Assembly: GCF_964194155.1 (NCBI RefSeq) | Contig: NC_135889.1 | Location: 111,972,001-112,036,000 of the forward strand | DNA length: 64,000 nt | From: Cetorhinus maximus | Lineage: Eukaryota | Direction of reading: 5' to 3' | Part shown: one piece after another, positions 1 through 64,000 of the stretch | Numbering within the stretch: position 1 is the first letter of the stretch | Layout: the number at the start of each line of letters is the position of its first letter | Position numbers and translations under genes: made by a program | The notes under the pieces: model-generated | The model's input: only the letters and a program-made list of their open reading frames with translations | Told to the model about the DNA's origin: nothing | Databases searched by the model: none

Positions 1-929
1 TGCCCACATCCCATAAATAAAAAATAATACTGCCACCAAGCGGGGCTGACCAATCAGAGGCTGGAAGTTATTCAGAAACAGCAATGCCAATGGGTGTGGT
101 CACTACTGCAGGTAAGTGAGGGGCCTTGCTGAGGCCAGTTAGGCAGACCACAGGGAGAGCAGGAGATGGTGTTTTCGCTGCAGAGGAGGCCCTTGCCATC
201 AGCTGGGCCCTCTGTTGTCACAGCTACCCCCAAGCTTGCAAGCAGGCGCACGTGGTGTGGGTTCCCCTCATTACTTTGTGACGTAATGAAGCCCTTAAGT
301 GGCCAATTAAGGCCTCAATTGGCCCAGTGGTCAGAAGGCTGACTTCATCCTTTTCCCTCCCAGGCTTAATTGGGGGACGTTGGGAAGGATCTCCACCTCA
401 CACCTTCCCGCTCAATTAAACGACTCCTGCCGCCTCCCAGTCTGCTGAACATAATGTAGTAATGCCGACTGAAACCTGCTTTCATGCAGGTGCATTCAAG
501 ATCGGGGGAGTCCCAAATTTTCTCCAAGGTTGATAGACTCATGTAAAGAATGGTGACTTGTGTCAGTTTTTAAAGGGTGATTGGCTTCTGAATCATCAGC
601 TCAGCATGAATCAGCACCTTGGGAAGAGCACCACCAAGAAAAAAACAATCTTTTAAATTCCCTTTGTAAATGTTCCTGAATTTACGCTGATTTTCTCATT
701 TATTTCCATGTTTTATTAACATTAAATTACGAGAACCTCTACACTTTAAATTACTTATCATTGCCACTTCTAATAAATTGGATTTTTCCTCTGTGTTTGC
801 AGAGCATTCGTGTGTCACATGCTACAACAAGGAGACAATTTCAAAGTTTTTGAAAAAAGACACGGACACAGCATGGACACGATGGGCCAAAGGGCCTGCT
901 TCTGTACTGTATAACCCTATGACTCTATG

Positions 930-1410
930 CCTTGTATTTATGAGGCACTTTTCATGACCTCAGGGCATCCAAAAGTGCTTTACAGCCAATGAAGTACTTC
1001 TGAAGTGAATTCGCTATTGCGATTGCAGAAAATGGGAGCTGGTTAGCTCAGTTGGCTAGATAGTGAGTGTATAGTGCAGAATAATACTATACAGCAAGGG
1101 TTTGATTCCTGCTCTGGCTGAGGTAGATTTGCAAACTGCCTCCTTGCTCTCCCCCTGAGAGTGGAAGACAATAGTAAACCGCCGCTGTCAAAAGAACTGC
1201 CAAGTGAAGCAGCTCATGATAAAGCATCAGCACATAATGAGTCAAGGACCTACCTTCAGGCAGAGTATTGAGGGAATGTAGAAAATATGTAGGCTAATTT
1301 TGTGCTTAGCAAGTCTCCTGTGGACTGAGGAGGAAAGTGAGTCTCCAGACAATGATCAACCGACTCCTTCATCAGTTGGCATTCCTCAGTCATATGATGG
1401 GACACTGACT
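930..1410 (-). mobile_element. Degenerate DeuSINE (SacSINE1-like) fragment, interrupted by another tRNA-SINE
   Basis: 930-1033 is the reverse complement of the tail at 52435-52510 (gtgctttacagccaatgaagtactt...). The element appears to resume near 1275. Confidence 0.55.
1034..1272 (+). mobile_element. tRNA-derived SINE
   Basis: A-box-like tagctcagttgg and B-box-like ggtttgattcc, with no intact cloverleaf. Confidence 0.55.
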
Positions 1411-1419
1411 GTCTCTTTC

Positions 1420-2956
1420 ACGCATTCACTTTTCATTGGATTTGGAGGGTGCTGGCACCACGAGGTAGATGCCTCTCCCCCCACATGCAGCCATTCCTCA
1501 TGAGGAAGTTGCTGATGGGATGGACTACTCTCTCGCCCGCCTGGCCTAAGCCTTCCCACACTGAGAGCAGCTGGCAGCCGCAGTGCACTCATCATTCACT
1601 CAGACACGCCCTGGTGGTGCTGAGGAGGTCATTGACCCATTTCCGACACTGGAGCCAGTTGGGCTGCTGGACCCCATGGCTGCTAACCTCCACTGCTACC
1701 TCCGTCCAGGCTCCCTTGGCCAGGCTGTCCGTTGGGAACATGACCTCTCTCAGTTCCCGTGCCTGCTGGAGGTGAATCTGAGAGAAGGCATCACTGAACC
1801 ATGGGGCCATGCTCTGTCTGGCTTTCACCATTCCCCTATCAACAGTCTTGCTCTGCTTCTTGGACTGAACACTGCAAGCACTGGTGATGAAGAATGTTGG
1901 TGGGCTCAGTGAGGGATCTAAGTCTTGCTGATGAATGCTTTCTGTCTTACAGGTGAAGGCGGTTTTGGAGGGTGGAGTCTCACAGTTGCAGGCGCAAGAA
2001 GTCAGAAAGATTTACAACACTGCAGGCAGGACTGGCCGCCATTTAAAAATGGTGCCAGCACCCATGCTGCCCTCACCTGATGTTAGGATCACTAGCCTGA
2101 ATTTTTCAGGCGGCGGGTGGGCTCGGCAGGAGCGGGCGGTGGCGGTCGAGTAGCCAATCACCGCCTGCGATAAGCTATGCGCCGCCATTTTATGCCTTAA
2201 TTAGCCCGCCCATCATAAGATGCGAGCTGTAGCGCTCAGCGTTACCTGTGCGGGTGGGGGGAGGAGGGAGAGTCGGGGCTAGCGCTCTTTTGCACATGCG
2301 CACAAAAGAGCGCTTCAATCTCCCTGAGGCACGAAGCTGCCTCAGGGAGATTGAATCACTGTTGTAAGTAATGAATAAATGGATTAAAAATTTATTTAAG
2401 CATGTCTCCACAGGTGACTGTGTCACATGAGATGGGGCATGATATATTTAGGAAATTTTTAAAATTTAATTAATAAAAGCTTTAGGAAACCTCATCCTGC
2501 TTGTGGATGAAGTTTCCTAAAAAAAAAGTGAAGGTCGCTCGGCCTTTTCGCCAACCTTAAGGTTGGACGGGCAGCGTTAACAATGACATTAATCACTTCC
2601 TTCATGGCCTGAATAGACCGTTTACATATCGACGGGCGTGCACCCATCTCCGGTGTGCGCCCGCCGAGCAAAACATCGCCAGACAGCCAATGATGTCAGG
2701 ACGCACGCCCGACGCCATCGCGCGTCATTTTACGTGTTGGCGTGTCGGGCCCACCTCCGCACACCAACTGAAAAATCCTGCCCCACTGTCTTCCTGTTCA
2801 CCTCTGACACTTGAGTGGGCGGCCCTGCACCTTTTCCCCATGAATTAGCCGGCAGCCATGTGACCACGTTCAACCAGCCGTTTCCACCCCAAACAGCAAT
2901 GTTGCTGACTTACGGGTCTGTCACTGTGACCTGCGCCACTGATGATAAATTCAGCC
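1420..2956 (-). mobile_element. Harbinger/PIF relic carrying a Myb/SANT-like (trihelix) ORF remnant at 1592-1831; contains a nested MITE
   Basis: ORF 1592..1831 reads APWFSD...REVMFP...KGAWTEVAVEVSSHG...WLQCRKWVNDL, the Myb/SANT-like pattern of Harbinger ORF2. Right end is aaattcagcc (2947-2956), a TIR-like terminus. Confidence 0.75.
2094..2783 (+). mobile_element. Hairpin-rich MITE (Harbinger-like TIRs), family copy A
   Basis: Imperfect 16-bp TIRs (agcctgaatttttcag / ctgaaaaatcctgccc) flanked by cact on both sides. Internal perfect stems at 2281-2314 and 2314-2355. Homologous to 32085-32710. Confidence 0.8.
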
Positions 2957-3020
2957 TGTTAACTCTGTTTCTGCCTCCACAGATGCTGCCTGACCTGCTG
3001 AGTACTTCCAGCACTTTCTT
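2957..3020 (+). mobile_element. Penelope family A 3' tail fragment
   Basis: tgttaactctgtttctgcctccacagatgctgcctgacctgctgagt matches 7208-7260. Similar fragments at about 3720-3780 (-), 5012-5070 (+) and 26481-26580 (+). Confidence 0.7.
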
Positions 3021-4383
3021 TCAAAAATTCCTCCCCAAGTTTGGAAAAGGATCTCTTTTTCTCTTGCTTTAACTAAAAAATGTGGGTTGTCCACCTCTTT
3101 GCATACAATTTTAATAAATCAGCCGAAAAGACAAATTGTTTTCTGCCTGATTAAAGCAACAAATCGATCTGCACACTCATTTTTTTCTTTGAGACTGACT
3201 TCTTATAGTTAACTTTTTAATGGAGTTCAGATTTTTGCCAGTGAAATACATTACATTTATATTACTGTAGTTGTGCTATTTAATAAATTATCAATGGCTA
3301 AATCATTCAGCATTTGTTAGTATGGATTGACTGTCTCTTAGCTGATGCTGTACAGTCAAGGGGTGAACAGTTGCGACCACCCCATTGCACAAAAGCTTAA
3401 TTGTATTTACGTTTGATATTCTGAAATGTGAGGTAGCAACTTGAAAAGAGTCACTGATTGACTTGTGATGAGCGAGATAAATATTTTCCTTCATTGTTCT
3501 AGGTTAAGCTTCTATCATAAGTGGGTTTCAAGGCGATATTGCAGCCAGTTCAAGTCAATGAATGAGCAACAAAAGCAAATTACGAGCCGAGATGTCTGGC
3601 AATTCAAGATCGATTTTTGTACTCATTCTTCCCTTAACAATGTGCCACAGGGCAGTTCAGGGATTTGACAGAAATGTGTTATGAATGTAAAGAACATATG
3701 ATGCGATTATATGTTATAAAAATAGAAAATGCTGGAAACGCTCAGCAGGTCTGGCATCTGTGGAGGGAAAGACTGAGTGACTGGGTTCAATTTTAACTCT
3801 GTGTAAGTGCAAAGATCAGGTGAGGAGGGGTCGATTGGCTGCCCTCTTTTCTGCCTCCCTGTATGAGCGCAATAGGTTTTTCGGAAAGGACATACTTGCT
3901 AATTGAGTGAGCAGTTAACTGTTTGTGTGCTGTGACCATAAAAGGCACAATCAGAGAGGCTTTCTTGAGTTTCAAAAAATAAAGGAGGATAGAGTTTACT
4001 GCACTTAACCCAGCCTAAGTAAAATGATACAATACGTTCTGACTTTTGCACACACACACATACTCTGCAAGTTTCCACCTCCGCTATTGATTACAGAGTG
4101 GGGAAGGATAGCTTAAGCAAGTTAGAGTCCAATAAAATTAAAAGTGTATACAGTTAGTGGATGTTGGTGACATGGTTGGCTTTAGGATGAATTCAGTGGT
4201 CTTTCTGTCTTCACTCGGTTGACCTGATGCTTCCAGCGTCAAGGTGATTTGAAGGTGCAGACGGACAATTTATCTGTTCTTCTGGAGATAGTACTGCTGT
4301 GTTGACTTCTTTTAAAAAGCTCTGCCTGCAGCACTTGGATTAGTCGCAATCAGCAGATAGGGTTCAAAAACTTGCAAGTTGGC

Positions 4384-4408
4384 AGAGAGAGAGAGAGAGA
4401 AAGAGAGG
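4384..4408. repeat. (AG)n microsatellite
   Basis: agagagagagagagagaaagagagg. Confidence 0.8.
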
Positions 4409-5429
4409 AAGGAACCCACTCAGGTTCTTGATCCTTCAGTGTCATGGCTGCTTGTCCAGTTCTGCAGAGAAAGCAGGTGCTCAAACACTCAAAAGGTTGG
4501 GTTGTCACATGACCTACCTGCTCCAACTATCCAGGGATCCAAATAAGGTCATGGCCAGTGTATTCTACTTGTAGCTTGATTAGTTCATGCCTGGGAATCC
4601 CTCTCTCCGTGATCCCATTTTTCAAGTAGTTATGTCTAATGGTTTGTCTCCATCCAGTTGGGACCTAGATGAGTGTCTGGATGCTGTCCTAATCAGATAG
4701 GGCATGTGGTTCATACACATTCCCCTTAGATAATTATCTTTGTTTTTTTTTGCAGACAGGTGAACTCCACCTCAATGGTGTTGGAATGTGGAATGGACAG
4801 TGATGTAAATTGTGTAGTTATCTTTGGCTACGAGTTCAAGTCCACTGGAGTGCAGCTTTTGTCCTTTTTTTAAAAAAAAAATCAATTAGGGGTTTCCAAC
4901 CAGTAGATTCACAAATCATTTCTTGACATGAAACAGGTGTCCATGATAATAAGTGCATGGGTTTAAAATGTGTTAGAACATCAGCCGCAAATGTTTCAAG
5001 CCGATAATCTTTTTCCAGCATTTTCTGTATTTATTCCAGATATCCAGCATCTGCAGTATTGTGCTTTTGTAACAGTAATATGATAGTTACTTTGAAAACA
5101 TATAGAAAATCAAAAGGAATTGGTCCAGGTTTTATCGAACAGGCTGTTAAAAAAAAACTCTGCTGAAAAAAATCACTGTAGATTTTACCACAGCAAGGTA
5201 ATTTTTTTTTGCAAAAGTGAATAGTGCAGAGTACATGGATTTCAGATATCTTAATTTATATTCCCAGATAGCTAACCTTTGTAAATGTACATTGCATCAG
5301 ATAATCTATTAAATAGAAATTGCTACATTGAAATAGGTCAGCTGGTCGGTGCCGATGAATATCCTCCCACCCCGACTGCATCTAATCCTAGCAATATATC
5401 TTTCTACTCCTTCCTTCCTCATGCTCTTA

Positions 5430-5870
5430 CCTAGATAGTGTGGATAGGAAGAACCTATTTCATCCAGCAGGGGAGTTTTCACAAGGAAGGTTATGGCTGT
5501 GCAGAACTCACTGCCTCAAAGGGTGGTAGAGGCAGAAACTCACATTGTGTTTCACAAATATTTGGATATGCACCTGAAGTGCCATAACCTACAGGACTAC
5601 AGATCAAGAAGTGGAAAGTGGGGTTAAGCAGAATAGCTCTTTTTTGGGTCTCATTCTGTGCCATAAATTTCTCTGTTGTGATCTATGCATCTATGCTTTT
5701 CTGCTCAGCTGCTCCATGTGGTAGATAGTTCCACATTCTAACCACTCTTAAATTCTTTACTGCATTTACTATTTGACTATCTTATATTTATGTCCTGTAC
5801 TTTTAGACTCCCCTACAAGAGGAAAAAATCTGTTCCATGCTGATCCTATCAAACCCTTCCATAATATTAG
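5430..5870. mobile_element. Two degenerate CR1 3'-end fragments in opposite orientation
   Basis: gaactcactgcctcaaagggtggtagaggcagaaac matches the CR1 tail at 20060-20100. 5700-5870 resembles the minus-strand CR1 at 11800-11930. Confidence 0.55.
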
Positions 5871-6191
5871 ACGTGTCGAACAGAAAGATAAGAGTGCATG
5901 AGTCTATATTTGTGTGGTTAAGCATGATAGAGGTAATATGTTACAAACACACAACATTTTGGTATAGAATTAGAAAATTTGTTAGACTATTAGGCTTGAA
6001 GAAGGCCTAGAAAACTTGGATGAAATTCTGTCTGTAATCTTGAAGTGCCTATTTTATTGTAGCAGTAAATTGTGATCAAGAACTCCTGAAAAGTTATACA
6101 TGGTCTGTAGGGCAATTGTGAAACAGAATAATTTTACTATTAAACCCCATAACTGCAGTTCAAAATCTTCCTGTACTCTTTACTACGCACT

Positions 6192-7280
6192 AGGCTTATC
6201 ACCCCACCAGCCTCCGCATTCAAAGGATCATCCTCCGCCATTTCCGCCAACTCCAGCATGATGCCACCACCAAACACATCTTCCCTTCACCCCGCCCTGG
6301 CAGCATTCCATAGGGATCTTTCCCTCCGTGACACCCTGGTCCACTCCTCCATCACCCCCTACTCCTCCTCCCATGGCACCTCTCCATGCAAACGCAGAAG
6401 ATGCAACACCTGCCCCTTCACTTCCTCTTTCCTCACCATCCAAGGGCCCAAACACTCCTTTCAAGTAAAGCAGCATTTCACTTGCACTTCCCTCAACTTA
6501 GTCTACTGCATTTGTTGCTCCCAATGCGGTTTCCCCTACATTGGAGAGACCAAATGCAGACTGGGTGACCGCTTTGCAGAACACCTTCGGTCTGTCCGCA
6601 AGCATTACCCAGACCTCCCTGTCGCTTGCTATTTCAACACTCCACCCTGCTCTCTTGCCCACACATCTGTCCTTGGCTTGCTGCATTGTTCCAGTGAAGC
6701 TCAACGCAAACTGGAGGAACAGCACCTCATCTTCCGACTAGGCACTGTACAGCCTTCCGGGCTGAATATTGAGTTCAACAATTTTAGATCTTGAACTCTC
6801 TGCTCCATCCCCACCCCCTTCCCGTTTCTTCCCCCTCCTTTTTGTTTTCTCCAATAATTTATATAGATTTTTCTTTTCCTACCTATTTCCATTATTTTTA
6901 AATGTATTTCCACCATTGCTTATTTCTACCTTTTAGTATTCCCCCATCCCCACTAGAGCTATCTGTACCTTATCTGTCCTGTCTTATACTCTTAATTAGC
7001 ACATTCCTTTAGATAATATCACCACCTTCAACACCTCTTTGTTCTTTTGTCTGTGACAGCTTTTGGTTATCCCCACCTATCACTGGCTGCTTGTCCCAAC
7101 AAACCACCCCCCACCCCCCCCCCCCCCCCCCGCCCCTTAAACCAGCTTATATTTCACCCCTTTCCTAATTTTACTTAGTTCTGTTGGAGGGTCATGAGGA
7201 CTCGAAATGTCAACTGTACTCTTCTCCGCCGATGCTGCCAGACCTGCTGAGTTTTTCCAGGTATTTCTGTTTCTGTTTTT
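6192..7280 (+). mobile_element. Penelope-like retroelement family A, 5'-truncated; GIY-YIG endonuclease ORF end plus pLTR
   Basis: ORF 6258..6794 has CKRRRCNTC, LVYCICCSQCGFPYIGET, RLGDRFAEH and EEQHLIFRLGTVQPSGLN, the PLE GIY-YIG with a Zn motif. It is followed by a pyrimidine-rich UTR, a poly-C tract (7103-7136) and a hammerhead relic. Confidence 0.92.
7177..7215 (+). ncRNA. Degenerate minimal hammerhead ribozyme in the Penelope A pLTR
   Basis: AGTT-CTGTTGG(=CUGAnGA, mutated)-A-GGGTC atgag GACTC-GAAA-TG-TC^-AACT. Stem I is AGTT/AACT and stem II is 5 bp. The core is mutated, so it is probably inactive. Confidence 0.65.
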
Positions 7281-7579
7281 TTGGGGCTGAACACTATGCT
7301 GACTACACTACAGTATAGAGCACAGGCAATTTAATCTTCAGTCATGCTTATAATCATAGATCATATTGCATCCTATGAACAATTATATTGACATGAACAA
7401 CTTGATTATGTGCCCGGGACAACAGAACACAAATTTGTAATTTAACTTGAATACAGCAACAGGAACAAATTGAGTACCAATTCTTACCACCACCAATTCA
7501 AGTCCTGCAGATGAATCTACTCTTGTGTGGTTCAAGCCACATATCTCATCCCTCATAGTCAACATGTAAAAGTCTAGAC

Positions 7580-7805
7580 TGTAGTGTTCGGTTGTTTGGT
7601 GTTTGATTATATGTGCATGTTGACTCTTCTCTGCACTGTCTGATTAGTTAAGCCTGCGTGTGATGACTGAGAAAGAGAAACTAAACTGTAGGCACACAGC
7701 TGTAACGTGAGAGAGCAGATATTCCAAAGTGTTGAATAAAATTCCTGTTACAAACATCAAAGCTGATGTAAATCTCTTCATAGTTCCAAGGCATAAAATG
7801 CAACA
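7580..7805 (+). mobile_element. Solo LTR (226 bp)
   Basis: TGTAG...CAACA termini, AATAAA at about 7735, and a near-identical 5-bp flanking repeat tagac/tagcc. Confidence 0.75.
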
Positions 7806-7914
7806 TAGCCTACTGTTTTTCACAGAGAGGACTAACTTGGTTTCCTAAGATTGGGACCAAATATCTACCCATATTCCACCAGGCTGTAAATGAAGTCTAT
7901 TACTATCCTCCTCA

Positions 7915-8512
7915 CCACTGAAGCTATCATCTTTGGCCCTTCTCATAAACTCTGCACCCTTGCCACCAATTCAAGCCCATTCCCCAGCTATTGGTTGAGG
8001 CTGAATCTTACTGTTCACAACTTTGGCATCCTGGTGTCCTCAACCCAGAGTTGTGCTTTTGACTCCATATCCTCACCATCACAAAGATGGTCTATTTTCA
8101 CCCAAGTAATATCACCCATCTCTACCTCTACCTCATCCCATCTACTGCTGAAACCTTTAACTCCAGCCTCAGCTACTCAAACGTCCTTTTTGAAGGCCTC
8201 CCATTCTTCACCTCTGTAAACATCAGCTCACCCAAAACTATGGTGCCTATATCCTATTCTGCACAAAGTCCCACTTGCTCATCGCCATTATCCTTGTTGA
8301 CCTTCAATGACCACGTGTTCCCTAATTCCTCAAATTTAAAATTCCCACTTTCATATTTAAATCCCGTTATAGCTTTGCTGTTCCCTAACTTTGTTATTAC
8401 AATTCCAATTATCCCTACAATTACAACAGCAACTACACTTCAACATACTTAATTGGCTTGAACCAACATCCTGGGGTTGTGAAAGGTGCTATTCAAATGC
8501 ATGTCTTTCTTT
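7915..8512 (+). mobile_element. Degenerate L2 LINE 3' fragment ending in a DeuSINE/L2-type tail
   Basis: TEAIIFGP...LRLNLTVHNFG remnants are typical of L2 ORF2. The tail ttgtgaaaggtgctattcaaatgcatgtctttctttct matches 52480-52510. Confidence 0.6.
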
Positions 8513-9849
8513 CTGAAATGCAATGTATGTTGTAGTATGTCTCTAGTTCATGAGCAGGTAATGACAACCAGATCTATAATAACCAAGACAGATTTATTCA
8601 TAGAGTATAATAGATGTAGCAGGTGTTACTCAGCAGGGAACAAATACTCCCCAAATTCTAGAGTCTGCAATTCTTAAGCAAAGTAAAAACATTTTTTAAT
8701 GAGATTGACTATCCAAAGCTTAAAATTCCCCAGGTCCCCACTAGTCTTCAACATATTGAATTTATTTTCCAGATACACAATTTAGGGAAGTTTCTCATAG
8801 TCTTTATTTTCCTCATTCACTAAGGGACAAACTTACTTCAGTTTGCTAATCAGGATGCTCAACTCATGACAATATTCATATATCAGTTTCAGCAGATCAT
8901 GCCCAACTGTGTGCCAAGGGAGTCACTGCCTTTGATGGTTGCATCCTGATCAATCCTAGCACTAGGAGGCTCAGTCTGCAGCTGTTTCAAACATCCTCTT
9001 GGGCATAAACATTAACCCGAATTGCTATTCCCCTGGCTTGCAGAATATTTGGAGTGAATCTGTTCTTTCAAGGTTATAGCAGCTCAGGTTTCATTTTCTT
9101 GCTTTACTTCCTTTACATTAACACCCCTCATATTCTTTCCAAATCTGACCTGATTTTTAGTCTTATTTATTTCAGATATTTGCATATCTGGCAAAAGAAC
9201 CAGAAGCGAGATGAGATTTTTATTTTCTAATGCAACAAGTTCTGACATTCTGGAAGTCAGTGCTAGAAAAGGTGGTGGAACACAGATACAACAGCAACTT
9301 TCTAAACAGAGTTGGATAAATGCACAAGAGGGTCACAGCTGCAGGGAAAGGGCAAATGAATGGAATTAATTGCATGCTCGTTCAAAGAGCCCACACAGGC
9401 ACAATGGAATGAATGGCCTCCTACATGTTGTATCATTCATTGATTCACTGATTGGTATAACCAACCAAACAAGCGAAAGAAAGGAGCGGTTGAGAAGTCA
9501 GTTGCACTTTGACCTTAGACAGTGGGTTCACCCTGCCGACCAGAAAAATACTGCTCCATAGTCTTGCCCCGAAAAGTGATGGAAACAGCAACTGGCTGGT
9601 CTAGGTAGCGAGTACTAGCTGCTAGTTCCCTAAGTACGTTCCTATTATTTGTCAAGATGCAGGGAACACAACTTAGCCATAACACTTGACAGCTTTATCA
9701 GACAGGGAAAACCATGACAATTTGTACTTAATTCCTTAATAGCTAGGTGTTATAAAACTTTCAGACTAGACAGTTCAGTGGCAAATGAACTGTAACATAG
9801 ATAAATATGAATTGATGCAGCTTGGCAGGAAAAAAACAAATGTCATCTA

Positions 9850-11056
9850 GAGCTTAGAAAACAAGAAATTGAATGGGATAGGAAAGTAAAGGGATTTAGG
9901 GATACAGGTGAACAAATCATTGAAAGCATATCCCCAGACTAGCAAAGAGAGTAAAACTGTTAACAAAGCACTGGATTTATCTATGAGGGTATAGAATTCA
10001 AAAATTATGAAGTTAACATTAAACTTTAAAGGGCACTTGTCAGGCCGCACTTGGAACCGTGTGCATGAGGGGAGACAGTGGTGTAGTGATAATGTCACCA
10101 GACTGGTACTCTGGAGGCCCAGGCTAATGCTCTCGGGACTTTGGCTCAAATCCCACTATGACAGCTGGTGGAATTTAAATTCGATTAATAAACCTGGAAT
10201 AGAAAGCTAGTCTCGGTAATGGTGACCATATAACCATTATTGATTGCTGGAAAAACCCCTTTAGGGAAGGAAACCTGCCATCCTTACCTGGTCTGGCCTG
10301 TTTGTGACTCCAAATCTGCAGCAATGTGCTTGACACTGAATTGGCCTAGCAAGCCGCTCAGTTCAAGGGCAATTAGGGATGGGTTACAAATGCTGGCCTT
10401 GTTGGTGATGCCCACATCCCATGAAAGAATTAAGGAGTTTTTCTGGTCCCCACACTATACAAAGACTATAGAAATATTGAAGAAAATGCAAACATAATTA
10501 CAAGGATGTTACCTGAACTGAGAGATGACAGCCATCTGGAAAAATTAAACAGGTTGGAGCTTTCTTCTTTAGAAAAGACCCAGTAGACTTTTTTTTAAAA
10601 ATTAAGAATAGTTTGTACAGGCTAGATTATGGAAAGAATGTTTCCACTTTTTGGACCATCCATAAATACAAGATAATAAATCTAATTGGGAAAAAAAAAT
10701 GAAGAAATTAATTTGCTCCGTGTGGTCAGAGTGAGGAACTTGCTATAATAGGAAGCAGTTGAAGCAAATAGCTTAGATGTTTTCAAGGGGAAACTAGATG
10801 GTATGTGAGGGTCAATGGAATAGAAAGATATGCTGAAAGGCTGAGATGAGGTAGATTTTTTTATTCGTTCATGGGATGCTGGCCAGGCCGACATTTTTAT
10901 TGCCCATCCCTAATTGCCCTTGAGAGGGTGGTGGTGAGTCGCTGTCTTGAACTGCTGAAGTCTCTAATGGGAGGAGACTCATATGAAGTGTAAGCAATAG
11001 CACTGACTGGGCCAAATGACCTGTTACTGTGCTGTATATGCTATGTAATTCTATGC
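9850..11056 (+). mobile_element. Degenerate CR1 3' fragment with nested SINE (10070-10436) and nested LINE tail (10856-10965, -)
   Basis: gtcaggccgcacttgg...|SINE|...ttctggtccccacactat reconstitutes the CR1 motif [16 protein letters not shown]. Ends in a ctatg tail. Confidence 0.7.
10070..10436 (+). mobile_element. tRNA-derived SINE (family S2), 3' tail shared with LINE family B
   Basis: Head tggtgtagtg...ggctcaaatccc; tail gggcaattagggatggg...cccacatcccatgaaagaa. Several homologous copies lie in the window. Confidence 0.85.
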
Positions 11057-11574
11057 AACCTAGACAAAATGAAATTAGTCATGAAAGAAGAAAACGGTTT
11101 TCTGTTATATCAACTGTAATATTTTCAATTTATTCTGAAGACTAGCAGTTCAAATTGTTCCTATTGTTATGAGGACATTTCCACTGGCCATCTTTTCTCC
11201 ACTTTTTACCTGTAGGCAATGGCATGTGCTCGGGCACGCATAGCTCTCAAAAGATCAGCACAAGCTAGTACCTCACTCAAGTGACCAATTTGAAATTCTG
11301 TTTCAAATAAATTAGCATAGTGAGCGTTTTTTACATGCAGGACATTGGAGCTGAGCCTGATGAGGCACTCACCTAATTTCAACACATGCCCACTTTGCAG
11401 GGGGAGTCAGTGAGTAGCTAACAAAAGCATTGACCCTGATTTATTCCTTTGCTTTTGAACTTTTGGACACTGAGCGTAATTGTTGTACCCCTACTGAGAT
11501 CTCCTCCTGAGATCAGATAATAGTTACTACAACCTAGATCAGACCTGGGATCTTCCCTGTTTGTGTGGCTCAAT

Positions 11575-13262
11575 ACGAACATACAGATTAGGAGCAGGAG
11601 TAGGACACTCAGCCCCTCGAGCCTGCTCTGCCATTCAATATGATCATGACTGATCGGAATACAATCTCAACCCCACATTCCTGCCTATGCCCGATAACCT
11701 TTCACCCACTTGTAAATCAAGAATCTATCTAGCTCTGCCTTAAAAATATTCAAAGACTCTGTTTCCACTGCCTTTTGAGGAAGAGAGTTCCAAAGGCTCA
11801 CAACCCTCTTAGAGAAAAAGTATCTCCTCATCTCTGTCTTAAATGAGCGGCCCCATATTTTTAAACAGTGACCCCTAGTTCTGGATTCCCCCACAAGAGG
11901 AAAAATCCTCTCTACATCCATCCTGTCATGACCGCTCAGGACCTTGAAGATTTCAATTGAGTCACCTCTTACTCTTCTAAATTCCAGTCGATACAAGCCT
12001 AACCTGTCCGGCCTTTCCCCATAAGGCAACCTGCCCATTCCTGGTACTCGTCTAATAAACCTTCTCTGAACTTCTAACGCATTTACATCTTTCTTTAAAT
12101 AAGGAGGCCAGTACTGTACACAATACTCCAGATGTGGTCTCACCAATGCCCTGTAGAACTGAAGCATAACCTCCCTACTTTTGTAATTAATTCCTCTCGC
12201 AATAAATGATAACATTCTATTAGCTTTCCTAATTACCTGCTGTACCTGCATACTAACCTTTTGTGATTCATGCACCAGGACACCCAGATCCCTGTGAATC
12301 TGAGCTCTGCAATCCCTCACCATTTAGATAATAAGCTCCTTTTTATTCTTCCTGCCAAAATGAATGATTTCAGATGTGTGCATATTATACTCCACTTGCC
12401 AGATCTTTGCCCACTGACTTAACCTATCTATGTCACTTTGTAGCCTCCTTACGTCCTCTTCACAATTTACTTTTCGACCTATCTTTATGTCGTCAGCAAA
12501 TTTAGGCACCATTCCATCGGTACTTCATCCAAGTCATTTATATTAATTGTAAAAAGTTGAGGCCCCATCACTGATCCCTGTGGCTCATCACTCAGCACAT
12601 CCTGCCAGCCAGAAAAAGACCCTTTTATGCCAACTCTCTGCCTCCTGTTAGCTAGCCAATCTTCTACACATGCAAATATGTTACCCTCTACACCATGAGC
12701 TTTTATTTTCTGCAATAACCTTTGATGTGGCACTTTATCAAATGCCTTCCGAAAATCTAAGTACAGTATATCCTTTTTATCCACAGCACATGTGAATCCT
12801 TCAAATAACTCCAATAAATTGGTTAAACAGGATTTTACTTTTTCTTATTCGTTCATGGGATGTGGGCGTCGCTGGCTAGGCCAGTATTTTTTGCCCATCC
12901 CTAAATGCCCTTGGTCAGAGGGTATTTTCTTAAGAGTCAACCACATTATTGTGGAACTCGAGACTCATGTAGGCCAGACCAGGTAAAGACAGCAGATTTC
13001 TTTTCCCTAAAGGACATTAGTGAACCAGATGGATTTTTATGACAATCGACAATGGTTTCATGGTCATCATTAGACTTTTAATTCCAGATTTTTATTGAAT
13101 TCAAATTCCACCATCTGCCGTGGTGGGATTTGAACCTGGGTCCCTGGGTCCCCAGAGTATTATCCTGGGTCTCTGGATTAAGAGTCCAGTGACAATACCA
13201 TGACACTGCCGCCTCCCCAAAACCATGGTGACTACCTGATTGCTTTGAATTTTTATAAGTGC
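11575..13262 (-). mobile_element. CR1 LINE, 5'-truncated RT and 3' UTR, with a nested SINE
   Basis: ORFs 12485..12814 (YLDFRKAFDKVPHQRL, PQGSVMGP), 12324..12512 (KFADD) and 11685..12323 ([18 protein letters not shown]). Confidence 0.95.
12836..13219 (-). mobile_element. SINE family S2 inserted in CR1
   Basis: Reverse complement of 10070-10436. CR1 sequence resumes at caaaaccatgg. Confidence 0.85.
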
Positions 13263-13627
13263 CTTGCGTAAGTAACGTACCTTTTTATTTTCGGTTGGAC
13301 AGTAGATTAGAATTACAATGGCTGCAGTTTAAAGGACATGTCCACTGGAACAGGATGAGAGATATATACAATATTGCATTCCTGGAACAGAGTGTGCCAT
13401 GAAAAACAGGATGGCGCCGGCAAGGAATCCTGGACCAAGGGAACTGCCTGACAACGACATTTTAATTGGCTCCTGACCAGGTGACCAGGGTTTTGTGTGG
13501 CAGCAATATGCAGCAAAAAGCTCCTGGCCTGCAAAGAGAAAACATCTAAAATCTCTTTACCTCATATCTCTATAACCTGCTCTCTCTCTGAGGAAACCCT
13601 TGTAAAAAAGAAAAGGGGAAAACCACT

Positions 13628-14376
13628 GTTAGAGACATTGAGAGAGGGGAATGTGCAACGAGACCTGGGTGTCCTTGTACACCAGTCGCTGAAGGTAAGC
13701 ATGTAGGTGCAGCAGGCGGTAAAGAAGGCAAATGATGTGTTGGCCTTCATAGCCAGAGGATTCGAGTACAGGAACAGGGATTCTTGCTGCAATTGTACAG
13801 GGCCTTGGTGAGACCACACCTGGAATATTGTGTGCAGATTTGGTCTCCTTATCTGAAGAAGATTGTACTTGCTACAGAGGGAGTGCAGCGAGGTTTACCC
13901 AACTGATTCCTGGGATGGCGGGACTGACATATGAGGAGAGATTGAGTCAGTTAGGATTATATTTGTTGGAGTTCAGAAGGATGAGGGGGGATCTCACAAA
14001 AACCTATAAAATTCTAACAGGACTAGACAGGGTAGATGCAGGAAGGATGTTCCCGATGGTGGGGGAGTCCAGAACTAGGGGTCAAAGTCTGAGGATATGG
14101 GGTAGACCATTTAGGACTGAGATGAGGAGAAATTTCTTCATCCAGAGAGTGGTGAGCCTGTGGAATTCGTTATCACAGAAAATAGTTAAGACCAAAACAT
14201 TGTATGTTTTCAAGAAGGAGTTAGATATAGCTCTTTGGGTGAAAAGGATCAAAGGGTATGGGGAGAAAGCGGGAGCAGGCTATTGAATTGGATGATCAGC
14301 CATGATCATAATGAATGGCGGAGCAGGCTCAAAGGGCTGAATGGCCTACTCCTGCACCTAGTTTCTATGTTTCCAT
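13628..14376 (+). mobile_element. CR1 LINE 3' fragment
   Basis: QRDLGVLVH, YEERL, RRMRGDL and FRTEMRRNFFIQRVVSLWNSL motifs, with a (tttctatg) tail. Confidence 0.93.
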
Positions 14377-15089
14377 GAAAAGCAAGTTCTCAACCAATGA
14401 ACTAAATACTGAAAGTGCTGGAAGACCACCTCATGTCATCAAGAAGAACTGAAAAGTATTTTGAAGACATTGATTAAAATCAACCCATTGAATCCTGTTA
14501 CTTTCTTATATATTTGATTAACTTTCCCACCAAATTGTGTACTATTTTAAACCTTAGGGATAGCATAGAACTTACCCACTTACAAGACAGTCACTAAACA
14601 GCTATCTCATTTTCCTGTAGTAAAGCAAGAACCAATTTCCATGGGGTGAAAAAGAGGAAATGGACAACTCTTTACCCCCACCCCCACCCCTACCTTCACC
14701 GAACTCTCCTCTCACCAAATTCCAAGTCTTCACTCAGTTTGTCAGCTGCACTTTGTTTGCCAAGGCTGCATACTTGGGCATGTAGTGCGCCTGTACCACC
14801 AAGAAAGCCAGGATCCTTTTTTCATAAGCTGTCTTCTTTTTCAATGCAAGTTTTTGTCTTAATAAAAAGTTTGTTAATTGGTTAAGTGTCATTCAAGCTA
14901 CCTTTTATAATTGGTATCAAAATAAGCTTTAACTGAAATAATCAAACTGAAATATAATGAAGCTCCTATTGGAGTTTAATGTACAGGTGCAAGTATAATG
15001 AAGCATGTACCATACAGCAAATACATAGCTATTATTGTGATAAATCTATAAGAGCCGTATCTAGAACTGCTGTCTATCACCAGACAGAA

Positions 15090-15958
15090 TGTGATGTATA
15101 TACTCATGTGATCTTCAGGCAGAAGACACCAGCAGATCTTGTGAGGGAATCTATATTTTTTAATTTAATCTGTACGTTTTTAAAGCAGATCCTACATCAG
15201 AACAGAAACTGAACTGAGAAATGGAACTGAAAGGGAAGTAGGAAAGGTAAACCCAGAAATGAAAATGAACTCACCAGTTTCTAAGGAAACCACAAACAAA
15301 CTGAGTTTGGAGAATCAAAGCTGAAATCTGGTTGAAAGATATAAAAGGACGCAAATCAATGCAAGCAGCAGTCGCAGTTGTTGAGTCTGCTGATGCAGTA
15401 CAAGCAAACTGATAGGGACAGGCCAGATCCGGGTAATGTGAATACATTGCTGCAGCTGTTTCTGTTACAGGAAGATAACATGGCTGGGTCTACCACATTC
15501 AGATTGAGTTGAGCAGGTTCTGCAGGTGGATGCCATTTGTGGTGAGGAACTTGGGTTAGTGGTGCACTGCTGTTGGCTGGGGATTAGCCTAGCACTCAGA
15601 AAGGGGGGAGCTGAAATTCCTCATGAAGAAGAGAGTTTGAAGGACTCACTGTGGTTACTGAAATCTGAGTGGACTACTGAGTCAATTCATAAGATTTGCC
15701 TTCGTTGTATCTGCCAATTAATTTACAATTTATAGTTTATATCCAGGCACCAATTGTTAATTCTGTTTATCTCATATTCATTCTGGATATTAGAGTTCAA
15801 GATCAAAACTATTTAGTGTTTACTTTGTTGACTCTGTATATTAAACATTCTTCCATTTTAAACCATGGAACCAAGGCTTCATTCCCTTAGTAAATAACTG
15901 GGATTTCATATTTCTTCTATTTTTTAAAAAGTTACTGGTATCTATTGAGATCATAACA
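15090..15958 (+). mobile_element. Probable long solo LTR
   Basis: TGTGATG...CATAACA ends, a TATA-like gatataaaa and attaaa near the 3' end. No clear TSD. Confidence 0.35.
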
Positions 15959-15972
15959 ACCTAGAGATCAGG

Positions 15973-16530
15973 CAGAATCACAGGATTTTAATGGCACAGA
16001 AGGAGGCCATTCGATCCATCATGTCTGTACCGGCTCTCCAAATAAGCACTATGACCAAGTGTCATTGTCCTGCCTTTTCCCCATACCCCTGCATATTTTT
16101 TCTATTCAAATAATCATCTAAAGCCCTCTTGAATGCCTCGATTGAACCTGCCTCCACGACACTTCCAGACAGTGCACTCAAGACCTGGACCTCTCATTGT
16201 GTGAAAAAGTTTTTCTCATGTCACACTTGCTTCTTTTTCAAATCACTTTAAATCTGTGCCCTCTTGTTCTTGACCCTTTTACAAGCAGGAACAGCTTCTC
16301 CTTATCTACTCTGTCCAGCCCCCTCATGATTTTGAACATCTCTATCAAGTCTCCTCTCAGCCTTCGTCTCTCCAAGAAGAACAGTCCCAACCTCTCCAAT
16401 CTATCCTCATAGCTGAAGTTTCTCATCCCTGTAACCATTCTTATAAACCTCTTCTGCAATCTCTCCAATGTGTTCGCATCCTTCCTATAGTGTGGCGCCC
16501 AGAACTGTAGACAACACTCCAGCTGACGTA
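15973..16530 (-). mobile_element. CR1 LINE 3' fragment
   Basis: ORF 16238..16468: LERLQKRFIRM...YEDRLERLGLF...RRLRGDL...RTRGHRFK. Confidence 0.9.
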
Positions 16531-17374
16531 TTATCTCACCTCATAGATACTGTTATATATAGTTTCAAATCTTTAACTAAAAGAGCCCACCTTGTTTGAG
16601 TTACCAATCCTCCTTGTGTGGTTGGTATGTTTGTGTAAGCATAGCGAAACAAAACAGCTACGTTTCTGGCACAGCTAGATGGGCCGAATGGCCTCCTCTG
16701 TGCGGTATTATTTACTGATTTTGTCACATTCAATATGAGCTTACATTTATAAAATAAATAAATATAAATAAGTTGGTAAGTGCACTCCATTATTTCATGC
16801 TTAAATGATGAGAATTCTAAAGAGCGTTTCTTCTCCTGATGAGGTAGAAGTTGGATATTCATGTGAAATGCAGCACTGTATGGCAAGGAGTGTGAAGAGA
16901 AGTATAACTCCTGAGGCACAGGATTTTCTCTGGTGGGAAAAAGAAGAATGAAACAGGAACCGAGCACACATAAATGAGACAAAGCATTAGGACAGGGATA
17001 AGAGAAATCGGATATTGTTCTACTGTGAATAGAAAGGATTTGTAGGAGGATTATGAGAAGAAACTTAATCATCAGATAGATCCCAAGCGATTGTCAATGT
17101 CTAATTTAAAGAAAATGAAGAAGCAGGTCCAAATACAATTTTAATCAAAATGATTTTTTTTAAAAACTGCATTATTAAAGAGCATTCTTTTTTTTGTTTT
17201 AACAACCGTTCTGAGTTGATCATTAACCATGCTTGGGAATTCTGCTAGTAGCACACAAGACAGGGGCGAATAATGGCTGAACAAGGTGTAACTATGAGAA
17301 AGTATGTACAATACTACAGATTACAGATTGGTATGTGAGATTCCAGGTGATAAGTAAGAACATAAATGCGGCTC

Positions 17375-17775
17375 GTTACTACTGATTTTAAAATTCTCAT
17401 CTTCATTTTCAAATTCCTCTATCACCTTGTCACCCCCGATTATTGTAATCTCCTCCAGCCCCAAAACCCTCCAAGATATCTGCGTTCCTTTAACTCTGAC
17501 CTCTTGAGTATTGGCGATTCGAGTTGCTTCACCATTGGTGGCCGTGCCTTCAGCTGCTTAGGCCCTAAGGTCTGGAATCCCCTCCCTACACCTCCTTGCC
17601 TCTCTACCCCTTGTTCCTCCTTTGAGACACTCTTTAAAACTCTTTTTGGTCACCTGGCCTAATGACCCTTTATGTGGCTCGGTGCAGTCATTTTTTGTAT
17701 TATAACGTACCTGTGAAGTGCCTTTGGACATTTTAGCACATTAAAGGCATGATATAAATACAACTTATTGTTGAT
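17375..17775 (+). mobile_element. L2 LINE 3' end
   Basis: DFKILIFIFK...RYLRS...TIGGRAFSCLGPKVWN, the L2 C-terminus. A related fragment lies at about 23950-24170. Confidence 0.75.
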
Positions 17776-18269
17776 GAAGTAACCAGGCATGATTCCAAGA
17801 CATTCCTTTATTTACAAATACCCCCCCAAAAAACCTGGAGCTTTAAAGAGGTAAAACAAGGCCAAATCACTCATCCTTATAAACTGTGTTGGCTTCCCTT
17901 CAAAAAAAAGGTCCAACTAAGCAAGTGGAAAATCATCCCCGTAGTCAGGCAAGGAAAGGTCCTCAGGCACTGATGTGAAGTATTGGCAAGTTGCAAATAC
18001 AGTTACAATGCAGCCTGGGGAAAGCTGTAAGAAAAATAAATTACTGCTAACATGAGATTTTCAATGAAGGCTGTTAGAAGTTAATTTATAAGCAGTTTAA
18101 ATATATTATTGGAGGAATCCCCTTTTTGTTACTCAACAAGTATGTAATTACAAAGAAACTAGACTTTGTAAATCACCTTTTCTTGATTGGAATAATGTCC
18201 TGAAAAAGCACCGCCTGCTGGATATTTGGGTGTATTACAAATCCTGTTTTAAAGAAAAAAAATGATAGA

Positions 18270-18810
18270 CAAATGAAGCCATGAAAATCAAGGATACGCC
18301 AGAGGCCAGAATTGGAAGAGCACAGATATGGCAGCAAGTTGTCAGGTTAGAGCAAGTTACAGAGATAGGGAGGGGACAGACCATGGGGGGGATTTGTAAA
18401 CAAGGATGAGAATTAAAAACATTCAATGCATTGCTGGACCAAGAGCCAATATAAGTTGGCAAGCACAGTGCTGATGATGAGCAGGACTTGGCGCAAGTTA
18501 GAGCATGGACAGCAGAGTTTTGGATAACCTGATGTTTAGGGAGGGTGGAAGATGGGAGGTCATCCAGGAGTGCATTGGAGGTTGTCTACTGGTAACAAAG
18601 CTGTAGATGGGGATTTCATTTGCAGATGAGCTGAGCCTGGGACGGAGTCCGACGATGTTATGGAGGTGAAAATAGGTGATTTTGAGATGGCACAGAGGTT
18701 GGAGTCTCAGTATGGGGTCAAATATGACACCAAGGTTTTGAACAGTCTGGTTCAGCCTTAGACAATTGCTAGGGAGAGGGATGGAGTCGGTGGCTAGAAA
18801 CCGGAGTTTA
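18270..18810 (-). mobile_element. Degenerate L2 fragment
   Basis: Purine-rich + strand whose reverse complement resembles 7915-8400 and 17375-17520. Confidence 0.55.
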
Positions 18811-19363
18811 CCATCCTCCTCAAATGTCTCCTGTATTGTCTAGCTTAATGAGATTGCCCTCACCTAGTTCCACCCTCATTTATCCAATCATAGCAAGAGA
18901 TTCTCCGACAATAGCTTTTCTTCCAGGCCCCACTCTATTACCTCTGGAGTCTCCAAGGGTCCAAGCCAAGATTGTCCCTTAAATACAATGCACTGCCTTA
19001 TAGAGATTGGCATCTTTTGGAATACAGCAACACTAACAAGTGAACAATCTGTCAAGTATAATACAACAAAAACTCCTTGACATGTATGTAATGGTGTTTT
19101 ATAAATAATTACATACAACATTGTCACAAATGACAAAGAGATTTTAATAGCAAGAGCCATTTCTTTGATAATTAGGCATGTATGCTTTAATTCTGAAGCG
19201 AAGCACGTAATCCATAAAATACTTGATTGCTCTGGACAAATAAAAACCATAACTCAACATGCAAACATCTCTCACAGAACAGACAGCAATGTAGGAGACT
19301 TATTTGCATATTTAATTCCTATAAAGGCTTGCAGTGAACCATCAGCTGATCTTTCCCTTTCAG

Positions 19364-20260
19364 ACTTAGACTTGAATGTTGGAGGGTTGATCAGTAAGTT
19401 CACGGACGACATGAAAATTGGTGGGGTGGTAAATAGTGAGGAGGATAACCTTAGATTACAGGAGGATATAGACGGACTGGTAAGATGGGCTGATCAGTGG
19501 CAAATGAAATTTAATCCGGATAAGTGTGAGGTGATGCACTTGGGCAGGACAAACAAGGCACGGGAATACACGATGAATTGTAGGACCCTGAGAAGTACCG
19601 AGGATCAGAGGGACCTTGATGTGCATGTCCACCGGTCCCTTAAGGTAGTGGGATAGGTAGATAAGGTGGTTAAGAAGGCATATACTTGCCTTTATTAGCC
19701 AAGGCATAGAATATAAGAGTGGGGAGGTTATGCTGGAACTATATAAAATGCTGGTTAGGCCACAGCTAGAGTATTAGATGTGATTGCACTAGAGAGAGTG
19801 CAGAGGAGATTTACCAGGATGTTGCTTGGGCTGGAGAGTTTTAGTTATGAAGAGAGATTGAATAGACTGGGGTTATTTTTCTTGGAGCAGAGGAGATTGA
19901 GGGGGGACATGATTGAGATGTATAAAATTATGAGGGGCATAGATAGGGTAGACAGGAAGGAACTTTTTCCCTTGGTGGAGGGATCAATAACCAGAGGTCA
20001 TAGATTTAAGGTAAGGGGCAGGAGGTTTAGAGGGGATGTGAGGAAGAGTGGGAATCTGGAACTCACTGCCTGAAAGGGTGGTAGAGGCAGAAACCCTCAT
20101 AACATGTAACAAGTATTTGGATGTGCACTTGTGATGCCATGGCACACAAGGCTATGGGCCTAGTGCTGGAAAATGGTAGAATAGTTAGGTACTTGTTTGG
20201 CTGGCGCAGACTCAATGGACCGAAGGGCCTTTTTCTGTGCTGTAGACCTCTACGACTCTG
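19364..20260 (+). mobile_element. CR1 LINE 3' fragment with small internal deletions
   Basis: ISKFTDDMKIGG, WQMKFNPDKCEVMHLG and ALERVQRRFTRM motifs, with a ctctacgactct tail. Confidence 0.92.
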
Positions 20261-20427
20261 AGATGCTGGGCTGCTTGCTGTGAATTTGCAGCATTGTCTG
20301 TTTAACACCATGTTTCATGGTTTGTTTCTTTTACTTCAAAACTTGGGAACTGTAGGACTTGCTGTAAGGAAGATAGACCCACACCATACTTTGTGCAGCT
20401 TAACACTGTTCCAAAGGATTCAAATAG

Positions 20428-21575
20428 ACAATACACGGAGCTGGATCAGATCTAAGCTCTGCAGTCCTGCCCCATCCTGTCGTGAATGGGGTGGACATTT
20501 ATGCAATTCATTGGAGGAGGAGGCTCTACAAATATCCCCATCCTCAATGATGGGGGAGCCCAGAACATCAGTGCAGAAGACAAGGTTGAAGCATTTGCAA
20601 CAACCTTCAGCCAGAAGTGCTGAGTGAATGATCCACCTTCACCAGAATTTACCATACTCCGAGCCAAGCTTTTCCAGTTACAGTTACAACACTGGAACCT
20701 ACCCGGCAATGTGGAAATTGCCCAGGCATGTCGTGGCTACGAAAAGCAGGACAAATCCTACCCGGCCAATTACTGCCTTATCAATCTACTCTCCATCATC
20801 AGCAAAGTGATGGGAGACTCCACGACTGTGCTATCAAGCGCCACTTGATTAGAAATAACCTGCTCACTGATGCTCAGTTTGGGTTCCGCCAGGGCCACTC
20901 AGTTCCTGACCTCATTACAGCCTTGGTTCAAACATGGACAAAAGAGCTGAACTCTTGAGGTGAGGTGAGAGTAACTGCCCTTGACCATCAAGGCAGCATT
21001 TGACCCAGTGTAGCATCAAGGAGCCCAAGCAAAACTGGAGTCAATGGGAATCAGAGGAAAAGCTCAGCACTGGTTGGAGTCATACCTAGCACAATCCAAA
21101 ATGGTTATGGTTGTTGGAGGTCAATCATCTCAGCTCATCACTGCAAGAGTTCCTCAGGGTAGTGTCCTGGGCCCAACATCTTCAGCAGCTGCTTCATCAA
21201 TGACCTTCCCTCCATCATAAGGTCAGAAGTGGGGATGTTTGCTGATGATTGCACAATGTTCAGCACCATTCGCGATTCCTTGGATACAGAAGCAGTCCAT
21301 GTCGAAATGCAGCAAGACCTAGACAATATACAGGCTTGGGCTCGTAAGTGGCAAGTAAAATTCATGCCACACAAGTGCCAGGTAATGACCACCCCCAACA
21401 AGAGAGAATCTAACCATTGCCCCTTGACATTCAATGGCATTACCATCATGGTATCTTCCACTATCAACATCCGGGAGGTTACCATTGACCAGAAACTGAA
21501 CTGGACATTCATATAAATACTGTGACTACAAGAGCAGGTCAAAAGCCAGGAATTCTGTAGCACGTAATTCACCTC
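20428..21575 (+). mobile_element. LINE family B (CR1/L2 group) RT fragment
   Basis: IKRHLIRNNLLTDAQFGFRQGHS, MFADDCTMF and QQDLDNIQAWARKWQVKF motifs. Homologous to 38370-40480 (-). Confidence 0.9.
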
Positions 21576-22045
21576 ATGATTGGATAACATTTGCGAAATA
21601 ATCCTCAGTATGCTAATAATTACGTTGACAACCAATTGTCAATCGGGCGCACAGTGGGGCACATGTGTGTGTACTGGAAGCTACACACATTAATACACAG
21701 GGCCCTGTTCTTTGCAGACAGAAAGAACACATTATGCCTGTTTCAACTAAACAAAATAAGTAACAGCCATTCGCTAACTCATTCCTCAGGGCAATGCCTT
21801 GACCAATCAAGGTCAAGCTGCCTGGTTTAAATTTCAAACAATGCCTGCCAGTTATCTGTCAGTCACCATCACGTGTGCATTCTACATGGCAACGCCTCTA
21901 CCAATCAGAGTCCACTTGCCAACCAATCAGCACTCTATTCTCATACAGTATAAATTAATTTCCCCTTATATTGGTACCCTTGCAAAGTGTCCTGATGAGG
22001 GCATGATGAGAACTTTTGACACTTCTCTTTTTTCAGCAGCAATTA
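21576..22045 (+). mobile_element. Penelope-like family B 3' end: endonuclease C-terminus plus pLTR with CCAAT/TATA and hammerhead
   Basis: Frameshifted HLRNNPQYANNY...LEATHINTQGPVLCRQKEH resembles the PLE GIY-YIG C-terminus. CCAAT at 21901 and 21923, TATAAA at 21949, CTGATGA at 21992. Confidence 0.75.
21979..22022 (+). ncRNA. Minimal hammerhead ribozyme relic (Penelope B)
   Basis: cttgca-aa-GTGTC-CTGATGA-gggcatgat-GAGA-actt-tt-GACAC. Stem I is 5 bp and CUGAUGA is intact; GAAA is mutated to GAGA. Confidence 0.65.
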
Positions 22046-22149
22046 AAAGAAACTTCAACTCAGCTCCAACAATTATTTCTGATTTTCAGAATGATGCTTT
22101 ACACCAAATTAAATTACTGAAGCATCCTCATTGAATGTTTTTTTTAAAA

Positions 22150-22455
22150 TCTATTTATTCGTTCATGTGTCAAAGGGGACCATGGATAAAACCAGCATTT
22201 ATTACCCATCCCTAATTCCCCTTGAGAAAGTAGCTGTGAGCTCCATCTTGTATTGCTGCAGCCCGTGGGAAAGTACACCCACAGTACTGTTAGGAAGGGA
22301 GTTCCCCGATTTTAGCCCAGTGACAGCGAAGGAACGGTGATTTGGTCTCAAGTCAGGATGGTGTGTGGCTTGGAGGGGGGCTTGCTGGTGGTGGTATTCC
22401 CAAGTATCTGCTGCCCTTGTCCTTCTAGGTGATAGAGGTTGCGGATTTGGAAATA
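22150..22455 (-). mobile_element. LINE family B 3' tail
   Basis: Reverse complement of 48040-48320. Other tails at 42668-43022 (+) and 46692-46828 (-). Confidence 0.8.
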
Positions 22456-22764
22456 AGTTAGCGAGACTCATTTTATTTTGGACTTAATTGTTCTCAATCT
22501 TTCTTACGAACCATCTTAACTTTCCCAGATGCCATGCAAGCGTTTTTTTCAAGGCATTGACATTGGAAACACATGGGTTAGGAGAGTCCCAAATTCATTA
22601 CTCCCTTTGTGCTGAGCTTCCCAGCAGGAGCAGCAGTTGGATACTACAAATGTTCTCAGTACCATTGGTCAAGACTAGGAGGAGGCCAATTGTGCAGAGT
22701 TCCCAGCCCAGGACAGTATCCAGAGAACTCTGCTGGCAAGATTAGTTTTATTTTATTGGCATAG

Positions 22765-23130
22765 ATGGTGGCACAGTGGTAATGTTGCTGGACTGATAAT
22801 CTAGAGACCTAGGCTAATGCTCTGGGGGTATGGGTTCAATCACACTATGGCAGCTGTTGGAATTTAAATTAAATTAACAAATCTGGAATATAAAGCCAGT
22901 GACAACTATCATGGATTGTTGTTTCAAACCCATCTGGTTCACTACTGTCCTTTAGGGAAGGAAATCTGCCACCCTTAGCTGGCTTGGCCTACATAACGCT
23001 CCAGATCCACGACAATGTGGTTGGCTCTTAACTACCTTCTGAAATGGCCACTAATTTCAGAAATTAGTGACGGGCATCAAAGCTGGTCTTGCTAGTGACA
23101 CCCATATCCCATGGAAGAATAAAGAAAAAA
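22765..23130 (+). mobile_element. SINE family S2
   Basis: Homologous to 10070-10436 along its length. Confidence 0.8.
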
Positions 23131-24186
23131 GAGACGTAGATTATTTCCTTAGTTTTGCTTACGGTGATTTTTGCGCAAGGGATAATTTTCATCCGCTGTT
23201 CATCACACTGAGAAAATTGTTGAAATTCGCAACCCAGCAGGAAGACCCACATTGTGCCAAATAGCCATGGCTGAAGCAGATGGGAGCTTTAAATTAATGG
23301 GGTGTTCCCATTGCTCAGAACGAAAAAAACAGTGAAAACTGGGAAATAAGAATACTGGTCTCAACTGACCTTGTATACCTTAAAATGGAACACCAATAAA
23401 AACTGGGAAACAGAAGTGCTGGTCTGAACTGTCTTTTCCTTCTGGTCCCAACCAATGGTCATTAAAGGGATCGCTGCAGGCAACTCCAATTCTGGCCAAT
23501 CCTTTTATTTTTGCTTTCATTTTTATGGGGCCAGGACGAGGCAGAGTGCCCCTCTTGGCCCCACAAAATTATTCTGCCCTGCTGCCTGCTGCTGGTTCCT
23601 GTTCCAGGATTGCATCCTCCACCCTCCCCCCTCTCCCCTCTTCCCCACTTCCCCTCCAGGTATGTACTGTTAGCCTTCTCAGGGAAAGAACCGGCCAATT
23701 TCCTGCCCTCCCTGATTGTCAAGCTGTTTAACATTCGTGAACAGTTACATGCTAGTGAAGTCCCTGTGCCAGGATGATTTAGCCCCTTTGCTGCTCCAAT
23801 GGTGCATAATCCGTGTGCCCACTGCCTGACCTCATTCCCACAGCAACTCAGAATTGACCCTTCCTTCAACTTGATTTGGAAGCAGCCTCAGTATGAGCTT
23901 ATATTATCATGCATGAATTCCATTAAGGCTTGATTGAGCTGGTTGCAACATTGGTGGCCGTGCCTTCAGCTGCCAACCCCCTAAGCTCTAGACATTCCTC
24001 TCTAGACCTCTCCATCTCTCTCCTCCTTTGAGATCTCCTTAAATCTACCTCTTAGTCCAAGCTTTCGGACATCTCTAGGTTTCAAACTTTTTTCTGATGA
24101 TGCTCCTGTGAGGTACCTTGGGGCATTTACTATGTTAAAGGAACTATACAAAGGAAAGTTGTTATTATTGAGGTACATCTATTTAA

Positions 24187-24345
<159 letters not shown>

Positions 24346-25825
24346 TAAGTAATGAATTTTTATAGTCCAGTACTGCTAAGTCAAACCATCATACTCAGGC
24401 AACCACTGTATTTGTACTGAGTTTAAAATTATCATTCCATTTATTTGCTTCTATGAGCATGTGCTTGTTACAATGTTCAGCATACCAATGTGCAAATTTC
24501 TATGGGAGATGTGAATGAGACAGGGCTACTTATCTCATCAAAAGTCTACGATTAACTCTATCACGAACTCTCCATGACCTATTAAATCCTCGGAGGGTAA
24601 GTTCTGTTTAAATAGCCCCTGATCCCTGCAGGAAATCAAATAAGCCTCGAAGAATATTCAACCATCTCCACATCTCCATTATTGAGCATTCGCCAACAGG
24701 CCTCTACAGAGAAGATTCCCAATCCTCCCTTCATCCACATGCGTAAAAAATATAACATGGATATTTGATCATCTTTTTCTGCATCTATGCTGAAAATCAT
24801 TGATTCTGTTCCCAACCATATAATTATCCACTCTCTTTTTGAGGAAATTAGTCAATAAAAACTCTTCTCCCACATCTGATATTTCTAGTTTTTCTTGAAG
24901 CTGATCATTTGAAACCTGTGTTCACTAATCCTGTCATAGATTAACTCACTTACTGTGTTTCACCTAGACTATTTATGATTATACTATATTTTTTGTGTGA
25001 AGGCAGGAATTCCTTTCCTTGCCCACAGGCTGCCAGCTCCTATCTCCACCAGTAGCTTTATTGAATCAGATGTAGATGGATCCCAAGAACAATAAGCCAC
25101 TTTCCCTTGATGTCCCCCACCTCCAATTCCTCCTTGACCACCGCTTCCCCGCCAGACAGCTCATAAGGGGGATGCCTTTCCCCAACTCCTAATCTATTGA
25201 AAGATTTACCCTTATCAATCTATCTGGTCCATTGAGCTCCCTACATCACCCTCCAGAAAAGGATAATTTATTCCATTCATGATGCTTCAATTTTCCAAAC
25301 AGAGGATGGCAGTTCCATATTAACTTTGAATCTCATTTTCAAGATTAAAGGGTAGGTTCATCGAACCATTGAATTTTCTAACACAGAAAGGCACATTTGG
25401 CTCATCCTGCCTGAGCTGGCACTTGGCTCGAACAATCCAGAGCTAACCCCAGGGCCCTCCCCTCCTCCTCACAGCTGGTATCTTTCTTTGTTTCATCTGG
25501 TTAATCAAAGGATACAATGGTCTCCACCTCATCTGCTCAATTCTATGCTCTGCAGAATTACATTGATCCTCGATTCTCTTTTCACTCACTTGGGAATCAT
25601 TTTAAATTGATAACTCCTCACCACTGACTTCTAAACCTGAAATAATCTTTCCCCATTAACTCTATCAAGAGTCTTCAGAACTAATTAAACAGTAATGAAA
25701 TCATCTCTTAGAGGTGATTTTTTTCTCTTCTTCTGAATGTAATTTATCTTTCGAAATGAAATTTTGATGACTGGTGATGGAAAACACTTTGCTTCCAGAA
25801 CAGGTAGACATTGACTTGAAATGCT

Positions 25826-26480
25826 GGGCTGAAATTTTCCTGCCCCAAAGTTGCAGACTTGAAGGTGGGATGGCTGGGAAAATAGGGATGATTCCCCAAT
25901 GCATTGCCCCACCGTGATATGGCTTGGCTGCCCGCTAAATGGAGGTGGACAGCCATTTTAAGCAATTAAAGCCCCAGTTAGGGGTGATTTTTTCAGGCTT
26001 GCTGGCATTTTCCCACTGAGGTAGCTTTCGTGCAGCAGGCTGGTAGGGAGAGGAGAGGGTTCGTCAGGACCAGAGGCTCCATTTCCCAAAGAGGGGGGAC
26101 AAAAGAGGCTCCATCTGCAGGGGTTGGGGGGGCGGTGCTGGGGGTACCTGCCTGCTTGACTGGTCTGAATCTATCGTTGAAATTTCTGCCTTTGAGGGTG
26201 CCTCCATTTTGTGGAGCCGTCAAGGTCCTCACACCTGCCTTAGCAGTACTCACTTCTCCCGGTGTGGCTGCCAAGACTCCAGACCTGCCTCCCTTTGATT
26301 AAATTGGCAGCACCGGGAGCCCAATCACCATCCTTAATAGGACGGCAAACACGGTGGCAGGGAATTTGGAGGCCGCTTTGGAAAATAGCTCAGTCCAGCC
26401 TGGCTCCCAACAAGTGTGGACCTGGGACCCCCATTTGGTCCCGATGTCAGGGCTCCAATGCCCAGGGGAAATTCCTGTCC
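25826..26480. mobile_element. Harbinger-like MITE inserted into a Penelope A tail
   Basis: Imperfect TIRs gggctgaaattttcc / ggggaaattcctgtcc. Penelope A tail sequence is present on both sides. Confidence 0.65.
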
Positions 26481-26644
26481 ATCAACCTAGTTTAGCTCTG
26501 CACAGACGCCGCCTGATATGCTGAACATTCCCAGCATTTCTTGTTTTATTTCGGATTTCCAATTTCCATGGCATTTTGCTCTCAATGTTTGGCAGAATAT
26601 TTGTAATACCCTGGTTTCATAACATTGTCAAAGACCTAGAGTGA

Positions 26645-26836
<192 letters not shown>

Positions 26837-27974
26837 TAAATCAGAACCTATAGGAAGTCAAAAACCATGAACCAGGCAAAATACTTTCTTCCGCCCACTG
26901 AACAGTTTCATTCTTTGTTCTTGTCTTTCTTTGCAAGGCAAGGATCAGTTTTATGGGAGTTGATAAGATGTAAATATGAAATAGAAGACATGAGAATCGG
27001 CTTCTGAAGGAGAAAGATGGAATTATGTTCTTGGGCAGAGGTTGGGGAGAAGCGTGACTCTTCATGACTCTTGTATTTTAACATCAGAGGTAACATTGTA
27101 TTCCCAGTGGGAAGCGATGCTCACAGGGAACGTGATTGGAGACAGTGCTGCCACGTTGTAGCACCAATTCTTGAGCCCACTGGGAGAGTAGGATCACTGA
27201 ATCACCCCCTAATGATGTTTCTCTTTCTTTCAGTTCCTGAGTGACAAGCTGTGCCTTTCCACAGTTTCCTGATTTGATTTCTGTTTCTCAACATATTCTT
27301 TTGCTTTACATTTTGATCTTATTTTTTAGATCACAGCTATTTGCAAAAAAAATGCTTCTGACTTTCCTTATTACCAGCAAATTTTAAAAGCTAAATAAAA
27401 ATTGCCTCATGATTTCTAGACGTCTTTAGCTATCAGAATTTCAACTCGAAATCCAGCAGGTATGCTAAATTGATAGCACAGCACTTCGGACTGTAGGAGA
27501 TGAGGTTGAATCTAGCAAAGCCCAAGAGAAAAAGCTCCTCTACCTCTACAGCTCTAAGTATCTTAAAGGATATTGAATTCTGGGCAGTCCATCTACCCAG
27601 TCAATTGTCAGTTTGAGTCCACAGCATACAATGGGCCTTCATGTAGATTTGAATGAGAATTGGAAATATCACATTGCTGCAGCTGCAGCGATACTTACTC
27701 TTCTGAAATCATTCTTTAGACAGTGACAAGAGCCCTGTCCTGCATCTGACAAGCATTGTGCATGGGAGTGCTGGATGTTGTTACCGGGTGCCAAGAAGTG
27801 GAAAAACTTCCTGCTTCCCGGTTCTGGATCTCACTTCAGCGAGCAAAAGGAATTCAGAATGTGAAAGTTTTGAGAACAATGAGAAGGTTACTAACCTCAG
27901 GAATACATGAAGAAATGAAATATAATGCAACCATTCAACCTAGTTATTTTGTCTGACTGTAGTGTTATGTTAGC

Positions 27975-28195
27975 CAGATTTATTTTATTCATTCTCAGGA
28001 TGTGGGTGTCACTGATAAGGTCAGCATTATCTTTGCCCACCCTTAGATGCCCTGAGAAGATGGGATAATGCAACTGAGTGTCTTGTTAAACAACTTCAGA
28101 AGGCAGTTAAGAATCAATCGCATTGATGTGGAATTGGAGTCACATATAGGTTAGACAGGGTAAGGAGAGCACATGTTAATCCCTAAAGGACATTA
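27975..28195 (-). mobile_element. Partial SINE family S2
   Basis: ggatgtgggtgtcactg...gagtcacatatagg...ccctaaaggacatta matches 12850-13020. Confidence 0.65.
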
Positions 28196-29337
28196 AGTGC
28201 ACACAATATTTCATCTTTAGCAAAACTGTGGAAACATGTATAAATTGCAAATAGATTAAATAAGGCTATCCACTTTTTGGTGCTTATTTTAAGAGTGAGG
28301 AAGTGACTCTTTAATCTGTAAAATTTTACTATGATGGGTTATGAGTGAAATTAACATTTTTCCTCATAATATATTTCCCAAAGTGCCTTAGGGCACAAGG
28401 CTATAACTCAGCAATTGCACCTCAGAGGAGCCTGAGTGTCATGCGTTGTAAGCAGAATTGCCATCAAAACATCAGTCACAAACACCTTGAACCTGCTGTC
28501 AGTCATTGGGTGTGAATCATATGCATATAGTTACATGGTCGCGCAATTTGAATGCAGAAATAGTAACTGCTGCTAATGAAACAGTTTGAATATGGGTAGG
28601 GTATGCATCTTGGTACCATCCTGTCAGAGAAGGAACCACACCAGTCACACAGAAGACAAAGGGCAGGATATGGCTGTGACAACTTATTTATCGTCAACTC
28701 CTGCATTTTAACGTAGATTCATCATTCTAAGAAGGAACCTCATTCACATGTAGCTATTTGGCGATACACAGCCCATGACTGACTATTAATTTTAATTGTC
28801 AGCAAATCTCAGGTGGTACACCCACAATTTCCCATACTGCCTTAGACCAAAATCTTAGCTTGCACTCCAGGAACCTTGGGAACGTTTTCTTTTGTACCAA
28901 TCTTTCCTTCCTTTTTCAGTCATTTGGGAAACAATTCCAAGGCCTAGTATATTATAATTTCACGTCTTAGTTTCTCAATGTTTTATCTTCCCTCGCAAAT
29001 TCATCTTTAGCTTAAATTTTACTTTAAAAAAAAATCCAAGCTTTTTATCTTACTGTGCTCAAATAGACAAAAATCATAGCATGATGGCTCAGATTTTACA
29101 GTTAGCAACAAAGTTACAATGCTTGTGGCTGACCTCGAAGAAAGCTGCCCACAAAGATCTCGTGATTTCTATGGCGTGGAACTTTAGACATGCAGCTGCA
29201 GTGATGACAGCAAGCATGGCAGCAGCCAATCATATTGAAGTATTCTTACAGGCAGCCAACCAGAAAGTTAAAAGCACTGAATCCCATAACTTTTAATTTA
29301 CATTTTCAGGTAAGGGAATAAATGGTTATGATTGGAT

Positions 29338-29606
29338 ATTTCTGAAAAGAGAGATATGTTATTAAAGTTTTTTGTTTTGCACTCAACAGGACAAACCCAG
29401 ATTGCAAAATTTGCTTTCTTCATGGCAATGCCAATCAGAGTCAACTTTCCAACCAATCAGCACCCTTTTCTTCCTTTAGTATGAATAATGATCCTTTGAA
29501 ATTTGACATTCTTGCATTTGTCATGATGAGTGCAAGACGAAAAGCTTCAGCGACATGTTTCCCTTTTCAACAATATTCACATTTTGTACTACCAAGCAAC
29601 TGAATT
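29338..29606 (+). mobile_element. Penelope family B solo-pLTR remnant with inverted 5' copy and 9-bp TSD
   Basis: Flanked by tgattggat (29329-29337 and 29607-29615). About 29335-29412 is an inverted copy of about 29499-29577. CCAAT boxes at 29431 and 29453 match 21901-21930. Confidence 0.75.
29511..29555 (+). ncRNA. Minimal pseudoknotted hammerhead ribozyme relic (Penelope B)
   Basis: CTTGCA-tt-tgtc-ATGATGA(C3>A)-gTGCAAGac-GAAA-AGCT-TC^. Loop II TGCAAG is complementary to upstream CTTGCA, and stem III is the palindrome AAGCTT. Confidence 0.7.
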
Positions 29607-30252
29607 TGATTGGATTAAGATAGAAGTAAAAATAAAGATAGACAAACTTTAAACAATATATTTAATTTGAAAAAATATGTGGAATTTCTTTTGTCATAAT
29701 GGAGAATATTGACATTCCACAAATATAAAATTAGTACCCATGAGGATGTTCAGCATTAATTAAGAATAGAGCATACTGTTGCAAACTCAGTTACACCTCA
29801 TTCAATAAGGTGTAACTTTTTCAAAATTTTTTTACAGTGAGATTAACAGGATAGGGCAGGAAGTTTTCATCAATTAAAAGATTTCCCATTGATTGTGGTC
29901 TGGGGAGGATAGGCTCAACAGTGCACCCTCTGGAGAAGCATAGAACCATTGACAACAGCTTCTGAATACCTGTGGTATTCTGTACATGTGCAGACTCCTG
30001 AAGTTGTTGTCCATTTCACTAGAGTATTGATGATGGTGTTGACTTTTCACTGTCATTGCTACCACAAAATCTGAGCCATTATAGTACATCTTCAAGATCA
30101 AATGTTAATTCCAAGAAAATCACACTGATGTGGGGGGGGAAAAAAAAACTTTTCCAGATTTCGTTGCAAATCAATTGCAGTTCCCGTATGCCATTGCCAA
30201 AATGTTCTTAAGGCTTTAATGTTTTTATTTTCTTTCTTTAAAAAAAAATCAG

Positions 30253-30453
30253 AAGATAAAACCTGGACTGTGATTCAGCACAACAACACTGAGCTAACCA
30301 TAGTGCGAGGCTCTACTGCAGAAAAACCTCACCTCGTGCATTTTAACTACAATGCCAGCATGGAACAGCTTCAAGCCATGATTAACAGTATGGACTACTG
30401 TGAGCAGAAAGTGGCCTACCACTGCAGGAAGTCACGCCTTTTAAATACGCCCG
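30253..30453 (+). CDS. CNTNAP5: Coding exon (201 bp) of the CNTNAP-family gene; fibrinogen-like domain
   Basis: Acceptor tcAG| and donor |GTaagt. Translates (E)[79 protein letters not shown] and VAYHCRxSRLLNTP resemble CNTNAP5 most. Lies within ORF 30219..30479. Confidence 0.95.
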
Positions 30454-32084
30454 GTAAGTACATGTGCCAGAAATTATGAAACTAATTATGTTGGAACATT
30501 AAAGTTTAAAATCAGTCTCTTCCTTCTCATTGCAATGATCAAGAAATGCCTAGTGCAAAATTAGCTTCAGTCAGAAGGCATTACTTCTGTTTGACACTGG
30601 AGTGTCATGCTCTACAGTGCTATCCTAATAAACTGGGAACCTTCACAGGCAATGCATAATGATTGCCCTAAATCAAATCTCGATGTCAGGAGAACATATG
30701 GATGGTGCAAAAATGATGAGGAAAATGTATTGGTTGCTTAGATATTAGATAAATACATTAGGTACTTTGATATGCCTAAAAATGACAAATATAATGGAAT
30801 TAATGTATCATACATTTTTATATTTTCCCTCCACTCGCTAACCTGCATCATTCCTTAGTTCCTTGGCATTATGTAACTGACTGATGGAAGATATGAAATG
30901 TATCTAGAGCACACTAACTTGATGTACTGCTTATTTTCCTCTAATTTCTGTAGGTTCACACCTAGGCTTGCTCACCACCTTCCTTAACTCAATAGGCCAG
31001 ATCAAGGCCTCTATATGTAGAGCATGAAAGCTGTATGTGCATAATTTACCATTCTGGTCCAGTTGTGTTAATAATCAGGATGTCTATTGACACCACTGTA
31101 TCAGCAACAAGATGGGACTTATGGCAGGACTTAGAAGAAACAAATGCAGTTTACAGCGAACAAAGATAATTTACTCAACAAATAAAGCAAACAAAGGCTC
31201 ATTAGAAAGTCTATTTAATAAAATTATCTAAGAATTGCAGCAAAGAGAACTCCTGAACAAAACTGCAGCAACTTCTACCAATAAAAGCAGGATTATTTTT
31301 CCAACAAAGTGCAATCAGTGGAGGGTAGTTACATTATGTTAATTATGACTGCAAAGTCAATCCTCATTACTTACAACCTACAGCAGTGTAGTCTCCAGAC
31401 ATTATTGATGGGGGAATTACCCAGTCCTCTCCATTCTGGTCAGGAGTAGTGGTGGCATTATAATCTAACCCACCACACCACCAGGTAGTAGATAAAGCTA
31501 CAAGTATATTAAAGGAAATAGTATCCCAACACAACAATGTTCAGGCATCAGTCTCAGTAGGTAATCCAGTTGTAGTGTGCATGGCAATGTGGCGCAATTA
31601 AAGCATAAGAAAGGTTCTGGAGTAAAAGCTTCAAACAGCTTTATTCACTTAAGAAAGATGTGCAAGAACCTACAATAGCAGGTCACAAAGGCCTATTCAG
31701 TTTTGACAGGCAAAACGCAGTACACAGCTAGTAGAGCAGAAGGTGACTGCTTACCTGTCTCTGCTTGGCGAGTTCAAAGTTTTTGGACATTGGCTTAGTA
31801 ATGAAAAATGTGGAAATGTAAACAAGTCAGGAAAAATAGCATTCCATTAGGTGCGGAACCTAATTGAATAATCTATTTTTAATTCAGACCTTTGGTGGCT
31901 TCATTTTAAAAGTGCACCTGGTTTTGGTAACCTGCCTTTTCTCTGAAGCTGACTGGAGCTATTTGAAGTTTGGACAACTTAAGAATTCTATAGGGAAAGA
32001 AGCTCTGCTTCTAGCATTATTGAACTCCCCATGGTTTTATTTTGCTTTGTATCTGTTACAGTTCTGTCATGTAGTAAACATTAA

Positions 32085-32710
32085 GTGAAGGATTTTCCCC
32101 CAGGCGTAGGGGGGTTGTGCGGAGGTGGGCAGGAGCGAGCCGAACCCGATTGGCGCCCCCTATCAGGTGCGCGCTGCCATTTTACGTGGGAGGGCCAATT
32201 AAGGCCTGCCCAGCGTGACGCCTGCCCGAAAGCGCTGAACGCTCCCTGTGCGGATGGGGGAGGGGGATTTCCTGAGTCAGGGCCTGCGCTCTTTCACGCA
32301 TGCGAAGAGAGGTTTAACTTCTGGAAAATGTAATAAAGTTGAAAAAAAAATGTTAAGGACATGTCCCCTCATTTGAAACTGTCACATGAGCTGGGACATG
32401 TCCATTAATTTTTTCAAAAATTTTTATTAAATTAATAAACCCTTCATGAGGCCTCATCCCACCCGTGGATGAGGTTTCATGAAAAATGCGAAGGCCGCCT
32501 GGGCTCTTCGCCTGCCTCCCCAACCTTAAGTTTGGACGGGGCAGCTTTCTTAACAGCTTTAATTACTTTGGTGATGGCCTTTGACCGTTCGGCAGGCGCG
32601 CAGCCGAACTGACAATCTAAATGACGCATTGTGACGTCAGGGCGCCCGTCTGACATCACTGTGTTTCATTTTACGCCCCGCCCCCACTCACCGACAGGAA
32701 AATTCTTCCG
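32085..32710 (+). mobile_element. Hairpin-rich MITE, family copy B
   Basis: TIR-like gtgaaggattttcc / ggaaaattcttccg, preceded by taa. Shares long blocks with 2094-2783, e.g. ccaaccttaag.ttggacgggcagc. Confidence 0.8.
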
Positions 32711-32963
32711 AAAGAGTTGCAGCTTTCATCTGAGCTAATTACCTTTAATTCTTTGGTTGCCAAGGCAAATCATGTTTTCTTGTAAGACCATTATTTGATT
32801 GCACTTTTTCTCGCACTGTGTCATTTCAACGAGATAAAATGTTCTTACCTGAAATAGAAATACCTAAATTTCCTCCTAACTTTACCAAGATTAGGCAGAA
32901 TATGTTCAATGAATCTAAATCCATATAAATCTCTCACTTAGTGGCGCACAGAAACATAGACAA

Positions 32964-33608
32964 GAGTCTAACGTTTCACGGGCGAGCATGTGCCCGACCC
33001 GTCAGGCTGCGTACTCGTGCGATATCTCACTCGGTGGGCATGCACGGCAGTCGGGAGCGTACTCAGCAACAATTAAGCCCATTAAAGAGACACTTGAAAG
33101 CAACTTTTCATGACCCGTCTACAGTTTTTCAGTTGGGTGGACAAGCCAATCGGCCAGGCGGCCTTTACATTTTTGGTCAAACCTCGATCCAGGTTTCATC
33201 CCAATGAAATCTCCGTGGGGAAATAAAATAAAAAGAGATATCTGGGGACTTTTTTTTTTATGAGGGATGCTTTCAGGTGCTTGATTGTGCTTCATGGACA
33301 TATTTTGCAGCATGTTTTGTTGTTGTGTTTATTCTGTGGAGGTCTGCGGCTCCCTGGGGCAGCTGTCTGCCTTCAGGGAGGTCAGTGGAAGTGCTCACCA
33401 GCACCTGCGGTGCCATCAGCGCCCCCCCTGCTCCCGCCCCCACCGGTAGTGCTGAGCCTTTTTCAGTGCGTGCTTCACACTGTCTGGACGTTAATTAACC
33501 AGCCAGCGTGAAATTGTGGTTGGGGGCCGATTGTGGTCAGGGGTCCGTTTCCCGTCTGCTCCCGGGCCTTCCGATCGCACGTGCCCAATGAGCGAAAAAC
33601 TCAGCGCC
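32964..33608 (-). mobile_element. Hairpin-rich MITE, related copy C (reverse orientation)
   Basis: Homologous to 37813-38367 (ccaatcggccaggcggcctttacatttt...aaacctcgatc) and to the reverse complement of 42329-42665. Confidence 0.75.
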
Positions 33609-33611
33609 ATA

Positions 33612-35195
33612 GGTCTGGAACTTCACAGCGCCAGTGTGGGTGCACGGCACTCCTGGCATCCCGTGAAATAGAGTGTGGGAGGTGTTCCCAACGTCACCAC
33701 GCCTCATCGCGATATTTCGCTGGGTGGGCGTGCCCGAATGTCGGGCCAATTGAGGTGATTAAGGAAGCAATGTACGGAAGGTTTGAGAGGCTCATGCGTT
33801 TTTACGATCGGGTCACGGGATAATCTGGCAGGTGGGGAACACATAATTTGCACTTTCTCAACTCAGGGAGGGATATGAGGCTGAGGATGAAGCGAAGAGT
33901 GTGGAGGTAGGAGGATACATTTCTTGTGTAAGCCTGGACTCTCTAGTTTGCTCTGTGAACCATCTTGCTCATATCTTCTGTATGTAAGGAGGCTTCTACC
34001 CTTAAAGAGGCATTTACAGACTGGCCACAGCATCATTAATTCAGCTCCTCATTCAAACATTTACTTTTGCAAGAACATAGAGGAGCAGTGGATGTAACCT
34101 TGCAGCCATTGACCTGTTGCCCTCCATTTCTGAGCCCCTTCCCCAATCAAAAGTGTGTCCTCTTCACTATTACCCTCCTCGGAAACCCCAGCCTGCCCTC
34201 AACTAGTGCACCTCACCCCATGTTCACAGGCCAACTCTAATATGTCCTTCTCCATCGGAGTCAGCATAGCCAGATTTGGGACATCACCACCAGTACAGTT
34301 CATTCGATCGCAATGTGCTTCCTCTTCTCCTGTGAGGACAAGAGCAGATTCAAGAGTCCCTCCTCGATTTGGCAAAACCTTATATCCTCCTCCTCAGCAT
34401 CACTGGTCCATGTGTCCAACACACTGCAGGACTCCTTCCTCCTAGGCAAGACTCCCATCTTGCCTGGCCCCAGACAGCCTTGTAGACCCAGGACACCTCA
34501 GCAACTGGAGCTGGTGGCTTAACACCTTCCAGCCCCCAGTGCAAGCCCACACATAAACCATCCTTCAAGATGCAAAGAGACTTCCTTACTCACCCTTACA
34601 GAGCGAAGAAGGTCATTCAGCCTCTTCTGAAACTGCACCCTTTGGATAACCCCACAACTGCTGACTACTGCTGCCACATCTGTCCAAGCTTTCTTGCTGA
34701 CATAAGGAGGCCTCCTCTTGTTTTCACGCGGCAGCAGTACCTCCCGGCGATCACTTAGTGCCTGCACGAGTGTCTGCAAGTAGTCATCTGAAAAATGAGG
34801 AGCTGCTTGGCTTTCAGTCATTCCCATGTCCACTTCCCTGGCTTGATCCTCTGGATGACGTTACTCAATGCTGTATACAGTTTGCTACTGCCTTTGAACC
34901 TGCATGAAAAGATTGAATTACTCCTGCCACAATGCAAACTTCCAAAGTTCTTCTCCATAACCTTCGCTGCTTCCTTCCTCTTGTGTCCTTTTAAACCCCC
35001 CCCAACCCACAGCTGACTCCATTGAGGTGCCCACCCTGTACCGCCACCTGCCCCCTACTTTCACGCATAACTGGCCCTCTCAAACAACAAGTTTCACATT
35101 GGGCGGCCATTGCGTGATTGCTGTTGGCTGCCAGTCTCGGGCAGAAGTGGAGTTTACATCTGCTTCCGGGCTACACTGACTGAAAAATTCAAGCC
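33612..35195 (-). mobile_element. Internally deleted Harbinger element with Myb/SANT ORF remnant (34519-34833)
   Basis: ORF reads AAPHFSDDYLQTLVQALSDRREVLLP...KKAWTDVAAVVSS...QKRLNDLLRS. Imperfect TIRs ggtctggaactt / aaaattcaagcc with a 3-bp TSD ata (33609-33611 and 35196-35198). Confidence 0.8.
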
Positions 35196-35249
35196 ATAAT
35201 TATGATCAAACCATGAAAATATATCACAACAATGACAGAAAATTGTATT

Positions 35250-36930
35250 AATATAATGTGTTTAGCATAGTAGAACATCCCAAAATGCTTCACAGGAGCA
35301 TTATCAAACAAAGAATGCCACCGAACCACCTCAAGAAATGTTAGGGTTGGTAACCAAATGGTTGGTCAAAGAGGTTTTAAGGAGCATCTTAAAGGAGGAA
35401 AGAGAGTAAGAAAGGCTAAAGGGTTTTAGGGAAAGAACTCTAGAGCTTAGGGGTGGAATCACCCCAGAATTACACTACGTGCGCTAACGGGCATGATAAA
35501 CGGCGTTGACCCAACAGCCGCAATGACGGGTTTTCACGCTGTATCATCCGCTTCCCACCTCGTAAATTATGCAGCCACAGGAAACACGCCGTTTTGCTGG
35601 CGGGCGGCATCTGAATCACCCACCACGCCGTTATCTCACCGTTTCCTCGCTCCAGGTGCCACATTTAAACTGCAGCCGCCCACACAGTTCTCAATGCTTG
35701 CAGCCCAGGACTTCTCCAGTGAAGACATGGCCTGAAAGACAAGAAGAGTTCAGTGACCTGTCAATGGAAGGCCTTTTGGCCCTGCTGTGGCCGCAGAAGG
35801 TCCAGCAATCTCACCACTCTAGTTTGGGAGGTGGAGTCAGTGGCGGTCATTGCCAATGCTGCACACAAAAAAAAAATTGGCCATCCAGTGCAGAAAGAGA
35901 ATGATCTCATCCATGCCGCAAGAGTAAGGCAACCATCTTATCACTCCAAGCTCACACACTCGCAAGATCATCACACATTCACTGGCATCTCACTCACTGT
36001 CAGCTCAAGGGACATCCCCACTCACTCTCTCTTACTCACATCCTCAAATCTCCATCTGGCCTCATCTCCTCCGGAGACTGCCTCCTCAGCCCTCGCCGTC
36101 GACTGATACGTGGAAAATTACAGTGTGTTCAGGTGATTGTGCTGACGGGCAGCATGTAAACAAGAGGTGGGGGCAGGTGCAGGACTAGATCCTTGAGGGA
36201 CAGAGATAATGGTACAGGACCAACAAGAGAAACCATTGCAGGTGATTCTCTGGCTCCAATGAGATAGAAAAGAATGGAGCCAGGTGAATGCAGTCCCACC
36301 AGCTGGACAAGGGGTGAGAGATGTTGGAGAAGAATGATGTGGTCAACCACATTAAAAGCAGCAGACAGGTCAGGACAGATGAGGAGAGACAGTTTACCTT
36401 TTTTGGAGTTGCATAGAATGTCATTTGTAACTTTGTTAACAGCCATTTCTGTACTCTGGTGGATTGGAATCCTGATTGAAAGGATTCAGATGTGAATTTC
36501 TGGGAAGAATGGGTAAGGGTCTGGGAGAAGACAACATATCCAAGTGCTTTGATGAGGAAAGGCAGTTTGCAGATGGGGTTGTTAATTTGCAAAGGATGGA
36601 GGCATGAAACATTGTTTTTGGGGAGAGAGGAGATCTTGGAAGATTTGAAGGAGAAGGGGATGGCACCTGAGAGGAAACAATTAAGAACATCAGCCCAGTG
36701 GGTGCAGGAAAGGAAGGTGGGTGGTCAGCAGCTTAGTGGGATTGGGTTGACGAAGCAGGTACATGGGCCTCATGGGTAATATGAGCTCAGCGGTGGCGTA
36801 AGGGAAAATAGGAGAGATGCTGAAGATTGATGCATTTTCAGGACTAGAACAGGAGGAACATGAAAGCAGGTTTAGGTTGGTGGGCTAGGGGAAGGGTGGG
36901 AAGTGACAGCGATGACAGATTGGAGGTTAA
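35250..36930 (-). mobile_element. L2 LINE remnant, interrupted by a Harbinger fragment at about 35450-36125
   Basis: Minus-strand ORFs give ESFQSGF and KVTNDIL...DLSAAFNVVDHIILLQHL (L2 RT). The L2 3' tail is at about 35250-35450. Confidence 0.8.
35450..36125 (+). mobile_element. Harbinger 5' end with frameshifted Myb/SANT exon
   Basis: Starts ggggtggaatc after tta. 35750-35930 gives FSDLSMEGLL.../LVWEVESVAVIANAAHKK/..IQCRKR.NDLIHAARVR. Confidence 0.65.
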
Positions 36931-37812
36931 GGTGCAAAAGTGACTTGTTCTGACTTAAAGATATTAAGGCATTTTTATATTGCCAAAATAAATCTAGATT
37001 TCCAGGCACTTAACATCGTCTAGGTTATAGTGCATTCCTATTAATGCCTTCACTAAGACTTTGAAATTGTCCTTTATCATTCCATAAAACATTCTAAATT
37101 ACGTAAAATGAATATTACAACTTGCCATGTGGGATTATGCAGGATTGATTGCAAAATTCTACAAAGAGACTGTAAGTTATTAAAAAAATGATGAATATGA
37201 TCTCCAACCAGACTTAGAGTCCGAATTACCACAATTGGAACAATGGATACACATGTTACGTGCTAAACGGCGTTCATTTCAGAAGTTGTTGATTGGTAGA
37301 TTGTTGTTATGTGGGCCTAAATTTTAACTGGAGGTGGATTTTCTGCTCAGGCCTGAGTTAAAATTAGAGTCAGGTCTCAATTGTGTCATCAAGTTGCAAC
37401 ATGCATTCAGAAAGAAAGACCCGGGGCCAGATTTTGGGGAGTCAGTAAGGCTCTGCAGGGCTTTAAAAATGGTAGCCAGGACCGGGATGCAGAAATCCTG
37501 TCCCATTTCTGACAGACCCAATTTTTGCTGACAGGGAGATGGAGGCATGGCGTGATTCACACTTCAGGATAGCCAAACTCAGAAGGGCCATTTGAGCTAT
37601 GTTCTGAGTGTAAGCAAAGCACGTTTTCACTGTTTCAGGGGGGTGAGCCCACAATGTGGGAGTCACGAATTGATGGTGTGGATGTAAATGCTCGTGGAGG
37701 GCTGGGAAATTTTGTTTAAGTGTCGTGATCCAAAGTTTTTTTTGTATCCCCTGGTCTCTAAACTGGAAAAAGAACAGGCTTAAGCTGTCAGTGAGATTTG
37801 AAAAAAAATACT

Positions 37813-38367
37813 AGCCGAAATCTTACGCGAGTTGTGCAGGCGCGCGCCCGACCTGAGAACGCATGAAATCATGCGAGGCGACGTTGGGTGTATGCCCCGA
37901 CGTCATCGTGCACTCGCGCGATATTTCTCTCAACGGTTGCAGGTAGTAGTGGGAAGCGTGCCTGCCAACAGTTAAGCAGGTAATTAAGCCCATTAAGGAC
38001 GCAATTGAAATCAATTTTATGTGGCCCGTCCGCTTTTACGGTTGGCGGACAGACCAATCGGCCAGGCGGCCTTTACATTTTCACTGAAACCTCGATCTAG
38101 GGTAAGATGAAATCTACGGGGTGAAATATAATAAAAGAAGCTATCTGGGGACTGATGTCTTTTGAGTTCTGCTGTTGGGTGATTGAATGTGCTGCATAGA
38201 CACAGTTTGGTGCATTTTTTTCTTATCATTTAATCTGTCCCAGCCTGCAGCTCCCTGAGGCAGTTCCGCGGCACCTGTCTGCCTTCAGGGAGCTCGCTAG
38301 AAACGCACACCTGCACCATCACTTTTGTCGGCACCCACCCTCTTCCCACCCATGTCCCCTCCCCACC
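37813..38367 (-). mobile_element. Hairpin-rich MITE, copy D (truncated at the LINE B junction)
   Basis: Homologous to 32964-33440, with hairpin agctccctgaggcag...ctgccttcagggagct. Confidence 0.75.
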
Positions 38368-38369
38368 CG

Positions 38370-40480
38370 AATGTCACTTGTCACTTGTCAGCCCAAGCCT
38401 GGATATTGTTCAGGTCATGCTGCATTTGGACATGGACTGCTTCAGTGTCTGAAGAGTCGCGAATGGTGCTGAAAATTGTACAATCAGCAGCGAACATCCT
38501 CACTTCTGACCTTATGTTGGAGGAAAAGTCATTGATGAAGCAGCTGAAGATGGTTGGGCTAAGGACACTACCCTGAGGAACTCCTGCAGTGATGTCCTGG
38601 AACTAGGATAATTGACCTCCAACAACTACAACCATCTTCCTTTGTGATAAGTATGACTCCAACCAATGGAGAGTTTTCCCTCTGATTCCCATTGACTCCA
38701 GTTATGCTAGGGCTCCTTGATGCCAAACTCGGTCAAATGCTGCCTTGATGTCAAGGACAGTCACTCTCACCTCACCCCTGGAGTTCAGCTGTTTTGTCCA
38801 TGTTTAAACCAAGGCTGTAATGAGGTCAGGAGCTGAGAGATCCTAGTGGAACCTAAACTGGGCGTCAGTGAGCAGGTTATTGCTAAGCAAGTGCCGCTTC
38901 ATAGCACTGTTGATGACCCCATCCATCACTTCACTGATGATGGAGAGTAGACTGAAGGGACAGTAATTGTGCTTTTTGTGGATGGGACACACCTGGGCAA
39001 TTTTCCACATCGCCAGGTAGGTGCCAGTGTTGTAGCTGTACTGGAACAGTTTGGCTAGGGGCACAGCAAGTTCAGGACCATAAGTCTTCAGTACTATTGC
39101 CGGAATATTGTCAGGGCCCATAGCCTTTGCAGTATCCGGTGCCTTCAGCCATTTCTTGATATCACGTGGAGTGAATTGAATTGGCTGAAAACTGGCATCT
39201 GTGATGCTGGGGACCTCTGGAGGAAGCCGAGATGGATGATCCACTCGGCACTTCTGGCTGTAGATTGTTGCGAATGCTTCAGCCTTATCGTTTGCACTGA
39301 TGTGCTGGGCTCCCCCCTCATTGAGGATGGGGATATTTGTGGAGCCTCCTCCTCCAGTGAGCTGTTTAATTGTCCACCACCCATTCACATCTGGATGTGG
39401 CAGGACTGCAGAGCTTAGATCTGATCCATTGGGTGTGGGATCGCTTAACTCTATTATATGCTGCTTACGCTGTTTGGCATGCCAGTAATCCTGAGTTGTA
39501 GCTTCACCACTTTGGTACTTTATCTTTGGGTATGCCTGGTGCTGCTCTGGGAATGCCCTCCTGCACTCTTCATTGAATCAGCGCTGATCCCCAGCTTGAT
39601 GGTAATGGTAGAGTGAGGGATATGCTGGGCCATGAGGTTACAGATTGTGGTTAAGTACAATTTTGCTGCTGCAGATGGCTCACAGCGCCTCATGGATGCC
39701 CAGTCTTGAGCTGTGAGACCTGTTCAAAATCTACCTCACTTAGTACGTTGGTAGTGCCATGAAACATGATGGAGGGTATCCTCAATGTGAAGACGGGACT
39801 TTGTCTCCACAAAGACTGTGCGGTGGTCACTCCAGTACTGATGCTGTCATGGATAGATGCATCTGTGGCAGGTAAATTGGTGAGGATGGGGTCAAGTATG
39901 TTTTTCCTTCTTGTTGATTCCCTCACCACCTGCCACAGACCTGGTCTAGCAGTTAAGTCCTTTAGGACTCAGCCAGCTTGGTCAGTAGTGGTGCTACTGA
40001 GCCACTCTTGGTGATAGACATATAAAAATGCCCCAGCCAGAATACATTCTGTGCCCTTGCCATCCTCAATGGTGTTCAACATGAAGGAGTACTAATTCAC
40101 CAACTGAGGGTTGGGGGGAGGGTGGGGGAGGTTGGGTGGGATACATGGTAATTTGCAGTTTTCCTTGCCCATGTTTGACCTGGTGCCATGAGACTTCATG
40201 GGGTCCAGAGTAAATGTTGAGGACCCCCAGGGCAACTCCTTCCCGACTGTATACCACTGTGCTGCTAGCCGCTACCTCCCCTGGGTCTGTCCTGCCGGTG
40301 GGACATAAGGTATGATTTGGTGAGTAAGACTATGTTAGGCTGTTGCTTGAGTAGTCTGTGAGACAGCTCTCCCAATTTTGGCACTAGCCCCCAGATAAGG
40401 AGGACTTTGCAGGGTTAACATGGCAGAGTTTGCCATTAGTCATTTCCTGTACCTTAGCTGATGCTGAGTGGTCCATCTGG
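38370..40480 (-). mobile_element. LINE family B remnant: APE endonuclease to RT
   Basis: Minus-strand ORFs give STRRKNILDPILTNLP (endonuclease end) and WWTIKQLTGGG...KAMGPDNIPAIVLK...WKIAQVCPIHKK...LLTDAQFRF. Confidence 0.92.
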
Positions 40481-40803
40481 TTTCATTCCTTATAGGCTTC
40501 CTAGTGGTTTGATACAACTTAATGGCTTGCTAGGCCTTTTAAGAGCCAACCACATTACTGAGGGCCTGGAATCACATGTAGGCCAGGCAAGGATGGCAAT
40601 TTTTTTTCCCCTAAAGGGCATTAGTGAACCAGAAGGGTTTTTATGATAATCGACATTAGTTTTATGGTTATCATTAGATTTTTAATTTCAGATAATTCCA
40701 AATTTTTATTCATTTGCCATGGTGGGATTTGAACCCAGGTCCCCAGAGTATTACCTTGCTTTTATGGTCTATTAACAATACCACTATGCCATCTCCTCCC
40801 CCA
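40480..40803 (-). mobile_element. SINE family S2
   Basis: Homologous to 12930-13219. Confidence 0.8.
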
Positions 40804-41759
40804 CTGCTTTGATTGACAAACCATTTGGTGTGTGTTAGAAAAAAACAACTTGACTTCAATCAATATCTCTGTTGATGTTTGCCAAGGGTTGTTATTATTG
40901 ACATTGTGAATGCTTGGCTGAGTTTCAAAACTCACAATTCCATCAATAGGGGCTTCTGAGTTCACAGTTTGATTGACAGTTTAAAGAGGCATTTAAAGGA
41001 TATGCTGTATTTGTTGTGGTTACTGAATAGAAGCATGTTTGTTTTTATAGTAGATTGAACATTTAGGAGATTTAAAAGCTTTGAATGAATGTCATAAGTG
41101 GGATTTTTTCACTATCAAGTGTGTATGAGTGAGAGCTATATTAGATTGTTACAAGTGCATTTTTTTCATCTCCATATACCTCCTGATGTCTTCCCATGGT
41201 GGATACTTCAGAGTGGCTATGGAGGTATCACAGCAGCAATACAGGTCATGAGGGGTGGGTGGGGGGTATGAGTTGGCATGAAGTTGCATGGGGGTATGAG
41301 GGTTCATGCGGCGTGGGTGAGGTGGTATCAGTGATGAGAGCCAGAGGGCTTACTATTTTCTAAAACAACTGCGACAAAGTCACAGAGAATCTAGGTGGGA
41401 CTTCCTTGGCACTCACCTGCCTCCATGGCTGCCTAAGATTTGCTTCCGGGGTCATTGGGTCCAAATCTATCTCACCATCACCCCCCACCCCGAATAAAAA
41501 TTGGGTCTAAGACAACCCTTTCAGCTGAGGCGTGCCTGCCATGTCAGGAAATTTCTCCACTTAAGCTATTCACCTCAGTAGCAAAAATCTAGCCCCCTGT
41601 TGGCTTTGGGCACATCTCTGCCCCCTCAGGTGATCAGCTTAAAATTGCATAAGTTGAGATCATGGCAGCTGTCAGACAGATAAAAGCTAGGGTGTTTTTT
41701 TACCTGCCCACCTGCCAGTTTTTCACGAAGTAGGTAGGGAAAAAATCACGCCCATTTTG

Positions 41760-42080
41760 TTGCACAGTTGCAGAGAGAGAATTCCATACTTCTATCACTC
41801 TTTGCATGAAGAAAAATTTCCCAACTTCTCTTCTAAATACCTTGGATCTGATTTTAAAGCCATGGCTCCTTCTTCTAGGCTCCTAACCGGTGAAAAAAAA
41901 ATCTCTCTATCTACTGTATGAATTCCTTTCAATTTCTTAAAAAACTCAGTGAAATCATCCCTTAACCTTTTATGTTCCAGGGAATACACACAGCTAGTTT
42001 TTGTAATATCTCCTCATAATCTAACCCTTGGAACCCTGATAACAGTCTGTACTCCTCCCAAGGTCAATATACCCTTTCCG
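41760..42080 (-). mobile_element. Degenerate CR1 fragment
   Basis: ORF 41795..41989: YSLEHKRLRDDFTEFFKKLKG...VDRE. Confidence 0.65.
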
Positions 42081-42328
42081 AATGCATTCACAGCATTCAA
42101 AGCATTGCTAAGCAGGCAATGTGACATGAGTTCAAGAAATTATTGAGAACCACGCTATCTTAGTTTTGAAACAAACGTGTTCCAATTTTGCAACTTCCTT
42201 CTGTAGCCTGATAACTCAAAGCTTTCTATTTCAGGACTGAATCAGCTCAGTGGTTTGACAAGTTAGTTGCCTAAATGGGAGGAGATGTTTCCAAGTGCCT
42301 ATTTTGATTCTGCAAGGAGTGTAATCAT

Positions 42329-42665
42329 GGGCAGGACTTTTAGGTTAGCGTGCGGGCATGATCAGGGGGCTCGGGAGTGGCCAGGGTATGGACCGTTGCC
42401 CGTGTTCAGCCCTCGACTGCGATTTTACGCTGGCTGGCCAATTAATGGCCACCCAGCATGAAATGTGCACTGAAATGCTCAGTGTTGCCAGGGTGGGGGC
42501 GGGAGGAGGGCGGGCGCTGACGTAAGTGCGGGCGCATGCGGACGTGGAATGAAAGCTCCCTGAAGGCAGAGAGCTGCCTCAGGGAGCTGAAGAATTTAAA
42601 ACCAAGAAATAAAGATTTTAAAATCCAGAAATAAATGTCCACACATCAGAATCAATCACCTGAAC
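42329..42665 (+). mobile_element. Hairpin-rich MITE, copy E (5' half)
   Basis: Starts gggcaggactttt, contains ggccaattaatggcc and the hairpin agctccctgaaggcagagagctgcctcagggagct. Confidence 0.7.
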
Positions 42666-43642
42666 AGCAGTGTGTAACATTGACAAGATGCACTGTAGAA
42701 AACCATTAAGGCTCCTTAGGCAGCACCTGCCAAACCCACGAGTATATAGAAGGACCAGGCCAGCAGGTACATTGGAACACCGCCACCTGGAACTTCCCCT
42801 CCAAGCCACTCACCTTCCTGGCTTGGAAATATATCGCCATCCCTTCACTGTCAAAATCTTGGAACTCCCTCCCTAACAGCATTGTGGGTGTACCTACACC
42901 ACAGGGACTGCAGAGGTTCAAGAAGGCAACTCACCACCACCTTCTCAAGGGCAATTAAGGATGGGCAATAAATGCTGGCCTAGCCAGTGATGCCTACATC
43001 CTGTAAATGAATTAAAAAAAAGAAAAAATCTATTTTCCCAGACCAAGTCTAAAGCTATTCTCTACTCTCTACTTGTTCTTTTTCCCAACTGGGTAACTTC
43101 TAATTCCCGAACTGACTTTCACCGTGAGGGTTACACTGGAAGTTCCTTCTCTCTAGCCAAAGCTTCGTTTAAATCCTCATAAACCTGGTCTCTTCACTCT
43201 GAGTTTGAGCTCCCCCCTGCATCCTGCATGATAGAAAATAGGGTCAACATTTTCTCTGCTTCAGGTGCAAGGCTGGCTGCCTCTATTTTCCTGCTCTCTC
43301 TCTCTCTCTCTTAGATTCTTAATGACTGACTTGGGTCTGTGAGGTTCAATGATAACTTCGGAAACCCTGTAACCCGATACTACAATGGCTTCCTATGGAC
43401 TCTTCCCCTAACTCAAAGCCCATCTCCTAGCCCATGGCCAAGTGAATCACTTGGGCCTTGTATTCAGGTAGAAATGCTAACTAGTTATCCTCTAGACCCC
43501 AAACTCCATTTTAAGCTGTAATTAAAGTTTTAAGCATCATTGTTTATAAAACAATGACATTCCTAATACCTCCCTATGAGACTTGGGGAATAACAGTCTA
43601 CCATAGTCAACACAGATGCTCTTGCCATCTTCCACAGCTGCA

Positions 43643-44960
43643 TGTAATATAAGGGTGTTCAGGCACAGCAAGGCTAATGTGAGACCGGGAAGCAGTACCG
43701 CCCACAGTGTGATGTAAAGAGAGGCACATGATAGTAGACTGAGTACAGTAGTAGTCTAGCAGAAGCCAGCATGGAGACAGCACCCAAGCAGGACTGTACC
43801 TTCGAGATGTATATAGTTATGAGTTGTTAATAAAGACTTAATGTTCAACCATACAAGTCTGCAGACCTCTCAGTTGGACGCCAAACAACCCTTACTACAT
43901 GGTTTTTGTGAAGGATGGACCCTGAATTCCCGATAGCTTGAAAAAGTAAAGAAACTGCAGCATGACCTGATGAAAAACACCAGAAGCAAAGAAGGAAATC
44001 ACCAGAGAAAAGCTCCAAAGCAGGATTGGAAGCAGAAGGCAGAAATAAAATGCCACACTGCAGCAGAAGATGCCTTTGAGTCCCTTGGAAGTCCAGCTCC
44101 GATACCAAGGAGTGCAGAATCAGATGACCTGGCAGGGCCATGCTAAAAAATTAAGTTTTCGGCAAGGATAAGTTAAAAGAAGCTTTTCAGTCAACAGCAG
44201 TCAGAATTGCCATTTTAAAACGCACCACAAATAGCCCGAATCCCGAGTTGGTGCCTGGACATGCGGCAGCTGAGCTAACTCCAAACAAAACACAAATTAA
44301 ATAACAAATAATCGGCAGTTAAAAGACCCATCAAAAGCTGGGAATCGACGATCTCATGACCTGAAAGTACTTATATACTGTGGGGATGACTCAGAGAGGT
44401 TAATCCAGGGAGTCATTGCTGAAAATTTAAAATACAGAAATCGTGAATGCTATTACTGTGGTAGCCCACCAGAACCGACAAGTGCAGGAAACCTTATTGT
44501 GAAGAAGCATAGTGCAGTACGATCTTGGATTCCCTAACAGCATTTTAAAGCTATACACATATTTAAATTTAATGATCATGGATCAAAAATCTACCTTATC
44601 AGGCCAGTTTGGACCCATGCAAGGGCCAAACTTAACCCAGAATTAGGAATCATGGAGAAGAAAATTTAGATTGCAGGAGCACATCAGGATTAAGTAAGAA
44701 GTCAGAAGCAGTTCAAGTTAATATGTTTTTTATTATAAATGTTTGCTATATCTGCACCTGAAATAATCTTAATGCAAGGCATTGATGAATCCTCAGCCAG
44801 CTTTGATGAAATAGTAAAAACTTTTGACAAATATTTCAGTCTCCAAGTTATGGAGAGCACACCCCCAGTAAAGCACTGAACACCCCTGATAAAGCACTGA
44901 AGGATCAAAAAGACCCCAGGCCGAGGGAGACAGGAAATCCCAGGCCAAGGGAGACAATAC
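43643..44960 (+). mobile_element. Gypsy-type LTR retrotransposon remnant: 5' LTR (43643-43899), PBS-like TGG at 43900, leader, gag N-terminus (44578-44860)
   Basis: LTR has TG...CA ends, an imperfect terminal IR (tgtaatataagggtgtt / aacaacccttactaca) and AATAAA at 43829. gag remnant reads MDQ...QN*ESWRRKF / SGLSKKSEAVQVNMFLL*M...SFDEIVKTFDKYF. No 3' LTR seen. Confidence 0.78.
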
Positions 44961-45074
44961 CTAAGCAAACTACGTGATGGTAGCGGTCAAACAGTGAACC
45001 AGCTGGAAGTCATAAAAATAAATCTTTTTGAAAATGCTGACACATTTCCCAAACTGCATCAGCTGCCTGGCTAT

Positions 45075-45935
45075 GGGTTGAAGGTGAAGTCATAGCGTAT
45101 TCCATTCCAAGCTACAAGCAGATAGTGAAGCCACAAATAGTATGATTACAGAACTGAAATTAGTTAAGACTTCACCGGAGTCAGACCTGGGGAACAGCGA
45201 AATCAAAATCAAAGACAAGGATAATGATCTGCAGAAGGAGAAATAAAAGGCAGAAAAAAGGTCTAAAATGATTGTATTAAAGTTGAATTGGAAAACCTGA
45301 AACGCAAGATTCAAGCTGTTTGAAAACACATGATAAACTAAAGCCTTGAATGAACCAAATGTCCAAGATCTGAACAAACAAATTTCTGAGATGTTACAAA
45401 GGTACAAGGAGACTTTGAAAGAAACAAAGAGGTTGAATGTTAAGAAGAATGCAATATGTACAAATCTGAATTGTGTGCAAGCTCAGAAAAGCACAAGGGG
45501 AAAATAGCAATGCTGAATTCCATTGTTGGCAAATTGAAAAGGGAGTTGGAAAAACTCAACCAGAAGAGCAGCCCGGAAAAATAGCAGGCAGAAGATGTAC
45601 TCAAAGAAGTTGCTGACTTGAGAGACTCTTTGAAGAATTAATATATGACCCTGGGAAAACATGAGGAGTCACAAAAGATGTTGAATACTACTTCAGAAAA
45701 AAGCTGCATTGGAAATATCAGCAGTGACGAAGCAATGCACCGAAGTGCAGTGTGAGTTGGCAAAAAGTTAAAAGAAAATAAGCAGTTGAAAGGGCAGCCA
45801 ATCATCCTTCAAGATCAAATGCAACAGAAGTACATAACCCTTCAGCAGCATGAAGAAATGAAGGCAACCTTGAACAGTAGAATGGAAAAACAGCACAAAC
45901 ATATTTCTAACCCAGTGTCTACATTTAGAAATTAT
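45075..45935 (+). pseudogene. Decayed, intron-less coiled-coil coding fragment of the UACA/RAI14/ANKRD24 family (most like UACA)
   Basis: Across stops and frameshifts it reads NVQDLNKQISEMLQRYKETLKETKRL / SEKHKGKIAMLNSIVGKLKRELEKLNQK...LKN*YMTLGKHEESQKMLNTT / KENKQLK...LQDQMQQKYITLQQHEEMKATLNSRM. The repeated Y-hydrophobic-x-x-x-x-HEE motif and block spacing are collinear with my recollection of the UACA coiled coil. Confidence 0.7.
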
Positions 45936-47741
45936 GTCACGTAATTAAAAATAAAAGTGAAGTTGTTCTGCAACTTACTGTAGGATTTTGATTCATGCTA
46001 GTAATTTCCCAAGAGATGAGTTCCTGCTCTAATAGGACTGTTGACTTATTGCTGTATGTGGAAAGAAGTACAGGAAATCTGTGCTTATATATTAACTGAA
46101 GAGTGACAGAAGTGCTGAACTTGGAAAAGAACAATATGTTTGTTAAAACATGAGAGAACATCTAATCTTGGTAAATTAAAGAGTTTGCTAATTTAAGCAT
46201 GTGTGATATCTTACACATACATCTGTGTTCTGAGACTTCTATCCAAGCTTTGCTTGCCACTTAGCCTGTTCAAATTAGTATTATTAAAGAACAAACCCAT
46301 CAGCCCCTCCACCAGTACAAAGTTAGCACAAGACCAGAAAAAAAACCTTTCTACAAATCTTTTAATGTTTTTAGTTAAGCCTTTAACAACTGGACAAATA
46401 TCTGATTATGAATGAGGTTCAAGAATATTGCGAAAAGTGTAGGCTGAGATAATTACACATAAAAATGGTTTTGCACCTTGGTATCAAAGGAACATTGTGT
46501 ATGCAGTATAACTGATAAAGTTTGAATAATGCCTGTTAAATTTGAACATATACTTTTTTTTACAAAAAGTTATCTTTGTTGGAGAAATTCCAAGGTTTTA
46601 TGTTATCTGAAGCATTGCCTGTGGCTGTTCACAGCTTGCCAAATTCAAGTAAGTTGGGCCACACTATAGCAGACAAATTTATATATATATATTGAATTCG
46701 TTCATGGGATGTGGGCTTCGCTGGTTGGGCCAACATTTAATGCCCATCCCTAGTTGCCCATGAGAAGGTGGTGGTGAGCTGCCTTCTTGAAGCGCTGCAG
46801 TCCATGTGGCGTAGGTACACCCACAGTCCTTTGAAGAGACTGAATTTGTTGAGCCACATGGCATTTATTCATTCATTTTGTGGATGCGTTCTTCTACTTG
46901 TCTGAGATGAATTTGTTGAATTCTGCATGTATATATCCAGAGATAAAAATCAAGTCTTTTCTAATAGTCTTGCCAACGTTGCCAACATCCTAAGAAAAAA
47001 TAAGTTGAGATAAAATATCCTCTCTTATGTATTTTGAGCTTTTAATTTAGAAAATTGTCTCTGGTTCAGTGTTTCAAGTCATTCCTGTGAGCAAAAGATG
47101 TCTCTCTAAAGCATGGATTATCTTTTGCCTGCTCAAGGTAAATATCTAGGTTTTTTTAACATGATCATGAATAAAACTGCAAAACCTTGTTACTGTATGG
47201 CGACTTTCTGGTTATAGAATATGTCCTCATATGATTTTTTGAATGATGGAATATGATGGAGTAAACTTTTCATTAGAACAAGGCTTCCGTTATAAACTGC
47301 CAAGCAGATCTATTAATGATGAATGGTTAAGTGAACGAAATACATGACACAATGTAGATTTTCAATAAATAGCTACCTCTCCTTGGATGGTAGAAAAATA
47401 AAAGTTATTAATAAATAGTAATAACTACTGCGCTAAACCGCAAAACAACTTGAATTGGACATCAGCTCGTTGAATATTTACCCTTACATGGTAATTTGAT
47501 TTTACAGTCTCTCTGATATATTTCTCTCTTATGTCTCCAGACAACTTATCCAATTTTGAATGAGACAGACCGAGAGGTAGCTTCCAAAATTTGATAAGCT
47601 TAAAGGAAATTTAAATATGAGTCTCTTATCACAATAAGGAATACCAATCAAACATATGCATATAATAAAACCCTACAAGATGCTTCCATCTCAATTGAAT
47701 ACTTGGTCACTTTCTCAGACACCTAATCAGACATGATGAAT

Positions 47742-48322
47742 GTCAGAGGCTGGGAATTCTGTGGTGAGTAACTTACCTCCTAACTGTCCAGAGCCTGTCT
47801 ACCATCTACAAGATACAAGCCAAGAACATGATGGAATACTCTCCACTTGCCTGGATGAACACAGCTCTAATAACACTCAAGAAGTTTGACACCATCCAGG
47901 ATAAAGCAGCCCGCTTGATTGGTACCCTATCCACCACAATAAATAGTCAGTCCCTCCACCACCGATGCACAGCAGCAGCAGTATGTACCATCTACAAGAT
48001 GCGCTGCAGCAACTCACGAAAACTCATTCGATAACACGTTCCAAATCCGTGACTTCTACCACCTAGAAGGACAAGGGCAGCAGATGCATGGGAACAGCAC
48101 CACCTGCAAGTTCCCCTCCAAGTCACTATATCGCCATTCCTTCACCGTTGCTGAGTGTCCTGGAACTCCCTTCCTAACAGCGCTGTGGGTGTACCTACAC
48201 CACATGGACCGCAGCGGTTTAAGAAGGCAACTCACCACCACCTTCTCAAGGGCGATTAGGAATGGGCAATAAATCTTGGCCTAGCCAGCGACACCCACAT
48301 CCCATGAAAGAATACATTTTAA
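47742..48322 (+). mobile_element. LINE family B 3' end
   Basis: ORF MEYSPLAWM...KKFDTIQDKAARLIG...SLHHRC, followed by the shared tail gggcgattaggaatgggcaataaat...cccacatcccatgaaagaa. Confidence 0.88.
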
Positions 48323-50805
48323 AAGGTATGATTTCCTGTTAGTGGATTGCATGATCACAACATTTAGTGGAGAAACAGGTCGGGGGAGGGCTGCTTGTAA
48401 AAAACCCTGTCTGACTTTGCTTTATTAATTTTAATGAAGCAAAAATAGATCATGTTACATTATCCATCCTTTCCCCTATGTTCTGCGCCCATATGATCCT
48501 AAATGCTCACGCCCAAAGATGGGAAAAGCTTCAGCATTGTCTAAATTCTGAGATTTTGGTGATCAAAATAAATTGGCCCATTTTCTGAGTGAATCAGATG
48601 CATACTATGACATTAAAAAAAGGAAGGCACAATATTACACAGATTTTTTTTTAAATCCTTTTTTTGTTGCAATTCTGCCACCTCCTGCCCATCACATATC
48701 TTGGATTTTTCGTTGTCATATTCCAGTCTCAATGAATTTACTAAAGCAGCTGAGAGATTTCACAGTGTATCCAATCATTTTAGGCAAAAGGAGAGACACA
48801 TGAGGCAGAACTGGCTAATGGGCCACGAGTGATTAAATTACCTTTGAGGAGTATAATCATGGTTAAACATTTAAGGCCAGATTTAGCCTGTGAATCAGGG
48901 GATTGAACATATTTGCTGTAGGTCATTGGTGCACCAGTGCTTGATGTAGCATTAACTACTCTTGCCTAGCGAACCATCTACCAACCAGAAAGTACGCACA
49001 CTAACTGAACAAGTAAGCAAACAACTCAACTACATTATGTACAATGCCTTATAAAAACAAACAAAAAAAAATAGATATAGCCTAAAGCACCCCAGTGAAA
49101 TTTTAAAACTAAATCAGGCATATTCAACTTTATTTCATTTTAAATTTTAAGGAATAAACATTTGGTATCTTGCTGCTTTCAAAGTAAAGGCTTGAATCGA
49201 TTCAGATTCACAGCAAAATGTATACAGGAGATATAAATATGTTACATGCCATCTAAGCATTGAGTTTTCTGAAAGATTCATGCTTACTTATACCAGAATA
49301 AGTTGTCAAAAACACCGTGCATGCATTTAAGCAAGACAATAATTCTTTTTAGAAAAATGGGCATACAATCTACCTTTAGCAGATGGACATGTTCAGGTTT
49401 TATCATTGAACAATCTCATTATTCTTGATTTGATCAGTGCTCCCATCTGCTGGTTTTTCTCCCCATAACGCTCCCTGGTAGTTCTCAGCTTCTTGCTTTT
49501 AAATGTTTGACATTCTTATTTTTCCTTGGTTAAATTGTTCGCATCCACCAGGAGAGGAGTGGCAGGGGAGAGCTTGTCCTTGTCAAGCCACATTTGCGGC
49601 ACTATGGATGGGGAACAGGGAGAATCTTACTGAGCACATTTTAGCTTCTGTTTCAAAAGCAAACAGAGGTCGTCCTGCCCGATGTGATTAGATAAGCTGA
49701 CGCTCTGATTTAATTTATTTTCTTCCTTTCATGGTATTGATCACTGAGCTAATTCCTCAAGGAAAGTAACGTGCTTCTTCTTCCCGCTCCTGTTTAGAGG
49801 GATAATGTTATTTGAATAGAGATCTTGCTAGGAACAATTACCTGTTTTCTATCTATAAGATAGAAAAGGTGTGCTCCCTTCACACCTACTGCATAGCGAG
49901 AGAAATAACTCATAGTATTGAGAAAATGATGATCCAAATTAACTGAAACTATGCAAATATTACAAATTAGAGAAATAAAATTTTAAAAATTATTTTGTTG
50001 AAGTAATGTACCCAGTGGCGTGAATAGCTGGGGCTGATGAAAATATGATTTGACGTGTTATGACTGTTGAAAAGTGCTACAATAAGCTATAGTTGAAGAT
50101 ATGCAGTGTGGTTGAAAATGGATACTATGCTTGGTGATAAGACTGGGGATATTAAGATTACCAAATTTCACAGTGCATGATGTTATGTAACTGATGCACC
50201 AAGTGATATAGTTAATCCTGCATGATTAAAAACTGATGTGAAGCAAGGCCCTATGTTTGGAAATGAAATGAGAGGTTGGATGAATTCTAAGCTATACTGA
50301 GTAACTAAAATAAAATGACCGAGACTGAGGAATGATGTTCTAAAAACTTATAGAAATACAGATAAATGTCTAACAATTAGCTTTTGAGAACAAGTTATAA
50401 TGTACTATTGTTAAGGTGAAGAAGGAACAAAAAGTCCAAATACTGCCCTAGCCAAGCACCACACTGCATGCCAAAACACCTGAAGAATACCTAGAAGAAC
50501 TCAGAAAATAGCAAATTTGACAGTATGTCCATAAACGTAGATAGTCACCTCAGCAATATAGAACACTGGGCAAGTACTAGAACATTGAATTGGCTGTATG
50601 TTTTAAGCGAGTGTCACAATCATGGGTAGTGTGTTGATCTGGAGGGGTAGGGGCACATGAGGGGGTCGGGGTGAAGCAGGATTTCTAGCAGTTCCTCTGC
50701 TGACCCAAGAAAAGGTTGGCTCTATGGGTCGTTAATTGGACCTTCCTATGCATAATGCCAAAGGGTGGATACCATGCTGCGTACACTCTACCCATTCATG
50801 TATGT

Positions 50806-52512
50806 CAGCTGTGGCTCAGTGGTTCACCTTCTTGCCTCAAAATCAGAATGTTGTGGGTTGAAGGCTCATTCGAGTTCCTGAGCGCAAAATAAAACATCTA
50901 GGCTGACAGTGAAGTATTGAGGGAGTGCTGCACCACTGGGGATGCCATCTTTCAGATGATACAGTCATAGAATCTTTACAGTGCAGAAAGAGGCCATTTG
51001 GCCCATTGAGTCTGCACTGGCTCTCTGAAATAACATTCTATCTAGTCCCACTCCCCTGCCTTATCCCTGTAACCTTGCACATTCTTTCTTTTCAGGTAGC
51101 AATCCAATTCCCTTTTGAATACCTCAATCGAACCTGCCTCCTTCACCCTCTCAGGAAGTTCATTCCAGACCCCAACCACCCTCTGGGTGAAAAAAAAAAA
51201 CTGTCCTCACATCACATTTACTCCTTTTGCCAGTTGTTTTGAATCTGTGCCGTCTAGTTCCTGATGCTCCCTTGATTGGGAACAGTTTCTCACTATTTAC
51301 CCTACCCATACCCTTCAGGACTTTGAATACCTCTATTTATTCTCCTCACAGCCTTCTTTTCTCCAAAGAAAACAGACCCACTCTCTCCAACTATCCTTAT
51401 AGCTACAGTTCATCATTCCTGGAATCATTCTCCTCTGCAGTCTCTCCACTGTTTTCACTTCCTCAAGTATAGTGCCCAGAACTGGACACAGTACCGCAGG
51501 TGAGGCCTAACTAGTGTCTTATACAAGTTCAACATGACCTCCTCACTCTTGTGCTCAATGCCCCTATTAATAAAGCCTAAAGATACTACAAGCTTTATTA
51601 ACTGCTCTCTTAACATGCCCTACCATTTTCAATGACTTATGTACATATACAACGAGGACCCTCAGCTCCTGCACCTCCTTTAGAGATTCTCCATTTATTT
51701 TATATTGTGTCTCCATGCTCTTCCTGCCAAAATGAGTCACCTCACACTTCTCCACATTGAACTTCATCTGCCACTTGTCTGCCCAATCTACCAGCGTGAC
51801 GATGTCCTTTTGAAGTCCAAGACTATCCTCATCACATTTACAATGTTTCCAATCGTCGTATCATCTGCAAATTTTGAAATCATGCCCTGAACACCACAGT
51901 CTAGGTCATTAAGATATATCCAGAAGAGCAAGGGTCCCAACATTGACCCCTGGGAAACTCCACTACAAACCTTCCTCCAATCTGAAAAACATCCATTATC
52001 CACTACTCTTTGTTTCCTGTCAGTCAGCTAATTTCTTATCCAAGTGTCTACTTTCCCTTTTATTCCATGAGCTAGAATTTTGCTCACAAGTCTGTTGTGT
52101 GGCACTGTATCGAATGCCTTTTGAAAATCCATATGCACCACATCAGCAGCATTGCCTTTATCAACCTTCTCTGTTACCGCCTCAAAAACCTCCAGCAAGT
52201 TAGTTCAACATGATTTTCCCTTAATACATTAAACTGATGCCTCATCTGCTCTCTAAGGTGGATATAAAAGATCCGATGGCACTATTTTGAAGAAGTGCAG
52301 GGGAATTATCCCCAGTGCGTTGCCAAATATCCATCAATTAACATCACAAAACAGACTATCTGTTCATTATCACACTCATTCATGGGAGCTGGCCGTGCAC
52401 AAATTGCCTGGAACTTTACCTACATTACAAATTCAAAAGTGCTTCACTAGCTGTAAAGCGCTTTGAGAGGTGCTGTGGTTGTGAATGGCGCTATACAAAT
52501 GTAAGTCTTTTT
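50806..52512 (+). mobile_element. DeuSINE (SacSINE1-like) split by a CR1 insertion
   Basis: tRNA head gtggctcagtgg. The Deu-type core tttcagatgataca|ttaaactga...ggatataaaagatccgatggcact is reconstituted once 50964-52223 is removed. L2-type tail ...gcgctatacaaatgtaagtc. Confidence 0.8.
50964..52223 (-). mobile_element. CR1 LINE, 5'-truncated, with 5-bp direct repeat ataca
   Basis: ORFs give GVSQGSMLGPLLF...ISKFADDT and MKFNVEKCEVTHFGRK. ataca occurs at 50959-50963 and 52224-52228. Confidence 0.93.
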
Positions 52513-53177
52513 TTCCCCCCCACCCCTCCATGAAAGTTGCATTCAGGTCTTACGAATAGCTTAGCACCCCGCCCATTTACAAATTAATGTTCAGCACTCC
52601 AGTCAACCATTTCCAAAACTGGTTTAAAATTGCAGCTGGTGGATCAGGAGCAGAAAGAGGGCAGAAAGTTCAGCTCTGCCGTTTTACTGAGGTGGGTCAC
52701 AGGGTGATGTTGCACCATTCGCTTTCGCTTTCTTATTAACCTTACTCCAAGGAACTGAACGCTAAAACACATTTGAACATTGAATAAAGTTAGTTGATTA
52801 TTCCAGCAGAGAGAAAAAAAGTATCCTTTGCATAAAGGTCATTCCTGCCTAACACAACTTGATAAGAGCAAGCAGCATGGTGTAGCAAGGTTCGAAAAGC
52901 CCAAATGACCTACATGGGTCTCTTGTGCCAGTGGACTCTCTCAACTAAACACAAACATAAACTTACACTAATGATCAGCGACCTTTTAACAATTGTGTAG
53001 TTATAATGATTTAATGGGTTTTTTTTCCCCCTATTTGAGTTTGACATAATATTCTGCAGTTCAGTTTTATTGTGACAACCAATCAGTGATCTACAGATTG
53101 TGCCACAGTTTTAAGCCATTTAAACATTTTCACCATTAACTGATTGATTAGCTAAATAATGAGGAACTGATTAGCCT

Positions 53178-53400
53178 TGGCCAGGTCTTGTGGCACAGTG
53201 GGTAAAGTCCCTGCCTCTCAGCTAGATGTTTTGAGTTCACGTCCCACTCCAGGACTTGATGACCACAGAAAGTGAAGCTGATAGTGCAGCCAAACAAGAT
53301 GGTTATCAACCTGCAAAATCCTTCCACCGTGGCCAAGGCAGGCATGAAGATTAGGATGGTCTCCTGGTTGGTCATGCTCAATGTGGAACATATCAAGCTG
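53178..53400 (+). mobile_element. tRNA-derived SINE fragment
   Basis: A-box-like tggcacagtggg and B-box-like gagttcacgtccc. Confidence 0.5.
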
Positions 53401-53888
53401 TAGCCTCTGGCTTCCCGCGAGTGACCTGTTCCAGGAAACTTAAGCTTTGGAAATAGAGGTAGACATCTGCCACATGTGTCTCCAGATGTGGGAAATTTTC
53501 TAAAGCTAGGATTAGCCTACCGTATTAACTGTCAAGCTTTGCTTGTTTGTTCTGTAGAATATATAAAGCACAGAATGCATCAAATAAGTAATGATTATTG
53601 TTACACTGTTGAAAGTGGATTAAGAAATCCCACACTCTAAAAGAAATGGTTGATCAGTAATAAGGATGAACACTGTAGCAACGATTCTCCTGTATGTGCA
53701 GGGTCACCAAATTTAACCCTGTTGTGGAATCATGCACCACAGAGCAAGGCTATTTGGCCCTTTATGCCTACTGGTTTCAAAGAGTTACACAATTAGTTCC
53801 ACTCCACTTATCTTTCCCTAAAGTATTGTAAATGTTCCCTTTCAAATGTACACCCGATTCCCTTTTGAAAGTTGCTACCGGCTTTATA

Positions 53889-55540
53889 GGCTGGGTTTTA
53901 CAGAGGGGAATTGGGTAGGTGTCCCTGCCCCCCACACCGTTATAAATTATGGTGTCATGATGTTGGATCGCCAATCTAATGTCATCATGACAATCTCGAA
54001 TCAGACGGAAGGTGAGCGGGCCCCAAAGCCGGAAACCTGCCCGCCTTTGGAAATCGATTGATTTAAATACAATTAAGCTCATTATGATCCCAATGTTACA
54101 GGGCCCGCTCCATTTTACAGAGGTTTCGTGGGCAAAAACTATCCGGGGATAAAAAGGCCACGAACAGTTGAAAGGTCAGATGTTGCATCTAGTCGATGAT
54201 TTTGCTACTGAAGAGGAGATGGTTGAGTGCAATTTTTGTTTTTGGCAACTTTGTGCTTTTCGACAGCCAAAAATAAAACAATGAGAGGCCAGGCGTTTTG
54301 GAGACAAAGATTTCCTTAAGGATGAAGGCTCAAACAGGAGTCCAAAGGTGACTGTCTCTATGACGATTGGACATTCTTCAGGAAGCTCCTCCAGCAAGGA
54401 GGAGGCCAAGAGAAGGTGGCTCAGGAAGGCAAATGGCCAAGGACACGTGGGCCCTGCCAAACAGGTGCAGAATGGATCTGGTCCTATGCAAAGGGTAGAT
54501 GGCCACCGAGAACAACAGCAGCCAGTTCCTCAAAGGAGAAGGCACTCTCCAGTGCGTAGAATATTCAAGCGGAGCATGAACTACCTGCAGCTGTTGAAGC
54601 ACCCCTGTCTGCGCAGACTGATTATCTCCATGGAGACACTGATGTTCCTTTGTGACCTGCTGGCTGGCGAGATCAGCTCTAATTGCATGGATGGACACCC
54701 AATACCTGCAGCTCTAATGGTCACCATGGCTTTGTACTTGTATGCCTCAGGGTCTTTCCAGGCATTAGCTGGAGATATTTGCAACATTTCACAAGCTTCT
54801 GCACACAATTGCAAAAAGGTGGTGATGGATGTAATATTTAGGCATGCAAACCTTCACCTGAGGTTCATCAGGTAGAGAAAGCCAGAGGATTTAGGAATAT
54901 TACTGGATTCTCAAAAGTGATAGTTTGCATAGATTGCACGCTTATGTTGCCATTAAGTCTCCAGCCGGCCATTTGTAAACCATAAAGGGTTTCATTCCCC
55001 AAATATCCAACTGGTGAGTAATCATCACCAAAGCATAATTCAGGTCTGTGTGCGTTATCCAGGGAGGATAACGTTATCATGTCACAACATATAGATCCTT
55101 TGGTACTCACAAGTGCCACAGCTTTTCAATGGGGAGGTAGATTCTTGATAACAAGTGCTATACATTGAAGAGATAACTAACTGAAGAGATGCCTGGACTG
55201 TTCAGGAGACATTCTGCCATATGCTCATGCTCGGGTCTCACTAATTCTCGAGGTATGCTGCGCCCTCCGTAACCTGGTGCTCCAGAGAAGGGAAACCCTA
55301 ACAGAGAAGAATTTACTGGATGGGGCCACATCCTCTGGTGACAAATCAGAGCAGCTTTCTGAGGATAAGCAAGAGGAGCCAGGCCAGTTTGCAACAGAAG
55401 CTGAGGGGCATAAAGTGCTAGAGAGACGCGGAAGTTTCTCATTCTGCAACGTTTCACCCGAGATTATGGATGCCTTCTATTAAAAAGATCATCATCTTGT
55501 AGACCTTCGCAATGTCACTGCAGGCCATCACTCCCCCCAG
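53889..55540 (+). mobile_element. Harbinger/PIF element relic with decayed DDE transposase (about 54348-55483)
   Basis: ORF 54348..54875 (LCDLL...ALYLYASGSFQ...GDICNISQASAH) is followed by frameshifted [27 protein letters not shown]...VRYPG and CCALRNL, which are HARBI1-like transposase motifs. TIR-like start ggctgggtttta. Confidence 0.88.
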
Positions 55541-55639
55541 GGCCATTATGCATGTGTCAAATGCAAGACAGGCACTGAGGAGGGTCACTGGAGCACACAT
55601 GACCTACAATTCCCTGGTTAACAGTTAACAAGTCAATAC

Positions 55640-56098
55640 ACATTTGCAAGTTTACAAGGGAAAATGTTACATTTAAGAGAAGGAAGAGGATATTGCATAG
55701 ACAATGGAATGGAGAATTGAAGAAAAGGTAAGGAGTTTGATATGGAGTGTGGCACTGAAACACAGATTCTGAGGAAAGAGAAGGCCAGGCTTCTCAAGAG
55801 TTTTGAGATATGACCGTGGAGATGCCTAGAGAAGATAAAGTGGACAGACAGGGAAAGTGAGGAGGAGATGTTGTCGATGATTAATTAATATTATCAGGAA
55901 AAGGCAAATGAGTTGGATTGGGCATGTCCTGAGAGTGGATGGGATGTTCAAAGGGGTGTTGGAAGACTGAATGCAAGGAAAAAAGCCAAGAGGGGGGAAA
56001 AGAATGATGCTTTTGAATTGAAGAGTAGAGCACATCTGAATAGTTCAGAGAAGAAGATATTGATTTAAGACCTGCATTAGGCAAATCAATGATGATGA
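55640..56098 (+). mobile_element. RTE-clade LINE 3' fragment
   Basis: Remnants SFEI*PWRCLEKIKWTDR, IRKRQMSWIGHVLRVDG and GKKPRGG, with an (atg)n tail. Confidence 0.7.
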
Positions 56099-57229
56099 CA
56101 TAGAGGGCATTTTCTCCAATGCACCTGTGGTGGATGCCTGAAGAAGCTATTCACATCGTCTCATTCTGCTGCAGTTCTATTTCTTTCTTTTTCAAAGATT
56201 TATCGATTTTTCTTTCAAGTGCTGGTTTGAATTCTGCTCTTACCACCGTCTCTGAGGTCAAGTGACATCATTTAGATCCCGGCGCCATTTCTATCTCTGC
56301 CCACCCGCTACTGCCAGTTCCTGCTCACATCCACCACCAATACATGCAGGTGGCAAGCACAGAGCAATTGTTCTCAAAAGGGATCCTCAGCTACTATCAA
56401 ATCATGATGGATGGAACTTTTAAAGAGATGTCTTTCTGGCAGGTTTTTTTTTTGTTGATTTCCCGTTTTTAATGGAAATGAAATCTTATGGGCATATTGC
56501 TGTGGGATCAATCTGCATTCAATGGCTGGTATTTCACAATGCTCTTTCTTTCTGTTTCCTATATTGGCCGGGAAATTCTTGTCCCATCGAGGGTGGGACC
56601 TGCTGCGGGCGAGGTGGTGCGGAAAATCCCTCGGATTGTGTTGTTGAGTTGGAGTAGTCTCAATAACTCCCAAGGACTGCCGTCTGTAAATACACTAAAC
56701 TTATTGTAACATATCTACAGTTATGAGAACACTCCCTTACACTAACTTCCCTCCACGATGCTTTCTCCCTGACTCAGATCACATGAGAAATGTCACTTCC
56801 TTCTATGACATCACAGTCTATTGCAGTTAACCCTTTGTCCGACTTAGTCCAACACACTCCATTATATTACATTTCCCATGCTAGGCAGGTTAAGCTCATA
56901 CCATAGGCAGTTGACGTTAGGCACACTCGCCTTCCTCTCTGCAAGTTGTTGAGCTGCTTTTGGGGAATGTGTTTCATGCTGGCAGCTCACCGACTGCATT
57001 TTAATGATTGCCAACCACAATAAAATGGATCAGGTTCCATGCTGCGCCCTCTGTCTCATCACCATGCACACCCTGTCCATTGCCCACATATTTACCAGAT
57101 ACACCTGAAGTTATGTCACAGCCCTGTATTTAGAGTTTGAGCAAATTCCTTTTTGAAGTATAGGGCTAACACTTCATGCTGTTCCTGCTTTGAATTCCGG
57201 CAAATTTTACCATGCTGTTTCATTATCTG

Positions 57230-57830
57230 TGCTTACCTTTTTCTATTTACTCTATCTCCTCTTCTTGTATCTTTCCATTCTCACCCTTGTGTTAAAACCA
57301 AGGCAAAGTACTCATTTAGCATGTTTGCTACTTCTTTATCCGGATTGAGATGATCTTTTTGTCTCTAAATGGTCTTACCCTTTGTTAACTTTTTGTTACA
57401 TCTCCTGTGTTTATGAGATCTTTCACTATTTGCTTTTATATTTTCTGCCAGGCTTTCTTCAAACCCCGCTTAATCCTTTAATCTCCTTTTTAGCTTTCCC
57501 AGAGCTTACATCCTCGGGACTTAATTTTCATTTCCTTAAATTTTGCCAGATTTGCCCTATGTCTTTTAGCCTGATTTTAATTTTAAATTCCCCACTCATC
57601 CAAGAAAGTAGTTTTTGCTGTATCCCAATTAATTGTGGGAGCCTATTCCATACTTGATATATCTCCCGTTTGAACATTTTTCAATGTTCATCTGCTGTCT
57701 TATCTGCTGATTTGCCATTCCAATTTATCTGGGATAGTTTCTTTTTTATCACACCAAAATTTGTTATTTTTCATGTCAAGTACTTTTATCTTTGAATGGT
57801 CTTCCTCCTTTTTTCAGGTTGAATCGAATG
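57230..57830 (-). mobile_element. Highly degenerate CR1-type fragment (endonuclease-RT linker)
   Basis: Reverse complement of ggcaaagtactcatttagcatgtttgc reads ANMLNEYFALVLT, a CR1-like motif. Confidence 0.5.
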
Positions 57831-59005
57831 ATCGGCTGTAGTTGTAATGAATAAAGATTAAAGACAGAAGTGCCTAAATTTTATAGCACCAGAAATAGGC
57901 ATACAGATCTCCGTGCATGATTCATCTGCCCCGTTGATCGCAATACAAGCTACATGATAACTTTGTACTGCCTGCATTTTTCAATAATAGCAGAATCCAG
58001 CCAGCTCCATCCATGCTGTTGATTGGCAGGGCACCTGAGCAGGAGGCCAATATTGTGAGGGGCTAGCAGAATTAAAACAAGCCCATGCTGCTAAACGTTA
58101 GTCTACACCTCTTAGGGGAGTTAGATTGTGGCTGGTGCAGGCGTTGGCAGCTGTGCAGGAAGTGTATCTGACTTGGGAACATTGAATAATGACACAACAT
58201 GGGAGAGAATGGGATTCATGGTTTTCAGATGCTGTACTGGAAGCTTTGGAGGAGGACCTGGAAGGGAGGAGGAGAGATGTCCTGTACCCATCGAGAGCCA
58301 GAGACCTTAAAGATATATGCTCAGAAGGGAGCGGGAGCATTTTATATGAGGTCAATGCAAGGAGTCAAGCCCCAAGGACCTGGATGTAGTTTCACAAGCC
58401 GTTTAATGACTTCAAACATGTGGTTGAGGTCAGAGAGTGCACCTTTAAATGGCATATCCTATTAACTACACTAGGCTCAGCCAATGCAGAAATCACCATG
58501 TCCTGATCACTCACCTCCCATCTATCCCTATCAATCAGGACTAATATCTGACACTGTACCCTCATCACATATCACAGTTGCAAGCCTCACATGCACATCC
58601 GACAGCTCGAACACAATTCCAGCTGTTCACCCATGGCATACACATCACCCAAACAGATTGTACAACACTCACTGACAGGAGAAGGGGGTCACACAGGGAC
58701 CAGCCAGAGCCTACAGATCCTAAGTCCCATGGAGGAGATGGTACTGGCCATTATCTGGACAGTCATTGCGGAGGCTATGGCTGAAACCAAACTATTTTCA
58801 TACCTAATCCTCTATCTCACATCCCACTTCCCCTTGTCCCACACTTTTTTCTGATCTACTAGCTGCAGATCATGTAAGTATGTACCCCTTACTTTCCTCC
58901 TGCCATCTCCACAACACAACCTTACCCTCCTGCCTTTCTCCTTTCAGAAAACCAAAAAATGCAGTCTGGCCAGGGATTGGAAGAACAGGAGGAATAGAAA
59001 AACAG

Positions 59006-59778
59006 CATGTTATATAAACGGAGAGAGATTGCAGAACTCTGAGGTACAGAGGGATCTGGGTGTCCTAGTACATGAATTAGGAAAAATTAATATGCAGGTA
59101 CAGCAAGTGATTAGGAAGGCAAATGGAATGTTGTCCTTTATTGCAATGGGAATGGAATATAAAAGTGGGGATGTTTTGCTACAGCTGTACAGATGTGAGA
59201 CCACATCTTGCTTACTGTGTACAGTTTTGGTCTCCTTATCTAAGAAAAGAAATAAATGAATTAAAAGCAGTTCAGAAAAGGTTCACTTGACAGATACCTA
59301 GGATGGGGGAGGGCGGTGGGGGGGTTGGTTCTTATGAGGAAAGGTTGGACAGGCTGGGCCTATACCCATTGGAGGTTAGAAGATTGAGAGGTGATCTTAT
59401 TGAAACATATAAGATCCTGAGAGGGCTTGACAGGGCGGGTGCTGAAAGGATGTTTCCCCTTATGGGAGAGTCTAGAACTAGGGGACACTGTTTAAAAATA
59501 AAGAGTCTCCCATTTAAGACAGAGATGAGAAGATTTTTTTTGTTGTGATGTATTTGTGAATCTTTGTATTCTCTTCCCCAGGGAGCGGTGGAGGCAGGGT
59601 TAATGAATATTTTTAAGGCAGAGGTAGATAGATTCTTGATTAACAAGGGAGTCAAAGGCTATCAGGTATATGTGGAATGTGGAGTTGAGGCCGCAATCAG
59701 ATCAGCCATGATCTTATTGAATGGTGGTGCAGGCTCGATGGGCCAAATGGCCTACTCCTGCTCCTAATCTGTATGCAC
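59006..59778 (+). mobile_element. CR1 LINE 3' fragment inserted into the Harbinger Myb gene
   Basis: [18 protein letters not shown] and YEERLDRLGLYPLE...RTRGH motifs. Same subfamily as 11575-12330. Confidence 0.92.
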
Positions 59779-59902
59779 TTAAGGCTGTAAAGATGAAGAA
59801 ACACTGTCACTCGATTTCACACTCACAGTCAGCAGCTCAGATGCTGACACTGCATCTAATTTAGAAAGTAACACATCTGCACATAGCGAGACGCCAGATG
59901 TG

Positions 59903-60086
59903 AGTGGCCTATATCCAGGGGCAGGAGCAAGGATAACGCAGGTGCTGGGGCTTGCAGGATTTCTGCTGCAGAGGACTCAGATAGGCACTTCAATGGGGCA
60001 GCTTACGGAAGAATGCTGATGGGTAACCACAACAAAGTGCCCGGTGCATTGAGAAGTCTGCCAGGAAGCCTGAAGCCAACGTGAAG
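59903..60086 (+). repeat. 184-bp direct repeat, copy 1 (native position in the Myb gene)
   Basis: Identical to 61051-61234 except one base (cctgAagcc vs cctgAggcc). Confidence 0.95.
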
Positions 60087-61050
60087 GAACATGGAGGAAT
60101 CCAGCACCAGTTTCACCTGGGGCTTCATCAGGAGATTGGCGTCCATACCATCCAGCATGGAAATGCTGGCCAACTCCATTCCCACACTCGAGCACTTAAC
60201 CAATACCTGCTGGCCGATATTGCTGTTTCTACTGCAGCACCTTCAGCGGCCACTCATAGTCTGGTTGCAGCAGTGGAAGCTCAGATTGCTGTCATGCAAG
60301 CTTACACTGCAACCATCATGATTGTGGGATAGCAGTGTGCAAAGAGACTTTTAGGCAATCCATCTAGCAGTCTGTCCACTAGTTGATTCTCTGGAACATG
60401 AACCTGCTTTCTACCCTCAAGATAGCATTCATCTTCCCACTCCTGCCACCCTGCCAGTGTCCCTGCTGTTTCCTGTTAGCCAGCAAGGCTAGGCTGGTGC
60501 CGCCCATGCCAAGAGCTGTTCAAGATCATCCTCCCAAGGCCATCTGCACCATCTTCAACTTTCCTCCAGCCATGCTGCAGTCTCTGAGGTAACAGCATGT
60601 CGGAGATCGAGGACAGGCAAAAGCAGACAGAAGAGCTGGCAGTGAGAGAATGCACAAGGGTGAATAGTTGACTGTTGTATGCAATATGAAAGACTTCATT
60701 TATAAACTTGGTTTGCAATGTTTATTTTGAGGTGGCTTTTATTTTTACATTGTGTCTCGGTGAATAATGCAATGGGCATTGACAGAGGAAAGGTACAGAG
60801 TGGCCCAGTTTGTGAAGGGGGAATTGTGGTTACTGGTATTGCAATTGTCGGAATTTCACACAGACAGCCCAGGTAGAAATGGACTGTCTAGGTTCCCTTT
60901 TCTCTTCTTAACCCTGCTCCCCCTCCTCATGTTCTGGCTCTTCAGCTGTTTGCTGTGTAGCCGGTGGCAAGGGTTGTCCCCCCATCATGGCGAGGTTGGG
61001 CAACATACAGCCAACCACTAAGAATCTTGACACCTGCTCTGCTGAGTGTC

Positions 61051-61234
61051 AGTGGCCTATATCCAGGGGCAGGAGCAAGGATAACGCAGGTGCTGGGGCT
61101 TGCAGGATTTCTGCTGCAGAGGACTCAGATAGGCACTTCAATGGGGCAGCTTACGGAAGAATGCTGATGGGTAACCACAACAAAGTGCCCGGTGCATTGA
61201 GAAGTCTGCCAGGAAGCCTGAGGCCAACGTGAAG
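61051..61234 (+). repeat. 184-bp direct repeat, copy 2 (ectopic, inside the transposase)
   Basis: Interrupts the minus-strand transposase between LK*HF and (Y)SAEQVSR. Confidence 0.95.
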
Positions 61235-63146
61235 TGTTATTTCAGTCTGCCAGTGATCTTTCTACCACATTTAGTATGGCAGCGTGGCTTTCATTTATGT
61301 ACGCTGTGCATGCGTGCGTGGATTGAGCTTCGGAGTCGTCAGCCATGTCATTATGGGATTGTCCTTGTCACCCTAGTAGCCTCCATTTTGTCTTCCATGG
61401 TGATTCAAATGCATCTGGCACAGCTGGCACAACTGCTGCCAGGGTATTGGGCATTGACCTGAGTTCTATGCCTATGGTCACACACCAGCTGTATGTTGAG
61501 GGGCGGAATCCCTTTCGATTCCAGCCAATGGCAGAGTCAACATGAGCACATGCAAAGTGATGTCCACGAAGTCAATGTCACCTTGCCCCACTGGGAAACC
61601 TGAAATCTTCCTGACGCCACACGCGTGTTGTACCTGCTTCTCTGCAGCTGCACACAGTGAAATGTAGTTAGCTCTCAACGAATAGAGAGATGTTGCAAGA
61701 TTTGTCATGGTCAGCTCCAACTGTGAAGGAACCAGGCGCATAAAAGTACATGACCATTTTCTCCTTCACAAGTGGCAACACAGATCTTGCGCTGTTGTGT
61801 GCTTACAGCTGTGACTGCAGGAGTGGAAGATTTTCAGAGTATATCCTTATTGAAGTGTCAATGTCACTAAAAATATTCCTTGTTGAGTTTCAGGTAGGAG
61901 ACTTATATCCTGAACGCCCTGAGTAATTATGACTTTCTGCTGAGAGTTCTTCTCCACTGGCATCTTCTCCTTCCTCTTCCAGCAGCTTGTCCTTATGTGC
62001 AAGACCTCTGTCCATTCTCCAAGTGATGCTATATTCCCAAAGGAATGGCTTATCATGCACCCATGTTTGGGAGCAGCTCATTTGGGTTGAAGCCTTGAAG
62101 TCTGGTAAGGCTCCTTCAGCCCTGCCACATCACTCATTGTTGACTTTTGCAACTTTGAACCACTTTAGAAGACACTGATCACTTGCAGAATTGAAGCAAG
62201 AGCCAAATGAAATCAGGCAGCAACTAAGTTTTAAGTGGTTGACTATCCCTATAAAGCACTGCCAGGGGTGTCCTTCCTGCTGCTGAGTGCGTGTTCATCT
62301 GTGCAAAGTTATGAGAGGAGATTAGCTCAACCATTGAGGTCCAAAATGGCACAGCTGCCATCTAATAAGCATGACCTGCCTGTTCTGCATACTTCCGACA
62401 GTCATTTACTAGACACATGCTAGTGCCCTCATCAATATTGCATCTGGTGCAGCTCGTCCCAAAGGTGTGGACACCATTTTGGGGGTTGAAGAGTACTCAT
62501 AGAGTCCAAAAAACAGGCACTAATGATCCAAATTTTGTGCCCTAGAGCATTATGAATTAATAGAAGAGTTGAGCTGGGGAGAGAGACATAAAGCAACTGG
62601 GGAAGAGGGGGTAGTGGGGGATAAATTGTGACTTTATCCAATAATGGCTTTCAATTGAGAGATGTATAACAGGCTATCAATTCACTATCACTTCTTTTAT
62701 ACAATTCCACACAAAGTCAAAATTACCCCACTGTGTGTAAATGGTACTGGCAGAGATCTTGCAATGGATTAACATGACCGCAGCTTGTTTTTATCTATTG
62801 CTGCATGCCTTATATCCAAGTACATCACTGGTTGTGCACAAACCAAGGCAAGATTTAACGGTTTTAAATCATTCCAGAGCTAGAGAACACTAGTTATTCC
62901 CAGCAGGGAACCATGGATACATTGCACAATTACAAAGGCTATTTTTCTTCTGACTTGGTTAAGAAGGGTTGATTTGAGTTACTCTCACTGCTAAAATTAA
63001 TTGTGTGACTCATCTTTTGAATATCCTGTTACTTTCGGTTCCCACACCAATCTCTCCTTATTTTATAAGATGAAAATTCTACCATTACATCATGCAATCT
63101 TCTTTCCTTTGAAAAGCAGACACTTAAAAAAGCATTTGGACACTGA

Positions 63147-63503
63147 TTTTTTTTTTTCATTTAATGGGATGTGGGTGCCACTAGCAAGGCCAGCATTTGT
63201 TGCCCATCCCTAATTGCCCTTGAACTGAGTAGCTTACTAGGCCCTTTCAGGGGGCAGTTAAGAGTCAACCACATTGCTGTGAGCCTGGAGTCTCACGTAG
63301 GCCAGACCAGGTAAGGATGGTATCTTCCTCCCCTAAGTCAACCTTAGTCAACCTGATGAGTTTTTCCAACAATCAATGGCTGTTTCATGATCACTGTTAT
63401 TGAGGCTAGCTTTCAATTCCAGATTTTATTAATTAAATTTAAATTCCACGAGCTGCCATGATGTGATTTGACCCCATATCCCCAGGGCATGAGCCTGGGC
63501 CTC
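63147..63503 (-). mobile_element. SINE family S2
   Basis: Reverse complement of 10070-10436 and 22765-23130. Confidence 0.82.
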
Positions 63504-63639
63504 AAAGCAGGGAGAGGTTAATAAAGACAAAGGACTTGGGAGGAAAATCCAGGCACGGGGCATCGCAAAGGAACAATCACTAAATGGTAGAGTGAAGGGT
63601 GCAGGAATGGGGATGGATCTGGTGTAGAAACAGGCAAGA

Positions 63640-64000
63640 AAGAAGACTGAATTTTCAGGCCCCACCAAGGTTGGGAACGGAGGCAAGTAAGACCTGAGCA
63701 GCATGCTGGCTTTCTGACCCCGTACCAGTCACCGGCAGTTTTTGCTGCGACTGTAACAGCCTACCCAATGAGACGGGTCGTGAATGAGGCTCATTCAGAG
63801 CCTAGTCAAGCAGAGTTAAAGGAAGCTGACTAGGATTTTCCAGTCAGCTCCCAGCTTTATGTTGTGACTGGGGACAGTTTAAGTGTGTTGATGTGGGTGC
63901 GCCACAGTAGCTTCCCTGCTCTCATAGGTGCAGGAGCAGCTGAAGACCCCCCTGTAGAGGGATTCCCACTCTCTCTCCCCTGTAGTGATAGCCTGGCTGC
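63640..64000. mobile_element. Start of another Harbinger-like MITE running off the window
   Basis: agactgaattttcaggc TIR-like start followed by GC-rich sequence. Confidence 0.4.

What the first reader, a model, noticed from the sequence alone, without database searches (positions are those of the whole stretch)
43643..45960. Gypsy LTR-gag remnant directly followed by a UACA-family coding fragment: candidate retrotransposon gene capture
Seen: a 257-bp TG..CA LTR with AATAAA, a TGG PBS-like start, a gag N-terminus and two short tandem duplications (44857-44957). These are followed on the same strand by about 860 bp of intron-less, decayed coiled-coil coding sequence and an AATAAA near 45950. 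Recalled knowledge: the translated blocks are collinear with the UACA/RAI14-type coiled coil, which is not a TE protein and is unrelated to CNTNAP. Inference: a non-autonomous LTR element replaced most of gag-pol with host mRNA by RT template switching. If multicopy, it would be a gene-carrying LTR family in sharks. No 3' LTR is visible, so an independent retrocopy landing here is also possible.
Basis: partly seen in the sequence, partly recalled or inferred. Interest (0 to 1): 0.75.

Follow-up and report, generated by a model that had tools for sequence, protein, structure and literature searches.

The report
Shark retrotransposon carrying three host genes
This is a broken copy of an old shark jumping-gene family with hundreds of copies, whose inside holds fragments of three host genes (UACA, ninein and the nuclear-pore protein TPR), likely picked up as RNA during copying; whether the fused cargo ever helped the element is untested.

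Summary
43643-45899 is a 3'-truncated copy of a multicopy, non-autonomous Ty3/Gypsy family. Its coiled-coil part comes from the host UACA gene (80% identical over 655 alignment columns). Complete copies read LTR, primer site, gag start, UACA, ninein, TPR, pol tail, LTR, with 5-bp target duplications (11 of 14). The TPR piece crosses six exon junctions without introns, which shows RNA capture; the UACA and ninein pieces lie inside single giant exons and cannot show it. At least 272 loci carry the ninein-TPR junction, roughly 800-950 by calibration. Capture maps near the Lamniformes-Carcharhiniformes split, and all copies seen are decayed. The window's break and its AATAAA are old host DNA, bridged in a second species. 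Shared junctions mostly keep the frame (16 of 19), but amino-acid change is neutral, so a selected fusion protein is unproven. A second Gypsy lineage also carries TPR. The mechanism is known (Tan 2016, maize Bs1); I found no report of this family. The scan had not noted it before.

The parts
43643..43899 (+). 5' LTR, TG..CA, 257 bp
   Evidence: paired in 22 other loci, median 83% identity between the two LTRs; 73-76% to the LTRs of full-length relative L158
43900..43917 (+). Primer-binding site, decayed here
   Evidence: copies L046, L062, L140 read TGGTGGCAGTG, complementary to the 3' end of host tRNA-Leu-type genes
43918..44577 (+). Untranslated leader; of the type found in the short-UACA subfamily and in cargo-free relatives
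44578..44860 (+). Gag N-terminal part (about 95 codons), broken by stops and frameshifts
   Evidence: tblastx to full-length relatives L158, L167, L171; copy L132 47% identical to the gag of L038
44859..44961 (+). Two short tandem duplications; the second unit derives from the gag linker before the zinc knuckle
44985..45085 (+). Family-wide coiled-coil-like segment of unassigned origin
   Evidence: present in all subfamilies; no match to the UACA, ninein or TPR loci held
45086..45159 (+). UACA piece 1 (about aa 1185-1210), placed ahead of piece 2
   Evidence: 87% over 45105-45159; alignment with copies
45160..45264 (+). Unassigned segment (about 85 bp), then the first bases of the ninein piece, joined to UACA at a shared 7-nt word
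45265..45899 (+). UACA piece 2 (about aa 716-934), decayed; the element breaks off here
   Evidence: 521 of 655 columns identical to the host exon; no ninein, TPR or 3' LTR in the window or 10 kb either side
45900..46690 (+). Single-copy host DNA, including the AATAAA at 45950; not part of the element
   Evidence: one hit genome-wide; contigs of this and a second species bridge the break

Best explanation
The window holds a dead, 3'-truncated copy of a non-autonomous Ty3/Gypsy family whose inside carries pieces of three host genes (UACA, ninein, TPR), likely captured by reverse-transcriptase template switching onto co-packaged host RNAs. Shown: the layout of complete copies, the three parent genes, intron loss in TPR, short shared words at host-host joints, paired LTRs, 5-bp target duplications, and kinship with full-length Ty3/Gypsy relatives. 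Inferred: a lineage that had already lost pol took up the three RNAs near the Lamniformes-Carcharhiniformes split, was copied in trans to roughly 800-950 loci, and kept reshuffling the cargo by further switches between subfamilies. The window copy is such a mosaic and later lost its 3' half by a deletion, before this species split from a second shark. The cargo most likely rode along as passenger sequence, with the frame kept mainly because shared words between coiled-coil messages tend to fall in frame.
For: UACA parent, ninein parent, TPR parent. TPR exons 3-10 and 12 are joined in the copies across six clean junctions whose introns measure 740-7492 bp. Shared words at joints: 9 nt within UACA, 5 nt UACA-ninein, 13 nt between TPR exons 9 and 10, 7 nt ninein-UACA. 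Gag-picked loci: UACA 15 of 15, ninein 14 of 15, TPR 14 of 15; loci picked for a complete gag: 0 of 20. Target duplications match at 4 or 5 of 5 bases in 11 of 14 anchored loci, one of them cargo-free; chance 0.024 each. Relative L158 has protease, RT, RNase H, integrase in that order and shares LTR, gag and tail. Counts 272 and 316 with controls 0 and 5; each word hit 5 of 15 calibration loci. Dating. pN/pS about 1 in all frequency classes.
Against: UACA and ninein pieces lie inside single exons, so an RNA origin is inferred for them. The two joints between element and host sequence pass through unassigned segments, so microhomology there was not tested. No intact helper element was found; the closest relatives are decayed. 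The frame bias at joints is somewhat above the null (16 of 19 against 45-73%), and no fixed stop was found in 423 UACA codons, which pure passenger status does not fully explain. The order of the three captures is not resolved.
Confidence: 0.85

Rival explanations
1. The cargo was kept by selection: the active element made a Gag-start/UACA/ninein/TPR fusion protein (or small RNAs against TPR) that eased its RNA's passage through the nuclear basket or its traffic in the cell.
For: 16 of 19 shared junction classes are in frame and none is consistently out; the two large shared deletions are 33 and 21 nt. Majority spans from gag into UACA and across the unassigned segment are multiples of three. 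No codon has 20% stops in UACA; four do in ninein and TPR, two of them CpG-type. TPR also sits in frame behind gag-protease in a second Gypsy lineage. TPR retains unspliced retroviral reporter RNA (PMC3258255, abstract); TART-A captured nxf2 (PMC7785250, abstract).
Against: pN/pS is 0.8-1.3 in every class. TPR changes fixed only in the second lineage are 21 N to 8 S, the neutral ratio. Shared words of 4-9 nt are in frame 45-73% of the time by chance, so P for 16 of 19 runs from 5e-4 to 0.21; single-copy joints are 9 of 13 in frame. The cargo is freely deleted and reordered among subfamilies. Six amino-acid states are shared by the two lineages against the host, one of them against human TPR too, which points to one TPR capture or exchange, not repeated independent capture.
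Confidence: 0.12
2. UACA and ninein entered at the DNA or pre-mRNA level (read-through from an element sitting in or near the gene), and only TPR came from spliced mRNA.
For: Both pieces lie wholly inside giant exons, so nothing shows splicing.
Against: No intron sequence of either gene was seen in any copy; the joints to each other and to spliced TPR sit at short shared words; the three genes are on three chromosomes.
Confidence: 0.12
3. A lone UACA retrocopy landed in an LTR remnant at this locus.
For: The window shows no 3' LTR, and an AATAAA lies at 45950.
Against: The same gag-to-UACA layout recurs across the genome; no poly-A follows; the AATAAA is in single-copy host DNA; the UACA match ends mid-exon.
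Confidence: 0.01

Closest known systems
LTR-mediated retrocopies in animals (Tan et al. 2016, PMC5131818; abstract and two results sections read)
   Same: Host RNA replaces internal ORFs, short shared words at joints, two LTRs, chimeras of two or more genes, further copying as a non-autonomous element.
   Different: Their cases are young and low-copy. Here a three-gene cargo is a standing part of a family of several hundred to about a thousand loci, is of probable Jurassic age, and was reshuffled among subfamilies.
Maize Bs1 (via review PMC13317346, passages read)
   Same: An LTR element with segments of three host genes forming one chimeric frame.
   Different: A plant element with enzyme and transporter fragments. 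Here a vertebrate element with three long coiled-coil proteins, and all copies seen are decayed.
Crocodilian ERVs with KIT-ligand or nectin3 (PMC4299795, passages read)
   Same: Host mRNA inside a vertebrate LTR element that then spread.
   Different: One whole gene, six to nine copies, purifying selection reported. Here fragments of three genes, hundreds of copies, no amino-acid constraint detected.
Drosophila TART-A carrying an nxf2 fragment (PMC7785250, abstract read)
   Same: A retroelement holding part of a gene that acts in nuclear RNA export.
   Different: Non-LTR element with piRNA evidence; nothing comparable was tested here.

Membership tests
Ty3/Gypsy LTR retrotransposon (non-autonomous derivative) | Paired LTRs with TG..CA ends | tested here: met
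   22 loci with pairs, median 83% identity; the window keeps only the 5' LTR
Ty3/Gypsy LTR retrotransposon (non-autonomous derivative) | tRNA primer-binding site and purine tract | tested here: met
   11-nt match to tRNA-Leu-type 3' ends; G-rich purine run before the 3' LTR
Ty3/Gypsy LTR retrotransposon (non-autonomous derivative) | Integrase-type target-site duplication | tested here: met
   5 bp, 11 of 14 anchored loci (10 of 13 with cargo)
Ty3/Gypsy LTR retrotransposon (non-autonomous derivative) | Pol order protease, RT, RNase H, integrase in the lineage | tested here: met
   Relatives L158, L167, L171 share LTR, gag and tail. RT E 3.8e-23 and RNase H E 2.2e-10 pass the cut-offs; protease (E 0.009) and integrase (E 5e-4) are below them. 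The cargo family itself has only the pol tail.
Ty3/Gypsy LTR retrotransposon (non-autonomous derivative) | Gag capsid fold | tested here: inconclusive
   Model pLDDT 62, no meaningful fold match; zinc knuckle E 0.0019 and PNMA E 0.11 in a relative
LTR-mediated retrocopy (Tan 2016) | Host sequence replaces internal ORFs between two LTRs | tested here: met
LTR-mediated retrocopy (Tan 2016) | Intron loss | tested here: met
   TPR, six junctions; not testable for UACA and ninein (single exons)
LTR-mediated retrocopy (Tan 2016) | Microsimilarity at host-host switch points | tested here: met
   5-13 nt shared words
LTR-mediated retrocopy (Tan 2016) | Microsimilarity at element-host switch points | tested here: inconclusive
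   The 5' joint passes through an unassigned segment; the 3' joint was not compared with its donor
LTR-mediated retrocopy (Tan 2016) | Co-transcription with the LTR | not tested
   No expression data were examined
L1-type processed pseudogene | Poly-A tail and own target duplication around the gene piece | tested here: not met
   None in the window; in complete copies the duplication flanks the LTRs

The most novel reading that the evidence does not exclude
A Jurassic shark Gypsy lineage built a Gag-anchored coiled-coil protein from UACA, ninein and the TPR N-terminus and kept it in frame through many rearrangements because it acted as a decoy or tether at the nuclear basket and centrosome; TPR then spread to a second Gypsy lineage for the same benefit.
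Probability: 0.12. Interest if true: 0.88.

Novelty: new variant of a known kind. Interest (0 to 1): 0.62.

Why it matters
It shows multi-gene LTR capture becoming a standing, high-copy feature of a vertebrate genome, not a one-off retrocopy. Hundreds of dated copies with many distinct joints are a natural record of template switching between host and element RNAs. They allow a direct test of whether frame-keeping at joints is mechanical or selected. The family also misleads annotation: two RefSeq 'uncharacterized' basking-shark proteins are cargo pieces, and a Pfam TPR search returns 150 of 150 scored loci over the cut-off, only the best of which is the TPR gene locus I mapped. If the cargo had been selected, it would tie an LTR element to a known gatekeeper of unspliced RNA.

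Tried and rejected
TPR piece against the protein database: none found, because full-length TPR exceeds the length range searched. A Gypsy RT beside copy L051 belongs to another family: 18 of 18 loci shared no LTR, gag or tail. Long open frames around TPR hits in L087 are tandem repeats, and seven near-identical loci (L089-L095) are recent segmental duplicates with 80% identical LTRs, not young insertions. Atlas searches gave leads only. Gag fold and PDB sequence searches found nothing. Two cargo segments stayed unassigned. My first automatic target-duplication script mis-anchored the ends and was redone; two rows there are still mis-anchored and counted as misses. One row of alignment A2 was in the wrong frame, and A2 was not used. 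One reference (L057) had the wrong strand and is ignored. No RNA holder was listed. I first read the second lineage's TPR as an independent capture; shared amino-acid states make that doubtful. Earlier scan notes: 0 by words, 0 by sequence, 7 unrelated by place. Paper searches found no report of this family; Repbase and Dfam are not available here, and no supplements were read, so it may be catalogued there. PMC13343379 (abstract) and PMC12361510 (passages) were not relevant.

Full report
Observation. The LTR (43643-43899), the TGG after it, the gag start (ATG 44578) and the tandem duplications are present as described. The coiled-coil stretch matches one intact locus, a 911-codon open frame on C27, which is 95% identical to named white-shark UACA. 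The window holds two pieces, about aa 1185-1210 and aa 716-934, at 87% and 80%. Both lie inside the single exon for aa 408-1315, so their lack of introns proves nothing. Matches to other copies stop at about 45899. 45895-46690, with the AATAAA at 45950, is single-copy. No remainder of the element lies in the window or 10 kb either side. Contigs from this species and from three runs of a second species bridge the break; the second species also bridges the 5' insertion edge, at about 95% identity. The truncation is therefore real and old.

The family. Of 20 loci picked by UACA similarity, 11 have both LTRs within the stretch fetched and 18 carry TPR. Of 15 loci picked by gag similarity alone (rows 3-18, one skipped), 15 carry UACA, 14 ninein and 14 TPR. 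Of 20 loci picked for a complete gag, none carries host sequence. A 22-nt word across the ninein-TPR joint has 272 genome-wide hits (control 0), and a UACA word has 316 (control 5). Each word hit 5 of the 15 gag-picked loci, which gives roughly 800-950 copies, with a wide margin (about 450 to 2,700). Complete copies span about 3-5 kb without later insertions. 22 LTR pairs (one cargo-free) have a median identity of 83%, K2P 0.12-0.25. 11 of 14 loci with anchored ends have a 5-bp duplication at 4 or 5 of 5 bases.

The cargo. The segment after UACA matches shark ninein (E 7e-21), aa 1168-1256 of Mustelus ninein, from the giant exon of the host gene on C19; copies average 79% identity to it. Next comes TPR: Pfam PF25481 passes its cut-off, the host gene lies on C18, and its exon 4 matches human TPR structures. 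Copies hold exons 3-10 and 12. Six junctions are crossed cleanly, with introns of 740-7492 bp gone. This is the direct evidence for RNA capture. Two further jumps skip parts of exons at shared words, one of 13 nt. After TPR come a tail shared with cargo-free relatives, the pol C-terminus, the purine tract and the 3' LTR. Two short segments remain unassigned.

Subfamilies. The most collinear form runs gag, UACA in gene order, ninein, TPR (L062, L106, L135, L139). Others delete or reorder parts at shared words: L132 and L138 drop most of UACA, a further group keeps only about 45 bp of it, and the window type places the late UACA piece first and re-enters UACA from the start of ninein. The window copy has the leader of one group and the cargo of another. 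I infer repeated template switching between co-packaged RNAs.

Classification. Relatives with the same LTR, gag and tail include L158, which has protease, RT, RNase H and integrase in Ty3/Gypsy order; RT and RNase H pass Pfam cut-offs, protease and integrase do not. The primer site matches tRNA-Leu-type 3' ends over 11 nt. A fold test of the gag was inconclusive.

Age. 21 copies, read with X at breaks, form one clade (support 100). They keep the ancestral state at 14 of 14 lamniform-specific sites and the shark state at 20 of 21 shark-versus-ray sites. With 8 copies, an AU test (2,000 replicates, fewer than advised) rejects a position beside the host alone or on the galeomorph stem. It cannot separate positions around the Lamniformes-Carcharhiniformes node and does not reject the next node down (p 0.06). 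A preprint dates these order-level splits to the Early-Middle Jurassic (10.64898/2026.02.13.705779, passages read).

Was the cargo selected? For: 16 of 19 junction classes shared by two or more copies are in frame and none is consistently out; two of the three unclear classes look like noisy repeats of counted ones, and the classes are not all independent. Majority spans from gag into the cargo are multiples of three, although per-copy lengths are noisy. No stop is fixed. Against: shared words of 4-9 nt among these messages are in frame 45-73% of the time, giving P from 5e-4 to 0.21; 9 of 13 single-copy joints are in frame too; pN/pS is 0.8-1.3 in all classes, a test weakened by recurrent mutation. 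I settle on passenger cargo with a mostly mechanical frame bias, and give selection about one chance in eight.

Second lineage. A different LTR family with a SCAN-domain gag carries TPR from the start codon, in frame behind gag-protease. Each family has TPR exons the other lacks, and most differences they share against the host are silent (18 S, 3 N), as host drift would give. But six amino-acid states are shared, and at one of them human TPR agrees with the host. One capture with later exchange is at least as likely as two captures.

Comparison and verdict. The mechanism is that of Tan et al. 2016 (PMC5131818, abstract and two results sections), including multi-gene chimeras and further copying. 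Maize Bs1 holds three host genes (PMC13317346, passages), and crocodilian ERVs hold single genes in six to nine copies (PMC4299795, passages). What differs is the scale, the age and the continued reshuffling in a vertebrate, and that all three parents are long coiled-coil proteins, one of which retains unspliced retroviral reporter RNA (PMC3258255, abstract). Five searches found no report of the family; repeat databases were not available. New variant of a known kind; interest 0.62.

Noticed in passing
L088:3935-5941, L096-L102, L105: A second LTR family (LTRs about 1.25 kb, SCAN-domain gag, zinc knuckle, protease remnant) carries TPR exon 1 and exons 3-7 in frame behind gag-protease; L088 keeps a 669-codon open frame. 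No UACA or ninein cargo.
   Followed up: partly
L089-L095 (C24, C215, C1272, C1433): Seven loci 99-99.7% identical over about 10 kb including flanks: a recent segmental duplication holding one old copy of the second family.
   Followed up: yes
L033, L038-L040, L043, L166, L172: Cargo-free, pol-deleted relatives with full gag and a protease start; likely the lineage that received the cargo.
   Followed up: partly
L158, L167, L171: Decayed near-full-length Ty3/Gypsy elements with the same LTR type; L171 keeps a 520-codon protease-RT frame.
   Followed up: partly
window 24205-24330, about 26670-26800, about 30340-30480 (+): Exon-like frames of a contactin-associated-protein-type gene on the same strand as the element.
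   Followed up: partly
P0122, P0123: RefSeq uncharacterized basking-shark proteins LOC144678955 and LOC144682709 are UACA-derived cargo of this family.
   Followed up: partly
G000:C24, about 1.5-65 Mb: Dozens of tRNA-Leu-like 3' ends spread along one chromosome; one called tRNA-Leu(AAG), one has an AAA anticodon, one was not called.
   Followed up: no
window 59899-60086 and 61047-61234: 188-bp direct repeat at 99% identity, 1148 bp apart.
   Followed up: no
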